A stretch of DNA of 64,000 nt. It comes from a candidate division WOR-3 bacterium (lineage in GTDB: Bacteria > SDB-A). Each line of letters opens with the position of its first letter. Within the stretch, counting starts at the first letter, position 1. The translations under genes and the position numbers were made by a program. Positions 1 through 64,000 of this stretch are shown here, in pieces. A model generated the notes under the pieces. It saw only the letters and a program-made list of their open reading frames with translations. It searched no databases and was not told the DNA's origin. The stretch is taken from the NCBI GenBank assembly GCA_016926475.1, contig JAFGON010000040.1, positions 10,849 to 74,848 of the forward strand, in the 5' to 3' direction.

Positions 1-2
1 GG

Positions 3-869
3 CATCCGCTTGTTTTCGGCAACGGTTACGACGCCATAGGCCTCTTGATGAGCGCTGAGCTTTCCTTTTCTGTCATCGCCCTGATGATATTTCTCAAGAT
101 TGCGGCGACTTCTTTTACAATTGGTTCTGGCGGATCCGGAGGCGTTTTTGCCCCTTCTCTTGTAATCGGAGCGATGACCGGCGGAGCTTTCGGAATGATT
201 GTGAGCGGATTTTTCCCTTCTCTGACTGCCGGGTTTCAGGCATACGCGATCGTCGGCATGGCGGCAGTTTTCGCGGGTATGAGCAGGGCGACTCTTACAG
301 CGATAATAATGGTTTTCGAGATGACCGGAAACTACAATATTATTATGCCTCTCATGCTTTCATGCGTGATAAGCGATATTCTGGCTGTCGTCACTCTGAA
401 AGGGAGTATCTACACCATAAAGTTGAAAAGGAGAGGTATTAATATTGAACATGACATGGAAATAAACGTGCTGGACACGGTAAAAGCCGGAGAAATTATT
501 GAAAGACAATCTGCTGTATTTTCCGAAAATGACACCATGGAATATGCCGTTTCTCTTGTGGCTAACACAAGCCAGAGAATTTTTCCTATCCTGAGGGAGA
601 ATGTCGTGAAAGGCGTGGTTTCAGAACATGAAATCTTGTCTTGTAAGGACAGACGCCAAAAGTATGTGAAAGATATAATGCGAAGCGACTTTGTCCAAGT
701 GTTTTCGGATCAGACGCTCGAAGAGATTTTGACGAAGTACTCATCCGAGGACACCTCTGCTTATGTGGTAGTCGAAGAAGAGAAAAAGCTTTTCCTGGGG
801 TTGATAACTCCCGAGGAGATCCTTCAAATTTACGGGGAGAAGAAACGGGCTCTTCTCAAGAAAATATGA
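3..869 (+). CDS. ClC-family chloride channel, C-terminal part with tandem CBS domains (5' end lies outside the window)
   Basis: The frame is open from the window edge. It contains GSGGSGGVFAPSLVIGAMTGGAFG, a ClC helix/selectivity-type motif, and a hydrophobic TM stretch. Two CBS-like repeats follow (VLDTVKAGEII..., VKDIMRSDFVQVF...). Confidence 0.7.
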   Translation, partial: HPLVFGNGYDAIGLLMSAELSFSVIALMIFLKIAATSFTIGSGGSGGVFAPSLVIGAMTGGAFGMIVSGFFPSLTAGFQAYAIVGMAAVFAGMSRATLTAIIMVFEMTGNYNIIMPLMLSCVISDILAVVTLKGSIYTIKLKRRGINIEHDMEINVLDTVKAGEIIERQSAVFSENDTMEYAVSLVANTSQRIFPILRENVVKGVVSEHEILSCKDRRQKYVKDIMRSDFVQVFSDQTLEEILTKYSSEDTSAYVVVEEEKKLFLGLITPEEILQIYGEKKRALLKKI

Positions 870-899
870 TCCGTCTTTAGGTCGGGATTTTGTGAAAAG

Positions 900-2942
900 T
901 CATTTTGTTTTTGGTCTTTTGAAAGAAATAAACCACTGCCTTTTTTTGCGTGCCGGATGAATGGAAGTCCAGAGCGCGTCTGGAAGGTATTGAACAGTTT
1001 CGCAGTAGTTGCATTTGACGTTTCTCGGAGTTTGAGGGGTAATTTTCAGGGGAGCTCCGCATTTGATGCAGCTTATTGAAACCGGTTCAACCCTGCTTTC
1101 AATTTCAGAATCTTCGCTTTGCCTTTCCGCGCTAAAGAGCTGAGCGTCTCCAACTAAATTCTTTAATTCATCGGGGGCGGGGAAAGAAGAATTGTTTTCC
1201 CCGCAAGACCGGCATTGGATAAATGAATCTTTGCCAAAGGGGTAAAGGTCTACTTCGAGTTCAGCCCCGCATTTTGCGCATTTTGGGTTTGTCAAGATTT
1301 TTTCGACTGTCAAATCATGGTATGTGAGCCGTCTTGTGACTCCAAGGTCGGACACCATGACGGTATTCCAAAAATCCGTACCGAGGTCTACCTTAGAAAG
1401 ACAAGATCTGCATTTAACCCAATTCAAGAGTCCGTTGACAAAAAGAGGCTGACTGCAGAAGGGGCATTTCATCTCGATTTTTAAACCCATGAATTCCGGT
1501 TTGAGTTCGTCGAATCTTGTCTTTGCTCTCTCTTTGACGCGGGGGTTGTCTGTTTTATTAAAAACCTCCCAAAGCAGGTGTCTTTTGGGTATGGAATCTA
1601 CCGCAATAAGAGAGACCGAAGTCTTGAAGTAGTTTATCGCGATATCCGTCAGTGTCTTTTCGTTTTCTATTCTGTGTATCGCGGCTTTGCACACCGAAGG
1701 GTCATCGTCTTCTCTTAAAATTCCGAGCAGAAAATCTTCTCCCGGTTTTCTAAGGTGTTCAATTGAAGCGACCCTGCCCTGAAAATGCTTTGAATTTCTG
1801 GAAAGTTCTTTTAAGACGTCGTCGTCTTGGATAAGCGACGCGAGTATTCTCGCGGTTGAGAGAGAACTCTCGTCTGAAAGCAAATCGCGTATCTCGGGAA
1901 TGCTGTCTCTTTGCAGCTTGTGTGCCGCGGTATGTTTTATGGTTTCATCCCGGGATTTCTTGATTATTCGAATCAAAGTCGATTGCCTGCGAGATTTATT
2001 CGCCAAAGCCATCAGAACAGGGCTGTTGTCTTCCCTTTGGGAGCGGCTCTCGAGAAAATCTTCGTCGGCGTCGAACTTCAGGATGGCTTTCGCCCTTATT
2101 TCGTCGCTTTTTGCGTCGACTGCTATTTTTTTCAGATGTCTCGCTATGTTTTTTCTGTTCAGCAGGTCAGAGGCGATTTTGTGGTTGTCTGTTTTCAAAG
2201 CTATATCGAGCAACAAATCTTCGTCTTCAATCCTTTCCACAGCCAGCCAATGAACGTCTGTCAGGTTTTCATCAAGGGCGATTTTGCGGAGTTTTTCCTG
2301 ATCTTTGATCAGAGACACAGCGGTTTCTTTAGCTTTGAAAGCAGGGTCTTTCATGGCGATTTCGAAAAGCGTGTTTTCGTTTTTAATCCGGGCTATATGC
2401 TTTGTCCTGAAGTCGACAAAACTGTGTTTCCACCGCGGCCTGAATATGTCCGCAATTTTGAACCTGACCTTGAATTTGTCCCTCTGGGAGAAAAGGAAAA
2501 GGTAAACGGCGACCCAAAAACCCGTCCAGACCAAAAACGGCATCGGATCGGAATAGACTTTCAAGAAAAGGTCTTCCAGACCGCTGAAAATTGAACTTGG
2601 TCTGACGACCCTGTAATACCCGATTCCATTCATTCCCATCATGGCGAATCCCAGCGCCATCTGACCCACGGCGGCGCAGATCCCTGCGGCGAATTGGCCA
2701 ACGCAGAAATAACCCACGGAAAATTGGGAAAGTGTCAGAAAACCCAAGCCGAACTGACCAATGAATACTATTCCTGTGCCGAACTGAGCAAGAGTTACCA
2801 CGCCCGTCCCCGCAAAACCGATAGAGAAAAAACCTTTTGAAAGAAAGCCTATTGAAATCAAAGGCATTCCGAAAATTCTGATTTTTGAATTCCACATAAA
2901 TTCTCCTGATTTGTAAATTGATTTTATACATGTTTGCCGCAA
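900..2942 (-). CDS. Hypothetical membrane-anchored HEAT-repeat protein with three C-terminal CxxC...CxxC zinc ribbons
   Basis: This is a 680-aa ORF. The N-terminus has glycine-zipper-like repeats (GQFGLGF, VGQFAAG, GxxxG) consistent with TM helices. The central region has repeated DxxxVRxxAxxxL-type HEAT/PBS-lyase-like units. The C-terminus has CPFCS...CRSC, CAKCG...CRSCG and CIKCG...CNYC. No family was recognised. Confidence 0.5.
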   Translation of the reverse strand: MRQTCIKSIYKSGEFMWNSKIRIFGMPLISIGFLSKGFFSIGFAGTGVVTLAQFGTGIVFIGQFGLGFLTLSQFSVGYFCVGQFAAGICAAVGQMALGFAMMGMNGIGYYRVVRPSSIFSGLEDLFLKVYSDPMPFLVWTGFWVAVYLFLFSQRDKFKVRFKIADIFRPRWKHSFVDFRTKHIARIKNENTLFEIAMKDPAFKAKETAVSLIKDQEKLRKIALDENLTDVHWLAVERIEDEDLLLDIALKTDNHKIASDLLNRKNIARHLKKIAVDAKSDEIRAKAILKFDADEDFLESRSQREDNSPVLMALANKSRRQSTLIRIIKKSRDETIKHTAAHKLQRDSIPEIRDLLSDESSLSTARILASLIQDDDVLKELSRNSKHFQGRVASIEHLRKPGEDFLLGILREDDDPSVCKAAIHRIENEKTLTDIAINYFKTSVSLIAVDSIPKRHLLWEVFNKTDNPRVKERAKTRFDELKPEFMGLKIEMKCPFCSQPLFVNGLLNWVKCRSCLSKVDLGTDFWNTVMVSDLGVTRRLTYHDLTVEKILTNPKCAKCGAELEVDLYPFGKDSFIQCRSCGENNSSFPAPDELKNLVGDAQLFSAERQSEDSEIESRVEPVSISCIKCGAPLKITPQTPRNVKCNYCETVQYLPDALWTSIHPARKKRQWFISFKRPKTK

Positions 2943-3037
2943 AAAAGAATTGAAATTACCGGACTGGAATAACTTTGGAATTCATAGGGTAATGATTTAT
3001 AATTCAACCAATGACTCACGTCACAAAAGGAGGTTTT

Positions 3038-5248
3038 ATGCCCAAGCAGGTCATAATATTCGCTTTGCTGGCTTTTTTCGGGTTTTCCTGCAGGGAAATA
3101 GGCACTCAACAAAACAACTTGCCGGACATCGTCAAACCCATCAACTCGCCAACCGAAAGAGTGTCAATGGAAAATGTCGAAATTACGACTGATTTTGGAA
3201 AGCAATTCTATGAGACCACACCTTACAGGTCCGAACCTGGAATGAAAACCGCTGGCCTGCCTTTTGACCAGAACGAAATAATAAACCTCGATGAAGTCCT
3301 GGCTTTCTCCGGCTTATCTTCTGTTCCCGCGGAACTGCTTCAAAACGGATTCATCATTTACACAGGTAAAAACCTTGGAGACAATCCTGTCGAAGCGTTT
3401 GAGATCGTAGAGAGCGCGGACCAGCCCGTTTATGTATCGTCGGGGATACCCCTTCATCTCATGCACATTTTTTTCGACAACTCGCTTAAATACTTGGAAG
3501 AAAAATTTATCTACGCGGATTTATTTGAAGTAATGGAGCATATATACAAAAAAAACATCGAAAGGGGAAATCAAACCGCCGCTTCATACGCCGGTGTTGC
3601 TCTCAAGCTTCTTGAACCGGATTACGAACTCGACATATCGGTTTCGGGTATGGTCGATCAGGAGCTGAAATTGATTGAAGAACACTCGGGTTTTGCGCAG
3701 AGTAACATTTTTGGGTACAAAGAAGATTTTTCCCAATACGTGCCAAGAGGACACTACCCCGCGAGCGATTCACTTAAAAGGTATTTCAAGGCGATGATGT
3801 GGCTTGGAAGGATGACTTTTCCACTTCATGGAAACCAAGGTCAGCAGGATATGTACCTCGTCTCAAACGAGGAAGCAATCTACCTCACTGCTACAGCTCT
3901 GCAGATAGTATCCGATCTTTGCTCCGACACGGCTCCTGACGGATCCAAGTACATAGACAAGTGGCGTAAAATATATACTCTGACAGCTTTCTTCGCCGGT
4001 TTTTCGGACGACATGTCTGTTCCAGAATACGCTGAAGCTTTTCGTGAAGCCACAGACCAGGAATTGACCGCCGGGGAGATATACACAGAGGAATTTCATG
4101 GAAAGATAGCACAAGTTTTGAAAAAATATTCTGATTCAAAAATATACAGCGGAACTGGGAGCCTTGTCTCAATGCCGGATTCCTCAGGAAATTTCGACCC
4201 TGAAGATTTGGATAAAGCTTTGACTATAACCCAGGGTTTCAGGCTTTTCGGCCAGAGATACACATTCGACAGTGAAGTTCTCGGCAAGATGGTCTTCCCG
4301 ACCGTGGGATACAACAGACAGGGAAATCAGCGCTTCATGCCATCCGGACTCGACATCGGAGCAGTATTTGGAAGCAGGAAAGCTTACGAAATACTCTGTA
4401 TTAGAGGCGACACGGCGTTTGCCGATTACGACAAATCACTTCAGTTCATGAAGGATAAAATCGGGAGTTTCGATCAGGATTTTTGGCATCAGACTCTTTA
4501 CAACAACTGGCTTTTGTGCGCACGCCTTGTTTTAAAAGACAAGGGCGAGGGCTACGCGGATTTCCTGAGGACTGAAGCTTGGCAGAACCATTGCCTGTCA
4601 AATTTTCTCGCCTCATGGTCCGCCCTTAGGCACGACAACATTCTATACGTAAAACAGAGCTACACCATGGAAGCTGGGTGCGCTCCTAATGATGAACCAT
4701 ACATCCCTCCGCCTCCCTCCGCAGGTTTTGTAGAACCTGTTCCTGAAGTCTACGCTGAAATACTATCCGTTCTCAACATGCTCCAAAGCGCCCTGGAATC
4801 TTACGGCTATTTCGACGAAGAGCTGAGCTACAAGTTCGAAATGGCGAATTACATGATGGAGACGGTCAAGGAGATATCCGAAAAAGAGCTCTCCGGAGAG
4901 GCGATAACCGCAGAAGAAGCGGATTTTCTGAAAAGTTTTTCTTCCGGTCTTGGAAACGCGATTTCCTCCGGAGGAGAACTATCCGAAGGAACCCAGACGA
5001 GTCTGGTGGCTGATGTCCACACTGACCAGAACAGCTCGTCGGTTCTCGAAGTCGCTTCAGGAAATCTCGACCTGGCTGTCGTAGTGTACGCCAGACCGGA
5101 TGGATACATTGAAGCCGCTATGGGGCCTGTCCTGAGCTACTGGGAGTTCACCTGGCCGATGAGCGACAGACTCACCGATGAGAAGTGGAGGAATTTGATT
5201 CGAGAAAATACAATCGCAAGACCGGAATGGGTCTATACCACCGATTGA
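3038..5248 (+). CDS. Hypothetical lipoprotein (large secreted protein, unknown function)
   Basis: Long ORF. The ATG at 3038 is preceded by aaaggagg. The signal peptide ends in a lipobox-like LLAFFGFSC. No catalytic motif was recognised. Confidence 0.5.
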   Translation: MPKQVIIFALLAFFGFSCREIGTQQNNLPDIVKPINSPTERVSMENVEITTDFGKQFYETTPYRSEPGMKTAGLPFDQNEIINLDEVLAFSGLSSVPAELLQNGFIIYTGKNLGDNPVEAFEIVESADQPVYVSSGIPLHLMHIFFDNSLKYLEEKFIYADLFEVMEHIYKKNIERGNQTAASYAGVALKLLEPDYELDISVSGMVDQELKLIEEHSGFAQSNIFGYKEDFSQYVPRGHYPASDSLKRYFKAMMWLGRMTFPLHGNQGQQDMYLVSNEEAIYLTATALQIVSDLCSDTAPDGSKYIDKWRKIYTLTAFFAGFSDDMSVPEYAEAFREATDQELTAGEIYTEEFHGKIAQVLKKYSDSKIYSGTGSLVSMPDSSGNFDPEDLDKALTITQGFRLFGQRYTFDSEVLGKMVFPTVGYNRQGNQRFMPSGLDIGAVFGSRKAYEILCIRGDTAFADYDKSLQFMKDKIGSFDQDFWHQTLYNNWLLCARLVLKDKGEGYADFLRTEAWQNHCLSNFLASWSALRHDNILYVKQSYTMEAGCAPNDEPYIPPPPSAGFVEPVPEVYAEILSVLNMLQSALESYGYFDEELSYKFEMANYMMETVKEISEKELSGEAITAEEADFLKSFSSGLGNAISSGGELSEGTQTSLVADVHTDQNSSSVLEVASGNLDLAVVVYARPDGYIEAAMGPVLSYWEFTWPMSDRLTDEKWRNLIRENTIARPEWVYTTD

Positions 5249-5279
5249 AAATTGCTGATTCAATAGAAGGTTGAAGACG

Positions 5280-6872
5280 ATGAAAAAAATAATTTTTCTG
5301 ATGGCTTTATCCGCCTCGCTGCAGGCGGAAACTATTAGGGTTGCGATCGCCGCGACTTCGGATCTTCAGAGCGTTTTGGTGCCGTACGAGTTGAAAATCG
5401 GAGACTCTGTTTTCACGGTCGGAGGATTCAGCAGGATATCTTCCTTTAAAAATAACCTCGAAAGCGATACTGCCCTCGACGGGGTCTTTCTCGTATCTTC
5501 GGGGGATGACTTCATCAACCCCATTTATTCGGTTTTTTCCGGGCAACCTGAAGTCAGAGGCATGAACTTAGCCCGTTATGACGTCTATTGTCCGGGAAAC
5601 CACGAATTCGACAACGGAACAAAGATGTTTTCAAACGCCATTTCAGAAGCCGAATTTGAAATAGTCTGTGCCAACATCACCTTTTCAGACAGCGCGCTAA
5701 ACGAAATTGTCAAAGACTATTCCACGTTTGAAATCGAGGGAGTGAAAATTGGATTTTTCGGTTTGATGACCCCGGATTTTTTTAAATTGACTAATCCCGG
5801 AGATTCACAGGTTTTCATGACCGAAGATATTTTTAAAGTCGCCGAGAGGGCGGTTGTCGAATTGGAATCTCTGGGATGCGGCGCGGTCATAGGTGTGACG
5901 CACACCGGTTTCAGGATTGACAGTTTGCTGGCTGAAAATGTCGAGGGCATCGACCTTATTATCGGAGGACACGACCACACCCAGTATTATGAGTACGTCA
6001 ACGGAGTCGCTCTCGTCCAGAACGGTGCTGGTTCGCAGACGATCGGAACCCTGTTTCTGACTTTCGAGGATGATTCTCTGAAGGTTATAGACTTTTGTTC
6101 GCGATACCTCGATTCGACAGTCGGTGAAGACGAGTTTGTCAGGGAAGAGATGGACGAATACTATGAAAAATACCAGGAAAGCCTTTCGGAGAAAATTGGC
6201 GTTTCTTTGACTTCTTTCGACACGAGAAAAGAAGTCGTGCGAGGAAAAGAGTCCAGTATCGGCGATCTGATATGCGACTCGTGGCTCTATTGGTTGGATG
6301 AAACCGATATCGCATTTATAAACGGCGGCTCTATAAGAGGAGACAGGGAGTTTCCGCCCGGAGACATAACCTACGGAACAATAGCTGAACTTCTGCCGTT
6401 CAGAAACGAAATAATTGAATTGAAAATGACTGGCAGCCAGATCAAGAGCGTTCTTGAGGTTTCAGCCTCGGGTCAGCTCGGGGCTCCCAACAACTGTCCG
6501 GATTCCATGAGAGCTTCATACGGAGGCTTTCTGCAGGTCGGTGGCATAAGATTTGTCATCGACACTTCCAAAGTTTCTTTCTGCGGCGTTTATTCGGGAA
6601 GAAACTTGATCGAAATCGTCGAACCCGGCGAGCGAATAAGCGAGGTGGAGGTTTTCGAAGACGGGAAATGGCTGGAACTCGAGTTGGACGGTCAATACAC
6701 CGTCATAGTCAGCGACTGGATAGCCGGGGGTGGAGACGGGCATTATGTTTTTTTGGACTCCTCGTTGGAGAGGGAATCGACTTCTATATACGCTCCTGAT
6801 CCGTTGTTGAACTTCATCCTGGAAAAAGGTGAAATCGAATTTTTTCCGGATGGAAGGATAAAAGTCAAGTAA
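5280..6872 (+). CDS. Secreted 5'-nucleotidase / UDP-sugar hydrolase-like metallophosphoesterase
   Basis: Signal peptide MKKIIFLMALSASLQA. Calcineurin-like motifs GNHEFD and GGHDHT, followed by a 5'-nucleotidase C-terminal-like domain. agaagg lies upstream of the ATG at 5280; the track's earlier start is a TTG. Confidence 0.8.
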   Translation: MKKIIFLMALSASLQAETIRVAIAATSDLQSVLVPYELKIGDSVFTVGGFSRISSFKNNLESDTALDGVFLVSSGDDFINPIYSVFSGQPEVRGMNLARYDVYCPGNHEFDNGTKMFSNAISEAEFEIVCANITFSDSALNEIVKDYSTFEIEGVKIGFFGLMTPDFFKLTNPGDSQVFMTEDIFKVAERAVVELESLGCGAVIGVTHTGFRIDSLLAENVEGIDLIIGGHDHTQYYEYVNGVALVQNGAGSQTIGTLFLTFEDDSLKVIDFCSRYLDSTVGEDEFVREEMDEYYEKYQESLSEKIGVSLTSFDTRKEVVRGKESSIGDLICDSWLYWLDETDIAFINGGSIRGDREFPPGDITYGTIAELLPFRNEIIELKMTGSQIKSVLEVSASGQLGAPNNCPDSMRASYGGFLQVGGIRFVIDTSKVSFCGVYSGRNLIEIVEPGERISEVEVFEDGKWLELELDGQYTVIVSDWIAGGGDGHYVFLDSSLERESTSIYAPDPLLNFILEKGEIEFFPDGRIKVK

Positions 6873-7558
6873 TGACGCATAAGGCTCTTGTCGTAGATTT
6901 AAGCTTTGATCAGGATTTTTACGATATGTTCAAAAAAGAACTCGAAGGTTTTGTGCAACCCGTATACGTCAACGGTTTTGAGATGAAATATCCTTCTTCA
7001 GATAAATTCTCGCTCATCGTCTTTTCCGGTTCCCAGCACTCTATCGAAAACGATTTCAAATGGCTCGATTACGCTATGGAATACTATCTTAAATGCTTTG
7101 AAAATTCCGTGCCGGTACTCGGTATCTGTTTCGGGCATCAACTCATCTCCAGAGCGCACGCCGGAAAAGACGCCGTAGGCAAGGTTAAAGTCCCTGAAAT
7201 GGGATTTGTTGAAATTTCACAATCCAGAGATTGCAAAGTGTTCGAAGGTCTTGAAAATCCTTTTAGAGCCATAGGAGCTCATTATGACGAGGTAAAAACT
7301 CTGCCAAAAGGGTTTAGGATTATAGCCGAAAACCAAAACTGTCATGTTCAGGCCATGATAAACGAGTCCAAATGTGTACTGGGACTTCAGTTTCACCCCG
7401 AGATTGACGGAAAGACAGCAAAAAAATTGTTCGAGAAAGAAGTTGATAAAATGAGAACTTACGGCGTCGATCTCAATAAAATAATCGCCGATACGCCTGA
7501 CGGCAGATTCGGAGCAGAAAGAATTTTCGAAAATTTCCTTCAATATTTTGTAATGTGA
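6872..7558 (+). CDS. Class I glutamine amidotransferase-like protein
   Basis: GICFGHQLI contains the Cys nucleophile in the G-x-C-x-G context; FHPE contains the His. TAATG overlap with the upstream gene. Confidence 0.65.
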   Translation: MTHKALVVDLSFDQDFYDMFKKELEGFVQPVYVNGFEMKYPSSDKFSLIVFSGSQHSIENDFKWLDYAMEYYLKCFENSVPVLGICFGHQLISRAHAGKDAVGKVKVPEMGFVEISQSRDCKVFEGLENPFRAIGAHYDEVKTLPKGFRIIAENQNCHVQAMINESKCVLGLQFHPEIDGKTAKKLFEKEVDKMRTYGVDLNKIIADTPDGRFGAERIFENFLQYFVM

Positions 7559-7566
7559 GGTCTATT

Positions 7567-8061
7567 ATGAAATCAATAGTGGTATTCTACTCGCTCGAAG
7601 GAAACACCGAATTCCTCGCGGCGGAAATAGCTAAAAAAACAGGTTCCGATATCCTGAGATTGATACAGAAAAGGGATTACAACCCCAGGGGAGCCCAGAA
7701 ATACATCCGGGGAGGGAAAGCTGTCATGATGAAGGAGAAGCCGGAGCTCGAACCTTATTCTTTTCGTCAGGAAGATTACGGTTTGTTGTTTTTGGGAACG
7801 CCGGTATGGGCGGGTTCTTTTGCTCCAGCTCTCAGAACATTTTTAAAACAAAACGTTTTCAACGATAAAATGTTCGCTCTTTTCTGCTGTCACGGCGGGG
7901 GAAAGAGAAAAGTTTTTGAAAACCTGGAGAAGATGCTCGAAGGCAACAAAGTTATCGGTAAAATTGATTTTTTGGAACCTTTGAAAAAAGACAGAGAATT
8001 ATCAATTCAAAAAGCTGTTGATTGGGCGCAAGAAATGTCCTTGAAAGCGGGTGGGAATTGA
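7567..8061 (+). CDS. Flavodoxin-like protein
   Basis: MKSIVVFYSLEGNTEFLAAEIAKKTG is a flavodoxin-type N-terminal FMN-binding loop (SxxGNT). The ATG at 7567 has gagg upstream; the track start is an upstream GTG. Confidence 0.55.
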   Translation: MKSIVVFYSLEGNTEFLAAEIAKKTGSDILRLIQKRDYNPRGAQKYIRGGKAVMMKEKPELEPYSFRQEDYGLLFLGTPVWAGSFAPALRTFLKQNVFNDKMFALFCCHGGGKRKVFENLEKMLEGNKVIGKIDFLEPLKKDRELSIQKAVDWAQEMSLKAGGN

Positions 8062-8063
8062 AA

Positions 8064-8978
8064 ATGTTTATTTTTCAAATTTTTGCCGTTTTGCCCATGG
8101 TTTTGTCAGGAGCCGATTTCTCCGGACGCTGGCAGACGACATACGGCGTCATGATCTTGGAACAGGAAGGGCAAAAGGTGACTGGCGGTTATTTCTTCAA
8201 CGGATACTGCCCCATAGAAGGAGAGGTGAATTCCTGGGGCAGGCTCGTTTTCAGGTACAACGAGCCGACAACATCCGGCGAAGGCTGGTTTGAGCTCTCT
8301 TCGGACGGGGATTCTTTTACCGGAAAGTGGAGAGAAGATGGAAAATCTCTTTGGTATGATTGGAATGGCTGCAGAAACGGGCTGTCTCTCGACACTTCGA
8401 AGATCTGGCTCGTAGTCCTCGAGGCTGAATGGCAGGAAACTCTCGACGAAAACGACTATTCTTTCGGCGAGATGCTCGAGGCTTTTTTCTCCCGCCTTCC
8501 AGACATCGAAGTCAGGCAGAGGTATGTCCACGATAAAGACGACCTGAGAAATTTCTGCGCTGAAACAGCTGGTCTTGACGGAAGAGTCTGCCTTTTGTTC
8601 GCGACGCATGGCGAGAAAGACGGCCTCGTCCTCAGGGATGGAATAGCGGGAGCGGAGGATATAGTGAGAGTTTTGGAACCTTGCGGCAATTTAGTTCTCG
8701 TCCATTTCAGCTCTTGCAACATAATGTCGGGTGAAGCGCCGGACAGAATAATAAATTCCCGTGACGACTGGCCCGAAGGTTTTGTCGTATCGGGCTACCT
8801 CAACCCAGTGGATTGGGCAGGCAGCGCCGTTTTCGAATTTTTCTACCTGAATTTGATTTTTGAGCAGGGCCTGACGCCGAGGGAAGCCGCAAAGACCGCC
8901 GAGTATCTCTTCAGATTTTCCGGTGAAGAAACCATAGACGGAATCGACGGACTGGGTTTTGAGTGGAAAGAGCCCTGA
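8064..8978 (+). CDS. Hypothetical secreted protein
   Basis: Starts MFIFQIFAVLPMVLSGA (signal-peptide-like). Contains LLFATHGEKDG ... LVLVHFSSCN, which is reminiscent of a clan-CD His-Gly/Cys dyad; this is a weak resemblance. Confidence 0.45.
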   Translation: MFIFQIFAVLPMVLSGADFSGRWQTTYGVMILEQEGQKVTGGYFFNGYCPIEGEVNSWGRLVFRYNEPTTSGEGWFELSSDGDSFTGKWREDGKSLWYDWNGCRNGLSLDTSKIWLVVLEAEWQETLDENDYSFGEMLEAFFSRLPDIEVRQRYVHDKDDLRNFCAETAGLDGRVCLLFATHGEKDGLVLRDGIAGAEDIVRVLEPCGNLVLVHFSSCNIMSGEAPDRIINSRDDWPEGFVVSGYLNPVDWAGSAVFEFFYLNLIFEQGLTPREAAKTAEYLFRFSGEETIDGIDGLGFEWKEP

Positions 8979-11900
8979 TGGGGCACAATATCAACCTGAA
9001 GATTTACGAAGCTTCCGCGGGTTCCGGAAAGACGACGAAATTAGCCTCTGAATACATCACGCAGTTGTTCAAATCATTCAAGCCTTTGTTCAGAGACAAC
9101 AGCCCTGATAAGACCTACACCGACAAAAACCTCGAAGAGTTCAGAAAAACCCTGAGTTCAATATTGGCGGTGACTTTCACGAATTTGGCTTCCGAGCAGA
9201 TGGGGGAGAGAATTCTCGACTATCTCTATAAATTCCGCGAAATTGAAAACTACAAAACCGATGTAGTAGAAAAGGTTTTTCGGGAAGTCTCGGATAAATC
9301 CGGGGTAAGACCTGAAGACATAAAAAAATGGTCCTCATTTTTTCTCGATTTCATAATTACCTGTTATTCGGATTTCAAAGCGACCACAATAGATTCTTTC
9401 TCCGCCACACTTGTTAAAGTCCTCTCGCCCGAGATAGATGGAATCACTCCAGATTTTAAAATCAGAGAGAGCTTTGGAGAAAACTTAAAAGAGTTGATTC
9501 GCCGTTTTCTTGAAGACAAAGTCCGGGAAGACTGGCCAGAAGTCGAATTATCCCTGATAAACCTTTCCGAGATAGAGAGCAAGAACAATTATAACTACGA
9601 CAATTTGCTGACGGATAAAATCTACCAAATATTTGAAAAATTCAAAGACTTAAAAAAAATTGATGTCACAGAGTTGAACAAAGATTTGGATATGTTTTCA
9701 GAAGAAATCCAGAAAACTTCAGAACCACTTTTTGGATTCATTGAAAAGAACTCTGGCGGAATTAATAAGAAAAAAATCAGCGAAAATATTCTTGAAAAAT
9801 TGGGAGAACTCGGAAAAGCTAAAAAAAGAGAATTAAAATCAAAAGTACCTTTTTTTGCAGAAAAGACCATTTGCCGTGACAATTCACAGGATTTATTAAA
9901 CACCGGTTATAAAAATTTAGACTCTGAGTTTGAAGAATATTTAAAAGCTTTCAGATTTGCGGTTGGAAAGTTCGTCTTCTGCTTAAACAAACTCAAAATA
10001 GCCCATTTTGCCAATTTAACTGTAGAGTTTTCGGAGGTTTTTGACAGCAGAAAAAAAGACGTTGTGTATCTCTATGAAATATCGAATATTTTAAAAGAGA
10101 AACTGAACGTCGAATCGATGCCGTATTTATACTTAAAACTTTCCGAAAAATATTTGCGCTTTCTCATCGACGAATTTCAGGACACGAGTTCAAGACAACT
10201 GGATGTTCTCGTTCCCATAGCTTCAAACGCTATTCTATCCGAGAAGGACCAGAGCTCACTTTTCATAGTCGGAGACCAGAAGCAGGCCATATATTTCTGG
10301 CGCGGCGTCCAAATGGGGATGATGGACGAAGACAAAATTGTAAACGATTTTGAGCTAAAAGACGCCTTGGGCAAAAACAGGGGAAGTATAAAGAACAGCC
10401 TCGAATGCAATTTCCGCAGCGATAGAACGCTGGTCGAATTTTTCAACGATTTTTGGAAAAAGGAAAACATGGAAGGTTTGGACTCATACGCTTTGGAAAA
10501 AACTTTCGAAAAAAGCTTTGCGGATGTCAATCAAAAACCCGCGCGTCGAGACATGGTAAGCGGGTATGTAGAGATAAAAAAAATTGACGCACCAGACAAG
10601 GAGACGATATTCGAGGAAATTTTTATGACGGTGGAAAAGATAAAGGCGAAAGGATGGCGAGACGGAGACATAGCGATTCTTTTGAGAAACAAGAGCTATA
10701 TAAAGGATTTGTTTGATTTTTTGACGAAAAAAGGGCTTGAATGCATAACAGACGAATCAACGTATCTTTTGAGTTCACCTCTCGTGGCGGAGATTATTTC
10801 CTTTATGAAATTTTTGGATTTTCCGCCGGACGACCTCAGTTTTATTGAATTTGCCCGTAGCAACCTGCTGAAAAAAGCCGCTGAATCTGTGAACCTTGAT
10901 TACAAATATGAAGATTCCGTATATTTTAAAGCCGAGGGAAGTTTCTACACGATTTTCAGGGAGAAATATTTCCAGGTCTGGAAAATATTCGTCGAGCCCT
11001 TTTTCAATTCTGTGGGGTTCATGACAGCCTATGACGTTTATGAAGACATCATCTATAAGTTCAAGGTAGAGGAAAACTTTCCCGGAAGCTCTTTTTTTAC
11101 AATTAAATTGGGGGAGATCCTACACGACCTTGAAGTGTCAAACAAAACTTCGATATCTTCTTTTTTGTCTTTTATCTATGAAAACGGAGATAGCGAAGCC
11201 GACTTTAAAATCGACATTCCGAAAGATGAGGACAAAATTAAAATATCGACTATACACAGTTCCAAAGGGCTGGAATTCGAAAATGTAATTCTGGATGTCT
11301 CTGAAAAGCTGGTCAAAAGATTTGATGCAATCTACTCAACTGGAGGGCATCTTATTAAAATTCCCAAGGAAGAAGCCAAAGTAGATGTTTGTATGTTCAA
11401 AACTTACATTGAAGAGACTCGAAAAGGCAATACAGGCGAATTGAATTTGCTGTATGTGGCTATGACGAGAGCCAAACACGGATTGTTCATGATCGGCGAT
11501 AAAACAACAAAAAATGCCGAAAAAAAAATACCCGGAAAATTGATGAAATTTCAAGATATTGTATTTGCTAACAGATCAATCAAATTCGAAAATGACGTCT
11601 ACTCATCCGGAGAGATGAGCTTCAAAATTGAAAAGGATGAGAACAAAGAAAGCGTGGAGCTGACAAACGTGCCAAAGAGAAAAAGTGTAAACGAAATCAA
11701 GGACGCCTACCTTGTCTATGAATCAGGCAAAGCTAAGAGCGCCAGCCAGAAAAGAGGAGATGCTATCCACAACGCGCTTTCTCTTCTGGGGGTGTACAAA
11801 GATAAAAACGATTTTAAAAACGCCCTTTCGGAGGCTCTCGATTTGAATCTCCTGTCTGAAGAGGAGAGAAGACTCTTAGAAGATTTTTTTCTCGAAGAGA

Positions 11901-12172
11901 GTGTTGTAAAGTATTACGTCGGAGATTTTCCGGCTTTGAACGAAGCAGAATTCATTTCGGGTAGCGGCGATATAATGAGGCCCGACAGGATAGCCAAGAT
12001 GAGGGATTGTGTTTGGATAATAGACTACAAGACGGGAAAAGAGTACGAGTCAGAACACAGAAAACAGCTTGAGAAATACCGCGAAAACCTGAAAAAAGTT
12101 TACGCCGGATTAGAAATCAAGGCATGCCTTTTATACCTCGATAAAAAAGAAATGGTCTATGTCGAAAGTTGA
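8978..12172 (+). CDS. addA: AddA-like ATP-dependent helicase/nuclease (UvrD-type helicase with C-terminal RecB-family PD-(D/E)xK nuclease)
   Basis: Walker A KIYEASAGSGKTT, characteristic of AddA/UvrD. The C-terminal WIIDYKTGK is the RecB-type nuclease motif. The ATG overlaps the upstream stop (TGATG). Confidence 0.8.
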   Translation: MGHNINLKIYEASAGSGKTTKLASEYITQLFKSFKPLFRDNSPDKTYTDKNLEEFRKTLSSILAVTFTNLASEQMGERILDYLYKFREIENYKTDVVEKVFREVSDKSGVRPEDIKKWSSFFLDFIITCYSDFKATTIDSFSATLVKVLSPEIDGITPDFKIRESFGENLKELIRRFLEDKVREDWPEVELSLINLSEIESKNNYNYDNLLTDKIYQIFEKFKDLKKIDVTELNKDLDMFSEEIQKTSEPLFGFIEKNSGGINKKKISENILEKLGELGKAKKRELKSKVPFFAEKTICRDNSQDLLNTGYKNLDSEFEEYLKAFRFAVGKFVFCLNKLKIAHFANLTVEFSEVFDSRKKDVVYLYEISNILKEKLNVESMPYLYLKLSEKYLRFLIDEFQDTSSRQLDVLVPIASNAILSEKDQSSLFIVGDQKQAIYFWRGVQMGMMDEDKIVNDFELKDALGKNRGSIKNSLECNFRSDRTLVEFFNDFWKKENMEGLDSYALEKTFEKSFADVNQKPARRDMVSGYVEIKKIDAPDKETIFEEIFMTVEKIKAKGWRDGDIAILLRNKSYIKDLFDFLTKKGLECITDESTYLLSSPLVAEIISFMKFLDFPPDDLSFIEFARSNLLKKAAESVNLDYKYEDSVYFKAEGSFYTIFREKYFQVWKIFVEPFFNSVGFMTAYDVYEDIIYKFKVEENFPGSSFFTIKLGEILHDLEVSNKTSISSFLSFIYENGDSEADFKIDIPKDEDKIKISTIHSSKGLEFENVILDVSEKLVKRFDAIYSTGGHLIKIPKEEAKVDVCMFKTYIEETRKGNTGELNLLYVAMTRAKHGLFMIGDKTTKNAEKKIPGKLMKFQDIVFANRSIKFENDVYSSGEMSFKIEKDENKESVELTNVPKRKSVNEIKDAYLVYESGKAKSASQKRGDAIHNALSLLGVYKDKNDFKNALSEALDLNLLSEEERRLLEDFFLEESVVKYYVGDFPALNEAEFISGSGDIMRPDRIAKMRDCVWIIDYKTGKEYESEHRKQLEKYRENLKKVYAGLEIKACLLYLDKKEMVYVES

Positions 12173-15038
12173 AATTATCGATTTCGGAAAGAGTTTAATC
12201 GATCGAACGGCGGAAATCGCAATCGAAAACGATTTAAAAAATATTTTCATTTTGTATCCGTCAAAGAGGTTTGAAGTCTTTCTAAAAGAAGAGTTCAAAA
12301 AAAGGTTGAAAACCGTCCGTTTTCTGCCGAGGATGGACACGATAGACGAATTTGTGATGAGGCTCTACCAAATGAACCAGCCGGGCTTCAAAATCGCCTC
12401 TGAAATCGAAACTTCTTTTGTGCTATGGAAAACGCTCAAAGAAATTTCGCCGGATGGAATGTATTTGGGGAAAAAAGAGATTTCGAATTTCGTATCCTTT
12501 TATCCATGGGCTTTGAAACTGAAAAAATCTGTCGAGCAGATCCTCGTGGAGTCGGAAAATTTACCTGATCAAAACGCCGTCTATGAAAAATTCGTAGAGA
12601 TGGGCGAATATTTCAGGGAATACAGGGATTTTATAGCGAATTTGCCCCTTGTTGTAAACGCTTACGTCCAAGCGCACAACGAAATGAAGCTGTTCACGAG
12701 GGGTGTAGCTTACAGGGGTTTAACCGGAGAGAAGTGTCTTGATGTCTTGAAAGCTTGGGATTTGAAAAGTTTCGTGTTTTCAGGCTTCAACGCCTTGAAT
12801 TTCGCTGAAAAACTCCTTGTAGAAAACATTTTAAAAAATTTTGAGAATTCGATTTTTCTCGTCAGATATCAAAAACCGGATAAAACCGAGTCCCTATCTC
12901 CCTTCAGGACAATTTCCGAGACAGTCCGGAGTTTGAAGGGGGGGTTTAGAGCCGATGTCGGAAAGTCAGAGGTTTTCAGATATTCTGACATAGTGGATAA
13001 AACCGAGGTCTATTCTTCTTCTAACGTGGAGCACGAGATGATTCTCATGCATGACGTCCTTTTGGATTATCTCCAGACTAACAAGAGTTCACGTAGGATA
13101 GGCGTTTTGCTTCCGGAACCTTCTTCTCTTATACCTTTTGTCGAAAACGTATTGACCCGCGTCGACCCTGAAAACGCGGACATGAAATTCAACATAACAC
13201 TCGATTATCCTTTCCAGAGGACTCCGCTATTCCAGCTCCTGGACTCAATTCTTTTAATATCACAAAGTGTCGAAAATGGATTTATACCGACATCTTTATA
13301 CCTCGAGATGATAAGGCATCCTTATATAAAATTAGCCCAAAAATCAGAAAACACTGATTCTCAAAGGATACAGATACACAGGTTTGAGAGCCATGTGATA
13401 GACCTGAACGTCCTGGAACTCGAGCTTGGAGAAGACGGTGATTTTTTGAACATTAAAAATTTCAGCCAGAACTACGAGTATCTCAGGGGCATAAACCGCA
13501 GGTTTCTTCCGGGAAAAAACGAGAGTGTTTCCGATCTTTGCAGGCGTTTGTTGGATTGCCTACTCTTCATAAACCAGAGCCGCAATTCATACCTGTTCTT
13601 CAGAGATTTTTTGAATTCAGCCCAAATAATTCTCGACGAGGTCTTGGAATTCATTGAAAAACAACCCGATTTAGCGCATTTCAAAGATCCGCATAAAAAC
13701 GCCGATTTCATTAGATATCAGCTCTTGAACATACCCGTTCAATTCACAGGCACTCCGCTTGAGGGCATCCAGGTAATGGGGGCTCTGGAGTTCAGGAACC
13801 TCGATTTCGACGCCGTCTTTATTGCTGACTGCGTCGAAGGAATCATGCCTGACTCTTCGAAATACGACCCGGTACTACCCGGAGATATCAAAGAGATTTT
13901 CAAGCTTAGGTCGTATGGTGAATGGGAGAGCATATACGCTTCGAATTTGTTTTCAATTCTGCTTTCCAGTAAAACGGTGAAAATTTTTTACCCTGAGAAA
14001 ATGAGGGAGCAGAGAACAAAAAGGAGCAGGTTTATAGAGAAAATTTGTTTCAGCGACAAAAGGAGAGCGAAGCCAATCGTGAAAAAGATGAACTTTTCGA
14101 TATCGAAAACCGAAAAGATTCTTGAGGTCGAAAAGACAAAAGAAATCAAAGAAAAAATACTCCAAAGAGGGTTTTCTCCAAGCGCGTTTGAAGACTATAT
14201 ATCCTGCCCGATAAAATTTTATTTCAAGAGAATCCTGAATCTTGAAGAGAGGCAGACGCTGGAAGAAGAACCCGACGCCGCTGGAATAGGGACGATTGTC
14301 CACGAATCCTTAAGGGAATTCTACCAAGAAAGAAAAAACGTCAAAACACCGGAAGACATAACCGAGATACTGAAAAAAAACTTTATGGAACAAAACATTG
14401 AAGTTGAAAGCGGGTTGGGAAAAATAAAATTCTGGGGAGTTGATAGAAACCTGAAAAAATTTTTAAGCTGGGACATGGAGAATCAGAACAGAGAAGAAAT
14501 TGAAATTTTACAACTTGAAAAAGAGATAAAAGCGGATTTTGAATTTGAAGAGCAGACGGTTTCATTCAAGGGAAAAGTCGACCGAGTTGAAAAGGTAAAA
14601 GACGAATTGTTTATCTGCGACTACAAGACGAAAGAGAAAATTGTAAAATTGTTCCTCAAAAATTATTTGGAATTTGATGTCCCCCGACTAAAAGAGATCA
14701 CAGACCCTTGTCAATACAGAAAACATTTCAGAAATTTGTCCAATATGTGTAAATGTCATCAGGTAATGATTTATATCGAGATGTGGTCAAAGAATGAAAG
14801 TGAGCAAAAGGGAGAGCTAAACGGCAAATACTATTTTCTGAAAGAAAAAGACAAGGATGTCCAGAAAATTGTCTTGGAGAAAAGTAAAATTGAGTATCGT
14901 GAAAAATATTTGGAGATATTCAAAAGCTTCATGGATGATTTGCTTTTTGGCGACAAGTTTATAACGGTTCCCCATAAAGATGTTTGCATGTATTGCCCGT
15001 TTGAAAATCTCTGTCAAGTCGAAATAAGTCAAAATTAG
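12159..15038 (+). CDS. addB: AddB-like helicase-nuclease subunit (RecB-family nuclease with C-terminal Cys cluster)
   Basis: Overlaps addA by 14 nt. FICDYKTKEK nuclease motif near the C-terminus. Cys residues (CQYRK..., CMYCPFENLC) are consistent with the AddB Fe-S staple. It is large and follows addA directly. Confidence 0.6.
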   Translation: MSKVEIIDFGKSLIDRTAEIAIENDLKNIFILYPSKRFEVFLKEEFKKRLKTVRFLPRMDTIDEFVMRLYQMNQPGFKIASEIETSFVLWKTLKEISPDGMYLGKKEISNFVSFYPWALKLKKSVEQILVESENLPDQNAVYEKFVEMGEYFREYRDFIANLPLVVNAYVQAHNEMKLFTRGVAYRGLTGEKCLDVLKAWDLKSFVFSGFNALNFAEKLLVENILKNFENSIFLVRYQKPDKTESLSPFRTISETVRSLKGGFRADVGKSEVFRYSDIVDKTEVYSSSNVEHEMILMHDVLLDYLQTNKSSRRIGVLLPEPSSLIPFVENVLTRVDPENADMKFNITLDYPFQRTPLFQLLDSILLISQSVENGFIPTSLYLEMIRHPYIKLAQKSENTDSQRIQIHRFESHVIDLNVLELELGEDGDFLNIKNFSQNYEYLRGINRRFLPGKNESVSDLCRRLLDCLLFINQSRNSYLFFRDFLNSAQIILDEVLEFIEKQPDLAHFKDPHKNADFIRYQLLNIPVQFTGTPLEGIQVMGALEFRNLDFDAVFIADCVEGIMPDSSKYDPVLPGDIKEIFKLRSYGEWESIYASNLFSILLSSKTVKIFYPEKMREQRTKRSRFIEKICFSDKRRAKPIVKKMNFSISKTEKILEVEKTKEIKEKILQRGFSPSAFEDYISCPIKFYFKRILNLEERQTLEEEPDAAGIGTIVHESLREFYQERKNVKTPEDITEILKKNFMEQNIEVESGLGKIKFWGVDRNLKKFLSWDMENQNREEIEILQLEKEIKADFEFEEQTVSFKGKVDRVEKVKDELFICDYKTKEKIVKLFLKNYLEFDVPRLKEITDPCQYRKHFRNLSNMCKCHQVMIYIEMWSKNESEQKGELNGKYYFLKEKDKDVQKIVLEKSKIEYREKYLEIFKSFMDDLLFGDKFITVPHKDVCMYCPFENLCQVEISQN

Positions 15039-15074
15039 GTTTAAAAAAACAACCACAACTTGTAAAATGCTAAA

Positions 15075-16487
15075 ATGTCTTCAGAATATTACGTTTCCAA
15101 TAAGTCTATTTCGGTCAGGCTTTTAGGCGAAAGCGACGCCCAGCTTTTTCAGCCTGACACAGGCTCTAAAATATATCTCAATCAGACCGGGCTTTTCATT
15201 TGGAAGTTACTCGACGGCGGTAATTCAAGGGTTGAAATTGTCAACGCTGTTCAGAATGAATTTGACGCTCCCGACAGCAAGGAACTCGACTCCGATATAG
15301 GGCAATTTCTGAGCGGTCTCGAAGAAAAGGGGTATGCCCATTCACGGAATTTTCTTAGAAGAGAACCCAGAAGCACCTATTTCATTCATGAAAATGAAGC
15401 GCCCAGGTCAATTGACATATCTGTTACGAAAAATTGCAACCTGAACTGCAAGTATTGTTTTTATCGCGAAGAGATGAAAAATAGGGAAGACCTGCCCCTT
15501 TCGGAATGGGAGAAGTTTTTGGAGGAGCTTAAAAGCCTTGCGGTCGAAGAAGTCGTGCTGAGTGGTGGAGAGGTTTTTTGCAGAAAAGATCTCTGGGATT
15601 TCATCGATTTGATCGTGGAAAGCAACCTCAGGTATTCGTTTCTTTCAAACGGAACGTTGTTCGACGATTCTGTTCTCAGCGAGCTCGAGAAGGATGGGCG
15701 TAAAAAGAGGCTATCGAGCATACAAATCTCAATAGACGGTTCAAAGGCGGAAGTTCACGATATGTCGAGAGGGAAAGGAAGTTTTGAAAAGGCTGTAAGG
15801 GGTCTGAAAAACGCCATGGGTGCCGGATTAAACGTCACGGTGAGGTTGACGGTAAACAGACACAACCTCGGCGACCTCGAAGAAGCCGCGAAATTCCTGC
15901 TGGTCGATATCGGACTTCCATCTTTCAGCACCAACGACGCGATTCCTCTCGGGGCGGCGTGCTGGAACAAAGACACGATAACACTCGATCCTTTAATGCA
16001 GTTTGAGGCGATGAAAACCCTCGGAAAACTTCAAAAACAATATGACAACAGAATCACGGCGATGGCAGGGCCTTTGGCGAAATGGCATCTTTACCGAAAG
16101 ATGGAGAGGATGAAAAGGCAAGGCGAAAAACCAGAGCCCTGGATGGGATATTTGACGGGATGCGGATGTCCTTTCAGCAAATTGGCAGTTCACCACGACG
16201 GTGTATTTATTCCATGCAATATGCTCTCGAAAATTGAACTTGGCCAGATGAACAAAGATTCTCTGAAAGATGTTTGGATCAACAGCCCTATTTTGAAGAG
16301 GATGAGGGAGAGGCGAAGAGTGCCTATGAAAGAAGTCCCGGGCTGTGAAAACTGCGAGTACAATTTGTATTGCAACGGCAGCTGTCCAGCTTTGGCCGGA
16401 GTGACTGCTGAAAATTTTATCCTTCCAAACCTCTTCGACTGTTACAAGAAATTCAAAGAAGATACAGGCCGGAATCTTGACGAATAA
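15075..16487 (+). CDS. Radical SAM/SPASM peptide maturase with N-terminal PqqD-like RiPP recognition element
   Basis: The N-terminal ~90 aa (KIYLNQTGLFIWKLLDGGNSRVEIVNAVQNEFD...FLSGLEEKGY) match the PqqD/RRE fold signature. CNLNCKYCF is the CxxxCxxC radical-SAM cluster. The C-terminus has a Cys-rich SPASM-type region (GCGCPFSK...IPCNML...CENCEYNLYCNGSCPA). Confidence 0.85.
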   Translation: MSSEYYVSNKSISVRLLGESDAQLFQPDTGSKIYLNQTGLFIWKLLDGGNSRVEIVNAVQNEFDAPDSKELDSDIGQFLSGLEEKGYAHSRNFLRREPRSTYFIHENEAPRSIDISVTKNCNLNCKYCFYREEMKNREDLPLSEWEKFLEELKSLAVEEVVLSGGEVFCRKDLWDFIDLIVESNLRYSFLSNGTLFDDSVLSELEKDGRKKRLSSIQISIDGSKAEVHDMSRGKGSFEKAVRGLKNAMGAGLNVTVRLTVNRHNLGDLEEAAKFLLVDIGLPSFSTNDAIPLGAACWNKDTITLDPLMQFEAMKTLGKLQKQYDNRITAMAGPLAKWHLYRKMERMKRQGEKPEPWMGYLTGCGCPFSKLAVHHDGVFIPCNMLSKIELGQMNKDSLKDVWINSPILKRMRERRRVPMKEVPGCENCEYNLYCNGSCPALAGVTAENFILPNLFDCYKKFKEDTGRNLDE

Positions 16488-17535
16488 GTTTTACCCTCTT
16501 AAAACGATCTACATGTATCTGATGGGCAGCTGCAACCTAAAATGCAGACATTGCTGGATTGACCCGGATTTTGTGGATGTCCCGCAGAAATACTTGACTT
16601 GGACTGAAATTAAGAGGATCTACCAGGAAGCAAAAATAATAGGCCTGTCTTCAGTTAAATTGACCGGGGGGGAACCTTTCCTTCATCCTGAAATTCTCCA
16701 GATAATAACTGGAATAAAAGAACTCGGACTTGGTTTGACCATAGAGACAAACGGTACTTTGTTGGATGATGAGAGAGTGCATGCGCTGAAAAAACACGCG
16801 AATTTCGTCGCCATTTCCATAGACGGCGCTGAACCCAACAGTCATGAAGACCTTAGGGGTGTCGAAGGCTCTTTTGACGCAGTCTTAAAAGGCGCGGGAC
16901 TGCTAAAAAAAGAAGGCTTGGGGTTTCAAGTCATATTTTCTCTCTACAGGAAAAATCTCCGGGATCTTTTTTTGATGCCCAGCTTTGTCGAAGGAATAGG
17001 AGGCGCAAGCCTCAAGGTAAATCCGATCAACGTCGTAGCGAGATCTGAAAAAATGGAAAGAGACGGAGAACTGTTTTCTGTAGAAGAAATTTTAGAAATA
17101 AAAAATGATTTTGACCGTATATCAAAAAAATCAAAACTGACGATAACATTCGATGTGCCTGCCGCTTTTCATAGTCTTGAGCACATTTCGAAACAGGGAT
17201 TTGGAACGTGCGGAATCCTGACTATTTTGGGGATACTCAGCGACGGAACGGCGAGTATCTGCGGCATAGGATCGGTTAAAAAAGAACTCGATTTCGGAAA
17301 TTGCCTCGACCGAGGAATTGAGAATATATGGCGTGAAAATGACACTCTGAATATGCTCAGAGAGAATATACCTCATAACCTGCAGGGTGTATGCATGAGG
17401 TGTGTCCACAAGCATTACTGCCTGGGCAAGTGCGTAGCGGAAACATACGCCAGAACGGGCAGTTTTTTGTCAGGTTATTATTTCTGCCAGATAGCTCAGG
17501 AAAAAGGACTTTTCCCCCCTACGCGACTTTTATGA
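16477..17535 (+). CDS. Second radical SAM/SPASM-domain protein (no RRE)
   Basis: GSCNLKCRHCWI is a CxxxCxxC motif. GGEPFLHPE is a glycine-rich SAM motif. C-terminal Cys clusters (GTCGIL...ICGIG, CMRCVHKHYCLGKCVA). Overlaps the upstream gene by 11 nt and the downstream gene by ATGA. Confidence 0.8.
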   Translation: MTNKFYPLKTIYMYLMGSCNLKCRHCWIDPDFVDVPQKYLTWTEIKRIYQEAKIIGLSSVKLTGGEPFLHPEILQIITGIKELGLGLTIETNGTLLDDERVHALKKHANFVAISIDGAEPNSHEDLRGVEGSFDAVLKGAGLLKKEGLGFQVIFSLYRKNLRDLFLMPSFVEGIGGASLKVNPINVVARSEKMERDGELFSVEEILEIKNDFDRISKKSKLTITFDVPAAFHSLEHISKQGFGTCGILTILGILSDGTASICGIGSVKKELDFGNCLDRGIENIWRENDTLNMLRENIPHNLQGVCMRCVHKHYCLGKCVAETYARTGSFLSGYYFCQIAQEKGLFPPTRLL

Positions 17536-18404
17536 AAGACAAGCCATCATCGGATATAGCGGTTTTTGTGCTATCGGGAGAAAGTATGAAACCGCTTATG
17601 AAGACCGGCGATGTTTTCATGGCTTCAAAAGTTTTTCCGGAGAAATTGAAATACGGCGACATAGTCGTCTTTGAAAAAAATGGAAAACTCGTATCTCACT
17701 CAATCATCAAAGTGAAAAGAGAAGGAACGGATATCAAAGTCTTGACAAAGGGTTTGAACAGAAACGAGGACGACGGATGGACAGATGGGGATGTTTTGAA
17801 ATTCGAAGTCGAAGCCCTGAAAAAGGGGAAACATTTTTTGGGTTTAAACCGGACAAAAAAGACATTTTATTGTGCGTTGGCGCCGTTGAGGAAAAAAATC
17901 CGCAACTGTCTTTTTGAGTTTTCTGTTAAAATTTCGCCACTGTTTCGATTTATGATGAAAAAAGGGCTGATAAAGGTAAAAAAAATTATGTCTCAAGACG
18001 AAGAATTAGTGGTATTATGGGACAGAAGTGTTTTGAAAAGAAGGGGCGATAATAGAGAAATACACCCCTTTTTTAGAAAAGGCGCGGTGAAAGAAGAGGA
18101 TTTAATGGAGTCTGCAGAAAAACAAGGCAAGACAGGTAACGTTTATATGAACCCTGATCTGGTTTTCAGAATTGAGGGAGACGAGGGTCTTGTATATAAT
18201 GTGAAAACAGGTGATTTTAGAATAATAAACGAGACGGGTTGCGCGATTTTAAAACTCGCCAACGGAAACTTCGACAAGAAAGGAATAATAGACCTTATAC
18301 TTGAAGAATACGAATCAAAGGACCAAGAAGAGATGATGGTAAAAGAGGTGGGTGAATTTATTGACGATTTATCAAAACGAGATATAATAAGATTGATTGA
18401 TTGA
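17532..18404 (+). CDS. Soluble SipW/S26-like (clan SF) serine peptidase fused to a C-terminal PqqD-like RRE domain
   Basis: SGESMKPLMKTGDVF is SPase box B with a Ser nucleophile. YGDIVVF, VSHSIIKV and TKGLNRNEDDG parallel the SipW-type HRV/TKGDNN boxes. There is no N-terminal TM anchor. The C-terminal LVYNVKTGDFRIINETGCAILKLANGNFDKKGIIDLILEEYE is PqqD-like. Confidence 0.65.
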   Translation: MKDKPSSDIAVFVLSGESMKPLMKTGDVFMASKVFPEKLKYGDIVVFEKNGKLVSHSIIKVKREGTDIKVLTKGLNRNEDDGWTDGDVLKFEVEALKKGKHFLGLNRTKKTFYCALAPLRKKIRNCLFEFSVKISPLFRFMMKKGLIKVKKIMSQDEELVVLWDRSVLKRRGDNREIHPFFRKGAVKEEDLMESAEKQGKTGNVYMNPDLVFRIEGDEGLVYNVKTGDFRIINETGCAILKLANGNFDKKGIIDLILEEYESKDQEEMMVKEVGEFIDDLSKRDIIRLID

Positions 18405-18423
18405 TTAATTAATTGGGGGAAAT

Positions 18424-18720
18424 ATGAAAAAGAAATACATAAAACCTTCTATTTTAGATTTTAAACCAAGGGTTGCCCAGGGAAATCTTTTTTCGGGAAC
18501 CAACACCAGCAGCCCGGAAGGCGGCTGTACAGCTGGTTCAGCGGCTGATTATTGCAATTATGGACAAATGGCGACCGGTTTTTCTGATTGCGCCAACGGT
18601 TCTGGCGCTATGGACTGCACGCAGGGCGCTTTGGCGAGTGGAAATCTATGCGCCACGGGCACGAACGCGACAGGAGGCGGAGGAGGATTTTGCGCTTCAG
18701 GGTCAAGCCCTCTCGCTTGA
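18424..18720 (+). CDS. Putative RiPP precursor peptide A1 (Cys-rich, Gly/Ser/Ala/Thr-rich core)
   Basis: 98 aa. Strong RBS (tggggg). Leader MKKKYIKPSILDF..LFS..SPEG, then a core with 7 Cys at ~9-13-residue spacing and GGGGGF. It is paralogous to 19750..20040. Confidence 0.6.
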   Translation: MKKKYIKPSILDFKPRVAQGNLFSGTNTSSPEGGCTAGSAADYCNYGQMATGFSDCANGSGAMDCTQGALASGNLCATGTNATGGGGGFCASGSSPLA

Positions 18721-18746
18721 TGTGAAGGTTTAAAAAAGCTAATTGC

Positions 18747-19559
18747 TTGAATGAATTAAAGATCAAAATAGGTTCCATATCTCTGAAATTACGGTCAAAA
18801 GAGCGTATCGGCTTTTTTTCTGATTTGTTTGAATACTTTAAGACAAAAGATGAATGTCTATATGACACTGAGATCGTTTTTTGGGATTGTGAAGACATCC
18901 TCGACTGCATAAAGAAGAAAATTTTTTGGGTGAAAGACAACATAAAATCCGCCAGAAATACTATTCACATGATTTCTTCTTTCGGATTTAAGACAATTGT
19001 TGACGAAGACCAGGGCAAGATATTTATTTTTTCCCCCCAGGAATACAAAGCCAAGGCTTTGAGGGTTTCTGTGGGCTTTTTTTGCTGGAAAATGTTTCCC
19101 AAAGACAAATATCTTTTTTTTCATGCCGCGTCCTGTAAGTTCTCAGAAAACAGCTATCTCTTTCCGGCGAACAGCGGCAAAGGCAAGACCACTTTGAGTG
19201 AAAACGCAATAAAATGCGGCGAGGTATTCAACGACGAGTTTTCTCTCGTCGAGATTACCACAGACGGATATGTTCTTCATGGCACACCTTTCGGGCAGGT
19301 GACGAGCGGACCGATTTTGGGTCAACTAAAAAAAATATTCTTTCTCGAAAAAAGCGAAAAAAACGACTTCAAGAGGATTACGCCCGTCGAATCAATGAAA
19401 ATTGCTTGGGAGGACAACCTATACAGAACAGGGATAACCAATTCCGAAGAGAGAAAATTGGTGTTCAACGAAATTTTGGATATTTTCGAAAATATTCCAT
19501 GTTTTGAGATGAATGTGAGAAAAGATTTCAACGATTTTAAACTACTCGAGAATTTATAG
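18747..19559 (+). CDS. HPr kinase C-terminal-domain-like P-loop protein (putative precursor-peptide Ser kinase)
   Basis: FFHAASCKF...ANSGKGKTTLSEN is a P-loop G-x-S-G-x-GK-T/S as in HprK/lasso-peptide kinases. It is ~270 aa and sits between the two precursor genes. Confidence 0.55.
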   Translation: MNELKIKIGSISLKLRSKERIGFFSDLFEYFKTKDECLYDTEIVFWDCEDILDCIKKKIFWVKDNIKSARNTIHMISSFGFKTIVDEDQGKIFIFSPQEYKAKALRVSVGFFCWKMFPKDKYLFFHAASCKFSENSYLFPANSGKGKTTLSENAIKCGEVFNDEFSLVEITTDGYVLHGTPFGQVTSGPILGQLKKIFFLEKSEKNDFKRITPVESMKIAWEDNLYRTGITNSEERKLVFNEILDIFENIPCFEMNVRKDFNDFKLLENL

Positions 19560-19749
19560 ATCCCTTTTCTAAATAAAATGTTAAAATGACAGAAAACATT
19601 GGAATATAGAGCTGTTTTGGTATTTTTGAATCTTTTCTAAAACTCCGATTTTATAAATAGATAATTAGAGATATTTGCAGTGAATTGTTAATAAAAATAT
19701 TACTTGTTAATTTCCAAAAAAATCAATAAAATGTCAAAAAGGCTGTTTT

Positions 19750-20040
19750 ATGGGGAAAAAGAAGTATATTAAACCTCAAATAAGGTGTTTTGAAGCAATC
19801 ACGGCATATTCACAGCTTTTTTCGAATGAATCACCTGAAGGGGTTTGCACCATAGGCACCGTTGCAAACGCCTGTCAGGAAGGGGGAAGTGCGTCCGGAG
19901 GTCCAGGACAGTGCCTTTCCGGCTCGACTGCCAATTTTGACTGCCTCACTGGGAGTTATGCGCAGGGTTCGGTATGCTCCAACGGAGACCACGCGGCAAA
20001 TCAAGGCGGACAATGTAAAGTGGGTATGAGTCCAAAATAA
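19750..20040 (+). CDS. Putative RiPP precursor peptide A2 (paralogue of A1)
   Basis: 96 aa. Leader MGKKKYIKPQI..F....QLFSNESPEG. The core has 7 Cys, 6 of them alignable to A1, and a C-terminal GMSPK. Confidence 0.6.
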   Translation: MGKKKYIKPQIRCFEAITAYSQLFSNESPEGVCTIGTVANACQEGGSASGGPGQCLSGSTANFDCLTGSYAQGSVCSNGDHAANQGGQCKVGMSPK

Positions 20041-20354
20041 GCAGTGGACGAAGGGTTTCGGGAGTTTTGCTTCTGATGAAAAAAATCAAAAGCAGATGGC
20101 AAAATGAGTGGACAGCTAAAAGATCTGTTTTAAGATGGATTTCAAAACATAATTTTCCCATAATAGGCGATTGAGGTCGCGTGTTCAAAACCAGCAGGCA
20201 GAGAAAAAATATTTTTTAATGATGCATAAAGTTAGAAATAGGCAAATCGCGAAAAATTTCGGGAATTTTTTACTATCTTGGATTGTCGGTGTCCTAATAA
20301 AATCGTTATAAAGATTCATTTCTGGAGACAGTTCTTTTCAGGACACTGCTGATT

Positions 20355-20855
20355 TTGTATTTTTATCATAGGGGGGATTTTGTTTTGAAGAGTATTATCG
20401 AGAGGAAGATAAAATTGTCTGGTGAAACAGAAGATTTCCAGTGTGAAATCATAGAAATTTTTCCTGATAAAGCAATACTTAAATACACAATTGAAAAGGA
20501 AACCTCAGTGGCTGGTCTCGTGCTGAGCCCGGGTGATGTAACCCGAGCTTATTACAGCGAGAAAGAACCTTATGTACTATACAGGTGGTTTTCCAAAAAA
20601 TCTGTTTTTATGGGGGACTATTTCAACATAGCAGATAGCGTGAAAATTTCAGGTGATTGTGTGAGGTGGAGAGATCTTGAGATAGACCTGCTGTTTCTCC
20701 AAAACGGGACGCACTTAGTTTTGGATGAGGACAAGTTGCCTGAAAATATTTCACTTGAACTCAAAAAGTATATAGACAACGCTGTGGATTTCATCGTAAG
20801 AAACTATGAATCAATCGTAGGGGAATTTGACGGAATTAGACTATTCAGACCTTAA
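20355..20855 (+). CDS. DUF402-like (FomD/YgaC-type) protein
   Basis: WRDLEIDLLFLQNGTHLVLDEDKLPE resembles the DUF402 D-L-x-L-D...DEDEL core. The start is uncertain: there is no ATG, and a TTG at 20385 follows aggggggatttt. Confidence 0.4.
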   Translation: MYFYHRGDFVLKSIIERKIKLSGETEDFQCEIIEIFPDKAILKYTIEKETSVAGLVLSPGDVTRAYYSEKEPYVLYRWFSKKSVFMGDYFNIADSVKISGDCVRWRDLEIDLLFLQNGTHLVLDEDKLPENISLELKKYIDNAVDFIVRNYESIVGEFDGIRLFRP

Positions 20856-21510
20856 AAGGATACAGGAAAGGCTTGTTTCACGGGTCAAGATCAAGCCTTT
20901 GAAAAGCGGAATTAGATATGTCGCAGGTCTTGACTGCGCCGTGACGAAAGACAAAATTGTCGGCGAAGCCGTTCTTATGAGTTATCCCGAACTTCAAATG
21001 GAGGAGGAAAAATTCAGCTTCAGAGAGCTCAGTTTTCCCTATGTCCCGGGTTTTCTCTCGTTCAGAGAAATGCCGGCTCTCATTTCTGCCTACCTCAAAC
21101 TGTCGAGAAAACCAGATATGATTATTGTCGACGGGCAGGGAATTCTTCATCCCCGCGGTATGGGTCTGGCAAGCCATTTGGGTGTAATACTCAACAAACC
21201 TTCAATAGGCTGTGCGAAGAGTCTTTTGTGCGGGGAATATGAAGAACCTTCTTTTAGAAGAGGATCTAAAAGCCCGGTGTTTTTGAATGAAAAGATTATG
21301 GGTTATGCCCTGAGGACGAGAGACGGGGTCAAGCCCGTCATTGTATCTCCCGGACATCTCATTACTCCACTGCAGGCGCAAAAACTTGTCCTAGAAATGT
21401 CTTTTTTCAGGCTTCCGGAACCCGTCAGGCTGGCCGACAAGTATTCAAGGGAGAATAAAAAGTATTCTTCGCAGAATAGTAAGGTTTTGGTCGAAAATAA
21501 TGATTTTTGA
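20827..21510 (+). CDS. nfi: Endonuclease V
   Basis: VAGLDCAV...SFPYVPGFLSFREMPALI...MIIVDGQGILHPRGMGLASHLGVILNKPSIGCAKS are the canonical Nfi motifs. TTG start. Confidence 0.75.
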   Translation: MTELDYSDLKRIQERLVSRVKIKPLKSGIRYVAGLDCAVTKDKIVGEAVLMSYPELQMEEEKFSFRELSFPYVPGFLSFREMPALISAYLKLSRKPDMIIVDGQGILHPRGMGLASHLGVILNKPSIGCAKSLLCGEYEEPSFRRGSKSPVFLNEKIMGYALRTRDGVKPVIVSPGHLITPLQAQKLVLEMSFFRLPEPVRLADKYSRENKKYSSQNSKVLVENNDF

Positions 21511-24500
21511 AAAAATTGACGGATTGATTGGAAAATTATCTGAGTCTGACGCACGGTCGAAGGAAAAGCAATTCCGCCTTGTAGCTGGAGACAGGAGAGA
21601 CGTAGCTGTTTTATTCGCCGATATACACGGTTTCACATCAATTTCGGAAAAACTCGACCCGGAGAAAGTCAAAATTTTGGCTGATAAACTAATGCAGATT
21701 CTGTCTTTCTGCGTCAAAAATTACGGGGGCTTCGTCGATAAATACGAAGGTGACAGAATCATGGCGCTGTTCGGCGCAAAAAAAGCTAGCGACAAAGACG
21801 CGGAAAAAGCAGTCAGAGCAGCTATCGATATGATAGAAAAAATCACTCTTTTGGCAAAAATATTCAAGGAGGACGAGGAATTTAAAGAATTCGACCTTTC
21901 GATGAGAATAGGAATAAACTACGGACTTGTGACGACAGGAAGAATTGGAGAAAAAAGAGAAGGGGATTTCACCGTGTACGGCGACACGGTCAACATAGCT
22001 TCGAGGCTGGAGGAAAAGTCTCCGTTAAATTCGATTTTGGTTTCATCGTCGGTCAGGGAATCCCTAAAACAGATCTTTGAATTTGACCCGTTTGGAGATC
22101 TCGAACTCAAGGGGAAAATCCAGAAGGTAGAGGCTTGGATTGCCAAAAAATACAAAACGAAGAAAACATTGATGGCCGATGACGACAGTCTGTTTTTAGG
22201 AAGAGAAAACGAAATAACAGAGACAACCAGAATAATCAATTCGGCGCTCAACAGAGCAGTATCTACAAAGGACGCCAATTATTTGAGCCTCGGTTTCATA
22301 ACCGGAGAGCCGGGGATAGGGAAAACGAGACTATTAGGGGAAATTTTAAAGTTGTTCCAGGGCAGGGCAGAGTTTTTTTGGGGGAGTTGTGATTCACTGA
22401 AGGTATCGAGATTCGGAGTGATAGAGGAAATGGTTAAAGAGCGGCTCGGCGTGGCGAGAGAAGATGAAAAGAATGCGATCGTCTCAAAAATATCCCAATG
22501 GGCGTTCTCAAACAAAGCGGGTGAGGATCTTAGAAACAATTTGATTGATTTGTACGCGTGCGCAGGCAATCCTTACAACTCGGAGGGAAGAGATGAAAGC
22601 AGGTTTGTTTTCGCAAGGCAGGTTTTTATCGAATTTTTCAAAACAATCGGGTCAAAAGCCTCGGAAAATTCGAAACCAGTAATAATAGCTATAGATGATT
22701 TTCAAGAAGCGGATGAAATTGAAGTATCCTTTCTCGAGTGTTTTCTGGAAGCTTTAAGACATAAAGATGAAAAATTGGTTTTCTCTACCTTCGTTATCCT
22801 TATTGCTTCGAGAAAAGACATCGAAACTGATTTTGGAGCTTCGGGGATTTTGCAAAACAGAATTCGACTATTGCCTCTTTCATCAGAAAACTCAATGAAA
22901 TTACTCGATGGTGTACTGCGCGATGAAAACATTGAGGAGCGCCTGAAATCCTTCATCATCGAGAGAGCGCAGGGTAACCCTCTTTTTATTACAGAGCTGA
23001 GCAAAATAGCCAAAAAAAGAGGAGGAGAGAACCTGTCTGTTAGCGATATCCCTTCTTCCATGAAGTCTCTTATGCTTTCAAGGCTCGATTGTTTAGATGA
23101 AAATTTAAAAGAACCTCTGAAAATCCTCACGGTTTCAGGTGAAAAGATAGAAATAGACATATCTGAATACGTTCTTCGCAGATTTGAAATAGACCCGGAA
23201 TTCTTGATTTCTCGACTCGAGAGTGAAAAGGTCATTTATGAGTATGAAAAAGAAATTTATCGATTCTCGAGTTTATTTTTCAGGGAAATTATCTACGAGA
23301 CTTTTTTGGTCGAAAACAGAAGAATAGTCCACGCTGAATACGCAAAAGCTTTGGAAGACAAAAGAAAACATTCAATCGATAACTACATATCCGAAATCTG
23401 CGGGCACTATTTGGAGACGGATGACGATGAGAAAATAATCGAATACTTGGAAAAAAATGGAAAGCTGCTTAAAGAAAGGTTCGACAACAAAAGCGCCCTT
23501 GAGATTTTTTTAAAACTTGATAGCATGCTTTCGAAAAAGTATTTAGAAAACGCATCGTCTGCATTCGCTTACGCAGAATGCCTTTTGAATATGTCTGAAA
23601 TTTTAAACATTGCCGGAGATTGGGAGTTATCGGAAAAGAAAACAATTCTCTCATTGAGTATAATTGGAGAAAAAAACCTGGAAAGTCTCAAGGGACGGGC
23701 CTTTTTATGCCTTGCGAGAGCATACCTGAATTTAAACAGGTTAAAAGACGCAGAACATGCAGTTGAGAGATCTTTGGCCTATTCTAAAAAATTAAAGAAC
23801 ACCAGCGTAATGATCTCTTCGATGATGCTGAAAGGAGAACTGTATATTTTGTTTTCGGATTATAAGTCCGCCGCGAAATGTTTCAAGAGCATTGAAAAGA
23901 AATCAAAGACCGCCGGCGACGAAAAAGGACTTATGATGTCTTTCTTCAATTTAGCGCATGTTTACATCAAAAAGAGCAAGTTTAAAAAATCGCTCGAGTA
24001 CAATTTGATGGCTTTGAAAATTGCCGAAGACATTTCGGACAAATTGAGCATAGTGAGAATTCTCAACAACATAGGTATCGGTTACAGAAATATCGGGGAA
24101 TTTGACAAAGCATTTAGAGCTTATCAAAAGAGCTTGAAACTCGCCGTGGAAATGGGCAGTAAAAAAAATATCGCTACAGCCTATGGAAATTTATCCATTC
24201 TCTACATGCAAAAAGGCGAGATGAACGAATACGTGAGATTTTTAAGAAAGCATTTTTTGTTGAATTTTGAATTGAATGATAAAATGGGGATGGCTTATTC
24301 GTTGGCAAATTTCGGAAATTACCACAATTATTCAGGCAACCTGCGGGAAGCTGAACTCAGTTACAAAAAAGGTCTTTCTATAGCTAAGATTTTCAAAAAC
24401 AAAGTTCTCGCAATGAACCTCGCTTACAACCTATCTACTGTCTATATGGCTCAAAAAGACAACAGCAAAGCACTTAAATTCTCGGAGATTTCTTACAAAA

Positions 24501-24868
24501 CAGCAGACGAAATAGGAAACTTCAACTGGAAATTTCTAACGAGAGCCATAGGGTTGAGGATAGAATTCAACGCGGCAAAAAGTCTGGTGGAAAAAAATAC
24601 AGTTTTGAAAAAAACCGAAGAAATGCTCAAAGATTACAAAACAAAAGATACAAGGGCTGAAATATTATACCGAATCTGGGAATTCACTATGGAATATTCG
24701 GAGTTGGCGGCAAAGAGAAGACAAATAATAGAAACATACAGAAATGAAGCGATCAAGCTCTTCGCGGAATTGCTTAAGAAAGAAAAAAAGAGCGATTATT
24801 CAGATAAACTTGAAAACCTGACAAACGGCTTTATAACAAAAAGAGGGAGCAGATTCAGTATTCATTGA
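21500..24868 (+). CDS. Class III adenylate/guanylate cyclase fused to a STAND-type AAA ATPase and C-terminal TPR repeats
   Basis: VAVLFADIHGFTSISEKL...YGDTVNIASRLE is the cyclase catalytic core. GFITGEPGIGKTRLL is the Walker A. The C-terminal half is made of TPR-like units. Confidence 0.8.
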   Translation: MIFEKIDGLIGKLSESDARSKEKQFRLVAGDRRDVAVLFADIHGFTSISEKLDPEKVKILADKLMQILSFCVKNYGGFVDKYEGDRIMALFGAKKASDKDAEKAVRAAIDMIEKITLLAKIFKEDEEFKEFDLSMRIGINYGLVTTGRIGEKREGDFTVYGDTVNIASRLEEKSPLNSILVSSSVRESLKQIFEFDPFGDLELKGKIQKVEAWIAKKYKTKKTLMADDDSLFLGRENEITETTRIINSALNRAVSTKDANYLSLGFITGEPGIGKTRLLGEILKLFQGRAEFFWGSCDSLKVSRFGVIEEMVKERLGVAREDEKNAIVSKISQWAFSNKAGEDLRNNLIDLYACAGNPYNSEGRDESRFVFARQVFIEFFKTIGSKASENSKPVIIAIDDFQEADEIEVSFLECFLEALRHKDEKLVFSTFVILIASRKDIETDFGASGILQNRIRLLPLSSENSMKLLDGVLRDENIEERLKSFIIERAQGNPLFITELSKIAKKRGGENLSVSDIPSSMKSLMLSRLDCLDENLKEPLKILTVSGEKIEIDISEYVLRRFEIDPEFLISRLESEKVIYEYEKEIYRFSSLFFREIIYETFLVENRRIVHAEYAKALEDKRKHSIDNYISEICGHYLETDDDEKIIEYLEKNGKLLKERFDNKSALEIFLKLDSMLSKKYLENASSAFAYAECLLNMSEILNIAGDWELSEKKTILSLSIIGEKNLESLKGRAFLCLARAYLNLNRLKDAEHAVERSLAYSKKLKNTSVMISSMMLKGELYILFSDYKSAAKCFKSIEKKSKTAGDEKGLMMSFFNLAHVYIKKSKFKKSLEYNLMALKIAEDISDKLSIVRILNNIGIGYRNIGEFDKAFRAYQKSLKLAVEMGSKKNIATAYGNLSILYMQKGEMNEYVRFLRKHFLLNFELNDKMGMAYSLANFGNYHNYSGNLREAELSYKKGLSIAKIFKNKVLAMNLAYNLSTVYMAQKDNSKALKFSEISYKTADEIGNFNWKFLTRAIGLRIEFNAAKSLVEKNTVLKKTEEMLKDYKTKDTRAEILYRIWEFTMEYSELAAKRRQIIETYRNEAIKLFAELLKKEKKSDYSDKLENLTNGFITKRGSRFSIH

Positions 24869-24884
24869 AAGGAAAAAATCGATT

Positions 24885-26609
24885 ATGTTTAGATCAAGCG
24901 CGTTGATTTTTTTGACGTTGAACCTGCAGGGTTTGTTTTCTTCGGAGTTGAGGTTTGCTGTATTGGGAGACAGAACAGGCGGTCATGTGGAAGGAGTTTT
25001 CGAGAAGGCGCTTCTTAAAGCCGATATGCTCGACCCTGAAATCATGATCTGTGTGGGAGATATAATTGAAGGCTACAGCGAAGACGAAGGAGAAATAAGA
25101 TCGGAGTGGGAAGAGATATTGCCTTACATAAGAGGGATTTCCTGCCCTTTTTATTTCACTCCGGGTAACCACGATATTTCAAATGAGATTCAAGCTGAAA
25201 TTTACAGAGAATTGATAGGAGAACAGGATTATTCTTTCGACAGAAACGGCTATCATTTCGTCATCCTCGACAATTCGCGCATAGAATATCCGACCGATTT
25301 TACATCGAAACAGATGGAGTGGCTCGAGAAGGATCTCAAGAAAAGTAGGGATGCCGAGGCGATTTTTGTCTTCTACCATAAACCTTTTTGGTTTGAGTCG
25401 ATTCTGAGAGGCGAAGTAGACCCTCTGCATGAACTTTTTGTAGAATACGGGGTTGACGCGGTCTTCACAGGTCATTACCACTTTTATTTCACCGCTGAAA
25501 TTGACGGAATAAAATACACCGGTGTCGGAAGCTCCGGCGCCGAATCCCACCTCGGAATTTTAGGACCCAATTTTCATTTTCTTCTCGTAAGCGCTAAAGA
25601 AGATTCGATAAATATTTCCGTGATAGAACTTGAGGGAGTGCATTCCTGGGACGAGATAAAAATGGAGGACATTCAAACAGCCGATAGGGCTATGGAAAAC
25701 GGCATCGAGATAATTCGACCGGCAAGGGTTGATGAAGATCTAAAAGTCTTTGAACAGATGGTAGGTGTTGTCGTAAGAAATTATTCAGAAGATGTCAAGA
25801 TAGAAGATGTTCTGAAAATAGATTTACCCCATGGGTGGTCGTCTTCGGCGGATGAAATACCGATTTCTCTTATGCCGGGCGATTCAACCGTGTTTGAAGT
25901 TGCCTTAAATTCAACTGGGAGCCTATACCCTCTTCCTGTTTTTAGTTTAAATTATCCTGTACGAGACGGCGTGGTTTTTCAACTGCGCCGAACCTTGAGA
26001 ATTCAAAGAAGCGCTGTTTCCTCCCCTGCTTTTCAGACGGCGAAAATAGACGGTGATATTGACGAGTCATTTTGGAAATGTCCCCAGCGGAATTTTTTTT
26101 CTTCGGGTGGTGTTGTTTCTGAAACTGATTACACAGAGTTTTATTTCGCCTACGACTCCGACAATTTGTATTTGGCCGCCAAATGCGTTTTTGAGGATTC
26201 GAGTGAAATAAAAGCGGAAGAAAAGGAAAGAGACGGACAAATATTTTCAGAAGATTGTGTCGGTTATTTTTTTGTTCTTAATCCCGGAGGGGGGGAAATA
26301 TATCAAGTCTATTTCAATCCTCTCGGGACAATATACGACGCTGTCTTGAAAAGGGATTGGTCTGGTTCTTTCCAAGGGGACGAAGAGAGGGATTTCGAAA
26401 TAGAAAGTTATGTCAAAATTACCGAGAACTGCTGGACTTTAGAGGCGAAATTGCCTCTTGAGCAATTTGAAAAAATATCCTTTTCTCCCGGAGACAGCAT
26501 ATTGCTGAATTTCAGGAGAAAACAACCGTCAAAGACTGCAAACGCGGATTGGTTGACGCCGATTGAGTTCGACCCGTCGACTTTTGGAGTCTTGTTTTTC
26601 GGGAGTTGA
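24885..26609 (+). CDS. Secreted calcineurin-like metallophosphoesterase with a C-terminal CBM9/DOMON-like carbohydrate-binding-like domain
   Basis: Signal peptide. Motifs GDRTGG, GDIIEG, GNHD and GHYH. The C-terminal region (FYFAYDSDNLYLAAKC) resembles a family-9 CBM-like fold. Confidence 0.7.
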   Translation: MFRSSALIFLTLNLQGLFSSELRFAVLGDRTGGHVEGVFEKALLKADMLDPEIMICVGDIIEGYSEDEGEIRSEWEEILPYIRGISCPFYFTPGNHDISNEIQAEIYRELIGEQDYSFDRNGYHFVILDNSRIEYPTDFTSKQMEWLEKDLKKSRDAEAIFVFYHKPFWFESILRGEVDPLHELFVEYGVDAVFTGHYHFYFTAEIDGIKYTGVGSSGAESHLGILGPNFHFLLVSAKEDSINISVIELEGVHSWDEIKMEDIQTADRAMENGIEIIRPARVDEDLKVFEQMVGVVVRNYSEDVKIEDVLKIDLPHGWSSSADEIPISLMPGDSTVFEVALNSTGSLYPLPVFSLNYPVRDGVVFQLRRTLRIQRSAVSSPAFQTAKIDGDIDESFWKCPQRNFFSSGGVVSETDYTEFYFAYDSDNLYLAAKCVFEDSSEIKAEEKERDGQIFSEDCVGYFFVLNPGGGEIYQVYFNPLGTIYDAVLKRDWSGSFQGDEERDFEIESYVKITENCWTLEAKLPLEQFEKISFSPGDSILLNFRRKQPSKTANADWLTPIEFDPSTFGVLFFGS

Positions 26610-28981
26610 ACATGCGTAAAAAAATAGCTATAATTATTCTGACGATGATCTCCTTTTCATCTTTTATCGTAGCCCATACGGTAACGGGTAAAGTAACTGA
26701 CATGGACACACACCAGCCTGTGATTGGAGCGAATATAGCGGTTTTTGACCTCGACGGAAATCTGATTGCCGGTGTCCTGGCCGGTAACGACGGAGCATTT
26801 TCGATCGAGAATCTTCCCGCTGGCAGTTATAACCTGAGAGCTATGAGGTTGGGATACAAGACACAGGTAAAAAACAGGGTGACGGTTCGACCAAACATAC
26901 CGACGTATGTTGATTTTGAACTTGAAGAAGAACTCCTGCAGATGGAGGGCATCACCGTCAGGCCAAAATATTTCGAAAAACCCGAAGACGCTGTCGTGTC
27001 GACAAGAAGCATGGATTTTGAAGAAATAATTTCACAGCCTGGCGGTGTATATGACGTACAAAGAGCAGTTCAAGCACTGCCTGCAGTGGTCTCGGGTTCG
27101 GACCAGAACAACGAAATCATTGTTCGAGGAGGAAACTACGGAGAAAACCTTTTTCTGATTGACAACATGGAGATGCTCAACCCCAACCATTTCGGGTGGC
27201 AGGGAACAGGCGGAGGGCCTGTGAGCGTAATCAATACTGATTTTATCAGGAGCATAGACTTCATGGCAGGCGCATTTCCAGCCAGATACGGCGACAAGGC
27301 GTCGAGTGTTTTGGACATCACTTTAAGGGAAGGCGTTCGGGACAGGATTCATTACAAATTCGATCTGAGCATGGCGGGAGCGGGAGGAACCTTGGAAGGA
27401 CCTCTTGGAAAGGGAAGTTTTTTAATATCGGCCCACAGAAGTTTTTTGTCTCTCGTGGCGTCGAGTTTCGGACTGACTGCCGTCCCTCATTACTACAACA
27501 TCCATTTCAAAGCTGTTTACGATCTTTCTCACACACGTAAATTCTCGTTGTTGGGAATTTACGGCAAAGACTGGATAACAATCGAGAGTTCAGAGGAAGA
27601 AGACGAAGAAATCTACGACGACATAAAAAAAATTGAAGCCAAATCCGATCAGTACACAGTGGGTGCGAGTATAAAATCCCTTTATTCAATGGGATACTAC
27701 AACATTACACTTTCAAGGACATACAGCACCTGGAACCATGACATCATCGACACTCTGGACATGAGATACCTTTTCAACGATTCGGACGAGGGGGAGAATA
27801 CAGCGAAAATTGACTTCAACATAAATTTCGCAAGACACACAAAACTGACAATGGGTCTTTTTGCCAAAAATGTATCGTTTCATTACGAGACTTGGGCGAG
27901 ACCTGACACTCTTTTCATTTACGACTCCTCCGGAAACATAGTCGACACCACAGACTACATTACCGTTATAGACGTCGACGAAGAAGCCGATTCGTGGAAA
28001 TACGGGGGTTACGCCCAATTAAGACACGACGCGGGAACTTTTCTGACACTAAACCTGGGGTTGAGATACGACAAATTCGACTACACTGGATTTGATTGCC
28101 TTTCACCAAGGGTGTCTCTATCGGTTCATTTGACTGGAAACACCGACCTCAATGCGGCTTACGGAGTGCATTTTCAATCTCCTCAGTGGTTTGAACTCGC
28201 TTTTGATCCCGAAAACCACTACTTAAAGAGCAAGTACACCGAACAGGTTATATTAGGTGTCGAGCATTTGTTCGCTGACGACATCAAGGCGACCCTTGAG
28301 GTTTACTACAAACGATACAGAGACGTCCCTATCGACAGGGCTTCGACCACTTCCGATCCCAACGACTGGGATGAGGTTTTTGTAAACGAGGGCGATGGCT
28401 TCGCCAAGGGCATCGAGTTTTTTCTGCAGAAAAAGGTGATGAAAAATTTCTGGGGAACGCTGAGTTATTCCTACTCTGTGGCTAAAGCTTTCGACCCGAG
28501 AAACGAGCAGAATGAATACAGTTGGGATTTCGACTACGGAAACGTTTTTACACTGATAGCAGGATACAGAAAAGAGTATTTTAAAGACGCATGGTATCAG
28601 TCCTTTTCAAAATCACTTGTTTATAAATTCATTTCGTTTCTGCCGTTTGTGCCTTCCGACGCGTCGGAATACACAATAAAATACAGATACCTCGGAGGCA
28701 AACCTTACACGCCTGTGACCTATCATCCGGAGTGGAGGAGGTGGGTCGCCGATCCGGACCAGGCTTACAATTCCGATAGAACAAAACCCTACCAGAGGTT
28801 CGACGTGATGTTCTCCAACAGATGGTATTTCAAATCCTGGAACATGGTGTATTATCTCGAAGTGGAGAACCTCTTCAACCACCCCAACGTATGGGAATAC
28901 TACTATTGTGAAGACGGCGAGGTCGAAACCGTCTATCAGATGGGCAGAATGATAGTAGGAGGGGTGATATTTGAGTTCTGA
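26606..28981 (+). CDS. TonB-dependent receptor-like outer-membrane protein with N-terminal CarboxypepD_reg domain
   Basis: Signal peptide. VTGKVTD...GANIAVFD...SIENLPAGSYNLRAMRLGY is the carboxypeptidase-regulatory-like fold. A plug-like region follows. The long beta-rich body ends in a terminal aromatic (GGVIFEF). Confidence 0.7.
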   Translation: MNMRKKIAIIILTMISFSSFIVAHTVTGKVTDMDTHQPVIGANIAVFDLDGNLIAGVLAGNDGAFSIENLPAGSYNLRAMRLGYKTQVKNRVTVRPNIPTYVDFELEEELLQMEGITVRPKYFEKPEDAVVSTRSMDFEEIISQPGGVYDVQRAVQALPAVVSGSDQNNEIIVRGGNYGENLFLIDNMEMLNPNHFGWQGTGGGPVSVINTDFIRSIDFMAGAFPARYGDKASSVLDITLREGVRDRIHYKFDLSMAGAGGTLEGPLGKGSFLISAHRSFLSLVASSFGLTAVPHYYNIHFKAVYDLSHTRKFSLLGIYGKDWITIESSEEEDEEIYDDIKKIEAKSDQYTVGASIKSLYSMGYYNITLSRTYSTWNHDIIDTLDMRYLFNDSDEGENTAKIDFNINFARHTKLTMGLFAKNVSFHYETWARPDTLFIYDSSGNIVDTTDYITVIDVDEEADSWKYGGYAQLRHDAGTFLTLNLGLRYDKFDYTGFDCLSPRVSLSVHLTGNTDLNAAYGVHFQSPQWFELAFDPENHYLKSKYTEQVILGVEHLFADDIKATLEVYYKRYRDVPIDRASTTSDPNDWDEVFVNEGDGFAKGIEFFLQKKVMKNFWGTLSYSYSVAKAFDPRNEQNEYSWDFDYGNVFTLIAGYRKEYFKDAWYQSFSKSLVYKFISFLPFVPSDASEYTIKYRYLGGKPYTPVTYHPEWRRWVADPDQAYNSDRTKPYQRFDVMFSNRWYFKSWNMVYYLEVENLFNHPNVWEYYYCEDGEVETVYQMGRMIVGGVIFEF

Positions 28982-29690
28982 CAAAAGCTCCTACAAGAAG
29001 ATTTCTCTCGATCTGAAAAAAGCGAAAAATCGTGAAAAAGCTTTTATCCTCCAGAAATTTTTCAAGACCGGCAGAGGCGAATACGGCGAAGGTGATGTCT
29101 TCTACGGGATTACAGTTCCGTACCTGAGAAAATTATCTGCAAGATTCGCAGGAGCGGATTTTTTCGTTCTCGAAAAATTGCTCGAATCTGAAATTCACGA
29201 GGAAAGAACGCTCGCTTTGTTCATACTCATCAGAAAATTCGAAAATGGGAACGAAAGCGACAGAAAAGCGGTATTCAAAATTTATTTCAAGAAGAAAAAA
29301 CGCGTGAATAACTGGGACCTTGTTGATTTGTCGGCCCCGAAAATCGTCGGAGCGTATCTTGAGGACAAAGACAGATCTCTGCTTTACAAACTGGCGGCCT
29401 CGAAAAACCTCTGGGAGAGAAGAATCGCCGTTATATCCACCTACACTTTCATTAAAAAAGGTGATTTCAAAGACGCGTTGAACCTGTCGGAAATCCTACT
29501 TGACGAAAAACATGACCTCATCCACAAAGCGACAGGATGGATGCTCAGGGAAATAGGAAAGAAAGACGAAAGCGTTTTGTTGAAATTTCTGGAAAAGCAC
29601 TGCGCGAAAATGCCCAGAACCATGCTCAGGTATTCGATCGAAAAGCTGGACACTAAAAGAAGAAAATATTATCTCGGAAAAAAACAATAA
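28971..29690 (+). CDS. DNA alkylation repair (AlkC/AlkD-like HEAT-repeat) protein
   Basis: NNWDLVDLSAPKIVGAYL, WERRIAVIST and IHKATGWMLREIGKKD match the DNA_alkylation family. TTG start overlapping the upstream stop. Confidence 0.6.
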   Translation: MSSDKSSYKKISLDLKKAKNREKAFILQKFFKTGRGEYGEGDVFYGITVPYLRKLSARFAGADFFVLEKLLESEIHEERTLALFILIRKFENGNESDRKAVFKIYFKKKKRVNNWDLVDLSAPKIVGAYLEDKDRSLLYKLAASKNLWERRIAVISTYTFIKKGDFKDALNLSEILLDEKHDLIHKATGWMLREIGKKDESVLLKFLEKHCAKMPRTMLRYSIEKLDTKRRKYYLGKKQ

Positions 29691-29716
29691 AAAGGGGGCT
29701 TGCGCCCCCTTTTTTA
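29691..29716. terminator. Bidirectional intrinsic terminator between convergent genes
   Basis: aaaaa-GGGGGC-ttgc-GCCCCC-tttttt gives a perfect 6-bp GC stem with an A-run 5' and a T-run 3', so it works on both strands. It overlaps the stop of the minus-strand T9SS gene. Confidence 0.7.
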
Positions 29717-31606
29717 TTCGACAAAGATAAGTTTTACCTGACCTGAATTTTCACCGGCTGTAACTTTCACGAAATAAACTCCCCGGGTCAATTCTTGTCC
29801 CTGGTTGTCATTTCCGTTCCAGTGAACTGTCATCAGTCTGTCAGCGTCGTTCAGACCGAAGTTGAACTCGCGGACTGTTCTACCGGATACGTCGAATATC
29901 TCGACCTCTGAGAGAATCCCAGCCGGCGAGGTGAAAGAGATGAGAACATTCTTTACGAAAGGATTTGGAGAGGCAGTCAAAGCGACCCATGAAGAATTGA
30001 CAGGTGGCTGCTCCGCCACAGCGTTCAGACCGTCGAGGAAGAAAACCATTATGGAGTCGAGAATGTCCGCTCTCGTCGAGGCATCTGCTGCGTCAGTGAG
30101 CATTCCGAGCTCGAAACTGGTTCCAACCGTCCTGTAAGTCGCGGTTTGATTCGCAACTCCGCAGTTGTAGTTGTCGTTTCCGTCGCTGAAAATCACAAAT
30201 CCGGTACCGGTCGCGTTGATTTGGTCAATGTAGCTGTTTTCACCGGCATAGGCGAAATTCATGGAGTTGGTGAATGTTCCGGACGCGCCGACGACTGGTC
30301 CAAGATTCCCGGAACCGTCTGCTACCGCCTGGATTCCGAAAACCGGACCAAAATTGTGGCCGCCTCCGTAACTGGGGTCGTAAAACCACATGTCACCGCC
30401 TTCCATGTAGGCGCATCCCCCGTTGTTGATAAAATCTATTATCGAGGTAGCTATGGCTCCCCCCGATGATATTACGGTATTGTTTGGATAGACGCCAAGG
30501 CAAACAAAAATGGATTTGAAAAAAGATAAATCCGAAGGCAGTTGAATTGAATGTATTCCGGAGTAACCGATTGCGCTGAGAATACTGTCAATTTTGATTC
30601 CGGATCCGGCAGATGGATCGAGATTTAAAACGAGGTAACTGTATTTTCCGACGGTAAGGTCGAACGAGAAGGTGTCGCAGAAACCCGCGTCTGTTACAAC
30701 AAGGTTGAAAGCGGCTTCATACCCTTCCGGTGTTGAAACGTCCACAGAAAGGTTGAATGGATCAGAGACGTTCGTCTTTGTGCTGTCTATCGACAACGGG
30801 CCGAACACTGCGCTGTTGTCGTTTATTGTTATGTTGGGATCAGAAGAAGATAAAACGGAAGTGATGTTCGTGAAATTTGTCCCTCCGACGTTTTTGATGG
30901 TCGCCAGAAGGTTAGCTGTTTCACCGGGGTCCAACCTGCCGTTGCTGTTACCGGCAGCGTCGTCGACAGTTGTACTCAATAAAACAAGATAAGGGGTTGA
31001 CCCTGAATAGGAAAGTGTTATTTCATCGGCGGAGACCTCCGCCAGTTCTGAACCCCCTCAACAGTCGTAGGTAGAGTCGAATAGAGCAATTTCAATTTTG
31101 TTTACTTGCAGGGGATCTACACCTGTCAGATTTGTAAGTTCGGTGCCGACGTTAAAAGAGTAATTGTGCCACTGGGAGTCGACGGCTTGTATCAAGTGCA
31201 TCGTTGGTGAGTTCGCCCAAGGACAGTAGCTGGTCTTTGAACAGATCCTGGTCTGACCGAGGACGTTGCCGGATATATCGAGGTACTTCAGACTCAGTGC
31301 AGTTCCTGCCCAAGCTGTCGAAGTCGCGTAAGCGTAAAGTCTGACGCTTGCCGAAAATACAATGTCGGTTGTGGGAACTGTAACTGTCTGGTTTAAAAGG
31401 GCGTATCCGCCTCCATCGGTTTTGCGGACCATTACTTCGTAATCAGGGTCGGGGTCATAGTTAGTCGCCCGGTTTACACTCGCTCCGGATCCGTTGAGAA
31501 TCTGTTTCCATCCCACGGAGAGATCTTGCTCAAAGTCGCCGTTGACTACGTATTGGGATGTTGAAAAACCGATCAGCAAAGACAGGATTACGGACAGCAT
31601 AGGCAT
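29714..31606 (-). pseudogene. T9SS-sorted secreted protein interrupted by a single in-frame TGA (possible nonsense mutation, sequencing error or recoding site)
   Basis: The upstream part (31058..31606) has an RBS (gaggagg) and the signal peptide MPMLSVILSLLIGFSTS. The downstream part (29714..30979) is in the same frame and lacks both an ATG and a signal peptide; the track's M there is TTG. It ends with a T9SS C-terminal domain (SPNPF...GVYFVKV...KLIFVE). The only stop between the two parts is the TGA at ~31058-31060. Confidence 0.6.
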
Positions 31607-31663
31607 ACCTCCTCGTTTGGTTGGATCTAATTCTAATAGTCCGGCAAAACGAAAGCAACGGCT

Positions 31664-33090
31664 TTAGACGTAAGAAGGAATTTTGTATTTAATCCATCCC
31701 CCTCTTTTGTAAAAAACAAAAAGAAACAGGGATTCAATCAGTAGTGAAAAGCCAATTCCTGACCATACCCCGACTACGTCGAGGAAAAGGTGTTTTGCGA
31801 GAAAGTAGGAAAGGGGGAGCTTGATAAGCCAATTTGCTATTATCGAGGTTATCAGAGGAGGAACATTGTATCCTGACCCTCTGTGGACAGCGTTGAAAGT
31901 CGCGGAAAGAGGATAGAAAAGGAGAGAAATTCCAATTATTTTCAGATACGAGGAGCCACTTTTTACTACCGAGGGATTGACGCTGAAAACTTTCGTCAAT
32001 TCTTCCGAAAAGACAAAAATCAGCGAGCAGGTGATTATCTGAACCAGATACCCCATTCTCAACGACCGCAGAACTACCTCTCTGGCTTTATCAATATTTT
32101 TTTGCCGAGGAGCTGACCGATAAAAGTCTGAACAGCCATCATCAGACCGTCCATGTAAATGAAAGTTACTCCTATTATTCTGCTGCCAATTCCAAAAGCG
32201 GCTATAGATATGTCTCCGTAGAAGGACACTATTTTGTATATCAGCATACCGGTCACCGGCCTTGTAATCCCAAAGAAAAAAGCCGGAATTCCGGTTTTTA
32301 AAAAACTAATGGATAAATCCTTTTGAAAAGAGGGTTTAACGGCGCCGAATTTTTTTAGAAAAAAAAACGTGAACAGAGAAAAACCAATCAGAATCGAGAC
32401 AGAAGAAGCTATCGCGGCTCCAGAAGTTTCCAATCTCGGGAAGAAAAACCAACCGAAAATAAAAAAAGGGTCGAGTAGGATGTTTATAAGCAGAGTCGTT
32501 ATCGTCAGTTTCATCGGGGTTTTGGAATCTCCGGTTCCGAAAAATATATTATACATTATGTCCAGTATGAAGAGAAAAGCGAAACCAAGGAGCATTATTC
32601 GCATGTATGTTTTTGCCTGGGAGAGAACTTCACCTTTGGCTCCGAAAAAACTTAGAATTTGATCTGAAAACAAAATTGAGGGCACGATCAAAACCAGGGC
32701 AATCAGAATCGAGAAAAAAAGTGAAATTGAAATGCTTTTTTTCAGAAGCTCCGTGTCTTTTGAACCATAAGCTCTTGAGACGAAAGCTATGGCTCCAGAA
32801 GAAACAAGAGTCATGGAAGATATAAGAATAAACAAAAACGATCCGACCATGCTCACAGCGGCGACCGAGATATGACCAAGTTTTCCTATCCAGAACATAT
32901 CTGTGACATCGAGCAGTGTGAATGCGAGTGATGATACCATCACAGGCCAGGAAAGATTCCAGATGTTGCCGTAGGTAATATTTTCCGGATCGAAATTTCT
33001 TGTATTTTCAACCATATTTTCAACTTTTCTTTTTAAGTTTTGCGATGATTTCCCAATAGAGTATAATGATATTAAAAATTTATAAAGCAT
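31664..33090 (-). pseudogene. MATE-family efflux transporter split by a frameshift (32062/32074)
   Basis: The 338-aa N-terminal ORF (NIWNLSWPVMVSSLAFTLLDVTDMFWIGKLG) and the 132-aa C-terminal ORF are both MATE-like and together reach the expected ~450 aa. They are in different frames with an 11-nt gap. Confidence 0.7.
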
Positions 33091-33093
33091 TTA

Positions 33094-33423
33094 ATGGATG
33101 ATATGGAAGATTTTACCGGAGCTGTCATCGAGACTGTAAAATTAATCCCTCGCGGAAAAGTGATGACATACGGACAAATAGCATCTTTCGTCGGTTCACC
33201 GAGAAGTTCAAGGCAGGTTTCGAGGATACTGCATTCGTGCAGTGAAAAGTTCTCTTTGCCCTGGCACAGAATTGTCAATTCAAAGGGTGAAATTGCGTTC
33301 AAGAGAAACCAGGCTTATTCAGAGCAAAAAACTCTTCTCGAAGGTGAAGGGATCGTTTTCGACAAAGAGGGAAGGATAGACCTCGATAAATTTTTGTTTA
33401 AGCCTTTCAACGGAAATAGCTGA
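33094..33423 (+). CDS. Alkyltransferase-like (ATL) protein: MGMT-fold DNA-binding protein with Trp replacing the active-site Cys
   Basis: TYGQIASFVGSPRSSRQVSRIL is the HTH. LPWHRIVNSKGEI carries PWHR in place of PCHR, which is the ATL signature. Confidence 0.7.
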   Translation: MDDMEDFTGAVIETVKLIPRGKVMTYGQIASFVGSPRSSRQVSRILHSCSEKFSLPWHRIVNSKGEIAFKRNQAYSEQKTLLEGEGIVFDKEGRIDLDKFLFKPFNGNS

Positions 33424-33438
33424 AAAGGAGGAAAGAAA

Positions 33439-35136
33439 ATGGGCAGGGATAAAGGTCTTTGGGATTCAAGGACGGCTTTTGTTCTCGCTTCTATAGGTTC
33501 GGCTATAGGCCTGGGAAATATCTGGCGTTTTCCCTACATTTGCTACAAATACGGGGGAGGCTCTTTTTTGATAGCCTACATAATAGCACTTTTTGTTGCC
33601 GGGATTCCTCTTCTTCTTCTTGAATTTTCTTTAGGGCATAAAATGGCGGGTTCCGCCCCCTTCGCTTTTTCAAAATTGAAGTTCTCTTTTAAAGGCAGTT
33701 CTTCGGAAGAAGAAATCACCGAAAAAAAAGGCGATTTCCAGTGGGTCGGATGGATCGCGCTTTTCATAGGTTTTTTTATAACAACTTATTACGCCGTAAT
33801 AATGGGGTGGTCTTTTGATTACCTTTACTATTCGGTAAAAATGTCGTGGTCACAAGTCGGCCCGGAAAAGTTTTTCTATGAAAATGTCCTGCATTTAACT
33901 GAAGGCGTTTTCGATTTCGGCAAACTTCAACTGCCTATCATTATTGGGCTCGTCATAAGCTGGATATGGATTGTCTTGTCGATTTGGAAAGGCGCTAAAA
34001 CAGTAGGTAAAGTAGTATTTGTCACGGTGACTTTGCCATGGCTTCTGCTCCTGGTTTTCGTCTTTAGGGGTGTCTTTCTTCCCGGTGCCTCAGAGGGAAT
34101 AAAATACTACCTTTTGCCGGATTTCACGATGCTTTTGAACGTAGAGCTCTGGCACGCGGCGTTTTCTCAAGTTTTCTTTTCTCTTTCGATAGGCTTCGGA
34201 ATTATGGTGGCGTACGCGAGTTTTCTGCCGGAGAAATCCGATATAGCAAACAGTGCAGTCATAATAGCTCTGGCGGACGCCGCGACCGCTTTCGTCGGCG
34301 GATTCGCGGTTTTCTCAGCCCTGGGTTATTACGCCAAAATCCAGGGTGTTGACGTCTGTGATGTCATGCAGTCAGGACCCCATCTCGCTTTTGTTACTTA
34401 TCCCGAAATAATTTCAAAACTGCCCTTCGCGCCTTTTTTTGGTTTTTTGTTTTTCCTGATGCTGCTCACATTGGCCATTGATTCGGCATTTTCACTTGTC
34501 GAAGGTATCGTAGCCGGTCTGATGGACAAATTCAACATAGGCAGAATGAAGACCAACCTCGGAGTCGCCGCCGCCACGTTTCTCGTCGGATTGATTTTCA
34601 CTTTCGGAGCGGGTCTATATTGGCTCGATATAACAGATCACTTTATGAATAACTTTGGGCTTTTCACCGTGGCATTTTTGGAAGCTCTCGTTGTCGGTTA
34701 CGCGGTATCTCCCGAAGAGATAAGAAAATACATAAACCAAAAATCCGAAATTCAAATAGGCAAGTGGTGGACCGTTTCCGTCAAGTACTTCATACCGATA
34801 ATCGCCTTTGTGCTGTTGTTCTTTTCTATAAAATCAGTGTTGTTTTCAAACTATGGAGGGTATCCTGCTCTCGCTGTTTTCCTCGCAGGGTGGCTACCCC
34901 TTCTAATAGCGGCAGTTGGATCTTATATACTCTCAAGCAAAAAAATACCTTGGAGCGTGCTTTTGATCGGCGTGTTGACTGCTGTTTTAATTTGGACTTT
35001 AAAAAGATTCGACCTTCTGTCGGGGTTGAACAAGTTGATACCCGATATTATTCTCACTATAGTGATATTCATATTCACTTTCTTTGTCTTGATAGGAGGG
35101 GTTGTTTATTTTCTCATCATAGCAAAAAAGAGATAG
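33439..35136 (+). CDS. Neurotransmitter:sodium symporter (NSS/SNF) family transporter
   Basis: WDSRTAFVLASIGSAIGLGNIWRFPYICYKYGGGSFLIAYII is the NSS TM1 signature. ~11 TM helices. Confidence 0.85.
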   Translation: MGRDKGLWDSRTAFVLASIGSAIGLGNIWRFPYICYKYGGGSFLIAYIIALFVAGIPLLLLEFSLGHKMAGSAPFAFSKLKFSFKGSSSEEEITEKKGDFQWVGWIALFIGFFITTYYAVIMGWSFDYLYYSVKMSWSQVGPEKFFYENVLHLTEGVFDFGKLQLPIIIGLVISWIWIVLSIWKGAKTVGKVVFVTVTLPWLLLLVFVFRGVFLPGASEGIKYYLLPDFTMLLNVELWHAAFSQVFFSLSIGFGIMVAYASFLPEKSDIANSAVIIALADAATAFVGGFAVFSALGYYAKIQGVDVCDVMQSGPHLAFVTYPEIISKLPFAPFFGFLFFLMLLTLAIDSAFSLVEGIVAGLMDKFNIGRMKTNLGVAAATFLVGLIFTFGAGLYWLDITDHFMNNFGLFTVAFLEALVVGYAVSPEEIRKYINQKSEIQIGKWWTVSVKYFIPIIAFVLLFFSIKSVLFSNYGGYPALAVFLAGWLPLLIAAVGSYILSSKKIPWSVLLIGVLTAVLIWTLKRFDLLSGLNKLIPDIILTIVIFIFTFFVLIGGVVYFLIIAKKR

Positions 35137-35138
35137 TT

Positions 35139-36287
35139 TTGAACTGGGCGCCTTTTCTTTCTCTGGGGTTGAACGCCGCAATGATTATTCTGATAGGAGC
35201 GGCACTTTATTACTTTTCCAAAAAGATATTCGACAAGGAAAAGTCATTTTTCGGCGAAATGGTCAAAGACAACCAATCAACCGAAAAAAGACTGCTCGAT
35301 GAACTCAGCCGCTCGCGTATTGAGAGTGACAACAAGCTTGAAAACATGAGAAATTCAATAAACGAATCGCTGAGAAACGTCCAGGAAGACAGCATGAAAA
35401 ACCTCGAGAAAATCAGGGCGACCGTGGAGGATAAACTGCAGGGAACTCTCGAGAAAAAATTGACTGAATCGTTCGGAATCGTCAGCGAAAGGCTTGAGCA
35501 AGTTTACAAAGGACTCGGAGAAATGCAGAGCGTCGCCGCCGGAGTAGGTGACCTAAAGAAAGTGCTTTCAAACGTCAAGACAAGAGGAGTTCTGGGAGAA
35601 TTTCAACTCGAGAGTATTTTGGAACAGGTCATGGCACCCGATCAGTATATCAAAAATTTCAAACCCAGGGACGGCAGGGGAGAGGTTGAATTCGCTATTT
35701 TGTTGCCCGGAAAAGATAAAGACGAAAAAGGAAAAATATTCCTGCCGGTAGATTCGAAATTTCCAGTTGAAAATTATCTTAAAATGGTTGAAGCGCAGGA
35801 AAACGCAAACAAAAATGAAATTGATAAGTATTCTAAAGCTCTAGAAAACGATATAAAAAATCAAGCGGCAAAGATAAACGAAAAATACATATACCCGCCT
35901 GTGACGACGGATTTCGCTCTTATGTTTTTACCCTCGGAGAGTCTTTTCGCAGAAGTTGTCAGAAGGCCTGGTCTCATAGAAAAGCTTCAAAACGATAGTC
36001 GTATTGTTGTCTCCGGACCGACGACTCTGTGGGCGATTTTGACAAGTCTTCAGATGGGTTTCAGGACACTTGCGATTCAGAAAAGGTCATCAGAGGTTTG
36101 GAAGATACTCGGAGCCGTCAAGACTGAATGGGCAAAATACGGTGAACAGCTCGCGAAAATTCACAAAAAATTGGACGAGGCATCCGGAGCAGTTTCCGAA
36201 GCGGAAAAGAATTTGAGAAAAGTAGAAAAAAACCTGAGAGATGTGGAGGTTTTGCCTGAAGAAGAAGCCAGAAAACTTCTTGAATAG
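35139..36287 (+). CDS. rmuC: DNA recombination protein RmuC
   Basis: An N-terminal TM helix, a long coiled-coil, then the RmuC core (ILLPGKDKDEKGKIFLPVDSKFPVENY...PTTLWAILTSLQMGF). The start is either the in-frame TTG at 35139, directly after the NSS stop, or the ATG at 35181. Confidence 0.75.
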   Translation: MNWAPFLSLGLNAAMIILIGAALYYFSKKIFDKEKSFFGEMVKDNQSTEKRLLDELSRSRIESDNKLENMRNSINESLRNVQEDSMKNLEKIRATVEDKLQGTLEKKLTESFGIVSERLEQVYKGLGEMQSVAAGVGDLKKVLSNVKTRGVLGEFQLESILEQVMAPDQYIKNFKPRDGRGEVEFAILLPGKDKDEKGKIFLPVDSKFPVENYLKMVEAQENANKNEIDKYSKALENDIKNQAAKINEKYIYPPVTTDFALMFLPSESLFAEVVRRPGLIEKLQNDSRIVVSGPTTLWAILTSLQMGFRTLAIQKRSSEVWKILGAVKTEWAKYGEQLAKIHKKLDEASGAVSEAEKNLRKVEKNLRDVEVLPEEEARKLLE

Positions 36288-36623
36288 GACAAATAAAAAC
36301 TTAAATTTTGCAATGGCTTTTCGACGAGATTTTTGAATTATACTTTTGGGGATAAGTTTATAAATAAAAAATAAGACTATCGCCAATAATGCTATATCGT
36401 CAACTTGTCCGAAAATAGGTACAAAGTCAGGTATTATGTCAACCGGACTTAAAAAGTAAATCAAAGACAATCCGAGAAAACTTCTGATATACAAGGGCGT
36501 TTCAGCGTCTTGTAAAATGAAAATAAAAGAGAAGATATGAATTTTATATTTTATGGTTTTGCTTTTCCAGCCTGTCCAATTATTTGTGCGTTTTGATATA
36601 TAATTTTCAGAGAGTTGGCGCAT
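36090..36623 (-). CDS. DUF1232 (YkvA-like) small membrane protein; the 3' end is uncertain
   Basis: SPVDIIPDFVPIFGQVDDIALLAIVLFF is the DUF1232 core. The ORF runs ~200 nt antisense into the rmuC 3' end, and the last ~65 aa are F/L-rich junk, so the true stop has probably been lost or shifted. Confidence 0.4.
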   Translation of the reverse strand: MRQLSENYISKRTNNWTGWKSKTIKYKIHIFSFIFILQDAETPLYIRSFLGLSLIYFLSPVDIIPDFVPIFGQVDDIALLAIVLFFIYKLIPKSIIQKSRRKAIAKFKFLFVLFKKFSGFFFRQNLHISQVFFYFSQILFRFGNCSGCLVQFFVNFRELFTVFCPFSLDGSEYLPNL

Positions 36624-36881
36624 TTTTGTGTTCCCGGATTATATCCTTTTCAACCATTTCTGAAATTTTTCGAATTTTTAATTAAAACTTGAAATTTATT
36701 TTTCAGCAAAATGACAAACATTATTAAATAAAGCAATGTCAAAATTTATTTCTCAAAACAGGTTATCGCAATTTTTTTATTTTGTAAGCTTGCGGAATCC
36801 TTGATTCCACAAAATATCCAGTATTGAGTTTTTCATTGGTAGTATCAATTAAAACATAGTTTTTATCCCTGGGATTTTAAC

Positions 36882-37229
36882 TGGTGGAGGCGGCGGGAAT
36901 CGAACCCGCGTCCGAGAGAGTAGCCTTCAAGGCTTCTACATGCTTATCCCGAAATTTGTTCTCGTCCCAAAAAACTCCATCGGGAAAGATTTTTCCAGGA
37001 CCAGCGCTGTTTGTTTCCTCCCTCCCCGCGCGCGAAGTTCAGGAGTAGCCCATCTGTGTGACCCCTGACATTCTTTGTGATAGGCGACAAAGAAGCAGAG
37101 GAGCCGCTTAGTTAAGCAGCCAAAGAATAACTGCTGTTGGCAGTTGATTTTTTGCCGTTTTTTGACGAGCTTCGGCGGCCCGGCATGCGACCCTGAGACA
37201 TTCAGTCCCGTCGAGACCATTTCGCCCCC
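36882..37229 (-). ncRNA. ssrA: tmRNA (SsrA)
   Basis: Minus-strand 5' end GGGGGCGAAAUGGUCUCGACGGG. The 3' tRNA-like end is ...GGACGCGGGUUCGAUUCCCGCCGCCUCCACCA. The internal tag reading frame ends ...GCC AAC AGC AGU UAU UCU UUG GCU GCU UAA. Confidence 0.85.
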
Positions 37230-37328
37230 TTCTTAAGTAAAGATATCTATAAAAGATAAAAAGTCAAGCTCTTAAGCCTTCATTGAACTTGACACAATAA
37301 AGCGTTGTGTTAGAATGCTTTCGAAAAT

Positions 37329-37418
37329 GGAGAGATGTCCGAGTGGTCGAAGGAGCACGATTGGAAATCGTGTAGGGGGTTAGTAGCTCCCTCGTGGGTT
37401 CGACTCCCACTCTCTCCG
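37329..37418 (+). tRNA. tRNA-Ser (anticodon GGA), class II with long variable arm
   Basis: Acceptor GGAGAGA/TCTCTCC. Anticodon stem-loop cacga-TTGGAAA-tcgtg. Long extra arm. T-arm GGTTCGACTCC. Confidence 0.85.
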
Positions 37419-37695
37419 AAAGTATTATCTCAGAGAAAACATTCGAAGAATTTGTTCTGAAACCCAGTGGGCGGGAGCGGTTTTAAAAAGAAATTTCCCG
37501 CTCTTAATAATATTTTCCTTCCCTTACAATCACAAAGTTTTGTATTTTTTGTGAATCTTTTCACAAACTCAAAAAAAGAAATTGAAAATATCCTTGTTCA
37601 CTGGGATAATCAAGCGAGATATTTTAAGATATGAAAAACAGATATAATTTACCAGTTTTTTTCACCACCCAAATTTTATGTCAAAAGGAGAAAAT

Positions 37696-38052
37696 ATGGA
37701 TGAAACTAAAAAGGTATTGATAAGCGATACATTCGCAAACTTTTTCGGCATCCAATCCAAAGGTTTAAGGCAGATTAGAGGTAACGGTAAATTGGTCTTA
37801 GATCAAGAATTTTTGTATTTTAGAATGCTTTTACCAAAGAGAGTAATTCGAATACCGGTAAATGCGATTATCAAAGCCGAGGAATCTCTGTCTCATTTAA
37901 AAAAGACCAAAGCAGCCCCTCTGTTGAAAGTGACTTTTCAAAACGACGAGGGTAGTATTGATTCGGCAGCTTGGCTTGTAAGAGACCTCAGCAGTTGGAA
38001 AATAGAGATTCAATCGCTTATAGATAAAAAAGGATCCGATACAGAAAAATAA
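37696..38052 (+). CDS. Hypothetical protein
   Basis: ATG at 37696 preceded by aaaggag. No family recognised. Confidence 0.4.
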   Translation: MDETKKVLISDTFANFFGIQSKGLRQIRGNGKLVLDQEFLYFRMLLPKRVIRIPVNAIIKAEESLSHLKKTKAAPLLKVTFQNDEGSIDSAAWLVRDLSSWKIEIQSLIDKKGSDTEK

Positions 38053-38170
38053 ATTCTCTTCTGATATACATAGATGATTATCACATGTTTCATTGACACA
38101 AAAAACAGAATGGTCAGTCCCAATAATTCGGCAAATATCGAAAACCTCCAACATAAGAACCTTGCAATCA

Positions 38171-39109
38171 ATGGAAACAGAAAATAAACAAGGAACACCG
38201 ATTTCTGAGGAGTGCAGGGCAAAAAAGGCAAGCGCGGTGACTCTTTTCAGTTTTGTCGGCAACTTGGTTTTGACCTTTTTCAAGCTTTTTTCAGGAATAA
38301 TCGGGCATTCAGGGGCTATGGTCGCTGACGCCGTTCATTCTCTTTCGGATTTCGCGACCGACCTGGTGATACTGATAAGTTTCAGAATTGTAAAAAAACC
38401 CCGTGACAAGACCCATGATTACGGACATGGGAAATTCGAGACCCTTGCGACGGCGATAATCGGCGTAACTCTTTTTTGGGTTGCAGCCGGCATCTTGATA
38501 TCAGGGGGCAGAAACGCGTATATAATATTAATAAAGAATGAAACTGTACAAGGGCCGACAGCGTTAGCTCTTGTCGCTACAATAGTGTCAATCTTGGTCA
38601 AAGAAATTATATACAGGTATACCGTCTCGGTAGGCAGAGAAATCGAAAGCATGGCTGTTATCGCTAACGCTTGGCACCACAGATCCGATGTTTTCTCTTC
38701 TTTGGGCACTTTTTTAGGAATAGGAGGAGCCTATTTTCTGGGAGACAAGTGGGTGGTTCTCGATCCTCTTGCGGCAATAGGCGTTAGTATTTTTATGTTC
38801 AAGTTGTCGTTTGTAATAATCTACAAAAGCGTAAGAGAATTGATGGAAGAATCTCTCGGTGATGAAACTAAAAAGCAAATATTGGATTTGATAAAAAAAA
38901 CGGAAGGGGTATTTGACCCTCACGACCTCAAGACGAGAAAGATAGGAGATAAAATCGCCATAGACGTGCACATCCGTGTTCCCAACGACATGACAATAGT
39001 TGAAGCGCATAAAATAAACGACAGTATTGAGTTCAAGATAAGGGAGAAATTCGGTGAAAACACTATTATTTACATACACACAGAACCGGAAGAGGAACAG
39101 ATTACATAA
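38171..39109 (+). CDS. Cation diffusion facilitator (CDF) family metal transporter
   Basis: HSGAMVADAVHSLSDFATD is the CDF TM2 signature; HDYGHGKFE is also present. A C-terminal cytoplasmic domain follows. ATG at 38171; the track start is an upstream TTG. Confidence 0.8.
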   Translation: METENKQGTPISEECRAKKASAVTLFSFVGNLVLTFFKLFSGIIGHSGAMVADAVHSLSDFATDLVILISFRIVKKPRDKTHDYGHGKFETLATAIIGVTLFWVAAGILISGGRNAYIILIKNETVQGPTALALVATIVSILVKEIIYRYTVSVGREIESMAVIANAWHHRSDVFSSLGTFLGIGGAYFLGDKWVVLDPLAAIGVSIFMFKLSFVIIYKSVRELMEESLGDETKKQILDLIKKTEGVFDPHDLKTRKIGDKIAIDVHIRVPNDMTIVEAHKINDSIEFKIREKFGENTIIYIHTEPEEEQIT

Positions 39110-39124
39110 AGGAGATGAAAAGAG

Positions 39125-40036
39125 ATGATGCTCAGTCATATTAAAGCCCCGCCCCTGAATTCGACGCTTATGGGAGTAGTAAGCGCCGTTTCTGATTACT
39201 ACAGAAACGGTCACAGCACCGCGGTCCTCTATGGTGGCTCCGGACACGCTTTTCTGATGAACATCCATGAAGATCTCTGCCCGAGCGGACCGTATTGCTG
39301 GAACCTAGAACCTTTCTACAAAAACCTTTTCAACCTTGGAATAGACATGGTGGATGAAGGTTTTTTTACGGTTGAAAGTCCATACGAGGAGAGACAGGAG
39401 ATTGAGAGCCTTCTTAGAAATTCTCTCGACAGAGGTCGTCCGTGCAGCTTGTTGAATATGGAGCATCAGCTAATTCTGGGCTACGACGAAGTTGGGTTTG
39501 TTTTGTATCAGCCCTGGGGTTCTGATTTCGACTTTACACCTGATCGACTGACATTTTCCTCCTGGAATGAGTTCGGAGATTCTGTTCATGTCAATTTTTT
39601 CACTTTCAACAAAGCCAAACCCGCAAACGAAGAAAAGATTATTGTAGAGAGTTTAAGTTACGCCAAAGACCTCTACGACAATCCATCTTCTCATACGGAT
39701 AAACCTTATGCTGTAGGGCTCTCTGCATACGAAAACTGGATTAAAGCGATAAGAAATAAAACCGCGGATGAGCACGGAAACTGGTGGAACGGAAAAGTCT
39801 GGAGCGAATGCAGGTCGTGGGCTTGTCGGTATTTAGAGGAAATCTCAAGTAAATATCCCAGAATATCTCAGATTGCGAGAGAACTTTCTGAGAATTACAA
39901 AAAAATCTCTATGGAACTGGAACTTGTCGGGGACAAAACGGGGAAACCTTCCGATAAATTAGCGGCTCTGCAGAGAGCTGAAGAAATTGAATTTTTGTCG
40001 GTTCAGAGGTTTCGCGAGATATTGGAGAGAATGTAG
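39125..40036 (+). CDS. Hypothetical protein
   Basis: 303-aa ORF. No confident family. Confidence 0.4.
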   Translation: MMLSHIKAPPLNSTLMGVVSAVSDYYRNGHSTAVLYGGSGHAFLMNIHEDLCPSGPYCWNLEPFYKNLFNLGIDMVDEGFFTVESPYEERQEIESLLRNSLDRGRPCSLLNMEHQLILGYDEVGFVLYQPWGSDFDFTPDRLTFSSWNEFGDSVHVNFFTFNKAKPANEEKIIVESLSYAKDLYDNPSSHTDKPYAVGLSAYENWIKAIRNKTADEHGNWWNGKVWSECRSWACRYLEEISSKYPRISQIARELSENYKKISMELELVGDKTGKPSDKLAALQRAEEIEFLSVQRFREILERM

Positions 40037-40041
40037 ATTAT

Positions 40042-40740
40042 TCAATTTCCATCCCATGTCTTGTTGGTTCCCGAAAATAATCTCTTGCCCGTCACCGCTT
40101 CAAATACCTGCAGGTAGTATCCACCTGCCTCATCACCAGCCATTACTATTTTATCGTCTATAAGCCTTATGAAGACTTCGTTCTTGTATTGGCTGTGCCC
40201 AACCGACAACTGTTCGACGTCGGCTCTCCATATCTCGTGACCGTATTCCGCGTCAAGGCAGGCGAGACCTGAACCTGTTGCTATTGGATGGAAGACTGCC
40301 ACAAAGAGAAGCGACTTCTCCTCGTCGAAAATAACCTTAGCGTTTCTGCCGTAAAAAAAAGGCGGTTTCGGATTGCATGTCCAAAGAACTTCGTTTCCCG
40401 AAAAATCTTTCAAGATAATCATGGATCCGACGACAGTGTTCGGTTCTTCCATGACCGGTTCAACGTATATTTGACCAAATACCCGGCCATCTTCATGATA
40501 AACAATGAAAGAATCTCCCGTAAATATCCCGCCGTTGTCCCAGAGAGTCGTTTCGCTGTCCACTGTCCAAACAACATTAAGCGGCTCTTTACCAAGGTCC
40601 TCGACGAGAACCATATCTTCGAGATTCAGAGTCCAGTCTTTAAACATCACCGCTTTGTCCTTTTCAGAAGCAGTCGAATTCTGGGTTGAACAGGACACGA
40701 ATAAAGCTATAAAAAGCGTTGTTTGAACGATTATTTTCAT
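40042..40740 (-). CDS. Hypothetical lipoprotein
   Basis: RBS aaggag. MKIIVQTTLFIALFVSCSTQ is a lipobox. Confidence 0.5.
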   Translation of the reverse strand: MKIIVQTTLFIALFVSCSTQNSTASEKDKAVMFKDWTLNLEDMVLVEDLGKEPLNVVWTVDSETTLWDNGGIFTGDSFIVYHEDGRVFGQIYVEPVMEEPNTVVGSMIILKDFSGNEVLWTCNPKPPFFYGRNAKVIFDEEKSLLFVAVFHPIATGSGLACLDAEYGHEIWRADVEQLSVGHSQYKNEVFIRLIDDKIVMAGDEAGGYYLQVFEAVTGKRLFSGTNKTWDGN

Positions 40741-40824
40741 TGAGATCTCCTTTGAATTACAATCCTTTTATACCATTATACTCTTAAAGAAGATAAAATA
40801 TTCAGGGCTGATTATGGAGGTTGT

Positions 40825-41388
40825 ATGGAGGAGAAAAAAGCTATTTTTCCTGAACTTGTGACGAAACGACTTGTTCTGAGAGAGTTCATACAGAAAGACG
40901 CAAACGCCGTGTTCGAGATGTTTTCTCGAGACGCTGTAACCAAATACCACAACGTTGAAACCATGACCGACTTAGAGCAAGCCAGAAAATTCGTTTCTTC
41001 GAGGATAAATGTTTTCATCACCAAAGCAGGAGTGAGGTGGGCTCTGGCTTTGAAAGAAAATCCGACCAAGGCGATAGGCTCGGTCGGGTATTTTAACCTT
41101 AACAAGCCCAACGGATTTGCCGAGGTCGGATACGACCTCCATCAAGATTTCTGGCGTAGGGGGTATATGGAGGAGGCTCTCAGTAAGTCCATTTATTTCG
41201 GATTCAGCGAAGAATTCTTTTTTTATCTCAACAGAGTAGAAGCTATGACGTACCCTGAAAACGAAGCTTCGACAGGTCTGCTTCTCAAATTAGGATTCAA
41301 ATACGAAGGAGTGCGAAGAGAATATGGTTTAATTAAGGGAAAATACACGGATTTAAAATGCTTTTCGCTTCTGAGGAGAGAATGGTAA
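40825..41388 (+). CDS. GNAT-family N-acetyltransferase (RimJ/RimL-like)
   Basis: LVLREF...DA..VFEMF..., then WRRGYMEEAL and a C-terminal VEAMTYPENEASTGLLLKLGFKYEG. Confidence 0.7.
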   Translation: MEEKKAIFPELVTKRLVLREFIQKDANAVFEMFSRDAVTKYHNVETMTDLEQARKFVSSRINVFITKAGVRWALALKENPTKAIGSVGYFNLNKPNGFAEVGYDLHQDFWRRGYMEEALSKSIYFGFSEEFFFYLNRVEAMTYPENEASTGLLLKLGFKYEGVRREYGLIKGKYTDLKCFSLLRREW

Positions 41389-41406
41389 AAGCTCCGGGAA
41401 ATAAGC

Positions 41407-42123
41407 TTGCTGATAATTGTTTCAAGCCAGACATGTTTTATAGAAGCTGATGTGGATTATTCAGATAATATCATTGCGGAATCAGTTTCTATCGCTGAAA
41501 ATATTTGGGTTAAATCATTCCTGGTCGACATCGAATACATGGATGATGAAGGCAGGAATCCGTATTTCATTCTTGAACCAGGTTATTACCTGAATCTTGA
41601 AGGCTTAGAAGAAGGTAAAGAAACCAGCCTGTACATCCTTGTCACGGATGATACGGAATTAGTCGATGATGCTATGACCAGAATTGTCGAGGAAAGAAAA
41701 TACATCGACGGGAATTGCGTCAGGATTACAAAGAAATTCTGCGCCATTGACACCCGGACAAACAGCGTTTACATCTTCGGAGAACAGGTCGATGAATATC
41801 ACGCAGGTGAAATCACAGGGCATGAAGGTTCATGGCGTTCCGGGGAAAACGGAGCAACTTTCGGTCTTTTGATGCCCGGTCTCGTCATTAAAGGATCGAG
41901 GTTCTTCACTGCTTACGCTCCGGGAAACGTAATGAACAGAGCGGAAATTATAAGCAACGATGTGATCATAGAATTGTTGAACGAGACATTGCATCATTGC
42001 GTCAAAACAGAAGAAACTTCAGCACTTTATCCAGTGACCAAAATGACGAAATATTACGCGGTGAATTTCGGCCTTTTTATGCTTGACGATTTGCTTATGA
42101 CCGGTTACGGATATGTGAAATAG
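41407..42123 (+). CDS. Hypothetical protein
   Basis: ORF only. The start is uncertain. Confidence 0.35.
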   Translation: MLIIVSSQTCFIEADVDYSDNIIAESVSIAENIWVKSFLVDIEYMDDEGRNPYFILEPGYYLNLEGLEEGKETSLYILVTDDTELVDDAMTRIVEERKYIDGNCVRITKKFCAIDTRTNSVYIFGEQVDEYHAGEITGHEGSWRSGENGATFGLLMPGLVIKGSRFFTAYAPGNVMNRAEIISNDVIIELLNETLHHCVKTEETSALYPVTKMTKYYAVNFGLFMLDDLLMTGYGYVK

Positions 42124-42153
42124 TTTTGCCTAAAAACAACAGAAAGATCTGAT

Positions 42154-43014
42154 TTGAAGTATTCGATCGCGTCGGTAGCTCCTACAATCGCAAAATCCTT
42201 CGGGGTGGAATTACCCGAGAAATCAGAGGATAGACCGATAAATTCCGTTTTAGATTTAATTAAAAAAAATTCGCTGGAAAAGATACAGAAATGTTTGATG
42301 TACGCGCCGGACGCCGTAGGCCTTGTTCAGAAAAAAAAATTCCCGTCTTTTTTTAAAGAAATCGAAAGCAGAACAGACATCAAACAGAAACTGTCGTCAG
42401 TTTTACCCCCGAAAACACCGGTTTGCTTTGCGTCAATGTTAACTGGCTTGAAACCGGAAATTCACGGTATCAGGAAATACGAAAAACCAGTTCTGAGAAT
42501 TGACACTATTTTCGACGTGCTGATAAGAAGCGGGATAAAACCGGCGATCGTCGCGGTTAAAAATTCGAGCGTAGACCTGATGTTCAGAGAACGGAAAATG
42601 GAGTATTATTCTGAGAGGTACGACACTGAGGCGGTTGAAAAAACCGTGGAACTCATAGCCGAGAGCGATAACGATTTTATTCTCTGCTACAACCAGGAAT
42701 ACGATGATGCTATACACGCCTGTGATCCATTCGGTCCGGAAGCCGAAAATGCCCTTAAAAACCAAAACCAAAATTTTATGACACTTTTGCGACAAGTAGA
42801 TGAGAATTGGAAGGATTACGACAATTTGACAATGTATACTCCGGACCATGGATGCCATATTGATCCAGAGACCGGCAGGGGAAACCACGGCGACGATATT
42901 TCGGAAGACATGGAAGTAGTTCATTTTTATAGAATAAAAAGAGGAATTCGCCCTGATAAACGAAGGTTGAGTGACAAAAAATATCAGACAAAAAACAGAG
43001 AGGATTTAAAATGA
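42154..43014 (+). CDS. Alkaline-phosphatase-superfamily (type I phosphodiesterase / nucleotide pyrophosphatase-like) protein
   Basis: TPVCFASMLTGLKPEIHGI is the Thr-nucleophile region of the ENPP/PhnA-type fold. YTPDHGCH is a DHG metal site. Family-level call only. Confidence 0.4.
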   Translation: MKYSIASVAPTIAKSFGVELPEKSEDRPINSVLDLIKKNSLEKIQKCLMYAPDAVGLVQKKKFPSFFKEIESRTDIKQKLSSVLPPKTPVCFASMLTGLKPEIHGIRKYEKPVLRIDTIFDVLIRSGIKPAIVAVKNSSVDLMFRERKMEYYSERYDTEAVEKTVELIAESDNDFILCYNQEYDDAIHACDPFGPEAENALKNQNQNFMTLLRQVDENWKDYDNLTMYTPDHGCHIDPETGRGNHGDDISEDMEVVHFYRIKRGIRPDKRRLSDKKYQTKNREDLK

Positions 43015-43589
43015 TAAATAGCATTGGCTGTGCTGTGATAATTTTCTTTTTAAGCTCCCTGTTCGGAGAAAATGATCGTGAATCGGTAAGGTTTACCGGA
43101 AAAGTTTTTAAGGGTGAGGAATTTATAGAGCCCATATCAGCGACACTCATTTTCAAGCTTTTGCCCAAGTCGGACGACGGATGGTTTTTATGGATTGGGG
43201 GAGAAGACAGTCTAAAAAATTACTGCAGTGCGGCGACGCCTCCATTCAGAGGGATAAACGCGACAATAATAGAGGGCTGGCATTTCAGAAACGCTGACAA
43301 TTCAGGCTCAAACGACGGAAAAGTCAACGCTCCGCAGAATGAAAGAGGATTCAGATTCGTTCTGGATGATTCCTGTTACACCATAGCGGAAAAGTATGTG
43401 AAGATGGTCTGCTGGCCGCATGAATACACACAAGACGAAATCGATGCCGCGTCGTATGAATTCAACGGGTTGAAATTCGGCAGAGGAAGGTTAATTATCA
43501 CGGACATGAAACTCGGCAACCTCTTTGTCGGGGAAAGGGCAATTCTGGAATACATCGAATTCGAGGTCGAACTGGAAAATTTCAGGTAA
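43011..43589 (+). CDS. Hypothetical secreted protein
   Basis: N-terminal hydrophobic signal-like segment. ATGA overlap with the upstream gene. Confidence 0.4.
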   Translation: MINSIGCAVIIFFLSSLFGENDRESVRFTGKVFKGEEFIEPISATLIFKLLPKSDDGWFLWIGGEDSLKNYCSAATPPFRGINATIIEGWHFRNADNSGSNDGKVNAPQNERGFRFVLDDSCYTIAEKYVKMVCWPHEYTQDEIDAASYEFNGLKFGRGRLIITDMKLGNLFVGERAILEYIEFEVELENFR

Positions 43590-43642
43590 CGCCATGCAAG
43601 ATTTTTTTGTGAAAACTTGATTTTTTGAAGTCAGTGACGGAA

Positions 43643-43915
43643 TTATTTTATCTGATAATCTTCAAGCTCAAGCGTCAGATCTAGGTCTCTCTGGTAAATT
43701 TTTACCTCTCCAACTCCAAGGGCGTACCAGTGATCCGTTCCACCGCCACGTGAGTTGGTTCCAAGAACATGCACACATTCGAAAGTTCCTGCAGGGACAG
43801 TGACTTCTTCGTTTAAATGGATTACTTCCCAATCAACTTCGTCGCCCAGCCCCTTGGTGGTCCATGTAAAATCCTGATCAATAGGATATTTGATTACAAC
43901 TTCAGGGAGTTCCAA
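43643..43915 (-). CDS. Hypothetical small protein
   Basis: ORF only. Confidence 0.3.
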   Translation of the reverse strand: MELPEVVIKYPIDQDFTWTTKGLGDEVDWEVIHLNEEVTVPAGTFECVHVLGTNSRGGGTDHWYALGVGEVKIYQRDLDLTLELEDYQIK

Positions 43916-44068
43916 CTCACCATGCTCAGAATCACCGTGAAAAAGAACTTCTCCATTTTCATTTACGATTTAGAACAATGAGTAAAGGGCTGGGTTTGGG
44001 ACCTGAACCAACTCATTGATTATTTGTTTATGCTGTCGGATAATAAAATTATATCTTTAAGGAAAATA

Positions 44069-45715
44069 ATGAGAACATATTCAGGAAACATAGCTTTTCC
44101 CTTAGAGCAAAAAATATGTTCCGGGACAATTTTTGTCGAAGATGGTTTGATACAGAAAATTGTCGGAGAAAACAAAAAATTCGAAAATTATATAATACCC
44201 GGTTTTGTCGATTCCCATATCCATATAGAAAGTTCTATGCTTTTGCCGTCTGAATTCGCTCGTGCCGCCGTGTCGCACGGCACGGTTGCCGCTGTATGCG
44301 ATGCCCATGAAATAGCGAATGTAATGGGAACAGAAGGTTTGAAATTCATGATGGACGATGCAAAAAAGAGCCCGTTTAAATTTTTCTTTTCAGCTCCATC
44401 ATGTGTTCCCGCGACTGATTTCGAGACCAGCGGCGCTTGTTTGAACGTTTCAAAGATAAGGGAGTTGTTTGAAAATTTTCCTGAAATCAAATTTCTCGGG
44501 GAGATGATGAACTATCCCGGAGTTATTGCGAGAGATCCGGAAGTGATGGGTAAAATCGAAATAGCAAAAAAATACGGAAAAAAAATAGACGGCCACGCGC
44601 CGGGGTTGATGGGTGAAGACCTGGTTAAATACGTCTCTGCGGGTATAACAACCGACCATGAGTGCTTTATGAAACAAGAAGCTCTTGAAAAAATTTCGCT
44701 TGGCATGAAAATATGGATAAGGGAAGGATCGGCGGCGAAAAATTTTGACGAGTTGATATCAATAGCAGAAGAAAACTTCATGAACTGCGGTTTTTGTTCT
44801 GACGACAAACACCCTGACGATCTCGTAAAGGGTCATATAAACAAATTGGCGAGAAGAGCACGAGGAAAGGGAATCGGCGCCATGAAAACGCTGAAAATGG
44901 CATGTGTCAATCCTGTTTTGCATTATGGATTGAATGTGGGACTTCTGAGAATTGGAGACAGCGCCGATTTTTTGGAAGTAGAAGATCTTGTAAATTTTAA
45001 AGTATTGAAGACAGTTATTGGCGGCGATGAAGTTTACGACGGACAAAATACTTATCAGAGAACCGAGACAGCAAATGTCATCAACAATTTCAGCACAAAA
45101 AAGAAAACAGTTATTGATTTCAAGTTAAAAACCGAAAACAGACCTTTACGCGCAATCCAAGCTTTGGATTGTCAGTTGATAACGAAATCCATTGAAGCGA
45201 TTCCTTTTTCAGAAAATGGAGGATTGGTTTCAGACCCTTCAAATGACATATTAAAAATATCTGTCGTCAACAGGTACGAAAACGTAAAACCATCTGTCGC
45301 TTTCGTCAAAAATTTCGGGTTGAAAAAAGGAGCTGTTGCATCCTCTGTCGCCCATGATTCCCACAACATTGTCGTAGTGGGTGTCACCGACGAAGACATC
45401 TGCGGAGCAGTCAATCTAATTGTCGAAAATCAAGGAGGTCTGAGCGCATTTTGTAATGACGAAAAGATTTCAAAGATTCTTCCCCTTTCGATTGCGGGAT
45501 TGATGAGTGCTGAAGATTTTATTACAGTAGCAAGGAAATATTCGGAGTTGGATCAGCTTGCAAAAAACTGGGGATCGAAACTGAAAGCTCCTTACATGAC
45601 TCTTTCGTTTATGGCTCTTCTTGTCATACCGGAAATAAAACTTAGCGATAAGGGACTTTTCGACAGCGTCAAATTTGAATTTATAAATCAAACAGGCAAA
45701 ACACGGAATAATTAG
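44069..45715 (+). CDS. ade: Adenine deaminase
   Basis: IPGFVDSHIHIESSML is the Ade metal-binding motif. The ~560-aa length fits the family. The ATG at 44069 is preceded by aagga; an alternative upstream ATG lies at 44024. Confidence 0.8.
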   Translation: MRTYSGNIAFPLEQKICSGTIFVEDGLIQKIVGENKKFENYIIPGFVDSHIHIESSMLLPSEFARAAVSHGTVAAVCDAHEIANVMGTEGLKFMMDDAKKSPFKFFFSAPSCVPATDFETSGACLNVSKIRELFENFPEIKFLGEMMNYPGVIARDPEVMGKIEIAKKYGKKIDGHAPGLMGEDLVKYVSAGITTDHECFMKQEALEKISLGMKIWIREGSAAKNFDELISIAEENFMNCGFCSDDKHPDDLVKGHINKLARRARGKGIGAMKTLKMACVNPVLHYGLNVGLLRIGDSADFLEVEDLVNFKVLKTVIGGDEVYDGQNTYQRTETANVINNFSTKKKTVIDFKLKTENRPLRAIQALDCQLITKSIEAIPFSENGGLVSDPSNDILKISVVNRYENVKPSVAFVKNFGLKKGAVASSVAHDSHNIVVVGVTDEDICGAVNLIVENQGGLSAFCNDEKISKILPLSIAGLMSAEDFITVARKYSELDQLAKNWGSKLKAPYMTLSFMALLVIPEIKLSDKGLFDSVKFEFINQTGKTRNN

Positions 45716-45921
45716 TATTATGGACAAATTCAAATTTCCCGTCGGTTATCAAAAATTCAACAGCAAGATCATCTTCATTTTCCACCTAAATGCGAAATCT
45801 GTTACTGGGATGATTTTTAAGGAAAAGGACCGCTCGCAGAAACATTGTCAGATGGGATATTTTAAACTGACCCCTGACCTTATGAAAAAGCGGATTGGTA
45901 TAAAAAGCCTGATTTAGAATT

Positions 45922-46716
45922 GTGGAAATCTCTCAGATATTGAAAATCGCATTCTCTTTTTTCGTCGCGGGATTCTGGATTTCTTTCACTACAGCGCTTG
46001 CCGAAAGACTTGGAAGCAAGACAGGCGGATTAGTTTCAAATCTGCCTTCAAACATCCTTGTCAGTTTCGTATTCATAGCACTCGCGAAAAACACGAATTA
46101 CGTCAGAAACGCTTCTGTTTCGGTTCCGGTGGGCATGACTATAGACACGCTGTTTTTGGTTGTTTTCACCCTTTTTCTTAGGTTTGGGCTTGCAACCGCG
46201 ATAATTTCATCTCTTGTCTTATGGTTTTCAGCCGCTTATATTTCCTGCTCTATTTCTTTGCACAATTACGGGTTAAACTTAATCATCTATCTTGCCGTCA
46301 CCGGAGTTTCTTTTTTAATTCTCGAAAAAGCCCTTAAGATCAGATCTAAACCTGGAGATCTAAAGAGGTATTCATGTTCTCAGATCTTTTTCAGAGCTTT
46401 TTTTGCCGGTTCGGTCGTGTCGACGGTTGTCGCGCTTTCGGAATTTCTCGGACCTCAATCTATCGGAATCATTGCGACATTTCCAGCGGTTCTTCTCTCG
46501 ACAATGGTAATATTGACAGTTAGTAGAGGTAATGAATTCGCCCGGTCAACAGCCAAAATTCTGGTTTTGTCCTCAACAAACATAATAGTTTACATTTTTT
46601 CCGTTTATTTAACCTACCCGGTGATCGGAATCATCTTCGGCACGATTGTGTCGTTTGCCGTATCATTGTTTTACATTGCCGCGTTGAGACAGTTTGTGGA
46701 ACACCTTACCCGGTGA
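45922..46716 (+). CDS. Hypothetical polytopic membrane protein
   Basis: ~7 predicted TM helices. Confidence 0.45.
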   Translation: MEISQILKIAFSFFVAGFWISFTTALAERLGSKTGGLVSNLPSNILVSFVFIALAKNTNYVRNASVSVPVGMTIDTLFLVVFTLFLRFGLATAIISSLVLWFSAAYISCSISLHNYGLNLIIYLAVTGVSFLILEKALKIRSKPGDLKRYSCSQIFFRAFFAGSVVSTVVALSEFLGPQSIGIIATFPAVLLSTMVILTVSRGNEFARSTAKILVLSSTNIIVYIFSVYLTYPVIGIIFGTIVSFAVSLFYIAALRQFVEHLTR

Positions 46717-46793
46717 TCCTAAATGAAACCCGATAAACCTGCAGCATCAGATCCACATAAAAACTATAAAATCCCAAATAATGAAAACAGAAT

Positions 46794-47294
46794 TCAGCCC
46801 CGGCATTTGTTTAAAACTTTCCGAAGCCTGATTGAATAAAATATGCTGAATGCTATGAAAAAAACGAAAGCGGCGAGAAAAGTCAGTGACAAGCCTGACA
46901 ATCTGCCGTATGCAACTTGCTCTATGGTTTGAAGAAGTGAATAAAAAAGGACGCATAGGGAAGAGGTCAATCCGGATATCATTTCCGAAAGCAAATCCCA
47001 AAAGGGTTTTTGCTTATCAGGGGGTAGAGCCAAAAATTTCTCTTTTTGGGGAATGTTTAAAAGAAAAGTATAACGGCGTGAAAGCAACAACAATCCGTAA
47101 AGAAGAACAGCCATGAAAGGCGGAAGCAGGATTAGACCTATCAGTTCCCACCCTTTACCTGTCCATCTGTCGGGTCTCCCTGAAAAACCAAAATGGACAG
47201 GAATTTCATCTGGCATTGTTTTCCATAAATGAAGCCCCCAAAAAGACCCCAATGAAAGAACGACTACGTTGAAAAAATCGTAAAATCTTTTCAT
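46794..47294 (-). CDS. DUF1648 (SdpI/YhfL-like) membrane protein
   Basis: PVHFGFSGRPDRWTGKGW is the DUF1648 core motif. TM-rich. Confidence 0.45.
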   Translation of the reverse strand: MKRFYDFFNVVVLSLGSFWGLHLWKTMPDEIPVHFGFSGRPDRWTGKGWELIGLILLPPFMAVLLYGLLLLSRRYTFLLNIPQKEKFLALPPDKQKPFWDLLSEMISGLTSSLCVLFYSLLQTIEQVAYGRLSGLSLTFLAAFVFFIAFSIFYSIRLRKVLNKCRG

Positions 47295-47329
47295 TTTGTT
47301 CTACCCCTGAATACTTTTAGAAAAGCTTC

Positions 47330-48418
47330 TCACCTCATTAAAATGATTTTTTGTGTTTTTGAAAAATCTTCTGTTCTCAAGCTTGTAAAAAGAACCCCTT
47401 TTGGCAGGTCTCTGACGTCGAGAGAAACTGAATGCGTGCCTTCTGAAAATCGGCCTTCTTCGACAGTTCTGACAAGCCTGCCTGTTACGTTGTATATGTC
47501 GATTGAGACTGTGCGGGATACCGGTAAAGTGAATTGAAATTCAAGGTTTGAGCCCCTTTTTTTTACATCAAATGTGTAATTCCCTGAATTAACCGCAATT
47601 TCTTCCTGGACGGAGTTAGGCGCAAGTTCGTATATGTAAATGGTGTCGTTTGTCCAGCATGAAACCCATAGCCAGTCTATTGTGGAGTCGTACGTCATCC
47701 CTGCAGGATAGGAAGCGGGATTTGCCTGCCACTGGTTTATCCAGGTGGATGATGAAAAATCCCATTGGTTGATGTAGTTTGAAGCGCCGCCGCTACTGCC
47801 GTCGCAAGCCCAAATTTGACCGGTATTCACGGGAACGTAGCAAAGACCCATGGGCCTGACTTCAGGGGTGTAGTAGTTGGCAAAAATTGTATCAACTTGG
47901 CTTCCCGTGGTGACGTCGTACGCTACTATTATGTCGCTGTTTCCGAAAGTCCCCCAGAGGTAAGTGCCGTCCCAAGCTAAATCGAACAGGAAACCCGAAC
48001 CGTATGAAAATGAAGAAATAACTCCCATTGTCGATGTGTCGATTTTATAAATCATGCCGCTTGAAAAATCGGAATGCCAGAGATAAGAACCGTCGAAAGC
48101 CAAACCGTAGGGGCTTGCTCCTGGAGTTGTATAAGTCCCAAGGATTGCTCCTGTGGTGGGGTTGAGCTTGTAGATTTTTGCACCGTTTGTACTGTTGCCG
48201 TCGCCGCTGTTAGCGCACCAGAGGTTAGTTCCGTCAAAGGCGAGACCTCTCGGTGCTCCGTCAGGTGCGGGGATTGAATTTATTAGCACCGAATCTGGAA
48301 AGGTCGGTGTTGTGTTGCTGACATCGACGAATGAGCCTGTCGTCGCGTCGAATTGAAGTGAGAAGAGGTTGAGGGACATAAACAACATCAGTAAAACAAC
48401 CAAATACCATCTTGTCAT
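47330..48418 (-). CDS. Secreted beta-propeller-like protein with T9SS C-terminal sorting domain
   Basis: Start MTRWYLVVLLMLFM preceded by aaaggagga. Repeated ...DG.YLW... blades. The C-terminus (VSIDIYNVTGRLVRTVEEGRFSEGTHSVSLDVRDLPKGVLFTSLRTEDFSKTQKIILMR) is a T9SS CTD. The track start is further upstream. Confidence 0.65.
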   Translation of the reverse strand: MTRWYLVVLLMLFMSLNLFSLQFDATTGSFVDVSNTTPTFPDSVLINSIPAPDGAPRGLAFDGTNLWCANSGDGNSTNGAKIYKLNPTTGAILGTYTTPGASPYGLAFDGSYLWHSDFSSGMIYKIDTSTMGVISSFSYGSGFLFDLAWDGTYLWGTFGNSDIIVAYDVTTGSQVDTIFANYYTPEVRPMGLCYVPVNTGQIWACDGSSGGASNYINQWDFSSSTWINQWQANPASYPAGMTYDSTIDWLWVSCWTNDTIYIYELAPNSVQEEIAVNSGNYTFDVKKRGSNLEFQFTLPVSRTVSIDIYNVTGRLVRTVEEGRFSEGTHSVSLDVRDLPKGVLFTSLRTEDFSKTQKIILMR

Positions 48419-49187
48419 GTTTCCTCCTTTTTTTGCAATTTTCAACAATTGAACAACTGCTTTAAAGATTATAGAACAATAACCTGAATTTTGCATATTT
48501 TTTATGCAGAAAAAATTTCGACAACTCAAAAGAATTGTTGTACCGTTTTCTGTTACCGAAATTTGTTTTTCGATTGTCTGTCAAAAATACATGGAAAGGA
48601 TCAGCAATGAGAAAAAAAAGCCAATACCGCAAGCTTCCTGTTGATCTATCTGTCAGGAATATTGTTATCAGCCCAAGCCCTGGCTTTTGTAACGTCAGCA
48701 TTTTCGGATACGTTTTCATGGCTCTTGAATTTATTGGATTTGTTCTCGGTGCCGGTATGCCGATCAATTACCTGAGGTCGAAAAATTATTGCTCCGAGTG
48801 CGGATATTTTTAATTAAAAAACACGTTCTAAGTGTTTTTTGCATTGGAAGGGGATGTACTTTTGCAGGGCAGTAAATAAGAAAAGTTTAAAATGATAGGG
48901 CACAAAGAGAAAGTTCTCAGAAATGAATTTGCACGAAAAATAAACATGCTTGTAGATAAATCTCTTGAGGAGAACGTAAAAACACTCAAGGCAATTTCCG
49001 GTCAGGGTAAACCAAGGTCGTTTTTCTATCTTGCTTTTTCGTTTATTGCGTGCCCGAAATGCGCTAAACACTCCATTTATACAACCCTTTACTCAATGGG
49101 TGCTGAACAGTGCACAATGACGACACAGGCAATGGAGCACGTTGCATTGATAGCAAAAAAATTGTTTGGTTGAAATTCTTCTCCGGT

Positions 49188-50255
49188 TTAACTGTCGTAG
49201 GCGATAATACCGCCTCCTATCACGGTGTCGTCATCGTAAATTACCGCGGACTGCCCTTCAGCGATACCTGGTTCAGGGCAGTCAAGTATTATTTTAACCA
49301 GGTCGTCTTCCTCAGCGTAAAAATAACACGATGAACCCCTGTGGGCAGCCCTCAATTTTACCTGAGCTTTTTGCTCGCTTTTGTCTGGATTAGCTGACAG
49401 CCAGTTGAACTCTTTGGCGTAGAAAATTCTTTTCAAAGATTCGTTTCTCGTTCCGACCACAATTGAGTTATTTTTGGGATCAATGGAGACTACGTAAAGA
49501 GGCTCGGAATGGGCAATCTTCAAACCGTGGCGCTGTCCCACAGTAAAATTCCACGTGCCCCAGTGGTATCCGAGAAGCGTTTTGTCTGTGTCAAAAATCC
49601 CCCCTTTTTTTGGGGGTGTGTTTAACAAATCCGAATACTTTCCTGAATAAAAATCCTGGCTTTCCGGTTCGGACCAGGAAGAGAAGCCGTTATTTCTGGC
49701 TATCTCGACCGTCTCCTCCTTCAGAAGTCCGCCAAGAGGGAAAAGAGTTCTTGAGAGCTGGTTCTGATTAAGGCTGTAGAGAAAATACGATTGATCTTTT
49801 GAAAGATCCCTGGCTTTTAGCAATTTATAATTGCGGCCGTTTTCATCGAATTCAATCTTTGCGTAATGGCCTGTGGCAAAACAATCGGCTCCAAGTTCAG
49901 CCCTGGCTTTTTCTGCTAGAAACCCGAACTTGATTTTACTGTTGCATAGAACGCAGGGATTGGGCGTTCTGCCAGAAAGATATTCGGACCTGAAATTCGA
50001 AAGAACGACATCGGAAAATTCTCGGGACAGGTCGAAAGTTACGCTCTCAATACCTATAATTTTGCAGGCTTCGTGAATTTTCACTGCCCTTATATCTTTA
50101 TTCTGTCCAAAGCATGTGTTTTTACTTGAATCAGCTTTCCCCGAAACGCCCCATACGTTCATGGTGACGCCGACGACTTCGTGGCCACCCCTGCTGAGGA
50201 GAAACGCCGCCACGGAAGAATCTACACCTCCGCTCATTCCCACTGCTATTTTCAT
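49188..50255 (-). CDS. mnmA: tRNA-specific 2-thiouridylase MnmA
   Basis: MKIAVGMSGGVDSSVAAFLL is the PP-loop SGGxDS. Also Cys102-type CNSKIKF and a C-terminal beta-barrel. Confidence 0.9.
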   Translation of the reverse strand: MKIAVGMSGGVDSSVAAFLLSRGGHEVVGVTMNVWGVSGKADSSKNTCFGQNKDIRAVKIHEACKIIGIESVTFDLSREFSDVVLSNFRSEYLSGRTPNPCVLCNSKIKFGFLAEKARAELGADCFATGHYAKIEFDENGRNYKLLKARDLSKDQSYFLYSLNQNQLSRTLFPLGGLLKEETVEIARNNGFSSWSEPESQDFYSGKYSDLLNTPPKKGGIFDTDKTLLGYHWGTWNFTVGQRHGLKIAHSEPLYVVSIDPKNNSIVVGTRNESLKRIFYAKEFNWLSANPDKSEQKAQVKLRAAHRGSSCYFYAEEDDLVKIILDCPEPGIAEGQSAVIYDDDTVIGGGIIAYDS

Positions 50256-50466
50256 GGGTTCCTTTCTATCTTTGTTTATATATCACAATGATAAATGTTC
50301 AAATACTTTCAAAACAACCCTATAATTTTCGAAGGCTTGTTTTTATGAAAAAGGGTTTGTATCAACCCCTGTAACGCCCTTTTTTATAGGGTGGCATTCT
50401 ACGAATTGTTTTGCAATCATTATGTCAGATTGTAAAATAAATGGGGAAAGGGAAAAATAAAATTAT

Positions 50467-51147
50467 ATGAGCTGGTCTGTAAGAAAAAAACACATTACTG
50501 ATTATAATAACGATAGCGTGGTGTCTTTTGTGACGTGTCCCTGGTGCGGCACAATAGAGACTGAAACAAGGACAAACTGTAAAAATTGCGGCGGACCTCT
50601 TCCTGTATTGAGGACTGTTTTTATTGATGAAGACGAGGAATTCCTGTTTGATCCCCCGCCACTTCCACCAAGACAAATATCCGACAGCTACGTGAAAAAA
50701 ATCGCTGCTTCGAATGCTTTGTTCATCATGAGTTTTGTGTTCAGTATTGTCGGTGGTTGTTTTGGTTTGGTAGGTTTTATTTTGACGATACTGCTGATCA
50801 CCGCTGTAATCGGGATTCCATTTTTGATCTTGGGAACAGTTATTTTGGTGTTCGGGATTTTTACGCTTAAGAATCAATACGAACTGGCAAAAGAAAAGGT
50901 GAATGTTTTGAGAATAGGCGAAGCTACTGAAGGAAAAATAGCAAGTTATGAAGAAAACAAAAATATCACGGTCAACAAAAAACACCCCAAAATTATCAAG
51001 TATGAATTTTTTCTAAATTACATCAAATACACCGGTGAAATTACCACATACAAAGATTTGTCGCATTTATACTATGAAGGAAAAAAAGTATGGATTCTTT
51101 ACATGCCGGAAAATCCAGAAAAAAACACTTTGTACCCTCACCCCTGA
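50467..51147 (+). CDS. Zinc-ribbon / 2-TM / DUF3592-like protein
   Basis: CPWCG...CKNCG zinc ribbon, two TM helices, and a C-terminal DUF3592-like beta domain. Confidence 0.45.
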   Translation: MSWSVRKKHITDYNNDSVVSFVTCPWCGTIETETRTNCKNCGGPLPVLRTVFIDEDEEFLFDPPPLPPRQISDSYVKKIAASNALFIMSFVFSIVGGCFGLVGFILTILLITAVIGIPFLILGTVILVFGIFTLKNQYELAKEKVNVLRIGEATEGKIASYEENKNITVNKKHPKIIKYEFFLNYIKYTGEITTYKDLSHLYYEGKKVWILYMPENPEKNTLYPHP

Positions 51148-51261
51148 AAAAAGTGGTATAAATGAAACCTCTTCTCAAAACGAAAATATCTGAGTTTAAT
51201 AGACGGTAACCCTCAATAATTTGATGTTGAAATGCCTAATTAAATATGAGAACTTATATCA

Positions 51262-51792
51262 GTGAATAAAGATTTCGTTTGGTATGCCGCCTATGGATCA
51301 AACCTGTGTTTCCAGAGGTTTATTTGTTATATCAAAGGAGGCAGGCCTTTTTTCGGTGAATCGGAAAACACCGGATGCGCTGACAGAGAAATTCCAAATG
51401 AAAACAGACAAATTGAAATTCCTTTTTCGATGTATTTTGCTTCCAAGAATGATGGTTTAAAAAGCATAATGTGGGGAAGAGGAGGGGTAGCTTTTCTCGA
51501 CAAGAAAAACAGGGGTTTGACCTACGGCAGAATGTGGAAAATTAAACAAAATCAATACGAAGAAATCAGAAAACAGGAAAGTCTTTCTTTATACGACGAA
51601 GAAATCATCCTGGGGTATGATCTAAACCGTTTACCGATCAAGACAATAACCTCGTCATCAAAAATCGAATTTACCCTAAAGCCTTCTTCAGGCTATTTGA
51701 TGACAATGACAAGAGGTCTTTGCCAGACCTATGGATGGTCGGGTCAAATTTTACGCCGGTATTTTGAAAATATTGAAGGTTATAAAAATTAA
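51262..51792 (+). CDS. Gamma-glutamyl cyclotransferase-like (AIG2/GGCT family) protein
   Basis: VWYAAYGSNL is the GGCT YGSN signature. GTG start. Confidence 0.5.
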   Translation: MNKDFVWYAAYGSNLCFQRFICYIKGGRPFFGESENTGCADREIPNENRQIEIPFSMYFASKNDGLKSIMWGRGGVAFLDKKNRGLTYGRMWKIKQNQYEEIRKQESLSLYDEEIILGYDLNRLPIKTITSSSKIEFTLKPSSGYLMTMTRGLCQTYGWSGQILRRYFENIEGYKN

Positions 51793-51806
51793 AAATCGGA
51801 GGTCTT

Positions 51807-52175
51807 ATGGCCAATATGTTTGATGCCGACAAAGACGGCTTTGACGCTTTTTACTCATTGAAAATATTTTTGGGCGTCTGTCTCGTCGCGGGTGCCGTAT
51901 TGGCGTATTCATGGGTTTTCGTGAGCGTGTACAAGATATTTTCCAATCCTCAGAATATTGCTCCCTTCAAGCAGATATTTCCGGCTACAGAGGAAGGGGT
52001 CAGGATTGAAATTGAAAACAATGACTTAGTTTTGCCCGAAAGCGTGGTTAATTTTATGGCTTATCTGGTGGCGATTTTCTTGCTTCTAATAGCAGTGAAA
52101 ATCGGCGGTGAAATGCTGTCAAAAGGGTTTTATTTATTGATACCGCCGAAAAAACCTCAGTCAAAACAAAATTAG
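51807..52175 (+). CDS. Hypothetical small membrane protein
   Basis: Two predicted TM helices. Confidence 0.35.
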   Translation: MANMFDADKDGFDAFYSLKIFLGVCLVAGAVLAYSWVFVSVYKIFSNPQNIAPFKQIFPATEEGVRIEIENNDLVLPESVVNFMAYLVAIFLLLIAVKIGGEMLSKGFYLLIPPKKPQSKQN

Positions 52176-52190
52176 CCCAAAGGTGGAAGC

Positions 52191-52535
52191 ATGAAAAAAA
52201 TGATCGGATGTTGCGGATTGGTATGCTCTGAATGCCCCGCTTATATTGCCACCATTGAAGACGACGGCGATAAAAGAGAAGAGACGTCGAAATTGTGGTC
52301 GAAAATTTACAATTCAGAGATTAAACCCGAAGACATCAATTGCCTCGGATGTCAGCAGAAAAACGGAGTATTATTCAGCTACTGCAGTATTTGCAAGATA
52401 AGAAGCTGTTGTTTCGACAAAAAAATAGAAAACTGCGCTCATTGCTCTTTGTTTTCTTGCGAAAAGACAGAAGAGTTTTTCTCTTACGCTCCTGAAGCCA
52501 AAAAGAACCTCGATGAAATAAAGCGAAAATTATAA
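52191..52535 (+). CDS. DUF3795 cysteine-rich protein
   Basis: GCCGLVCSECPAY...CLGCQ...CSICKIRSCC...CAHCSLFSC. Confidence 0.5.
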   Translation: MKKMIGCCGLVCSECPAYIATIEDDGDKREETSKLWSKIYNSEIKPEDINCLGCQQKNGVLFSYCSICKIRSCCFDKKIENCAHCSLFSCEKTEEFFSYAPEAKKNLDEIKRKL

Positions 52536-53129
52536 AAACATCACCAAGGGAATAGTCACGTAGACAAAAGTACTGTATTGAGGTGACAAAAAAGACAGTA
52601 TTATCGCCAAAGAAGATAAAGCAGACAAAATGAGAACTCTTCTTTTGGTCTTGTTGAAGTTGAAATTTTCATACTCCGGCTTCAAAAGAACTCTATTTTT
52701 GTGGACTATATAAAGTTGTATGAAAACAAGAATATTCAGCGTCAGTATATGTATGTTGAAGAAAAAAGCGGAAATGAAATATGAGCCGTGATCATCAATC
52801 AGTTCGGTTGAAAAAGGTACGAGAGCGGAAAATAGAAGAAAAATGATCACGGTGAGCATCATAGAGGGTTTAACTTTCTGCAGTTTTTCGAAAATGGAGT
52901 GGTTTAAAAGCCAGAATAATCCAAGTATGGCAAAGCTTATTATGTAGTTGATCAACTGAGGATAAACATAAAGAATGAATTTGTGAGTGACTTCGTCGGT
53001 CTCAAAAGATTTTAAATCAGGAATTTCAATGCTCAACATCAGAAACGTCATCGCTATGGCGTAGATTCCGTCTATCAAGGTTTCTATTCTGCCGGTATTG
53101 TATAAGACTGTTTCATGATTTTTCGGCAA
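52530..53129 (-). CDS. DUF1211 / TMEM175-like membrane protein (putative K+ channel family)
   Basis: RIETLIDGIYAIAMTFLMLSIEIP is the DUF1211 RxxxFSDGxxAIAxTLL signature. Four or more TM helices. Confidence 0.5.
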   Translation of the reverse strand: MPKNHETVLYNTGRIETLIDGIYAIAMTFLMLSIEIPDLKSFETDEVTHKFILYVYPQLINYIISFAILGLFWLLNHSIFEKLQKVKPSMMLTVIIFLLFSALVPFSTELIDDHGSYFISAFFFNIHILTLNILVFIQLYIVHKNRVLLKPEYENFNFNKTKRRVLILSALSSLAIILSFLSPQYSTFVYVTIPLVMFL

Positions 53130-53285
53130 TTTATACCTCCCTCAAACGCTTAAATTCGATTATAGTTTTTCAAGTTCGACAAATCAAGACTCACTGTTTT
53201 CTAATTTGTTTGACAAAAAAAAACATTGCATATAACCTTAATTTGCTTTTTTAAAACCGTAATTCTCACATAACAAGAGGTAAAA

Positions 53286-55763
53286 ATGCACACAAGAAAA
53301 AACTACGACCCCTTCGAGACAGAAAAAAAATGGAGTGAAATATGGAAAAAGGAAAAAACTCATGAATTTGATTTTTCTTCTTCCAAACCTATATATTCTG
53401 TAGATACTCCTCCTCCTACAGTATCCGGAAGCCTGCACATGGGGCACATATTCAGTTACACTCACACCGATTTCCAAGTCCGGTTTTTTAGGATGAACGG
53501 ATTCAATGTATATTACCCAATGGGTTTTGATGACAACGGGCTTCCTTCAGAAATATTGACTGAAAAGAGTTTGAATATTAAAGCCGAAGATCTCCCAAGA
53601 GACGAATTCGTCAAAAAATGCCATAGGACATGCTCCGAATTTGAAGTTTTGTACGAAAATCTTTGGAAAAAAATGGCACTCAGTGTCGATTGGAATGAAA
53701 CTTACACGACAATCGACGATAAGACGAGGAGAATATCTCAAAGATCTTTTTTGGAACTGCTCAAATCCGGTAGGATTTATTACGGTGAAGAACCGGTGAT
53801 GTGGTGCAGAAAATGCGGTACGGCAATCTCTCAGGCGGAAATTGAAGAAAAGAATTTCCAGAGTAAATTCAACGATATAGCCTTTAAGGTTGAAGGCATG
53901 AATGACCTTGAGATTTCTACGACAAGACCCGAACTTCTTCCCTCCTGCGTCGCAGTATTCGTCCACCCCCAAGACGTTAGATACAAAGGATATGTCGGTA
54001 AAAGGGGTGTTGTGCCTGTTTTTGGGCAAAAAATCGAAATTATGTCCGATGCCGCCGTCGACATGGAAAAGGGTACAGGAGCCGTGATGTGCTGCACTTT
54101 TGGAGACAGACAGGATATTGAATGGTGGAAAAACAAGGGTCTGGAGCTCCGCATTTCTATCGATGAAAAGGGGCGCATGAACAATTTAGCGGGAAAATTC
54201 AAGGGAATGGAGATAGACCAAGCCAGGGAGAGTATTTTGGAAGAAGTCCAGAAAAATGGCTGTCTCCTCTCGCGAAGAGATGTAGTTCATCTGGTCAACA
54301 CCCACGAAAGATGTTCGACTCCAATTGAGTTTCTGTCCAAGAAACAGTGGTTTTTGAGAGTAATGGACATAAAAGAAGAACTCATCAGAAGAGCAGATGA
54401 GATAAATTGGTACCCGAAATTCATGAAGAATAGATACGTGGATTGGGTACAAAATTTAGCGTGGGACTGGTGCCTTTCTCGCCAAAGATTTTTCGGAGTG
54501 CCTATTCCCATTTGGCGCTGTTCTGAATGCGGAGAGGTAATACTGCCAGATTATTCGGATCTTCCCGTCGATCCCATTGTCACAAATCCGCCGGTTGAAA
54601 AATGCCCTAGATGCTCATCTTCAGAGATAATACCTGAAACTGACGTCATGGACACCTGGGCTACATCGAGCTTGACTCCACAAATAAACGCGAAATGGAG
54701 GGAAGAAGACGAGAGAAAAGGTTTTCTTCCCATGGACTTGAGACCTCAGGCTCACGATATAATAAGAACTTGGACTTTTTACACGATAGTCAAAAGTCAT
54801 CTGCACAACAACTCAATTCCCTGGAAAAATATTGTGATTTCCGGTTTTGTGACCATCCCTTCACAGGATTCTCTAAATGTCAATGTGAAGGGAGGCAAAA
54901 AGACTTTTAAGTCCGAGAAGCTTTCAAAATCCAAACACGGAGACATAGCTTCTCCTGAGAAACTTCTTGAGAAATACGGCGCTGATGTCATCAGATTCTG
55001 GGCGGCTGGAGCTTCTCCGGGGATGGACTTTCAGCTGAAAAATATGGAAGAAATAGACTATGGTAAAAAAGTTGCCACTAAAATATGGAATGCTTTTAAA
55101 TTCATGTCGCTGCACTTAAAAGGCTACAAACCGGGTTTTCCAGAAAACCTTGAAGTCATGGACGAGTTTATTCTTATGAAGCTCTCTGAAGCCATAGAAA
55201 AGTCGACCGAATTTTTCAATTCATACGATTTCAGAATGGCTCGAAATACAGTGTTGGATTTTTTCTGGAGGGATTTCTGCGATTATTATTTGGAAATAGT
55301 AAAGGACAGGCTTTACAACCCTCAGACGAGAGGTGAAAACGCCACGAATTCAGCTAAGTGGACTGTTTACAATGTCGGGAAAAATGTTTTGCTGCTTTTC
55401 GCGCCTTTTATGCCGTACCTTACCGAAGAAATCAGCAGTTTACTTTTCTGTCCCGAAAATGATTGGAAAAGCATACATCTGGCTTCATGGCCCGTTGGGA
55501 TTCTTTTAAAAGACAACGAAAAGGTTTTGGAGACAGGTCAAATGTTTTTTGAACTCTTGGGTCAGGTTAGAGAGTACAGAGGCGCCAAAGGGATGTCTCA
55601 AAAAGAGGATATTGAAAAAGCGTCGATAGTATCAAACCAAAAAAATATTGAAAATTTTAAAAGAGTTCAAGACGACTTTTCAGCCGTGAGCAGAATAAAA
55701 AATATCGAATTGAAAGCCGAAGAAAGCGTGCAAGGGGCAAAAATGATGAACGTTATTCTTTAA
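53286..55763 (+). CDS. valS: Valine--tRNA ligase (short, archaeal-type without C-terminal coiled coil)
   Basis: PPPTVSGSLHMGH is the HIGH motif. KLSKSKHGD is KMSKS. TTRPELLPSCVAVFVHPQD and WRDFCDYYLEIVKDR are ValRS-type editing and anticodon-domain motifs. IleRS or LeuRS are not fully excluded. Confidence 0.7.
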   Translation: MHTRKNYDPFETEKKWSEIWKKEKTHEFDFSSSKPIYSVDTPPPTVSGSLHMGHIFSYTHTDFQVRFFRMNGFNVYYPMGFDDNGLPSEILTEKSLNIKAEDLPRDEFVKKCHRTCSEFEVLYENLWKKMALSVDWNETYTTIDDKTRRISQRSFLELLKSGRIYYGEEPVMWCRKCGTAISQAEIEEKNFQSKFNDIAFKVEGMNDLEISTTRPELLPSCVAVFVHPQDVRYKGYVGKRGVVPVFGQKIEIMSDAAVDMEKGTGAVMCCTFGDRQDIEWWKNKGLELRISIDEKGRMNNLAGKFKGMEIDQARESILEEVQKNGCLLSRRDVVHLVNTHERCSTPIEFLSKKQWFLRVMDIKEELIRRADEINWYPKFMKNRYVDWVQNLAWDWCLSRQRFFGVPIPIWRCSECGEVILPDYSDLPVDPIVTNPPVEKCPRCSSSEIIPETDVMDTWATSSLTPQINAKWREEDERKGFLPMDLRPQAHDIIRTWTFYTIVKSHLHNNSIPWKNIVISGFVTIPSQDSLNVNVKGGKKTFKSEKLSKSKHGDIASPEKLLEKYGADVIRFWAAGASPGMDFQLKNMEEIDYGKKVATKIWNAFKFMSLHLKGYKPGFPENLEVMDEFILMKLSEAIEKSTEFFNSYDFRMARNTVLDFFWRDFCDYYLEIVKDRLYNPQTRGENATNSAKWTVYNVGKNVLLLFAPFMPYLTEEISSLLFCPENDWKSIHLASWPVGILLKDNEKVLETGQMFFELLGQVREYRGAKGMSQKEDIEKASIVSNQKNIENFKRVQDDFSAVSRIKNIELKAEESVQGAKMMNVIL

Positions 55764-56751
55764 AGGCTTTGGCTATTACGATGAAATGAGCTTCACACCT
55801 TAAAAATGCCTCTACTACCATAGGGTCGAAATGTTTTCCTTTGTTCTGTAAAATAATTGTTTTGGCTGTTTCGTGGCTGTATGGTTCCTTGTAAATCCTC
55901 CTTGAGACCAAGGCGTCGTAAAAATCGGCAAGAGCCACTATTCTTGCAGACAGGGGAATACCCTCACCCGACAAACCTTCCGGATAGCCTGTCCCGTCGT
56001 ATTTTTCATGATGGTATTTGGCTATTTCAGCGCTCATTTTCAAATATTTTGCTCTTGGTGATTTGTTGTATGCTTCGATTAGAGTATTGAAACCTATCAA
56101 AGTGTGGTTTTTCATTTTTTCATATTCGGTATCGTCTAATTTTCCGGCTTTTAAAAGAATTTTGTCGGGTATTCCTACTTTGCCAATATCGTGAAGAGGG
56201 CTTGTCAGGTATATTTCTTCGATAAAATTTCTGTCAATTTCCTGAGGAGGATTGGGTCCCTTGGCAAGAGATTCAGCGAGAGCTTTGGAGTAATGCCTCA
56301 TCCTTTCAAGGTGGTTGCCTGTGTCTGTGTCACGGGATTCGGCGAGTTTCGCGAGCGAGAATATTACGATATCTTTGGTTTGAAGATGGAGAACCCTCTC
56401 GGCTGACTTGAGTCTGACTAATATTTCATCTTTGTTGAAAGGTTTTATAATGTAATCATCAGCTCCCGAATCCAGCCCTTTGACAATGTCCTGTTTTTCT
56501 CCTCTTCCCGTGACGATGATAATGTAAGTGTATTCATCTCCTTCGCTTTCTCTTATTTTAGAGCAAAGTTCCAGGCCGTCCATCAGGGGCATGTTCCAGT
56601 CCGTGATCACGATGTTTGGTCTTTCCCTCCGCCAATTCTCCCATGCGGAAATACCGTCTGAAGCGACAATTACCTCGTAACCGAAACTTTTGATGAAAAA
56701 TTCGAGAGTCATTCGACCTGTGAATTCGTCGTCCGCTATCAGTACTTTCAT
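55753..56751 (-). CDS. Response regulator with HD-GYP phosphodiesterase output domain
   Basis: REC domain (LIADDE...DWNMPLMDG). HD-GYP motifs ([17 protein letters not shown]). It overlaps the upstream histidine kinase gene by 4 nt and the valS 3' end by 11 nt (convergent). Confidence 0.8.
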
Positions 56752-59700
56752 GAGTTTATCTTATCTTTTTCAAGTATTTTATCCCAGTTGATGTTTCCGG
56801 ATTCCGCGATAAAATCGTCAAGTGCCTTTTTTAGTTCTTTCAGCAGATTCACGCAGGCTTGCAAGTCATTGTTCAATGCTGAAACTTCGATATTTTCAGA
56901 CAAGAAACGAATTTTTTCAGCTCCTATGTAAGATGCGCCTCCTTTTATCGAATGAGAAATTCGCGAAGCGTTTTGGAAATCAGACTTTTCAAAGCATTCA
57001 GACAGTGTTACGATTTCATTCGGGGTCTGTTCAATGAAGATCTCCACGAGTTCTTTGAGCATATTCTCTTGTTCCGAATACCTTTTCAGGGCTTCAACAA
57101 TTTTAAAATTTTCTGAGTTGGACAAGTTGCTGAATCTGCTGACATTGTCTGGATCATTCTTGATTTCACCCAAAACCCATTTTTGCAAAGAATGTTTGAT
57201 ATCTTTGACCGTGACCGGTTTTCGTATATAGTCATTCATCCCCCGGGAAATACATTTTTCTTTGTCGTCTTTGTTGATGTTTGCTGTGAGTGCTATTATC
57301 GGAGGTTGGTTGCAGGTTTCACCGAGTTTTCTTATCTCCTCGGCAGCTTGATAGCCGTCCATCTCGGGCATTTGTATATCCATGTAAACTACGTCAAAAG
57401 AACTACCGGACAAAAATATCTCCAGAGCTTTATTCCCGTTTTCAGCGGTTTCTACCCGACAACCTAGTTTTTCAAGCATTGTTTTCACTACTTTGCAACT
57501 GATCAAGTTGTCTTCCACAAGAAGAACAGTGAATGGGTATTTGTCTGAAAATTCGTCGACAATTTTTTGCTTTTTGGTTTGGATAAAATTTTTAGTTTTG
57601 GATGTTTTTTGAGTTTGATCTTGATCGAGAGCCTTTTTTACAGCAAAAAACAAATCAGCTCGGCTGACTGGCTTGGAAAGATAAGATGAAAAACCTGAAG
57701 CTAAGAAAAGGTTTTCATCGACGAATTTTCCTACGGAAGACATCATGATCAGGGAAATTCCGGCGATTCTTGGATCTGATTTGATAGCTCTTCCCAAAGC
57801 TTCTCCGTCCATTTCCGGCATCAAGTAATCTATGAGAGCAAGTTTATACGGGTTGCCTTCGTTGAAAGATCTGTAAATTGCCTTCAAAGCTTCCAAAGCG
57901 TTTGAAAAGATGTCGAATTTCATATTCCAAGTCTGCAGGAATTCAGAGAATATTTTTAGGTTGATTTTATTGTCGTCCACCACCAGAACTTTTATCTCTT
58001 CAAAAGAAGGGTCTTGCAGTTTCTCTTGAACATCGCTTTTATCGATCAGAAGGTTGAAAGTGAAAAAAAATTCGGAACCTTTTCCTTGTTCGCTGATGAC
58101 TCCAATTTTACCATGCATGAGTTCAACCAATTTTTTTGCAATGGATAACCCAAGGCCAGTGCCTCCGTATTTTCTTGTGGTCGAGCTGTCAGCTTGGGTG
58201 AAGTTTTCGAAAATGACGTCAAGTTTTTTTTTCGGAATTCCTATGCCTGTGTCTTTGACTGTTACTTTAACCTTTACATTCTCTCGCGAGAGGTTCTGAA
58301 AGCAACAATCCACGAGAATATAACCTTTTTCGGTGAATTTAACCGCATTGCCGACTAGGTTGAAAATAATCTGTCTCAATCTGTTTTCGTCTCCGATAAA
58401 ACGAGTAGGCGCGTCAGGATCGTATCTTATTATCAATTCGATATCTTTGTCATAAGCCAAAGACCTGAAGGATTCAAGCGTTTGAACTATTACTCGTTCA
58501 AGGTTAAAAGATTTTTTTTCGATTTCAATTTTTCCGGCTTCAACTTTAGAAAAGTCAAGAATGTCGTTGACTATGGAAATCAGTGTTTTTGAAGAAATTG
58601 CCGCCATACGGATATAATCTTTTTGTTCTTCTGTGATTTCAGTGTTTTCTAACAAATTGAGCATTCCGATAATCCCGTTTAGAGGGGTTCGGATTTCATG
58701 GCTCATATTTGCCAAAAATTGACTTTTGGCTTTTGTGGCTAACTCTGCTTCTTCTTTGGCCGTTTTTAGTTGGTCTTCAAAAAGCTTTTGCTGTGTGATA
58801 TCCATCGCAAGTTCATACCTCAGCCATCTTCCGTCCGGCCATTTTATCGCTTTGTTGAAATTTTTATACCATTTCCCTGTTTTCTCATTGAAGTGAATCC
58901 ACTTGTATGATTTTTCCAAATTCTTGCCGAAAATATACTTGTTCGGGCAAAAATCGCAGGGTTCATCTTTGTTGTTAATCGCCTTGTAGCACTTTTGCCC
59001 TGTCAAATCGCCGAAATGGTTTTTCAATGTCTTGTTTGAAAAAACAAATTCATACGTGCTGGGGTCAAGCACGTAAATGATTTCTTCAATGCTGTCGAAG
59101 ACGGAAAGAAGCTGATCGTGTTCTCGTTTGATCTCTTTTTCGGATTTCAGCCTTTCTGAGATATCCCTCGAAAGAGAAAACAAAACTTGTTTTCCCTGCC
59201 AAATTCCCTTTTTTACGGAAGTTTCAACGGGAATATAAGATCCGTTTTTTGCCATCAAAGACAGTCGCCATATTCTGCCGTTTTCCGAAATCATCTTTTT
59301 GAAAATTTTTTCCGACAATTTTCTCTGGTTTTTCGGGTAGATTTGATGGACTTTCATCGTGAGCAGTTTCTTTTCCGAGAAGCCGAGTTTTTTGATCAAT
59401 TCCGTATTGGCTTTTATGATTTTGCCTTCAAAATCTATTATGCAGATAAGGTCTTTTAAATTGTTTAAAATGCTGTTTATTTCATTTGAATAATGCCCGA
59501 TCTGTAGTATATTTTTTGAAATTTCTGTGGAAAATAGGATCAGTATTTTTGAAACATGTACGTGTGGTTCAATAATACGTATAGATTTATTTTTTTCAGT
59601 TTTTTTAACAGCGACAAAAAACAAAATTTCTGATTCTTCAAGCTCTATAAATGGGAATAAGAAGACTTTTTGATTATTTTTTATGTCAAAACAAAAAATG

Positions 59701-59978
59701 TCCCCGGCCAGTTTTTTCTCTCTTTGAGGGAGTTTTGAAAATTCAGACTCGATAATTTTTCCAAGTCTTGACGGAAATTTCGTGAAAATGTGGTTAAAAC
59801 CTGATCTGTCGGTTGCCAAAAAACCCGAGTTGTAGCTTTTATCGATTGAATTCACGGATTTAACCGTTTTTTTTACAATTTCAGGAGGTGTAAGAGGCGA
59901 TGAAAAAAAATAATTCAGAATATCTGCGGACACCTGCAATGAGGTTGCTTTTTCAGCGGTCTTAGTCGCCCTTCGCAT
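56748..59978 (-). CDS. Hybrid sensor histidine kinase (PAS-PAS-HisKA-HATPase-REC-REC-HPt)
   Basis: H-box [17 protein letters not shown]-box region. Two receiver domains with conserved Asp (LVVDDN..., LLVEDN...). C-terminal HPt ([13 protein letters not shown]). Confidence 0.85.
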
Positions 59979-60066
59979 TTTAAAATTATACCACTGGAAA
60001 ATGAATTTGAGTAGGTATGAAAAAAAACTTTATAAAGACAATAATTTCTGATACATTTCCTTTTCC

Positions 60067-60143
60067 GGGCGGATAGTTCAGCTGGTCAGAACGCCTGCCT
60101 TACACGCAGGAGGTCACAGGTTCGAATCCTGTTCCGCCCACCA
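60067..60143 (+). tRNA. tRNA-Val (anticodon TAC)
   Basis: GGGCGGATAGTTCAGCTGGTCAGAACGCCTGCCTTACACGCAGGAGGTCACAGGTTCGAATCCTGTTCCGCCCACCA. Cloverleaf with anticodon loop CTTACAC. CCA encoded. Confidence 0.9.
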
Positions 60144-60236
60144 AAAAAACTGTTTGTGCTCTTTAAACCCTCTTTTCACTTCAACTTCATGGTTTGATGA
60201 CATGAAGTTTTTCAACGCGACTATCAATATAATATT

Positions 60237-60264
60237 GAAAAAGCCCCCGGTTGGACAGGGGCTG
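60237..60264 (-). terminator. Intrinsic terminator downstream of rnfA (minus strand)
   Basis: The minus strand reads CAGCCCC-tgtccaaccg-GGGGCTG followed by TTTTT, 25 nt past the rnfA stop. Confidence 0.55.
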
Positions 60265-60289
60265 AAGGTTTATTAGAGCTAATCGATCA

Positions 60290-60868
60290 TTAGACGTTTA
60301 CGAGGGCGGAAAAACCCATGAAAGCCATTGAAAGAAGAGAGGCGAGAATCAGATTAAGAGGAGTCCCTCTGAAAGGAGCCGGAGGATCTGCTGTTTCAAG
60401 CCTTTCTCTGATGCCTGCCATTATCACGAGAGCCAGGGTAAAACCTATCCCTGCCCCGAGAGCGTAGACAAGAGATACAGCGAGAGAATATTTCTTGAGA
60501 ATGGAATCGATAGCTATACCGAGGATCGCGCAGTTGGTGGTTATCAAAGGAAGGTAAATCCCGAGAGAATGATAAAGGGCGGGGACATTTTTTTTGAGAA
60601 TCATTTCCACGAGCTGGACGAGAGATGCTATGACAAGGATGAAAGTTATAGTTTGTAGGTATGAAATTCCAAGCGGGTTTAAAACATAGTTTTGAAGTGG
60701 CCATGTGACGCTGACAGATAAAACCATGACGAAAATGACGGCAAGCCCCATTCCGATTGCGGAGTCGATTTTTTTACTTACCCCGAGAAAGGGGCAAATT
60801 CCGAGAAATCTGCTGAAGACGAAGTTGTTGACGAGAGCGGCTGAAATGAATATAAGTATAAAGATCAT
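60290..60868 (-). CDS. rnfA: Rnf electron-transport complex subunit A
   Basis: ALVNNFVFSRFLGICPFLGVSKKIDSAIGMGLAVIFVM is a near-identical motif to RnfA/RsxA. Confidence 0.8.
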   Translation of the reverse strand: MIFILIFISAALVNNFVFSRFLGICPFLGVSKKIDSAIGMGLAVIFVMVLSVSVTWPLQNYVLNPLGISYLQTITFILVIASLVQLVEMILKKNVPALYHSLGIYLPLITTNCAILGIAIDSILKKYSLAVSLVYALGAGIGFTLALVIMAGIRERLETADPPAPFRGTPLNLILASLLSMAFMGFSALVNV

Positions 60869-60877
60869 TTTGTCACC

Positions 60878-61486
60878 TCATTTCCTCTTGGCTGTGAAAA
60901 GGTTGACAAAAGCCATCATAAGACCCAACATCAAAAAACCACCCGGTGGAAGAATCATGATGAGCATTGAATTATTCTGGTAAGATTGACCGAGTATATT
61001 TATTCCCAATACTGTACCATTGCCTAAAAGTTCCCTTAAAGAACCGAGGATGAAAAGTGTCAGAGTAAACCCTATGCCCATCCCAAGTCCGTCTAAAAAC
61101 GATAAAAAGATGTTGTTTTTTGAAGCGAAGGCTTCAGCTCTTCCGAGGATAATGCAGTTGACGACGATAAGAGGTATAAATAGTCCGAGAACTTTGTATA
61201 ACTCAAGAAAATAAGCATTCATGACCAGTTGAATTACTGTCACGAAAGAGGCGATGACAACTATGAAGATGGGTATTCTGACTTCGGAGGGCACAAAATT
61301 CCTTATCAATGATATGACTATGTTTGATCCAAGCAAAACGGCTGTCGCGGCTATCCCCATAGCCAAGCCATTTTGTGCGTTGGTTGTGACAGCCAGTGTT
61401 GGACACATCCCGAGGACGATCACGAGAACAGGATTTTCTATTATTATTCCTTTCCAAAATTCGTAGAGAGGAGTGTTTTTTTTCAT
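60878..61486 (-). CDS. rnfE: Rnf complex subunit E
   Basis: VLGMCPTLAVTTNAQNGLAMGIA...LGLFIPLIVVNCIILGRAEAFASK matches RnfE/NqrD-type. Confidence 0.8.
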   Translation of the reverse strand: MKKNTPLYEFWKGIIIENPVLVIVLGMCPTLAVTTNAQNGLAMGIAATAVLLGSNIVISLIRNFVPSEVRIPIFIVVIASFVTVIQLVMNAYFLELYKVLGLFIPLIVVNCIILGRAEAFASKNNIFLSFLDGLGMGIGFTLTLFILGSLRELLGNGTVLGINILGQSYQNNSMLIMILPPGGFLMLGLMMAFVNLFTAKRK

Positions 61487-62073
61487 CTTGATTCCCCTGT
61501 GTTCAATGAATCTACAAGATGAAGACTTTGGTTGACCGCGAAACAGACCGCGCGAGGAGAAATAGTGGCGCCGCTGATCGCATCAATGTCTCCACCGTCT
61601 TTTTTTACAGATAAAGCGCCGTTGACTAAAATCGAGTTGTCTAAAGATTTTCCGGAGAACTGTTCCCTCCAGGTTGAATCGATGACTTTGGCTCCGAGAC
61701 CGGGAGTTTCGCTTTGGCTGAGTATTTCTATTGAAGTTATTGAATTGTCTTTTAAATCGATTCCTGTCAGCACGGTTATTTTTCCTCCGTAACCAATGCC
61801 GGTGTCTTCCAAGGCGATACCGACAGTGTCGCCATTTTTCAGTGCGAGATAACCTTTTTGGATGGTGTCGCCATTTTCTGTCACGAAATAATATGGAGCG
61901 TTAATTGGATTGTTGTCCGGTTCGAGAGATTCGAAAACACTTTCGATTTTAAGCCCTTTCTGGATTATCTCGGCTTTCTGGATCGGCTCTTTTGTAACAC
62001 TGTAAACAATCGCCAGGAGTGAGCCGCATATAACGGTAACTATCGTGAGTGAAAATACCAGTTTAAGCATCAC
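61483..62073 (-). CDS. rnfG: Rnf complex subunit G (FMN-binding)
   Basis: N-terminal TM helix. DAISGATISPRAV is the FMN-attachment S/T-G-A-T motif. Confidence 0.75.
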   Translation of the reverse strand: MMLKLVFSLTIVTVICGSLLAIVYSVTKEPIQKAEIIQKGLKIESVFESLEPDNNPINAPYYFVTENGDTIQKGYLALKNGDTVGIALEDTGIGYGGKITVLTGIDLKDNSITSIEILSQSETPGLGAKVIDSTWREQFSGKSLDNSILVNGALSVKKDGGDIDAISGATISPRAVCFAVNQSLHLVDSLNTGESR

Positions 62074-63167
62074 GCCTCCTTTGTGCCGAAAATTTTAGGC
62101 TTGATGTATCTGTCTATAAGAGGAGTGAAAGCGTTCATTATCAATATCGAATAACTTACTCCCTCTGGGTACCCTCCGTAGGATCTGATCACTACAACCA
62201 GAATTCCCGCTCCCAAACCAAAAATTGCCTGGCCTAAGTTGGACATTGGAGAAGTGACCATGTCCGTTGCCATAAAGAAGGCTCCAATCATCATGCCTCC
62301 TGTTATGACAGCGAAGACGGGGTTGCCAGTGAAGAAACCTTTATGTCCACCGAGAATCCAAGCCAAAACACCAACCGTGAGTATGTAGGTCAAGGGCAGT
62401 CTCCAATTGACTATTTTCATAGCACATAAAAATACCCCTCCGAGCAGCAGGAGAAGAGCAGAAGTCTCTCCTATGCAGCCTCCTGTGTTTCCGAGAAAAA
62501 TATTTTTCAAGGAATCCCACTTATAAAGAGAGGCTACGGAGCCTTCTGCTTTAGCTCTTTGCTCGTCGGTGGAAGCAGGGTTGGAGAGAATTCTCTTGGC
62601 GTCTTTCATGACTCCAAGCGGGGTTGCGGCGGTGACCGCGTCAAGTTCTTCTTGTGTAAGTGTTATCTGAAGATTTGACCTTAATACATCCGCCGAGAAA
62701 CCTGACGAAGTGGATTTGGAAATTACGGGAGCTGTCCAGCTTGCAGTCATGATGGTTGGATAGGCGGCGACGAGAAAGGCGCGACCGATAAGAGCTGGGT
62801 TGAAAATATTGTGACCCAGACCACCGAATATCATCTTGCCGATCAGAATAGCTACAAAAGAACCTACAACCGGTATCCAAATTGGAACTGACGGAGGTAA
62901 ATTAAGAGAGAGAAGCAATCCTGTCAAAGCCGCGCTTCCGTCAGTAAGGCTTTTCAAACCTCTTTTTCGCAGCAGTTCGGCGACAGCTTCAGCCGTCATT
63001 GCTGAAATGACTCCTGTCAGCATTAAAAACCCGGAGTAAGGGCCAAAGAAAAATATTGATGCGATGGAAGAAGGCACCAGTGCAGCTATAACGAGAAGCA
63101 TTATTTTTCTTGTGGTATTTGAGCCTTTTATATGAGGAGAAGAACCGAGTTGAAATCCGTTTGTCAT
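62070..63167 (-). CDS. rnfD: Rnf complex subunit D
   Basis: GGLGHNIFNPALIGRAFL plus the FMN-binding region SGATP...T. The start MTNGF overlaps the rnfC stop (TAATG); the track's longer N-terminus is antisense junk. Confidence 0.8.
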   Translation of the reverse strand: MTNGFQLGSSPHIKGSNTTRKIMLLVIAALVPSSIASIFFFGPYSGFLMLTGVISAMTAEAVAELLRKRGLKSLTDGSAALTGLLLSLNLPPSVPIWIPVVGSFVAILIGKMIFGGLGHNIFNPALIGRAFLVAAYPTIMTASWTAPVISKSTSSGFSADVLRSNLQITLTQEELDAVTAATPLGVMKDAKRILSNPASTDEQRAKAEGSVASLYKWDSLKNIFLGNTGGCIGETSALLLLLGGVFLCAMKIVNWRLPLTYILTVGVLAWILGGHKGFFTGNPVFAVITGGMMIGAFFMATDMVTSPMSNLGQAIFGLGAGILVVVIRSYGGYPEGVSYSILIMNAFTPLIDRYIKPKIFGTKEA

Positions 63168-64000
63168 TAAGCACCTCTCTTTTTCTGAGCGATGATAGTA
63201 TTTTTCGCAAGTCGTATGAGATGAACAAGGTCTATGCCGGCAGGGCAGACAAAACTGCAGGAGCCGCATTCGATGCAATCCATTGCGCCGATCTTTTTGG
63301 CGGTTTCAATGTCTCCGATCTTGGTTCTCTGGGCTAATTCAAATGGCATAAGGCCCATGGGGCAAGCAGAGACGCACTTGGAACATCTAATGCAGTTTGT
63401 TTCTGTTTTTTTCTTCGCCTCGGATTTGTTCAAGACAAGAATTCCTGAAGAACCTTTAAGGATGGGAATTTCATCTGTTCTCTGGTTTATTCCCATCATG
63501 GGTCCTCCCAGAATCAATTTTCCGGGTTCGCCATTGTACCCTCCAAGAAACTTGATTATATCGCTGACAAATGTACCTATAGGCACGTTAAGGTTGGCTC
63601 TCTTGACAACGGCTCCAGTCACCGTAGTCACTCTTGTTACAAGAGGCATGCCATTATAGACAGCGTCGTAAAGAGCGGCGGCAGTTCCTACGTTTTGAAC
63701 GAGGACGTTGACGTCGACTGGAAGACCGCCGGAAGGGACTTCCCTTCCGGTAATCGCATTTATGAGTTGTTTTTCAGCGCCTTGCGGATATTTGGTCTTC
63801 ATGACCTTAACTTCTATCCAATCTTCCTTTTCGCAGATTTTAGTCCATTCTTTGATAGCTTCGGGTTTGTTGGATTCAATTGCTATGTAAGTTTTTTTTG
63901 CTTTGCATGATTTCATCATGAGTTTCGCGCCCAAGAGTATTTTTTCAGGTTGTTCGAGCATCAATCTGTAATCAGCGGTCAGGTATGGTTCGCACTCGGC
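63167..64000 (-). CDS. rnfC: Rnf complex subunit C, C-terminal part (5' end beyond the window edge)
   Basis: Two ferredoxin-type 4Fe-4S motifs (CIRCSKCVSACP, CIECGSCSFVCP) plus the upstream NADH-binding-like region. The ORF is open to position 64000. Confidence 0.75.
   Translation of the reverse strand, partial: AECEPYLTADYRLMLEQPEKILLGAKLMMKSCKAKKTYIAIESNKPEAIKEWTKICEKEDWIEVKVMKTKYPQGAEKQLINAITGREVPSGGLPVDVNVLVQNVGTAAALYDAVYNGMPLVTRVTTVTGAVVKRANLNVPIGTFVSDIIKFLGGYNGEPGKLILGGPMMGINQRTDEIPILKGSSGILVLNKSEAKKKTETNCIRCSKCVSACPMGLMPFELAQRTKIGDIETAKKIGAMDCIECGSCSFVCPAGIDLVHLIRLAKNTIIAQKKRGA

Follow-up and report, generated by a model that had tools for sequence, protein, structure and literature searches.

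The SynChlorMet (SCM) cassette was defined in silico, is already modelled in NCBIfam/TIGRFAMs (ScmC, TIGR04249/PF27840; ScmD, TIGR04248; ScmE, TIGR04250; ScmF, TIGR04251) and is uncharacterised by experiment; its TIGRFAMs description reportedly gives the precursor as not identified. Sactipeptides and ranthipeptides are characteristically marked by repeated Cys motifs together with SPASM enzymes that bear two sets of auxiliary-cluster Cys, and PqqD together with radical SAM (rSAM)/SPASM enzymes also makes PQQ and mycofactocin. In lasso-peptide systems, HprK-like proteins paired with PqqD are known, and HPr-kinase homologues phosphorylate the C-terminal Ser of the precursor, with a nucleotidyltransferase building on the phosphate (PMC8498205).

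Within the 64,000-nucleotide stretch of DNA analysed here (the window), an uncultured WOR-3 bacterium carries a real six-gene operon. All six ORFs proposed in the first-pass annotation were found in the same direction (+ strand) and their domain assignments stand. We read the locus, with a probability of about 0.7, as a chromosomal, vertically inherited RiPP-type peptide-maturation cassette of the SynChlorMet family, the chemistry of which we infer, and the two small cysteine-repeat peptides encoded in it are most likely its targets for modification. The start of rSAM2 overlaps rSAM1 by 11 nt, the rSAM2 stop overlaps the peptidase start as ATGA, and precursor A1 starts 19 nt after the peptidase gene with a GGGGG ribosome-binding site ahead of it; the tight coupling claimed for all six genes does not extend to A2, which follows a 190-nt AT-rich spacer. 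A near-consensus sigma-70-like promoter (TTGACG-16-TATAAT; 18361..18388, + strand), inside the 3' end of the peptidase gene and just upstream of A1, is the best site between 14500 and 21000 (11 of 12 consensus matches) and is a consensus match only, and a weak promoter-like site (19704-19732) lies in the spacer before A2. The gap between addB and rSAM1 measures 36 nt, one less than first given, and the locus is not unannotated as had been stated, since GenBank has a CDS for each of the six genes (MBN1150372-377), generically named 'hypothetical protein' (three of them), 'PqqD family peptide modification chaperone', 'radical SAM protein' or 'signal peptidase I'. No transmembrane segments were predicted in any of the six proteins, and neither an exporter, as already remarked at first pass, nor an immunity gene or transmembrane protein is found in or adjoining the cassette.

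The first gene (rSAM1; 15075..16487, 470 aa) encodes an N-terminal PqqD-type RRE fused to an ScmE-like radical SAM/SPASM enzyme, with Pfam matches to PqqD (48.5 bits; residues 24-87, about nt 15144-15335), Radical_SAM (95.5 bits) and SPASM (36.2 bits), the motif CNLNCKYC (CX3CX2C at residue 121) and a complete SPASM Cys set. The second (rSAM2; 16477..17535, 352 aa, TTG start), present in GenBank as an identical CDS, encodes an ScmF-like radical SAM/SPASM enzyme without RRE, with CNLKCRHC (CX3CX2C at residue 19), CX2CX5CX3C at residue 306 and a SPASM domain. Against the NCBIfam models, for which the cut-off is 400 bits in both cases, rSAM1 scored 376.4 bits on ScmE across model positions 1-356 of 358 (next family, 129 bits) and rSAM2 scored 324.8 bits on ScmF across the full model (next family, 138 bits). 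Reciprocal scoring gave 376 bits on ScmE and 110 on ScmF for rSAM1, and 325 on ScmF and 104 on ScmE for rSAM2. Compared with a bona fide SCM cassette (L094), rSAM1 is 36% identical to ScmE (other rSAM loci, ≤28%) and rSAM2 35% identical to ScmF; taken jointly, the identity to these above-cut-off enzymes is 35-37%, and about 78 other rSAM-SPASM loci reach ≤30%. By profile score and identity, these are two soluble rSAM/SPASM enzymes orthologous to ScmE and ScmF. Models of PapB, StsB, AlbA, SkfB and ACGX are distant matches (64-94 bits vs cut-offs of 340-850), at superfamily level only.

The third gene (17532..18404, 290 aa) encodes a soluble SEC11/SipW-type serine peptidase domain (about residues 1-95) that is joined through a low-confidence linker to a PqqD/lasso-B1-like RRE at the C-terminus (about residues 205-290). 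Its N-terminus matches TIGR02228 (signal peptidase I, archaeal/SEC11 type; 57.8 bits, cut-off 51.85), and a profile search of PDB sequences matched the protein to SEC11C (7p2q, E 2.8e-9); the C-terminus matches PF05402 PqqD (31 bits, cut-off 23.4) and aligns with TbiB1 (5v1v) at TMt 0.81 and an rmsd of 2.4 Å in Foldseek. The Ser of GESMKP is conserved and His56 and Asp81 are invariant across homologues; the domain scores below the Pfam S24/S26 cut-offs and has 'GLNR' for 'GDNN'. Both PqqD domains of the cassette are ScmD/lasso-B1-like, one being fused to ScmE and one to the peptidase, and relatives of these domains best match ScmD. The view that the combination corresponds to no described class has to be narrowed, given a SynChlorMet relative in NCBIfam/TIGRFAMs and HprK-like proteins with PqqD in lasso systems (PMC8498205), although no description seems to exist of the peptidase-RRE fusion or of the precursor family, a literature search having found no paper on either.

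Between the two precursor genes lies that of a P-loop protein (18747..19559, 270 aa), which may begin with the TTG at 18747 or, as GenBank has it, about 26 codons further on. Its P-loop motif is SGKGKT, and an identical protein (P0006) carries precomputed Pfam PF27840 ScmC. The best NCBIfam match was HprK_rel_A (E 1.3e-4), with ScmC TIGR04249 at E 2.3e-3, both far under their cut-offs, and the HprK structure 1ko7 matched at E 0.25 among PDB sequences. H126, S143, G146, K147, D163, P181 and F182 are invariant family-wide, and the predicted structure is of too low confidence to be informative (pLDDT 37.5). These matches place the protein in the ScmC family, distantly HprK/PEPCK-like, and the HprK assignment is weak.

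Precursor A1 (18424..18720, 98 aa; MBN1150375) consists of a leader, MKKKYIKPSILDF...VAQG, and six CxxGxx[A/P] units, and precursor A2 (19750..20040, 96 aa; MBN1150377) is its paralogue, 47% identical, with the same leader type and number of units. The label 'Cys-rich' given to them earlier is correct as far as it goes (6 Cys in A1, 7 in A2) but misses that each core Cys starts a CxxGxx[A/P] unit; none of 100,000 composition-preserving shuffles reached six units, the maximum being 4. The leader is lasso-like (KKYxKPxIxxF), and no NCBIfam or Pfam model matches either peptide. A Ser/Thr in the last unit (C-x-x-G-x-S-P) is conserved but not universal (exceptions: P0013 and a 377-aa protein at L089), and the internal units hold no conserved Ser/Thr. 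Orthologues of both peptides occur in L001, L004 and L006, with dN/dS of about 0.10-0.16 for A1 where measurable and 0.13-0.22 for A2; both paralogues are kept in four WOR-3 lineages, synonymous sites being otherwise saturated. As judged from these ratios (0.10-0.22), A1 and A2 are real genes under purifying selection.

In the fully covered WOR-3 relatives (42-62% protein identity), addAB, rSAM1, rSAM2, peptidase-RRE, A1, A2 and ScmC are followed by DUF402 and endonuclease V, and this fixed chromosomal spot across lineages indicates vertical inheritance, with no mobile element. Taken together, profile matches, synteny and selection analysis bear out the first-pass annotation in its core: a RiPP-type operon, seen outside its own genome, with two rSAM/SPASM maturases, PqqD domains, an RRE-guided SipW-like leader peptidase, two genuine paralogous precursors conserved at syntenic loci and, weakly (E 1e-4 to 0.25), an HprK-like P-loop protein.

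Distant peptides of the A1/A2 design are rare and occur in other metagenomic lineages. A precursor profile run against 1.84 billion representative proteins gave only 10 matches, six of them distant leader-plus-CxxGxxA peptides encoded next to ScmC and/or PqqD genes, or next to a peptidase-RRE fusion (L088, L089, L090, L091-93, the P0013 contig and L167/168). At L089, two ScmC genes accompany two repeat proteins, and neither rSAM nor PqqD lies within 10 kb; at L159, a peptide of 15 units has no Scm gene within 8.5 kb. The motif is specific, no precursor of the CxxGxx[A/P] type having been found in 78 rSAM loci unrelated to this one. When metagenomes were scanned for a DNA pattern of the leader alone, a peptide of two units was located 18 nt away from the stop of the bona fide ScmD-ScmE-ScmF cassette at L094 (ScmE 461 bits, ScmF 480 bits, both >400). 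This link to canonical SCM is seen in one lineage only (L094, L161-166), in which the peptide gene is convergent, has an IS256 transposase next to it and lacks an ScmC gene within 10 kb; the MKKKYxxPxIxxF pattern alone is unspecific and common to many unrelated gut peptides.

In the maturation scheme that we favour, the RREs would recognise the YxxPxI leader in the way that YxxPxL is bound by lasso B1 proteins, after which RRE-ScmE and then ScmF would act iteratively on the six repeat units. The RRE-tethered peptidase would cut the leader about 20 residues in, at a conserved junction of the small-x-small type (A-x-[G/A/S] | Q-L) similar to a signal-peptidase site. With no exporter or immunity gene and the same housekeeping neighbourhood in all relatives, the product may act intracellularly or leave by an unlinked route. 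It is conceivable, if the less probable reading, that the same machinery yields a peptide-derived product used inside the cell as a cofactor, redox agent or metal-binding peptide, comparable to PQQ or mycofactocin, rather than a secreted antimicrobial, the Cys units supplying the functional chemistry. Such a product would suit the lack of a transporter, immunity gene or transmembrane protein in or adjoining the cassette, the vertically inherited position between addAB and DUF402/endonuclease V away from any mobile element, the PQQ and mycofactocin rSAMs among the related families, and the relatives' proteins of 200-377 aa, which hold between 15 and about 40 repeat units and are of unusual size for an antibiotic; however, secreted RiPPs typically have a leader peptidase of their own, hypervariable cores in duplicate and a strong promoter/RBS that serves the precursor separately, export genes may be unlinked, and no redox partner enzyme is encoded nearby.

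ScmC would carry out an ATP-dependent peptide modification, our best guess being phosphorylation of the Ser/Thr of the last unit (C-x-x-G-x-S-P), as by the HPr-kinase homologues of lasso systems. Its invariant His, P-loop and Asp core pattern is typical of HprK/PEPCK-fold kinases, its best NCBIfam match is the HprK-related kinase A family, and ScmC at L091 is paired with PF14907 NTP_transf_5, the nucleotidyltransferase family that acts after the kinase where lasso peptides are phosphoglycosylated. These points make it somewhat doubtful that ScmC is instead an ATP-dependent scaffold or chaperone, a nucleotide-transferring enzyme or even the primary CxxGxxA-unit enzyme with the rSAMs as accessories. 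That alternative draws on ScmC being the most constant neighbour of CxxGxxA peptides, including at loci without visible rSAM (L089, L091, L167 and the P0013 contig, such contigs being mostly very short, however), on its occurrence in an unrelated YcaO/dehydrogenase locus (L007), on HprK similarity confined to the P-loop core, and on internal units without conserved Ser/Thr.

For the rSAMs, the likeliest reaction would be a thioether crosslink from Cys sulfur to carbon, formed inside a unit or from one unit to another, as known for sactipeptides and ranthipeptides, with the invariant Gly(+3) or Ala(+6) serving as crosslink acceptor or steric requirement. Epimerisation, C-C crosslinking or anSME-type Cys oxidation on the repeats, possibly differing between ScmE and ScmF, seems to us a tentative alternative: among characterised families, those that score nearest (WgkB, presumably a C-C linker, 129 bits; AhbD/NirJ) do not synthesise thioethers, and two non-redundant rSAMs are always retained, but Cys is the only invariant reactive residue per unit, the StsB, PapB, AlbA and SkfB models are also matched, and repeated Cys motifs occur here with SPASM domains bearing two auxiliary-cluster Cys sets, as in sacti- and ranthipeptides. 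That the rSAMs serve the maturation of some cofactor or protein from a gene elsewhere (heme- or NirJ-like chemistry), the Cys-repeat ORFs being unrelated, is very improbable, for although AhbD and NirJ are among the better secondary matches and the L159 repeat peptide has no Scm genes nearby, the cassette shows translational coupling, two RRE domains and an RRE-binding motif in the leader, and such peptides co-occur repeatedly and independently with ScmC, PqqD or ScmE/F.

Compared with the SipW/archaeal/eukaryotic SEC11 (S26B) enzymes, the peptidase keeps the SM-x-P Ser box, the GEIVVF box, the His box and the C-terminal-box Asp, but lacks a membrane anchor, is cytoplasmic, RRE-fused and altered at 'GLNR', and its presumed substrate is a RiPP leader rather than a secretory signal peptide. 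With ranthipeptides and sactipeptides (PapB/freyrasin with six Cx3D units, subtilosin AlbA, SCIFF, ACGX-repeat) the locus shares an RRE-rSAM/SPASM enzyme and a core of Cys-anchored units, six here; it differs in the CxxGxxA unit, with small invariant Gly and Ala and no acidic/Asn acceptor, in having two rSAMs, and in the additional ScmC and signal-peptidase-type leader peptidase. With lasso B1/B2 plus HPr-kinase-homologue systems (paeninodin, pseudomycoidin; 'HPr-rel-A system', TIGR04352/04353) it shares an RRE structurally closest to leader-bound TbiB1 and coupled to a leader protease, the Y-x-x-P-x-[I/L] leader motif, an HprK-like P-loop protein and, in the L091 relative, PF14907; in contrast, it lacks the Asn-synthetase-like lasso cyclase and the transglutaminase-fold B2 protease, its protease having a Ser-His-Asp signal-peptidase fold, and combines rSAM enzymes with a Cys-repeat core instead of a lasso core. 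On the strength of its ScmE, ScmF, ScmC and ScmD-like parts, the locus is by homology a divergent relative of the SynChlorMet cassette: the two rSAM/SPASM paralogues are reciprocal best full-length matches to ScmE/ScmF, and the peptide at the L094 cassette shares both its leader and its core motif with A1/A2. All four Scm models score under their curated equivalog cut-offs (376 and 325 against 400, 17 against 125 and 14 against 100), which by that standard makes it a relative rather than a member. It also differs in gene order, in having ScmD in two fused copies rather than free-standing, and in adding the SEC11/SipW-type peptidase and two 6-unit precursors, which hint at what the substrate peptides of the SynChlorMet cassette may be.

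The layout put forward in the first-pass annotation, six co-directional genes at 15075-20040 on the plus strand of this candidate division WOR-3 MAG, was borne out by the ORF list and by the junction sequences. The radical SAM gene rSAM1 (15075-16487, +, 470 aa) is overlapped by 11 nt by rSAM2 (16477-17535, +, 352 aa; TTG start), whose stop codon in turn overlaps the ATG of the gene for the peptidase-RRE protein (17532-18404, +, 290 aa) as ATGA, and the precursor gene A1 (18424-18720, +, 98 aa) begins 19 nt past the peptidase gene behind a GGGGG ribosome-binding site, all of which is seen in the junction sequences as first described. Downstream lie the gene of a P-loop protein of the ScmC family (18747-19559, +, 270 aa) and that of the second precursor, A2 (19750-20040, +, 96 aa). 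The tight coupling originally claimed for the whole block does not extend to A2, which is set off by a 190-nt AT-rich spacer (19560-19749), and addAB does lie just upstream, with an AddB-type PDDEXK nuclease, although the gap to rSAM1 is 36 nt rather than 37. GenBank already holds all six CDS (MBN1150372-377), but under generic names only, so that the locus is under-annotated rather than unannotated.

A promoter-like site (18361-18388, TTGACG-16-TATAAT), the best match in the region with 11 of 12 positions of a sigma-70-like consensus, lies 36 nt ahead of the A1 start codon, where the peptidase gene comes to its 3' end; the site, a consensus match only, would fit over-expression of A1 and suggests separate, stronger transcription of the precursor. 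No terminator-like site was found downstream of A2, no Rfam match in window positions 14000-21500 and no meaningful DNA repeat besides the leader codons common to A1 and A2.

To place the two radical SAM enzymes, we made use of Pfam and NCBIfam profiles, which upheld the initial rSAM/SPASM and PqqD assignments. rSAM1 consists of a PqqD domain (residues 24-87) followed by Radical_SAM and SPASM domains and rSAM2 of the latter two only, with PF04055 and PF13186 passing the Pfam cut-offs in both. Both proteins carry the CX3CX2C motif (C121/125/128 in rSAM1, C19/23/26 in rSAM2) as well as a seven-Cys SPASM motif (C363...C381, C424/427/433/437 and C456; C245...C262, C306/309/315/319 and C337, respectively). 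PF05402 likewise passed its cut-off both in rSAM1 and in the peptidase, which points to two RREs, PqqD-type domains that would bind leaders, encoded next to precursors with a conserved leader. The best NCBIfam families were those of the SynChlorMet (SCM) cassette: rSAM1 scored 376.4 bits on TIGR04250 (ScmE; model positions 1-356 of 358; next family 129) and rSAM2 324.8 bits over the full TIGR04251 model (ScmF; next family 138), leads of more than 240 and 185 bits, respectively, yet both under the 400-bit equivalog cut-off. The assignment is reciprocal, as rSAM1 on the ScmF and rSAM2 on the ScmE model reached only ~105 bits each. The reference ScmE and ScmF of L094, a lineage with a bona fide ScmD-ScmE-ScmF cassette, score 461 and 480 bits, both above 400, and share 36% and 35% identity over their full length with rSAM1 and rSAM2, whereas ~78 other rSAM-SPASM loci stay at or below 30%. 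An exact-sequence contig look-up with rSAM1 gave no match, and a genome-collection scan with clade-specific patterns from the rSAM1 alignment picked up 2 close loci and 78 generic rSAM-SPASM loci but none of the reference SCM genomes.

The 290-aa protein encoded next combines two recognisable domains. Its N-terminal domain scores 57.8 bits on TIGR02228 (archaeal-type signal peptidase I; cut-off 51.85) and matches human SEC11C and SEC11A among PDB sequences (E 3e-9 to 1e-7) in an alignment that spans the GESMKP (Ser), GEIVVF, His and Asp boxes. Homologues conserve the Ser of GESMKP and are invariant at His56 and Asp81. These catalytic boxes and the TIGR02228 score argue for membership of family S26B (SEC11/SipW/archaeal), in which a membrane anchor is typical, whereas the cassette peptidase lacks one. 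The C-terminal domain is a PqqD domain according to Pfam. In the predicted model, which is only partly confident (55.7) and of which just the two well-predicted domains were used, its best structural match is the lasso RRE TbiB1 crystallised with leader peptide (TM 0.81, rmsd 2.4 Å). Given these two domains, the protein is, as read from its sequence, a protease of the signal-peptidase fold that works in the cytoplasm and is tethered to an RRE. A word-indexed homologue search recovered 4 proteins for the peptidase, 3 for ScmC and 1 for A1, each from the same clade only. The literature searched mentions no RRE-signal-peptidase fusion, cassette or motif of this kind, and as far as could be found, a SEC11/SipW-type protease has not been tied before to RiPP leader removal.

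The P-loop protein had been described as an HprK-like kinase. A weak match to TIGR04352 (HprK_rel_A; 21.2 bits, E 1.3e-4), confined to the P-loop region, agrees with this description, but it lies far under the cut-off of 200 bits; on TIGR04249 (ScmC) the protein reaches 17.3 bits (E 2.3e-3) against a cut-off of 125, and precomputed Pfam data place PF27840 (ScmC) on the identical protein P0006 and on its homologues. Alignment of eight ScmC-family members left His126, Ser143, Gly146 and Lys147 (P-loop), Asp163 and Pro181-Phe182 invariant, an arrangement that resembles, on thin direct support, the HprK/PEPCK kinase core: the ScmC profile matched PEPCK 1j3b (E 2e-3) and HprK/P 1ko7 (E 0.25) among PDB sequences, most of the other hits being generic P-loop proteins, and the AlphaFold model (pLDDT 37.5) was too poor for use.

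ScmC-like genes also occur in other settings. At L007:1146-5226, the ScmC-family protein P0008, 28% identical to that of the window, lies in a different RiPP-like context with a YcaO, a nitroreductase-type dehydrogenase, a QueC-like protein, a glycosyltransferase and a 41-aa ORF. At L080:1120-3508, a ScmC-like gene (296 aa) is followed by a free PqqD (93 aa) and a single rSAM/SPASM gene (339 aa) and adjoins a 1934-aa TPR-rich protein, with no CxxGxxA peptide seen. ScmC may be a tailoring enzyme common to several RiPP classes, and since it recurs beside repeat peptides and also accompanies a YcaO locus, a broader and so far unstudied class of RiPP tailoring enzymes that depend on ATP is suggested.

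The two precursors are 47% identical, and in both every core Cys is followed by xxGxx[A/P]. A1 carries the units CTAGSAA, CNYGQMA, CANGSGA, CTQGALA, CATGTNA and CASGSSP, and A2 the units CTIGTVA, CQEGGSA, CLSGSTA, CLTGSYA, CSNGDHA and CKVGMSP; of 100,000 composition-preserving shuffles, none produced six units (maximum 4). Cys, Gly(+3) and Ala(+6) are the invariant residues of the unit, and the last unit reads C-x-x-G-x-S-P in 8 of 8 WOR-3 peptides. The Y-x-x-P-x-[L/I] signature bound by lasso B1 RREs is found in the N-terminal sequence M-K-K-K-Y-I-K-P-x-I-x-x-F, in agreement with the TbiB1 match. About 20 residues in, most family members show a small-x-small junction (VAQG|N, AYS|Q, AEG|Q, LEA|Q, and AYA|Q in the database proteins P0012 and P0014). 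No NCBIfam or Pfam model matched the precursors.

That both Cys-rich ORFs are real genes, as first proposed, was confirmed by their conservation in syntenic loci: A1 and A2 types are both kept in each of the four WOR-3 lineages that were recovered (the window, L001-3, L004/5/8 and L006/9), in one case with the second peptide overlooked by the gene caller. dN/dS amounts to 0.10-0.22 where measurable, synonymous sites being saturated between most lineages, and thus indicates purifying selection on A1 and A2. The gene order is A1-ScmC-A2 in the window and A1-A2 in the three other lineages, then ScmC where the contig reaches (e.g. L004:11183-11643); L004/L005/L008 have Arg in place of the first core Cys of A2. 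The six-gene block recurs outside the source genome, in WOR-3 relatives, and in every relative whose contig extends that far it lies between addAB and DUF402/endonuclease V, which occupy 20355-21510 in the window (DUF402 belonging to a FomD/Ntdp-like nucleotide hydrolase family); in L004, DUF402 starts 42 nt past ScmC. One such contig, L008 (CAYNIW010000023.1), is labelled 'uncultured Desulfuromonadaceae', but it belongs to the 38,057-nt contig type with the WOR-3-like cassette and full WOR-3 synteny, which suggests a binning or taxonomy-label error.

Beyond this clade, a profile of A1 and A2 run against 1.84 billion representative proteins gave only 10 matches, six of them distant peptides or proteins in which CxxGxxA units come after a KYxKPEI leader. 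Their neighbourhoods comprise a peptidase-PqqD fusion, peptide and ScmC-like gene (L088); an RRE, peptide (with the ribosome-binding site GGGGGAAAT, as in the window) and ScmC (L167/168); a ScmD-like PqqD, peptide, ScmC and PF14907 nucleotidyltransferase (L091-93); a peptide and ScmC (P0013 contig); a PqqD and peptide (L090); and, in L089, repeat proteins of 377 aa (4721-5854; ~40 CxxGxxA units) and 214 aa (8104-8748), both with a KKYxxPEI leader, and two ScmC-like genes, while neither rSAM nor PqqD was found within 10 kb. Next to the L089 repeat proteins, the minus strand encodes a Cys-rich protein of 175 aa (CPVCATQCCH...).

We also scanned metagenomes with a hand-made degenerate DNA pattern for the leader alone. 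Among 67 matches, CxxG cores were present in two. One, L159, encodes a 200-aa peptide of 15 units, with no Scm genes found within 8.5 kb. The other, in L094, encodes a 47-aa peptide, MKKKYERPRIIDFDKDLDIGFAKNNTLCNTGNSARRGNCRIGPSTFF, 18 nt beyond and convergent with the ScmD-ScmE-ScmF cassette that scores above the NCBIfam cut-offs, an arrangement seen on >20 contigs of the same organism; no ScmC was found within 10 kb in this lineage, where an IS256 element adjoins. The leader pattern was rejected as a diagnostic, the other 65 matches being unrelated proteins or small acidic gut peptides with fimbrillin-like neighbours and no RRE. Many of these (L095-L158, e.g. L103:4997, L124:3291, L146:2871) are acidic peptides of 47-70 aa from gut and rumen metagenomes that start with MKKKY[IV]xPxIxxF, such as MKKKYISPKITIFEVGEPILAA...DVDDWEDEE; those examined neighbour Mfa_like_1 (fimbrillin-like) or Rep3 replication genes, none near an RRE or rSAM, and the motif alone is therefore not specific to RRE-bound leaders. 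At L161:1-9926, the canonical cassette has fragments of an IS256-family transposase and the BREX-type defence gene BrxL as neighbours, and ScmF is called shorter (315 aa) in some contigs of this type, possibly through decay or assembly variation.

Taken together, these contexts link the peptide family reproducibly to ScmC, PqqD and ScmE/F across distant lineages, although the link to canonical SCM cassettes is found in one lineage only (L094); in the 78 unrelated rSAM-SPASM loci, which served as control, CxxGxxA peptides were absent. A bolder reading, to which we give a probability of roughly 0.45, is that CxxGxxA peptides led by KKYxKPxIxxF are the SCM substrates that have long been missing. 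They would then form a RiPP class of their own, new to the field, with 2 to ~40 units iteratively modified by two rSAM/SPASM enzymes and ScmC, and with leader removal by an RRE-tethered SEC11/SipW-type protease in WOR-3 and L088.

From the observed parts list we infer each step of the following mechanism. The two RREs would bind the Y-x-x-P-x-I leader, and the RRE-ScmE and ScmF enzymes would work repeatedly on the six units. Because of the invariant Cys, Gly(+3) and Ala(+6) and SPASM enzymes with two auxiliary-cluster motifs, Cys-S-to-carbon thioethers, by analogy with sactipeptides and ranthipeptides, are our best guess for the product; one possibility is that S-C links are made by radical chemistry to either of the invariant residues Ala and Gly, and a link to Ala C-beta would amount to a radical-made lanthionine. 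The nearest formal analogy is PapB/freyrasin with its six Cx3D units. ScmC may carry out an ATP-dependent step, with the conserved Ser/Thr of the last unit as candidate site by analogy with lasso peptides, where homologues of HPr kinase phosphorylate the linear precursor at its C-terminal Ser, after which a nucleotidyltransferase can glycosylate the phosphate (PMC8498205). This pair is mirrored by ScmC and PF14907 in L091. Finally, the RRE-tethered peptidase would cut the leader at the small-x-small junction, which resembles an AxA signal-peptidase site. An RRE fused to a soluble signal-peptidase-fold protease would represent a new solution to leader removal.

A serious alternative concerns the role of the product, which may be intracellular (cofactor-like, metal- or redox-related) rather than a secreted antimicrobial, since no exporter, immunity gene or membrane protein was found near the cassette, the missing exporter having been seen at the outset, and since the position between addAB and DUF402 is fixed in relatives; likewise, membrane segments are predicted for none of the six. 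A lasso system was rejected, the Asn-synthetase-like cyclase and the transglutaminase-fold B2 protease being missing from the six proteins and the listed syntenic neighbours, and heme/NirJ-type chemistry was rejected in view of the RREs and precursors.

The locus and its relatives offer a concrete candidate family of substrates that can be tested and whose motif is very regular, a defined leader motif and a minimal gene set for heterologous reconstitution, and point to natural-product-like chemistry in WOR-3, a candidate phylum of which we know no cultured members. While the operon was confirmed and its initial interpretation was largely right, its novelty was overstated, as SCM relatives already exist in NCBIfam. 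SCM is an rSAM/SPASM system predicted in silico and experimentally untouched; searches for SynChlorMet, TIGR04250/51, ScmC/E/F, or HPr kinase with radical SAM and PqqD found nothing relevant in the literature searched, and to our knowledge no substrate has been assigned to SCM cassettes, whose precursor is reportedly called 'not identified' in the TIGRFAMs text.

Overall, characterised sacti- and ranthipeptide maturases share superfamily-level similarity only with the window enzymes, and the closest relative of the locus is the SCM cassette, with a similar working. All four parts stay under the curated equivalog cut-offs, however, and whereas SCM has a free-standing ScmD, the locus has no free PqqD gene: one RRE is fused to ScmE, and the peptidase-RRE fusion is added, its PqqD domain scoring 14 bits on TIGR04248 (ScmD; cut-off 100). 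Even so, a tblastn search with the L094 ScmD finds its best matches in the two fused RREs. These sub-cut-off scores and the different architecture make the locus a sister variant of SCM rather than a member, and what it adds is a family of concrete candidate substrates for a system of this in-silico-defined kind.

Follow-up and report, generated by a model that had tools for sequence, protein, structure and literature searches.

The cassette and its precursor peptides

The window, a stretch of 64,000 nucleotides from a candidate division WOR-3 bacterium, carries a cassette of genes that resembles the SynChlorMet type of radical SAM cassette. The ScmD position of this cassette is occupied by a single ORF in which an S26B-like peptidase is fused to a PqqD-type RiPP recognition element (RRE). 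The genes are arranged as follows.

15075 to 16487, + strand: ScmE-like radical SAM/SPASM maturase that itself carries a PqqD domain at the N terminus (TIGR04250, 376.4 bits, cutoff 400; PqqD, 48.5 bits)
16477 to 17535, + strand: RRE-less ScmF-like radical SAM/SPASM maturase (TIGR04251, 324.8 bits, cutoff 400)
17532 to 18404, + strand: S26B-like peptidase::PqqD/RRE fusion gene (290 aa)
18424 to 18720, + strand: precursor peptide A1 (98 aa), with YIKPSIL as its leader motif, six CxxGxxA repeats, and a PEG motif
18747 to 19559, + strand: ScmC-like P-loop protein (SGKGKTT; weak matches to HprK_rel_A at 1.3e-4 and ScmC at 2.3e-3)
19750 to 20040, + strand: precursor peptide A2 (96 aa) with a YIKPQI leader motif

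The ATG start codon of the fusion gene shares bases with the stop codon that ends the preceding radical SAM gene (ATGA), indicating translational coupling. NCBI holds a record for an identical 290-aa protein named 'signal peptidase I [candidate division WOR-3 bacterium]', and this is the name that S26::RRE proteins lacking a transmembrane helix currently receive by automatic annotation. The family is rare, with only four close homologues among 5.8 billion clusters. A frameshift or an assembly artefact was rejected as the origin of the fusion, since the fusion recurs across independent assemblies and divergent lineages.

The best family matches of the two radical SAM proteins are ScmE and ScmF, and ScmD and ScmC are among the weak matches of the PqqD-containing and P-loop proteins (14 bits with a cutoff of 100, and 17.3 bits with a cutoff of 125, respectively). 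All four proteins score below the curated cutoffs, and therefore we describe the cassette as SCM-like rather than as an equivalog. It differs from SynChlorMet in that the S26::PqqD fusion stands in for ScmD and that the ScmE-like enzyme has an extra N-terminal RRE, which is 24% identical to the RRE of the peptidase. Because the SynChlorMet family set (TIGR04248-04251) is limited to ScmC, ScmD, ScmE, and ScmF, there is no peptidase among its named members. A literature search on SynChlorMet gave no match, and the names of the Scm genes matched nothing but unrelated acronyms.

The ScmC-like protein is possibly a kinase of the HprK/PEPCK fold, as suggested by weak HprK_rel_A and PEPCK matches. 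Its orthologues carry a weak precomputed assignment to PF27840 (ScmC), and the protein itself found no match in a PDB sequence search or in a Pfam search. No NTP-transferase was found among the cassette genes, and no exporter adjoins the cassette in the window. An alignment of eight precursor sequences from five loci reveals that M1, K4, Y5, P8, and I10 are invariant, giving the leader motif Y-x-x-P-x-I. The RiPP setting that had been proposed in a sequence-only reading of this DNA holds, with two radical SAM/SPASM genes, precursors with YxxPxI leaders, and a ScmC-like P-loop gene around the fusion gene.

A signal-peptidase-type catalytic domain joined to an RRE

The fusion protein can be divided into four consecutive regions, the first of which contains the catalytic residues.

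17532 to 17843, + strand: signal-peptidase-fold catalytic domain (aa 1-104)
17583 to 17585, 17697 to 17699, and 17772 to 17774, + strand: codons for the catalytic residues Ser18, His56, and Asp81
17844 to 17969, + strand: basic helical segment (aa 105-146), defined by AF2 helices (107-133 and 135-143), hydropathy, and charge
17970 to 18140, + strand: middle beta-rich region (aa 147-203; AF2 strands 149-177, pLDDT 72-81)
18141 to 18401, + strand: PqqD-type RRE (aa 204-290)

The sequence motifs listed in the sequence-only reading (SGESMKP, GDIVVF, SHSIIKV, TKGLNRNEDDG, and the C-terminal LVYNVKTGDFRIINETGC) are all present in this ORF as described. Its assignment of the N-terminal half to the S26 peptidases holds: residues 7-84 match TIGR02228 (sigpep_I_arch, the NCBIfam archaeal-type signal peptidase I) at 57.8 bits (E 1.2e-15), which exceeds the curated cutoff of 51.85 bits. 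The Pfam S24 and S26 models give matches below their gathering scores. A PDB profile search retrieves SEC11C (2.8e-9) and SEC11A (4.6e-8), and alignment to human SEC11A/C recovers a complete triad in which S18, H56, and D81 correspond to SEC11A residues S56, H96, and D122, whose roles have been reported (bioRxiv 10.1101/2020.11.11.378711). A self-cleaving S24 domain of the LexA/UmuD type was also considered and discarded, since a His at the Sec11/SipW position, and not a Lys, is the general base.

The triad is highly conserved among aligned relatives (Ser in 80/80, His in 83/83, and Asp in 73/82). All 12 fusion proteins have H56 and D81, and S18 is missing solely from the N-terminally truncated P0006, even though the mutual identity of these proteins is just 22-48%. 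The earlier assignment of SipW-type His and Asp boxes is correct for H56 and D81 but needs revision for a structural salt bridge, which joins the Arg that follows the catalytic His to the 'GD' Asp in box E. The fusion protein has S57 and L75 at these positions, where 77/83 relatives have R and 79/84 have D, respectively. Both substitutions are confined to four WOR-3 sequences, in which the Arg is replaced by S, T, or C and the GD Asp by Leu. Judged by its sequence, box E of the WOR-3 clade is atypical, with the catalytic Asp D81 retained nonetheless. Loss of the salt bridge could weaken the fold in this clade; mutants of SEC11A D116 are still active (bioRxiv 10.1101/2020.11.11.378711).

The C-terminal half matches the Pfam PqqD model (PF05402) at 31 bits over residues 220-286, which passes the gathering score of 23.4. 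An AF2 model of the fusion protein built with an alignment of 116 sequences reaches a pLDDT of 88.4, compared with 55.7 when only the four close homologues are used. In this model, the peptidase half adopts a signal peptidase/LexA-like beta fold, whereas the RRE half forms a winged-helix RRE fold of three strands and three helices. The model superposes on the lasso peptide RRE TbiB1 (2.0 A over 84/84 residues), in agreement with the PqqD/RRE identity proposed earlier, and also on SipA, LepB, and SEC11. A phmmer search with the middle region (aa 147-203) returned the WOR-3 orthologues and one weak match, and similarity to this region is essentially confined to the WOR-3 clade.

As the sequence-only reading had recognized, there is no N-terminal transmembrane helix. 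The best 19-residue Kyte-Doolittle (KD) mean in the entire fusion protein is 0.70, compared with a transmembrane threshold of about 1.6. Ser18 is preceded by merely 17 residues, which are modelled as coil or strand (mean pLDDT of 63 for residues 1-10). In the absence of a transmembrane anchor or signal sequence, the active site would face the cytoplasm. The basic segment at residues 105-146 occupies the site of a more hydrophobic C-terminal helix in relatives. The equivalent helical segment reaches KD values of up to 1.4-1.5 in orthologues, and the C-terminal helices of discrete peptidase relatives reach 1.6-1.9. With a maximum KD of 0.70 and 11 K/R against a single D/E in 42 residues (net charge +10), this segment in the window protein is not a transmembrane helix, but it could permit peripheral membrane binding.

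Related cassettes and known leader peptidases

The arrangement seen in the window is common to four WOR-3 orthologous loci. A more distant cassette with unrelated flanks (L007) encodes ScmE, ScmF, an S26::PqqD fusion, a precursor with a YIKP motif, a ScmC-like protein, and an MsbA-like exporter found only at this locus. Its ScmE scores 409.9 bits, which is over the equivalog cutoff of 400, and the PqqD part of its fusion orthologue is ScmD-like (47.7 bits). At a high-GC locus, also with unrelated flanks (L009), a ScmF-like gene with 41% identity lies directly 5' of a fused S26::PqqD gene. Two other loci (L010 and L012) carry a discrete PqqD gene that overlaps a discrete gene for an S26-like protein without a transmembrane helix, and proteins with the orders PqqD-S26-PqqD and PqqD-S26 are also known. 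The metagenome contigs that carry related loci are short (1.3-4 kb). In every cassette examined, an S26-like peptidase adjoins or is fused to an RRE. Together, the split genes and the several fusion orders provide independent genomic evidence that the peptidase and the RRE form a working unit.

The SipW, Sec11, and archaeal signal peptidase I enzymes (MEROPS S26B) share their fold, boxes B to E, and catalytic triad with the fusion protein. However, the fusion protein lacks the transmembrane anchor, carries Ser and Leu in place of the box D Arg and box E Asp, and has gained a leader-binding domain. It presumably acts on a RiPP leader in the cytoplasm, whereas S26B enzymes act on signal peptides. 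A member of family S26 that is soluble, without a transmembrane helix, is SodX (TIGR02754), the NiSOD maturation protease, which cleaves off an N-terminal propeptide within the cytoplasm. SodX differs in lacking an RRE and in acting outside RiPP biosynthesis. The fusion protein does not match the TIGR02754 model, although a discrete relative (P0017) does so weakly.

Lasso peptide systems provide another comparison. The B1 proteins (such as TbiB1 and TfuB1) have the same RRE fold, and the YxxP leader motif is likewise shared. In lasso systems, as proposed here, an RRE presents the leader to a protease, and each system occurs as separate and as fused proteins. The protease in our system is a clan SF serine peptidase, whereas lasso B2 is a cysteine protease with a transglutaminase fold, and there is no lasso cyclase in the cassette.

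The closest functional parallel is the leader peptidase of the linear polyphosphorylated peptides of Bacillota. LppS (WP_029196374.1), a SipW-like signal peptidase, cleaves YxxP leaders solely in the presence of the discrete RRE protein LppB (Popov et al., Nat Commun, May 2026, PMC13381572). The same study found that LppS is poorly soluble, that its S29A, H68A, and D93A mutants are inactive, that it docks on the sheet formed by LppB and the leader through an N-terminal alpha1 helix, and that its substrate leader has Y at -16, V at -11, and L at -10. This is the earliest report of signal-peptidase-type leader peptidases, and it concerns one RiPP family in one phylum. The sequence-only reading did not recognize its architecture from characterized RiPP pathways. 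A precedent now exists in LppS and LppB, which have been characterized as separate proteins (PMC13381572).

When LppS is set beside the fusion protein by its published description rather than by its sequence, both are ER/archaeal-type S26 enzymes with Ser, His, and Asp residues, both are paired with a PqqD-type RRE, and the His-to-Asp spacing is equal (H68-D93 and H56-D81, +25 in each). Both are accompanied by precursors with Y-x-x-P-x-(V/I)-(L) leaders, with the Tyr 16 residues before the cut as known for LppS and as predicted here. Both clusters have a P-loop gene of the HprK-like/ScmC-like kind, which in the window is a tentative assignment, and the L007 relative adds an MsbA-like exporter. 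A SipW-type triad peptidase and a PqqD RRE are paired within a RiPP cluster, as a fusion in the window and as discrete proteins in L010 and L012.

In contrast to the two-protein LppS/LppB system, the peptidase and RRE reside here on one chain, with the RRE at the C terminus. There is no alpha1 docking helix, since the chain ahead of Ser18 is just 17 residues long and forms strand or coil in the model. The window cluster further differs in having two radical SAM/SPASM maturases, no NTP-transferase, and Cys-rich cores, and its host belongs to candidate division WOR-3 rather than to Bacillota. The concept of an RRE-dependent SipW-like leader peptidase is therefore already precedented, and what is new is the covalent fusion, the lack of an N-terminal docking helix, the uncharacterized SynChlorMet-like radical SAM RiPP class, and the WOR-3 host.

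A proposed RRE-guided leader peptidase

Given these characteristics, we propose that the fusion protein serves a SynChlorMet-like radical SAM RiPP pathway as its single-chain, RRE-guided leader peptidase, with a probability of roughly 75%. The role of cytoplasmic leader peptidase is supported by the conservation of the cassette across contexts, by the adjacent PqqD and S26 pairs, and by the YxxP motif of the precursors. The C-terminal PqqD/RRE domain would bind the N-terminal Y-x-x-P-x-I of A1 and A2 by beta-strand addition, as lasso B1 and LppB do. The tethered S26B-type domain might then use Ser18, His56, and Asp81 to cleave the leader some 16 residues past the Tyr, at a site with small residues at -3 and -1 (A-x-G/S/A | Q/N). 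By analogy with the spacing in LppA, the cut is predicted to follow VAQG20 in A1, and the predicted site in A2 follows TAYS21. All eight aligned precursors have A or L at -3 and G, S, or A at -1 of the predicted site, although the predicted spacing fits the L012 precursors poorly. Cleavage would be cytoplasmic, and it probably occurs after the two radical SAM/SPASM enzymes, perhaps together with the ScmC-like P-loop protein, have modified the Cys-rich core, in which the CxxGxxA cysteines are expected to become thioethers.

Leader removal is the least understood step in many RiPP pathways. These findings assign candidate precursors and a candidate protease to a SynChlorMet-type cassette, and extend the peptidase-plus-RRE partnership beyond Bacillota into an uncharacterized radical SAM pathway. 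We see even chances that S26B leader peptidases are not a speciality of Bacillota and their polyphosphorylated peptides, but are the standard leader proteases of an uncharacterized, phylum-spanning class of radical SAM Cys-rich peptides with SynChlorMet-like enzymes, YxxP leaders, and CxxGxxA cores. In that case, the fused protein would be a self-sufficient protease, addressed by the leader motif and independent of any partner protein, and thereby a compact tool for leader removal. It would likewise be a natural 'Rosetta stone' for the interaction between LppS and LppB.

The NCBI name and the score above the TIGR02228 cutoff would fit a housekeeping type I signal peptidase. However, an enzyme whose active site would be cytoplasmic, which is fused to an RRE, resides in a radical SAM cassette, and belongs to so rare a family has almost no chance of serving this role. 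It is also very improbable that the protein is a catalytically dead chaperone with a signal peptidase fold that merely holds the precursor, like SipA of S. pyogenes. SipA itself lacks the catalytic Ser, His, and Asp residues, whereas the fusion proteins strictly retain all three despite their divergence.

Two further alternatives are unlikely, though less so than these. The leader peptidase might be attached to the membrane by basic or hydrophobic helices that follow the catalytic domain, with cleavage coupled to export. The hydrophobic C-terminal helices of the discrete relatives, the +10 charge of segment 105-146, the MsbA-like exporter adjoining in L007, and the poor solubility of LppS (PMC13381572) are consistent with such a model, but the hydropathy and charge of this segment in the window protein are not those of a transmembrane helix, and the window has no adjoining exporter. 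About equally doubtful is the possibility that the PqqD domain mainly does the job of ScmD by presenting the precursor to ScmF and perhaps ScmC, leaving the S26 domain to trim a follower, process another protein, or provide immunity. The location of the gene at the ScmD position of split cassettes and the ScmD-like PqqD part in relatives such as L007 favor this model. Moreover, ScmF has no RRE of its own, and therefore the maturases may depend on the fused RRE, in addition to or in place of the peptidase. Yet an S26-like peptidase accompanies the RRE in every cassette examined, and the same pairing in LppS/LppB performs leader cleavage (PMC13381572). The presenting and leader-cleaving roles are, in addition, mutually compatible.

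Domain structure and catalytic residues of the S26::PqqD protein

The region at 17532-18404 (+) encodes one uninterrupted ORF of 290 amino acids, whose ATG overlaps the TGA of the preceding radical SAM (rSAM) gene (ATGA). NCBI holds an identical protein labelled 'signal peptidase I [candidate division WOR-3 bacterium]', and across 5.8 billion protein clusters no more than three further close homologues turned up, at 45-48% identity. The sequence-only reading had proposed a signal-peptidase-type protease joined to a PqqD-like RiPP recognition element (RRE), and every motif that it quoted is found in the ORF. Both domains score above model cutoffs: residues 7-84 match TIGR02228 (archaeal/ER-type signal peptidase I) with 57.8 bits (curated cutoff 51.85), and residues 220-286 match Pfam PqqD with 31 bits (cutoff 23.4). 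Models for SipW and bacterial signal peptidase I give weaker matches than TIGR02228, and the Pfam S24 and S26 models score below threshold.

A PDB search with a profile of four close homologues retrieved human SEC11C (E 2.8e-9) and SEC11A (E 4.6e-8), with Ser, His and Asp aligned. AlphaFold2 (AF2) modelling was poor with a four-sequence alignment (pLDDT 55.7) and reached a pLDDT of 88.4 (pTM 0.65) with 116 relatives drawn from an exhaustive HMMER search. Two helices (residues 107-143; 11 Lys/Arg versus 1 Asp/Glu) separate the peptidase and RRE folds, and are followed by a small beta region (residues 149-177) whose sequence is essentially confined to the WOR-3 clade. By HMM and fold, the C-terminal half is a bona fide PqqD-type RRE.

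S18, H56 and D81 pair with SEC11A residues S56, H96 and D122, which form the catalytic triad in the human signal peptidase complex (SPC) structure (bioRxiv 10.1101/2020.11.11.378711). In the 116-sequence alignment, the catalytic columns hold Ser in 80/80, His in 83/83 and Asp in 73/82 sequences. H56 and D81 are kept in all 12 fusion proteins despite just 22-48% identity to the WOR-3 protein, as is S18 except in the N-terminally truncated homologue P0006. Because the general base is a His at the Sec11/SipW position, the enzyme is of the S26B type; an S24 (LexA-type) Ser-Lys enzyme is ruled out on the same ground. Two further positions are unusual:

17700-17702 (+): S57, at the position of the Arg that follows the catalytic His
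17754-17756 (+): L75, at the position of the 'GD' Asp of box E

In the human SPC, D116-R97 is a structural salt bridge whose loss cuts stability, not activity (bioRxiv 10.1101/2020.11.11.378711). Both partners are replaced (R57 by S/T/C, D75 by L) only in the four WOR-3 sequences of the 116-sequence alignment; the two positions have changed in concert, with the triad retained.

The predicted lack of an N-terminal membrane anchor also holds. Only 17 residues precede Ser18, and no transmembrane (TM) helix is found in the protein, whose highest 19-residue Kyte-Doolittle (KD) mean is 0.70 versus about 1.6 for a TM helix. The protein agrees with S26B members in sequence, triad and fold, and departs from them in its missing TM anchor and Arg/Asp salt bridge; its NCBI label, 'signal peptidase I', gives the wrong impression. 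Discrete relatives likewise lack an N-terminal TM helix, and often carry a more hydrophobic helix past the catalytic domain (KD up to about 1.8-1.9). Thus, the basic helices of the fusion protein may make peripheral membrane contact.

Gene neighborhood and recurrence of the cassette

The genes in the window are arranged in the following order.

Upstream part: AddAB-like helicase/nuclease, ScmE-like rSAM/SPASM protein with its own N-terminal PqqD domain, ScmF-like rSAM/SPASM protein
From the fusion gene on: S26::PqqD, precursor A1, ScmC-like P-loop protein, precursor A2, DUF402 protein, endonuclease V

The cassette scores under all four NCBIfam equivalog cutoffs for the SynChlorMet (SCM) families, and is SCM-like. 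The orthologous loci L001-L006 keep this gene order, flanks included, and the L006 protein has 45% identity to the fusion protein in a locus syntenic with the WOR-3 loci. More informative than this synteny is the recurrence of the cassette in different flanks (L007 and L009). The L007 homologue has 30% identity, and the ScmE of this locus passes the equivalog cutoff (409.9 bits).

L007 gene order: histidine kinase (upstream flank), then ScmE, ScmF, S26::PqqD, 78-aa YIKP precursor, ScmC-like gene, MsbA-like ABC exporter

On the high-GC contig of L009, a fused S26::PqqD gene lies immediately downstream of a ScmF-like gene (41% identity, E 4e-72). Loci L010 and L012 carry the same rSAM and ScmC-like genes, with a discrete PqqD gene (84-110 aa) overlapping a discrete TM-less S26-like gene (157-166 aa), and L013 matches the L012 layout as far as its contig end. 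The exhaustive search also recovered the orders PqqD-S26-PqqD, PqqD-S26 with a long C-terminal region, and tandem PqqD-PqqD (P0021, P0023, P0018 and P0012). The occurrence of both split genes and several fusion orders is classic evidence for joint action of the S26 and PqqD modules.

The ScmE-like PqqD domain (15075-15398) has 24% identity to the RRE of the fusion protein. The window cassette therefore has two fused RREs, as against one discrete ScmD together with a ScmE that lacks an RRE in cassettes of the L010/L012 type. Upstream lies an AddAB-like helicase/nuclease pair (8963-15038; UvrD-helicase and PDDEXK_1 domains in orthologues), and downstream an adenylate/guanylate cyclase of 1122 aa that carries TPR repeats (21500-24868); these flanking genes are syntenic in orthologous loci. 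Both are missing around L007, and thus are probably not members of the cassette.

The MAG contigs of L006 and L007 are both titled 'uncultured Desulfuromonadaceae bacterium', and the taxonomy given for these binned assemblies does not look reliable. In L005 (JAFGIG010000016.1), protein P0004, named 'PqqD family peptide modification chaperone', starts at the Met right after the catalytic Ser. Since tblastn matches residues 12-289 of the fusion protein at this locus, the annotated start codon is probably wrong, hiding part of the peptidase half.

Candidate precursors and predicted leader cleavage

Candidate precursor genes are found at the following positions.

18424-18720 (+): A1
19750-20040 (+): A2
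L007:10596-10832: L007 candidate
L012:1269-1493: L012 candidate
L013:1259-1483: L013 candidate

In A1, A2 and their homologues, M1, K4, Y5, P8 and I10 are invariant (M-KKK-Y-I-K-P-x-I). The leader is followed by a PEG motif and then six C-x2-G-x2-A repeats at intervals of 9-11 residues, within cores rich in Gly, Ser, Ala and Thr. Pfam and NCBIfam models give no match to these peptides. The peptides are nominated as candidates for an SCM-like cassette; by the TIGRFAM text, no SynChlorMet precursor or substrate is known to have been identified.

Lasso B1 RREs and LppB bind a Y-x-x-P-x-(hydrophobic) motif, and LppA carries Tyr at -16, V-11, L-10, F-3, E-2 and T-1 around its cut (PMC13381572). The same Tyr -16 spacing, which does not suit the L012 precursors neatly, would place the cut after VAQG20 in A1 and after TAYS21 in A2. 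At the predicted site, all eight aligned precursors have A/L at -3, G/S/A at -1 and Q/N/Y at P1'. Type I signal peptidases prefer small residues at -3 and -1, which the predicted site would fit.

Comparison with LppS and LppB

The sequence-only reading did not recognize this architecture from characterized RiPP pathways, a view overtaken by a 2026 precedent involving two separate proteins. Popov et al. (Nat Commun, 20 May 2026; PMC13381572) report that SipW homologues ('archaeal-type signal peptidase I') co-localize with discrete RREs in Bacillota, and state that such peptidases were previously undescribed in RiPP pathways. LppS cuts the LppA leader only in the presence of the RRE LppB and is inactivated by each of the mutations S29A, H68A and D93A, and its N-terminal alpha1 helix docks on LppB (PMC13381572). 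Our literature search found no other paper tying SipW-type enzymes to RiPP leaders, and nothing on the SynChlorMet cassette.

By analogy, the fusion protein probably works likewise. Its RRE would bind the YxxP leader, and the tethered S26B domain would cleave about 16 residues downstream via Ser18-His56-Asp81. Cleavage would take place in the cytoplasm, probably once the Cys-rich core has been modified by the rSAM enzymes. ScmF has no RRE, and so the fused RRE may additionally serve the maturases in trans. The leader-peptidase reading is supported, with catalysis predicted from sequence and from the LppS analogy.

However, the fusion itself, the docking element, the partner enzymes and the phylum set the two systems apart. 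AF2 models no helix like LppS alpha1 ahead of Ser18, and the covalent tether would stand in for this docking. Although the LppS/LppB report reduces the novelty of the protein, the natural fusions corroborate the RRE-peptidase partnership and would extend SpI-type leader peptidases beyond Bacillota and the linear polyphosphorylated peptide (LPP) family, into an uncharacterized rSAM RiPP class. The LPP core also includes an HprK-like kinase and an MsbA-like exporter (PMC13381572). The kinase is paralleled in the window by the ScmC-like protein (18747-19559), which has a P-loop (SGKGKTT) and weak similarity only to HprK-related kinase A, ScmC and PEPCK.

Follow-up and report, generated by a model that had tools for sequence, protein, structure and literature searches.

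The window analysed here, a stretch of 64,000 nucleotides from a candidate division WOR-3 metagenome-assembled genome, contains two small genes, A1 and A2, annotated as encoding hypothetical proteins and set among genes for predicted peptide-maturation enzymes. The features of this cassette, numbered from the first nucleotide of the window, are the following.

15075-16487, plus strand: ScmE-like maturase (470 aa), with an N-terminal PqqD/RRE domain followed by radical SAM/SPASM domains.
16477-17535, plus strand: a second radical SAM/SPASM enzyme, ScmF-like (352 aa), whose gene shares 11 nt with that of the ScmE-like maturase.
17532-18404, plus strand: putative leader peptidase, with a Sec11/SipW-type signal-peptidase-like domain and a C-terminal PqqD (RRE) domain; the maximal open reading frame begins at 17391.
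18361-18388, plus strand: promoter-like sequence TTGACG-16-TATAAT, 36 nt before the start codon of A1.
18424-18720, plus strand: A1, precursor peptide (98 aa), 'hypothetical protein' MBN1150375.1 (JXA84_04025).
18747-19559, plus strand: ScmC-like, HprK-related P-loop protein (270 aa), a putative kinase.
19750-20040, plus strand: A2, precursor peptide (96 aa), 'hypothetical protein' MBN1150377.1 (JXA84_04035).

An earlier note, made by a model from the sequence alone, had described A1 and A2 as paralogous ORFs of ~97 amino acids. Their coordinates and translations agree with this description, and the two peptides are 44% identical over 97 columns (BLASTP with composition adjustment, E=7e-18). 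The elements listed there as shared (KKKYIKPxI..F, LFS, SPEG and a C-terminal SP dipeptide) are all present in both. The leader is N-terminal and basic, and its motif reads KKKYIKPSI at residues 2-10 of A1 and KKKYIKPQI at residues 3-11 of A2; translated in all six frames, the window contains this motif nowhere else. The core of A1 is built of six C-x-x-G-x-x-[A/P] repeats, with cysteines at positions 35, 44, 56, 65, 76 and 90. A2 has six core cysteines in C-x-x-G repeats, in register with those of A1 in a MAFFT alignment, and an extra, seventh cysteine at leader residue 13. When the A1 core was shuffled 100,000 times with its composition preserved, no shuffle reached its six CxxGxx[A/P] motifs. 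The window has 1169 stop-to-stop segments that measure 30 aa or more, and three or more CxxG motifs are present in A1 and A2 alone. As had been observed, hydrophobic residues are scarce in both cores (ILVFMW, 12-14%), whereas G/S/T/A/N residues are abundant (54-68%). A1 terminates in SPLA and A2 in SPK; no signal peptide is apparent in the sequence of either.

No other site between positions 14900 and 20500 fits the promoter consensus as well as the promoter-like one in front of A1, which agrees with it at 11 of 12 positions and is a candidate on this consensus match. A G-rich run (GGGGG) located 5' of A1 is a possible ribosome-binding site. A2 is preceded by an AT-rich spacer of 190 bp (27% GC), and RNA folds revealed no convincing terminator downstream of A1 or A2.

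A1 and A2 are real, selected, paralogous genes. Indeed, comparison of the orthologues found at L004 and L024, two loci that carry the full cassette, gives dN/dS values of 0.10 for A1 and 0.25 for A2, showing that selection acts on the reading frame; the neighbouring cassette enzymes give 0.09-0.23 in the same comparison. The Cys, Gly and Ala columns are kept across 11 diverse family sequences. The six cysteines are nevertheless not absolutely conserved, since the A2 orthologue of L004 lacks the first one of the core (PEGMRMVG). Thus, the proposal of six positionally conserved cysteines holds for the alignment of A1 with A2 and for the pattern across the family, and not for every orthologue. 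Likewise, the picture of a conserved leader joined to a diverged core is accurate for the two paralogues but does not extend to orthologues, the A1 core being 93% identical between L004 and L024.

The NCBIfam models of the SynChlorMet (SCM) system are ScmA (TIGR04252), ScmC (TIGR04249/PF27840), ScmD (TIGR04248), ScmE (TIGR04250) and ScmF (TIGR04251). The first radical SAM enzyme of the cassette, in which Pfam recognizes PqqD, Radical_SAM, Fer4_12 and SPASM domains, scores 376.4 bits with the ScmE model (cut-off 400) and is ~50% identical to many proteins named ScmE by their sources. The second, with Radical_SAM and SPASM domains, scores 324.8 bits with the ScmF model (cut-off 400). For these enzymes the ScmE and ScmF models come first by a wide margin, the next family reaching at most 138 bits. 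When the ScmE-like protein was used to scan genome contigs, the matches were all distant radical SAM genes of Firmicutes, at 22-32% identity.

The start of the third gene was placed at the ATG at 17532, which forms an ATGA overlap with the ScmF stop codon and whose equivalent Met is the start of the orthologues in L004 and L024. Its product exceeds the cut-off of the archaeal-type signal peptidase model (TIGR02228 sigpep_I_arch, 58.1 bits, cut-off 51.85), and also matches Peptidase_S24 (E=7.8e-5) and PqqD (PF05402, E=4.2e-7); with the ScmD model it scores 13.8 bits (cut-off 100). This domain composition suggests that the RRE-fused, signal-peptidase-like protein is probably the leader peptidase. 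We know of no such solution in other classes of RiPPs.

The ScmC-like protein is assigned to Pfam family PF27840 (ScmC) through the precomputed annotation of an identical protein (P0002). It matches HprK_rel_A with E=1.3e-4 and the NCBIfam ScmC model with E=2.3e-3 (17.3 bits, cut-off 125). It possesses the HprK signature, namely a His, a G-x-S-G-x-G-K-[ST] P-loop and a downstream acidic pair, and a comparison of 10 ScmC homologues shows no variation at residues H126, S143, G146, K147 and D163. The ScmC of locus L022 matches the HPr kinase model TIGR00679 (hpr-ser) with E=5e-6. A search of PDB sequences with a profile of the 10 homologues returned mostly generic P-loop proteins, with the HprK structure 1ko7 at E=0.0067; an AlphaFold2 model built from a 3-sequence alignment has a pLDDT of 37.5. 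The P-loop/His/Asp signature makes ScmC a putative kinase.

The cassette as a whole is, as judged by sequence similarity, probably a divergent SynChlorMet-type system, a relationship that the earlier note had not recognized. It has likely counterparts of the SCM set, namely two PqqE-like radical SAM/SPASM enzymes, a PqqD-type domain and an ScmC-family P-loop protein, together with small peptides in which a Y-x-x-P leader is followed by CxxG repeats, and the same type of peptide is found at ScmE-anchored loci. The divergence is visible in every WOR-3 component, all of which fall below the NCBIfam equivalog cut-offs (376/400, 325/400, 17/125 and 14/100). It is also apparent in the architecture: the WOR-3 PqqD domain shares a polypeptide with a signal-peptidase-like domain whereas ScmD of SCM systems is free, there are two precursors of ~97 aa as against an ScmA model of 49 positions, and neither an NTP_transf_5 gene nor an ABC exporter lies near the WOR-3 cassette. 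The ScmA model (SCM_precur_ScmA, a 49-position HMM with a cut-off of 35 bits) leaves A1, A2 and nine relatives unmatched even at E<=10; indeed, no peptide model of NCBIfam or Pfam matches A1 or A2. The peptide of locus L020 reaches 9.7 bits with ScmA, and that called P0008 aligns with the whole model at 17.4 bits (E=0.0038; cut-off 35). An SCM precursor is already modelled in databases, as ScmA, and the A1/A2 type would extend this family well beyond the narrow NCBIfam models. In the literature searched, we found no paper on SynChlorMet or SCM and none joining HPr kinase, radical SAM and SPASM; two surveys of radical SAM RiPPs make no mention of the system.

A word-indexed protein search returned only A1 itself for A1 and three proteins for the ScmC-like protein. 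An exhaustive search of 1.84 billion proteins with an A1+A2 profile gave 10 matches only, nearly all of them small Cys-repeat peptides. The genes for such peptides are located near genes of the same kind in distant lineages and in differing orders. Besides the full cassettes of L004 and L024, there is a peptidase-PqqD fusion upstream of a peptide gene (P0007) and an ScmC gene in L006, a peptide gene followed by ScmC on the contig of P0009, two peptides with two ScmC paralogues in L007, and a peptide with PqqD and an ScmE-like radical SAM enzyme in L014. No radical SAM gene is present within the contigs of L007 and L008, which encode family peptides. All four intact cassettes found by anchoring on ScmE (L019, L020, L022/L023 and L026) hold a peptide of 88-93 aa that shares this leader and whose 6-7 cysteines include 4-6 in CxxG repeats; in three of the four, the peptide gene had not been called. 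An ABC exporter adjoins the cassette in L019, L020 and L022.

Family peptides have a leader of the form K-K-x-Y-x-x-P (Y-x-x-P in 24 of 24 leaders) and a core of repeated C-x-x-G-x-x-[A/P] units, numbering from 4 to 31, the longest peptide being 377 aa with 31 repeats. Gly occupies the third position after 95% of 184 cysteines, and Ala or Pro the sixth after 71% (Pro, 20%); Ser is found at the fifth in 29%, and the spacing between cysteines has its mode at 10-11. Profile-profile comparison (hhalign) of the WOR-3 peptide group with the ScmE-anchored group aligns 11 leader columns only (P=9e-4, probability 23%), so homology of the cores rests on motif, position and a weak bridge, P0008, which is found by the A1+A2 profile with E=3.4e-6 among the 1.84 billion proteins.

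The earlier note had read A1 and A2 as leader-plus-core precursors of a radical SAM pathway. This is borne out by the homologous small ORFs found near radical SAM/SPASM, PqqD or ScmC genes elsewhere (L004, L024, L006, L014, L019, L020, L022 and L026), by the Cys pattern, conserved family-wide, and by the dN/dS evidence of selection on the reading frame. The genes have the general attributes of RiPP precursors: they are short, lie beside RRE-bearing maturases, and this co-location is kept across lineages. We consider it highly probable that A1 and A2 are two paralogous RiPP substrates of the divergent SynChlorMet-type cassette of this WOR-3 bacterium.

How such substrates might be handled is suggested by better-known systems. 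In lasso-peptide biosynthesis, the B1 protein, a PqqD-type RRE, recognizes the leader motif YxxPxL. The Y-I-K-P-x-I of the A1 and A2 leaders fits this motif, ScmD-type PqqD domains match the lasso PqqD models, and ScmC shares with the HprK-family kinases of lasso clusters the P-loop, His and acidic signature. Unlike lasso clusters, the WOR-3 cassette has neither a lasso cyclase (the asparagine-synthetase-like C protein) nor a B2 protease. Two HprK-family kinases, PsmK and PadeK, phosphorylate their lasso-peptide precursors (PMC6993621). The substrates of lasso kinases are modified at a C-terminal Ser, unlike what the -SPLA and -SPK ends of A1 and A2 would offer. The suggestion that the C-terminal SP dipeptide (its Ser being residue 95 of A1 and 94 of A2) is the target of the adjacent kinase is weak. 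The WOR-3 orthologues, P0007 and L020 retain the dipeptide, but L019, L022, L026 and the digester subfamily lack it, and it also looks like ordinary repeat consensus (Ser at +5, Pro at +6).

Ranthipeptides and SCIFF peptides (PapA-PapB, CteA-CteB) derive from Cys-rich precursors with regularly spaced cysteines, matured by radical SAM/SPASM enzymes with an N-terminal RRE. The WOR-3 system resembles them in these features, and the ScmE-like enzyme matches PapB weakly, at 75 bits (cut-off 340). It departs from them in the repeat, C-x-x-G-x-x-A/P as against C-x3-D or the SCIFF pattern, and in A1 and A2 being twice as long. Membership of the SCIFF class (six Cys in 45) was considered and rejected: there is no HMM match, and the peptides, of ~97 aa, have their cysteines spread across ~60 residues with another spacing. 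Streptosactin, made by the GggA/GggB system, offers another parallel, with a radical SAM/SPASM maturase, Cys donors, unnested small rings and a documented S-Calpha link between Cys31 and Gly34 (i, i+3; PMC8172795) that corresponds to the C-x-x-G unit. Streptosactin differs in having two rings instead of 6-31 repeats, and the WOR-3 peptides have a longer, Gly/Ser-rich core and two radical SAM enzymes. Unlike the enzymes of sactipeptides, those of the ScmE/F type have no above-cut-off similarity to sactisynthase models. Indeed, neither radical SAM enzyme reaches the cut-off of any model of the known sacti- or ranthi-synthase families, the ScmE-like one scoring 94 bits with StsB (cut-off 625) and the ScmF-like one 62 bits with AlbA (cut-off 850). 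Of the initial preference for a ranthipeptide/SCIFF-like over a sactipeptide assignment, the SCIFF part thus falls, and between ranthipeptide and sactipeptide no synthase model at its cut-off decides; if anything, the conserved Gly at Cys+3 favours small rings of the sactionine type.

A pathway can be proposed from these comparisons. The YxxP leader would be bound by the PqqD/RRE domains, one on the ScmE-like enzyme and one on the peptidase, as it is by lasso-peptide B1 proteins, and every repeat would be modified iteratively by the two radical SAM/SPASM enzymes. The most likely product would be a thioether between the sulfur of each Cys and a carbon close by, the first candidate for the acceptor being the nearly invariant Gly at +3; small Cys-to-Gly(+3) thioether rings are our best guess, by analogy. 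These would be unnested, 4-residue sactionine rings comparable to Cys31-Gly34 of streptosactin, and the second radical SAM enzyme may act on the Ala/Pro at +6 or elsewhere. The leader would be cut off by the RRE-tethered Ser/His peptidase, whose presumed catalytic Ser is in a GESM box; a candidate cleavage site, A-x-[AGST]|Q/N, lies around residue 20 and would place the cut behind VAQG in A1 and behind TAYS in A2. ScmC may activate the peptide at the expense of ATP, by phosphorylation or in another way. In its most specific form, the proposal would have one ring per repeat (Cys sulfur to Gly(+3) Calpha) in a 'beads-on-a-string', type-II sactipeptide topology of 4-31 rings, with tailoring by the second radical SAM enzyme and the HprK-like kinase, leader removal by an RRE-targeted cytoplasmic Sec11/SipW-type peptidase, and, given the lack of an exporter in the cassette, a WOR-3 product with a possible intracellular role. 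This full scheme is speculative and of low probability.

A possible alternative, to which we give appreciable though minor weight, is that A1 and A2 are RiPP precursors whose modification is not a thioether: C-C or C-O crosslinks, epimerisation, conversion of Cys (e.g. to formylglycine), or free cysteines serving metal, Fe-S or disulfide chemistry. Outside the SCM families, the best matches of the two radical SAM enzymes, all far below cut-offs, are WgkB (a peptide maturase), the heme enzymes AhbD/NirJ, MftC and PqqE, and not thioether synthases, the sacti/ranthi-synthase models StsB, AlbA and PapB scoring lower; an anaerobic sulfatase maturase model is also among the matches. Moreover, the presence of two different radical SAM enzymes implies at least two chemistries. 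These alternative families, however, are below their own cut-offs as well, and the motif of the anaerobic sulfatase maturases (anSME), C/S-x-P/A-x-R, is absent from the peptides. No other positions of the core come near Cys and Gly(+3) in conservation, which is the pattern expected if Cys is the reactive donor of each repeat.

It is unlikely, too, that the cassette makes a cofactor-like or redox peptide for use within the cell, in the manner of PQQ or mycofactocin, and not a bioactive peptide for secretion. The WOR-3 cassette contains no exporter, nor any other transporter or immunity gene, and MftC and PqqE are among the matches of its enzymes. It lies between addB-like and DUF402/nfi genes at the same site in at least three WOR-3 genomes, which have diverged to saturated dS, and has therefore been retained vertically for a long time. 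Against this, an ABC exporter lies beside the cassettes of L019, L020 and L022, the 4-31 repeats and diverging paralogous cores are unlike cofactor precursors, and L018, a related WOR-3 genome, no longer encodes the peptides or ScmC, showing that the system is dispensable.

The case for A1 and A2 as ordinary small Cys/Gly-rich proteins, metallothionein-like or structural and not substrates of radical SAM enzymes, could draw on the contigs of L007 and L008, with their peptides and no such enzyme, but is very improbable in view of the ScmC, PqqD or radical SAM genes that recur beside the family in unrelated lineages and different gene orders, the presence in every member of a Y-x-x-P leader such as PqqD-type RREs bind, and the existence of an NCBIfam model (TIGR04252) for an SCM precursor of like architecture. 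A secreted Cys-rich protein was rejected on the absence of a signal peptide and the conserved maturase context. Finally, that A1 and A2 are chance, untranslated frames within a local GC-rich stretch is scarcely credible and was rejected on dN/dS in the annotated frame: their regions are richer in GC (~50%) than the flanks and are overlapped by alternative-frame ORFs, but the conserved Cys, Gly and Ala columns, the similarity of A1 to A2 and the possible ribosome-binding site of A1 also speak for translation.

The SynChlorMet cassette is widespread in anaerobes, with 1267 ScmE-like proteins at E<=1e-30, and its precursor is often missed by gene callers. The WOR-3 locus and its relatives define the substrate more clearly, as a lasso-like YxxP leader followed by modular C-x-x-G-x-x-[A/P] repeats, and the WOR-3 variant adds a putative leader protease in the form of an RRE-fused, signal-peptidase-like protein. 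This definition of the substrate would improve the rules for mining RiPPs in the genomes of an uncultured phylum, and the system is directly testable.

The two small peptides A1 and A2 are encoded in a compact, plus-strand cassette whose genes overlap or abut (an 11-nt overlap, an ATGA overlap), which suggests that they form one operon. Both peptides are annotated 'hypothetical protein' in a candidate division WOR-3 MAG.

15075-16487, +, PqqD domain fused to a radical SAM (rSAM)/SPASM enzyme; best NCBIfam match ScmE, TIGR04250 (376.4 bits, cut-off 400)
16477-17535, +, second rSAM/SPASM enzyme; best match ScmF, TIGR04251 (324.8 bits, cut-off 400)
17532-18404, +, signal-peptidase-like domain (archaeal/Sec11/SipW-type; TIGR02228, 58.1 bits, above the cut-off of 51.85) fused to a C-terminal PqqD domain (PF05402, E=4.2e-7)
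18361-18388, promoter-like TTGACG-16-TATAAT, 36 nt upstream of A1; 11/12 consensus positions, a consensus match only
18424-18720, +, A1, 98 aa, MBN1150375.1
18747-19559, +, ScmC-family protein (PF27840, precomputed on the identical database protein; HprK_rel_A, E=1.3e-4)
19750-20040, +, A2, 96 aa, MBN1150377.1

Taken to its full length, the peptidase-PqqD ORF begins at 17391 and shares 145 nt (17391-17535) with the ScmF-like gene; orthologues indicate that the true start would be the ATG at 17532, which overlaps the ScmF stop as ATGA. Housekeeping genes flank the cassette (an addB-like nuclease on one side, DUF402 and endonuclease V on the other), and no transporter was found at the cassette or in these flanks. 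Since the two enzymes match ScmE and ScmF best and are accompanied by PqqD domains and a ScmC-family protein, the whole is, judged by its domain matches, best described as a divergent SynChlorMet (SCM) cassette, all of whose components score under the narrow SCM equivalog cut-offs.

Both peptide ORFs lie on the plus strand as the earlier note described, and their paralogy is borne out by BLASTP (44% identity over 97 columns, E=7e-18 with compositional adjustment) and by a MAFFT alignment, in which six cysteines, KKKYIKPxI..F, LFS, SPEG and a C-terminal SP are common to both. Six-frame translation of the window yielded no further copy of the leader motif, and A1 and A2 are the only ones among its 1169 stop-to-stop segments of at least 30 aa to hold at least three CxxG motifs. 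The six C-x-x-G-x-x-[A/P] motifs of the A1 core were matched in 0 of 100,000 composition-preserving shuffles. Orthologues of both occur in the syntenic, related WOR-3 loci L004 and L024/L025; when L004 is compared with L024, A1 has a dN/dS of 0.10 and A2 one of 0.25, values like those of the adjacent enzymes and DUF402 (0.09-0.23). Purifying selection therefore acts on both reading frames. No other site in the region matches a sigma-70 promoter as well as the promoter-like site, which falls within the 3'-terminal part of the peptidase-PqqD gene and suggests that A1 may be transcribed separately and more highly. An AT-rich spacer of 190 bp directly precedes A2.

An exhaustive HMM search of 1.84 billion representative proteins with an A1+A2 profile (E<=1e-3) gave only ten matches. 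Besides A1 itself and an unrelated 891-aa repeat protein (P0011), eight are further small peptides that have a (K)K-x-Y-x-x-P leader, a Cys/Gly-rich core of CxxG repeats, or both; P0012 (63 aa) is a core-only sequence. Ten more loci came from scanning metagenomes for KKKYIKPxI.

L007, 4618-5751, giant peptide of 377 aa, 31 Cys and 30 CxxG
L007, 8001-8645, second peptide, 214 aa, 16 repeats
L008, 1714-1914, 2721-2966, 3118-3327 and 4191-4418, four tandem peptides of 66-81 aa, KKKYIKP-type leaders, 4-7 Cys
L014, 147-545, and L016, 404-808 and 1474-1878, examples of the anaerobic-digester subfamily

The gene order is peptidase-PqqD, peptide, ScmC in L006, peptide, ScmC on the P0009 contig, and peptide, PqqD, ScmE-like rSAM (46% identity) in L014. 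The L007 peptides are flanked by two ScmC paralogues (5766-6671, +; 6902-7879, -); there is no rSAM gene inside this 10-kb contig, nor any maturase or enzyme gene in the 5.3-kb L008 contig. Digester peptides (L009-L017; 'MKKKYIKPxIIDLSIEGMTGFGYGVLS...GNSNVGGFS', ~133 aa, 9-10 Cys) are usually preceded by a conserved ORF of 120-166 aa with a hydrophobic stretch, ending ...YYGRVLCGCPGTSSGKK.

A search from ScmE gave 1267 matches (E<=1e-30), many already named ScmE at source. In 4/4 intact cassettes examined, a peptide of 88-93 aa was present whose leader reads K-K-x-x-Y-x-[KP]-P and whose 6-7 Cys include 4-6 in CxxG repeats; in three of the four it had no source gene call.

L019, 10778-11101; L020, 10965-11243; L026, 5838-6119: uncalled SCM precursor-type peptides
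L019, 5839-6996; L020, 3694-4893; L026, 1592-2521: NTP_transf_5 nucleotidyltransferase (PF14907), upstream
L019, 12361-14187; L020, 12622-14457; L022, 4818-6632: ABC exporter near the cassette

The exact sequences of the three uncalled peptides are absent from a collection of 15 billion proteins. The order is ScmE, ScmD, ScmF, ScmC, peptide in L019, L020 and L022/L023; L026 has its peptide between ScmD and ScmF. Unlike these loci, the window cassette has no NTP_transf_5, ABC exporter or UpxY/NusG-like antiterminator, the last being found in L019. We take the pairing of kinase and nucleotidyltransferase there to recall the lasso psm cluster (PsmK/PsmN). In these other lineages homologous peptides thus adjoin rSAM genes and the cysteine pattern recurs, so that the earlier note's reading of A1 and A2 as RiPP precursors of an rSAM pathway stands. 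L021 is an orphan ScmE with no Cys-repeat peptide in the locus. At the same addB/DUF402 site of another WOR-3 genome, L018 (7001-9021) keeps an intact ScmE-like gene and a 147-aa stump of ScmF, with no peptides, peptidase-PqqD or ScmC; this shows a decayed cassette, and the system is therefore dispensable. Beside the L022 cassette lies a second, different RiPP-like cluster (11845-15440, -) with rSAM genes, a methyltransferase, two small PqqD proteins and a 62-aa peptide (14796-14984; MKKKIWSTPMLT...CGACQSRGGGGS).

Among 184 core cysteines of 23 members, position +3 is Gly in 95% (background Gly 19%), position +6 is Ala in 51% and Pro in 20%, and Cys-Cys spacing is mostly 9-13 (mode 10-11); the core is therefore an array of tandem C-x-x-G-x-x-[A/P]-x(2-6) modules, 4 to 31 per peptide. 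All 24 leaders carry Y-x-x-P inside their first 20 residues, and WOR-3, digester and related groups extend it to Y-x-x-P-x-[I/V], which we take to be a form of the lasso-peptide YxxPxL motif, to which PqqD-type B1 proteins bind; consistent with this, ScmD-type domains match lasso PqqD models. In many members, A-x-[AGST] and then Gln/Asn stand about 11-13 residues past the motif (A1 VAQG|N, A2 TAYS|Q, P0010 AAYA|Q, P0008 SAYA|Q); we propose this as a candidate leader cleavage site because it fits the signal peptidase -3/-1 rule.

The NCBIfam model of the SCM precursor ScmA (TIGR04252; 49 positions, cut-off 35 bits) does not formally include A1 and A2: neither they nor nine relatives match it even at E<=10. 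The L020 peptide reaches 9.7 bits. P0008 covers the whole model with its YEPP leader and three CxxG repeats (17.4 bits, E=0.0038), and it also matches the A1+A2 profile (E=3.4e-6); hhalign of the WOR-3 group against the ScmE-anchored peptides gave an alignment of no more than 11 columns, all in the leader (P=9e-4). We conclude that A1 and A2 share the architecture of ScmA and are probably distant homologues of it.

In an alignment of ten ScmC homologues, H126, S143, G146, K147 and D163 are the only invariant residues, and correspond to the HprK/P catalytic core (His, the G-x-S-G-x-G-K-[ST] P-loop and the acidic signature); L022 ScmC matches the HPr(Ser) kinase model (E=5e-6). On this motif signature alone, ScmC may be a kinase, and by analogy with PadeK and PsmK, HprK-family kinases of lasso pathways (PMC6993621), it may phosphorylate the peptide. 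The C-terminal SP, which the earlier note proposed as its plausible target, is a weak candidate: only part of the family keeps it, and Ser at +5 and Pro at +6 already belong to the usual consensus of the repeat. P0004, a distant member of the ScmC family (L005, 1146-1949), lies beside YcaO, nitroreductase and QueC-like genes; this context is a hint that RiPP pathways of non-rSAM (YcaO/azoline) type have ScmC-type proteins as well.

A1 and A2 are thus selected small genes of leader-plus-repeat architecture, in conserved co-location with two rSAM/SPASM enzymes, PqqD-type RiPP recognition element (RRE) domains, a peptidase domain and an HprK-like protein. The rSAM enzymes matched no characterised thioether synthase model above its cut-off; their best non-SCM matches are WgkB, heme/NirJ enzymes, MftC and PqqE. 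In the mechanism that we propose, the RRE domains would dock the YxxP leader and the two rSAM/SPASM enzymes would process each repeat. As no core residues other than Cys and Gly(+3) come close to being invariant, the most economical model would be one thioether per repeat, from the Cys sulfur to the Gly(+3) Calpha, giving unnested four-residue sactionine rings, for which the Cys31-Gly34 link of streptosactin is a direct precedent (PMC8172795). The second rSAM enzyme might act on the +6 Ala/Pro or make a different link, and the RRE-tethered peptidase would then cut off the leader.

An SCM cassette with a Cys-containing precursor is already known from database curation; our literature search found no paper on the system. 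What is new is a divergent branch in WOR-3 that combines two long precursors with a peptidase-RRE fusion, an explicit grammar for the repeats of the precursor core, and the wide spread of repeat number in a precursor often left unannotated. The main value of these findings is that an orphan, widespread rSAM RiPP system becomes experimentally tractable.

Follow-up and report, generated by a model that had tools for sequence, protein, structure and literature searches.

A divergent ScmC-family protein with a PEPCK/HPr-kinase fold, and putative peptide kinase, in a SynChlorMet-type radical-SAM locus of a candidate division WOR-3 bacterium

The stretch of DNA analysed here, 64,000 nucleotides from a candidate division WOR-3 bacterium (the window), carries next to two precursor-peptide genes a gene whose product is a divergent member of a catalogued protein family, ScmC. 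Compact and built of two domains, the protein belongs to the PEP-carboxykinase (PEPCK)/HPr-kinase P-loop superfamily, and its conserved linkage to precursor genes, PqqD domains and radical-SAM enzymes points to a role in peptide maturation. We propose that it serves as a PqqD-assisted, ATP-dependent kinase of the linear precursors, a reading in which the use of ATP, the peptide substrate, the Ser/Thr acceptor and the order of the steps are inferred and which we hold to be about evenly balanced between right and wrong.

Gene structure and organization of the locus

The features of the locus, all on the forward (+) strand, are as follows.

15075..16487 (+), ScmE-like maturase with N-terminal PqqD, radical SAM and SPASM domains (Pfam and NCBIfam)
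16477..17535 (+), ScmF-like radical SAM/SPASM maturase, its first codons overlapping the 3' end of the ScmE-like gene (Pfam Radical_SAM and SPASM)
17532..18404 (+), signal-peptidase-I-like protein (S24/S26, SipW/archaeal type) with a C-terminal PqqD domain (TIGR02228 and PqqD)
18361..18388 (+), promoter-like site TTGACG-16-TATAAT upstream of precursor A, 11/12 positions and the best score of the region, a consensus match only
18424..18720 (+), precursor A, 98 aa, leader MKKKYIKPSILDF..., six C-x-x-G-x-x-[A/P/V/D] core repeats (ORF and homologues)
18747..19559 (+), ScmC-family gene (PF27840), putative peptide kinase, P-loop protein of the PEPCK/HprK fold (profiles, model and alignment)
19122..19124 (+), codon of His126, a column invariant in 95 family members
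19173..19193 (+), Walker A, S143-G-K-G-K147-T-T149 (sequence reading)
19233..19238 (+), codons of Asp163-Glu164, matching the Asp-Asp pair that serves metal binding and catalysis in lasso kinases (alignment; roles per PMC10368454)
19704..19732 (+), weaker promoter-like site upstream of precursor B, 9/12 positions, a consensus match only
19750..20040 (+), precursor B, 96 aa, leader MGKKKYIKPQIRCF..., six C-x-x-G core repeats, ending ...QCKVGMSPK (ORF and homologues)

The ScmC open reading frame is 270 codons long, with TTG as its start codon; just as a first, sequence-only reading of this DNA had described it, it lies between two small Cys/Gly-rich ORFs (98 and 96 aa) and contains the Walker A stretch ANSGKGKTT, at residues 141-149 (nt 19167-19193). 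It is a real gene and not a chance ORF, as evidenced by an identical database protein (JXA84_04030, annotated as hypothetical, from a candidate division WOR-3 bacterium), an orthologue of 46% identity within a syntenic locus, the 6771 cluster representatives retrieved by an exhaustive profile search at E<=1e-3 (741 at E<=1e-10) and a confident structural model. The database entry comprises 244 aa, with a start 26 codons further downstream; since the 26 additional N-terminal residues are conserved in orthologues and form a confident beta-hairpin in the AlphaFold2 model, the 270-aa start is preferable. As for the peptidase-PqqD gene, its start is likely the ATG at 17532, overlapping the ScmF stop, and not the first ATG at 17391, given that the orthologues are 288 aa long, start at the equivalent Met and show a 4-nt overlap; the PqqD domain occupies residues 267-333 of the long ORF.

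The two maturases upstream fall just under the cut-offs of their families: the ScmE-like protein (PqqD at residues 24-87, Radical_SAM at 115-275 and SPASM at 363-427 according to Pfam) scores 376 bits with TIGR04250 and the ScmF-like protein 325 bits with TIGR04251 over the full model length, the cut-off being 400 in both cases. The SynChlorMet cassette is recognized by the co-location of ScmC, a PqqD-like ScmD and the radical SAM/SPASM proteins ScmE and ScmF, and this combination is found here, with the PqqD component fused to other proteins. Judged by these scores and gene content the locus is a divergent SynChlorMet cassette, of which ScmC is the fourth component. It shares the four component types of the described cassette (ScmC TIGR04249/PF27840, ScmD, ScmE and ScmF), gathered here in one operon-like block, and departs from it in its gene content. 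PqqD does not stand alone but forms part of two proteins, the ScmE-like maturase and an additional SipW-like peptidase, which scores above the cut-off of TIGR02228 (sigpep_I_arch, 58.1 bits against 51.85) and is presumed to be a leader peptidase with its own leader-binding domain; and there are two clear precursor genes, of a family lacking a Pfam or NCBIfam model, neither precursor having returned a match in either collection. The SynChlorMet cassette itself is known from its bioinformatics definition only, its canonical genomes being, according to the family description, Syntrophobacter fumaroxidans, Chlorobium limicola and Methanocella paludicola, and our literature search found no functional study of ScmC or of the cassette. 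Among ten other genes of the window that were scanned, none codes for a lasso cyclase, a B2 protease, a nucleotidyltransferase or a dedicated exporter. Transporter-type matches, to a MatE-family protein and an SNF-family symporter, lie far from the ScmC locus.

Family membership and predicted fold

The precomputed Pfam label PF27840 ("ScmC") is attached to the identical database protein and to all its close relatives, and a scan of the window protein at E<=1 with a Pfam version older than PF27840 gave no match, Hpr_kinase_C (PF07475), the HprK N-terminal domain and PEPCK_ATP included. The sequence-only reading had classed the protein as HPr-kinase-related and had called for an HMM comparison, whose top NCBIfam matches agree with that classification, weak as they are: HprK-related kinase A (TIGR04352; E 1.3e-4, 21.2 bits), ScmC (TIGR04249; E 2.3e-3, 17.3 bits with a cut-off of 125) and HprK-related kinase B (TIGR04355; E 0.12, 11.5 bits), TIGR00679 being absent among the NCBIfam matches. 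The two leading scores, at 17-21 bits, compare with cut-offs of 125-200. The 125 bits of the TIGR04249 equivalog are thus not reached by the window protein, and the best E-value among 95 relatives, 4.7e-12, falls far short as well; on these profile scores the protein represents a divergent subfamily and not the canonical ScmC equivalog. These 95 relatives were taken from the representatives of the profile search, aligned, and each scanned against the family models, which gave matches to ScmC in 61, to HprK_rel_A in 57, to HprK_rel_B in 41, to PEPCK_ATP in 34 and to Hpr_kinase_C in 12, the last (PF07475) being weak.

The AlphaFold2 model computed from the 95-sequence alignment has a mean pLDDT of 94.4 and a pTM of 0.91. 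Superposition of the P-loop domain of the model onto the C-terminal domain of HprK gives 2.4 A; the best structural match of the protein as a whole is PEPCK, with 217 residues aligned, and in the model the complete ScmC looks most like a minimal ATP-PEPCK. A sequence search of the PDB with the protein gave no match, and in a search with the family profile PEPCK entries were the sole non-generic matches, the others covering the Walker A segment alone. The model has the fold that sets the PEPCK/HprK-like superfamily clear of other P-loop NTPases, and the sequence has the superfamily motif, consisting of a His on the strand before the P-loop, G-x-G-K-S/T and an acidic pair some 16-18 residues later. 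A best profile in an unrelated P-loop family, the outcome that had been named in advance as speaking against a kinase of this type, is therefore not what was found, the protein having the PEPCK/HprK fold and matching HprK-related profiles. Across the 95 aligned sequences H126, G146 and K147 are invariant and T149, D163, F139 and P181 are conserved in at least 90%; His126 aligns (HMMER) with the His of the HAS motif in ATP-dependent PEPCK. The window protein is probably an active enzyme that uses ATP.

Both prototypes of the superfamily differ from ScmC. HprK/P (PF07475, TIGR00679) gives no sequence match with the window protein, has a different N-terminal domain and operates in carbon catabolite control, whereas the context of ScmC is peptide maturation. 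E-I-R-G-L-G is the signature loop of HprK/P, and reading through the window ScmC sequence revealed no counterpart of it. A true HprK/P identity was considered and ruled out by the absent profile match and the wrong genomic context. ATP-dependent PEPCK (PF01293) is twice the size of ScmC and contains long insertions that ScmC lacks; the window protein does not match the PEPCK Pfam model, and its context suggests a peptide as substrate and not a metabolite. PEPCK phosphorylates an enolate, not a protein.

Conserved motif and likeness to lasso-peptide kinases

PadeK, ThcoK, SyanK, PsmK and BsfK are HPr-kinase homologues that phosphorylate linear lasso-peptide precursors, and their catalytic core is homologous to that of ScmC according to our profile comparison. 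A profile built from the core alignment of 12 lasso kinases in the BsfK supplement matched 95/95 of the ScmC relatives (median 32 bits, highest 49); it gave the window protein 18.7 bits (E 6.7e-5), while none of 950 shuffled controls exceeded 6.2. The lasso-kinase motif reads H148-G163-G166-G168-K169-S170-D186-D187 in BsfK numbering, and Ala at H148, G163, K169, S170, D186 or D187 impairs BsfK (PMC10368454). Seven of the eight positions are kept in ScmC, as H126, G144, G146, K147, T148 (for Ser), D163 and E164 (for Asp); in the alignment H126 is paired with the catalytic His (BsfK His148), G146-K147-T148 with G-K-S and D163 with the first Asp, and the His-to-Lys spacing of 21 residues is the same as in the lasso kinases counted (BsfK and PadeK). 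Lasso kinases and ScmC thus have in common the pattern H-x14-G/A-x2-G-x-G-K-S/T-x15-16-D-D/E. The deviations are an Ala (Ala141) in place of BsfK Gly163 and a loop before the acidic pair that is one residue shorter. With the motif kept and its residues invariant or conserved in the 95-sequence alignment, the phosphoryl-transfer machinery of ScmC appears to be intact.

The likeness extends to the partners. BsfB1, a PqqD-type protein, strongly stimulates phosphorylation by BsfK (PMC10368454), and a PqqD-type leader-binding protein stands alongside lasso kinases and ScmC alike. The leader motif Y-x-x-P-x-hydrophobic is similar in lasso clusters and in ScmC-linked precursors, as can be seen from the kinase-type lasso leaders MKYIAPKVL and MRYTKPVVL of the BsfK supplement. 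Unlike lasso clusters, the ScmC locus has neither an Asn-synthetase-like cyclase nor a transglutaminase-type B2 protease among the window genes scanned; the partners of ScmC are radical SAM/SPASM enzymes, and its precursors are peptides of 95-99 aa with Cys-Gly repeats and without a C-terminal Ser.

Conservation of the motif also bears on the possibility that ScmC is a nucleotide-binding scaffold or chaperone, gating a complex of PqqD, radical-SAM enzyme and precursor with no covalent change to the peptide. Such a role, which we regard as unlikely, would agree with strict conservation in ScmC being restricted to nucleotide-binding features, with precursors that have no conserved acceptor residue and with the physical coupling of ScmC to PqqD through overlapping genes and a fusion protein. 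However, the Asp-Asp/Glu pair and the His, which are important for the transfer chemistry of lasso kinases, are also conserved, and all characterised members of the PEPCK/HprK superfamily are, to our knowledge, phosphotransferases.

Genomic context of ScmC relatives

The neighbourhood comparison covers about a dozen distinct loci; scans with a 3-sequence alignment yielded two loci in genomes and one short locus in metagenomes. Three orthologous loci, L001 (identical to L004), L014/L015 and L019/L020, are flanked by AddA/AddB upstream and by DUF402 and endonuclease V genes downstream, and present the genes in the order ScmE, ScmF, peptidase-PqqD, precursor A, precursor B, ScmC. The DUF402 and endonuclease V genes, considered as candidate further members of the cassette, are conserved downstream only inside this region, which is syntenic as a whole. 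The placement of the gene between the two precursors, which the sequence-only reading had taken to suggest that the protein acts on them, has therefore to be restated: adjacency to precursor genes is kept in every related locus examined, whereas the intervening position is peculiar to the window, the three orthologous loci having A, B and then ScmC. Precursor homologues adjoin ScmC genes in seven distinct loci, and ScmC follows directly after the precursor gene or genes in the window, L001, L006, L007, L014, L016 and L019. In L006 (31% identity) the order is peptidase-PqqD, a 77-aa precursor and ScmC; in L007 and L016-L018 it is PqqD, precursor, ScmC and then NTP_transf_5.

More distant relatives retain the same company. 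In three such loci ScmC has PqqD and radical SAM neighbours, with SPASM in two of the three, together with NTP_transf_5 neighbours and, in two of them, ABC transporters. An Omnitrophota locus (L005) combines a Transglut_core3 gene (a lasso-B2-like transglutaminase) with PqqD, ScmC and a radical SAM/SPASM gene, and one relative (P0102) is a natural PqqD-ScmC fusion. PqqD occurs in all other informative loci but one, mostly with radical SAM/SPASM; the sole exception (L002) has the ScmC relative beside YcaO, nitroreductase, QueC and glycosyltransferase genes. Between these loci and the families that define the SynChlorMet cassette, the association of a kinase-like protein with radical-SAM enzymes, which had initially been taken for an unusual pairing, turns out to be the rule for the ScmC family.

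The same comparison weighs against ScmC being a metabolic or regulatory kinase unrelated to peptides, for example HprK/P or a small PEPCK-like enzyme. Given that the entire region (AddAB to DUF402, endonuclease V and a cyclase) is syntenic, conservation of position among close relatives is indeed weak evidence for a functional link. Nevertheless, the linkage to precursors, PqqD and radical SAM persists in unrelated backgrounds at 25-30% identity, and together with the lack of Pfam matches to Hpr_kinase_C, the HprK N-terminal domain or PEPCK_ATP and a length of 270 aa, half that of PEPCK, it makes a function outside peptide metabolism highly improbable.

The NTP_transf_5 neighbour, frequent in the wider ScmC family, recalls the PsmK/PsmN lasso system, in which sugars are added onto the phosphate (review). 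It can be speculated on this basis that phosphoryl transfer by ScmC is a transient activation and not the final decoration, either as Ser/Thr phosphorylation followed by elimination, as a phosphate that is subsequently derivatised (cf. the kinase and nucleotidyltransferase of pseudomycoidin) or as PEPCK-like transfer to a carboxylate or enolate oxygen. Along with the position of NTP_transf_5 immediately after ScmC in several clades and the PsmK/PsmN precedent, PEPCK being the closest whole-protein fold over 217 aligned residues and the enrichment of Ser/Thr at two repeat positions of the precursors (see below) would fit such a scheme. We still consider it improbable, as no nucleotidyltransferase, lyase or other partner gene is present at the window locus or in its orthologues, cross-linking is already accounted for by the two radical SAM/SPASM enzymes and the nearest families by sequence are HprK-related peptide kinases, not PEPCK. 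Within the precursor-kinase reading, the coupling to NTP_transf_5 in many relatives and its absence at the window locus suggest that the end product may differ between ScmC clades.

The precursor peptides and candidate acceptor residues

A profile search with the precursors retrieved 18 homologues, with leaders of two types, MKKKYIKPxIxxF and MTKRTYVKPEWHAMGMPIAEAAC, both of which include Y-x-x-P-x-hydrophobic. The cores are built of repeats in which 115 of 116 Cys residues are followed by Gly at +3, with a Cys-to-Cys spacing of 9-15 residues. Position +6 of the 116 repeats is Ala in 70, Pro in 17, Val in 13 and Asp in 13, and Ser/Thr are enriched at +4/+5, Ser being the commonest residue at +5 yet present in only 35/116. 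Invariant in six aligned precursors are K2, Y5, K7, P8, an E-G pair and Cys, Gly and Ala residues that recur from repeat to repeat; the same alignment contains no invariant Ser or Thr, so that no acceptor residue can be named among the 12-13 Ser/Thr of the cores of A and B.

The Ser-Pro near the C-terminus noted in the sequence-only reading as conserved in both precursors is real, both peptides ending in ...G-x-S-P-x(1-2), but its Ser is not kept throughout the precursor family. In seven of 20 precursors, position +5 of the final repeat is not Ser but Val, Phe, Gly or Trp, as in the ends CTTGGVAVG, CATGGFAIV, CADGGGFNT and CLGGSWAVQ, and two of these peptides, P0189 and that of L007, are encoded directly beside a ScmC gene. 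We rejected Ser-Pro as a dedicated acceptor site, as it merely corresponds to +5/+6 of the last C-x-x-G-x-x-[APVD] repeat.

The narrower version of our model that this motif had inspired, in which ScmC, like a lasso kinase, phosphorylates the Ser of the C-terminal Ser-Pro in both precursors, seems to us quite unlikely. The ending G-x-S-P-x(1-2) is shared by the nine precursors of the closest group and by the more distant P0191, and most characterised lasso kinases target the C-terminal Ser (review). However, this Ser stands 3-4 residues before the end; it occupies a position of the general repeat that is Ser in under a third of the copies; and it is missing from the seven peptides mentioned above, including the two neighbours of ScmC genes. 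Moreover, the target of BsfK is Ser3 of the core and not the C-terminal Ser (PMC10368454), from which it follows that lasso kinases can act without a terminal Ser.

Proposed function and implications

In the precursor-kinase reading the leader K-K-Y-I-K-P-x-hydrophobic would be held by PqqD, which at this locus is a domain of both the ScmE-like maturase and the peptidase, and ScmC with ATP/Mg2+ would then transfer phosphate to side-chain hydroxyls within the repeats of the still linear core. Lys147 and Thr148 would bind phosphates and metal, and Asp163/Glu164, held in place by His126, would coordinate the metal and serve as the base. The two radical SAM/SPASM enzymes would introduce thioether-type cross-links, and the SipW-like peptidase would remove the leader, after phosphorylation or concurrently with it. 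This proposal draws on the PEPCK/HprK fold, the ScmC family membership and the retained lasso-kinase motif, as well as on the conserved linkage to precursors, PqqD and radical SAM, the P0102 fusion and the lasso-like leader motif. Arguing against it are the missing invariant Ser/Thr, the replacement of Gly163 by Ala141, the weak profile scores, PEPCK as the best whole-protein structural match and the coupling of many relatives to an NTP_transf_5 that the window locus lacks.

A more far-reaching interpretation would make ScmC the kinase arm of a portable module, composed of kinase, PqqD leader-binder and often a nucleotidyltransferase, that would have moved between lasso and radical-SAM pathways. 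Ser/Thr at repeat positions +4/+5 would then be phosphorylated to prime or gate radical-SAM cross-linking, giving a phosphopeptide with several thioether bridges that would represent an as yet undescribed class. Since the locus lacks an exporter and is inherited vertically among housekeeping genes, this product might have a physiological role, for example as a cofactor or metal binder, instead of being an antibiotic. We consider this interpretation as a whole unlikely.

The ScmC family is large, with its 6771 cluster representatives, and named in databases, and the WOR-3 locus offers an unusually clean test system for it: a compact six-gene block with the partners side by side, two evident precursors each preceded by a promoter-like site, and a ScmC with an intact catalytic motif. 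If ScmC phosphorylates the precursors, the range of HprK-type peptide kinases would include radical-SAM peptides in addition to lasso peptides, a substrate and a chemistry could be assigned to the SynChlorMet cassette, and a role would be defined for the C-x-x-G-x-x-A repeat peptides. Conversely, if it does not, the PEPCK/HprK fold would seem to have been put to a new use other than that of a kinase.

Precursor peptides and candidate leader peptidase of the cassette

The two precursor genes of the SynChlorMet-type cassette are preceded by a gene whose product combines peptidase and leader-binding (PqqD) domains:

17391-18404, with the start more probably at 17532: fusion protein made of a signal peptidase I domain of the SipW/archaeal type (TIGR02228, above cut-off) and, at the C-terminus, a PqqD domain
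18424-18720 and 19750-20040: precursor peptides, with homologues at the orthologous loci L001, L014 and L019 and beside other ScmC relatives at L006, L007 and L016

Neither Pfam nor NCBIfam holds a model for the precursor family, whose members fall into two clades and share the leader motif K-x-Y-x-K-P-x-hydrophobic. Their cores are built of 4-7 C-x-x-G-x-x-[A/P/V/D] units per peptide, the repeat Cys residues being spaced 9-15 residues apart and followed by Gly at +3 in 115 of 116 cases. Such C-x-x-G repeat precursors may be the kind of substrate that has been missing for SynChlorMet-like cassettes. The peptidase-PqqD fusion is an unusual candidate for a leader peptidase. Its longest ORF shares 145 nt with the ScmF-like gene and, judging from the orthologues, translation probably starts at the ATG overlapping the ScmF stop codon.

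Gene model and probable partners of ScmC

The deposited annotation of the kinase-like protein ScmC spans 244 aa, starting 26 codons 3' of the TTG at 18747 and thereby leaving out the stretch 18747-18824. Since the omitted N-terminal residues are kept in relatives and form a confident beta-hairpin in the structure model, the public gene model is probably too short at its N-terminus.

The exhaustive profile search also retrieved a protein of 353 aa (P0102) in which a PqqD domain (residues 37-78) is naturally fused to a ScmC-like domain. This fusion is Rosetta-stone evidence that ScmC partners a leader-binding domain. In many clades (L007, L008, L010, L011 and L016-L018) a nucleotidyltransferase gene of the NTP_transf_5 family (PF14907) lies directly 3' of the ScmC gene or accompanies it, a pairing that resembles the kinase and nucleotidyltransferase found in the pathway to pseudomycoidin, a lasso peptide. 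No NTP_transf_5 gene is present at the window locus.

Relatives of ScmC were also found in other genomic settings. A Candidatus Omnitrophota MAG (L005, JAHJCI010000189.1, 2070-4630) carries consecutive genes for a lasso-B2-like transglutaminase-core protein, PqqD, a ScmC relative and a radical SAM/SPASM protein, a hybrid cluster suggesting that lasso and radical-SAM peptide pathways swap modules. At L002 (189-5226), a 28%-identical relative is adjoined by YcaO, nitroreductase-family, QueC and family-2 glycosyltransferase genes, and the 5.3-kb contig contains neither PqqD nor radical SAM genes; this locus may represent a third kind of ScmC-using peptide pathway.

Synteny and inheritance

The cassette is enclosed in a block (8963-29690) syntenic with L001, L014 and L019 and made up as follows:

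AddA/AddB
cassette
DUF402 (20355-20855)
endonuclease V (20827-21510)
1122-aa adenylate/guanylate cyclase-AAA-TPR protein
metallophosphoesterase
TonB-dependent receptor

Because this block is shared across genomes and lacks an exporter, and ScmC identity between genomes is just 46%, the history of the cassette suggests long vertical inheritance rather than an antibiotic cluster acquired lately. Each of the four orthologous loci has a DUF402 gene and an endonuclease V gene 3' of the cassette, the two overlapping by 29 nt in the window; the DUF402 family includes nucleoside di/triphosphatases.

The L004 contig (CAYNIW010000023.1) is labelled 'uncultured Desulfuromonadaceae bacterium' and encodes a protein identical to that of L001, whose gene order is that of the WOR-3 window from AddA/AddB to the TonB-dependent receptor; the taxonomic label of L004, or its binning, may be wrong.
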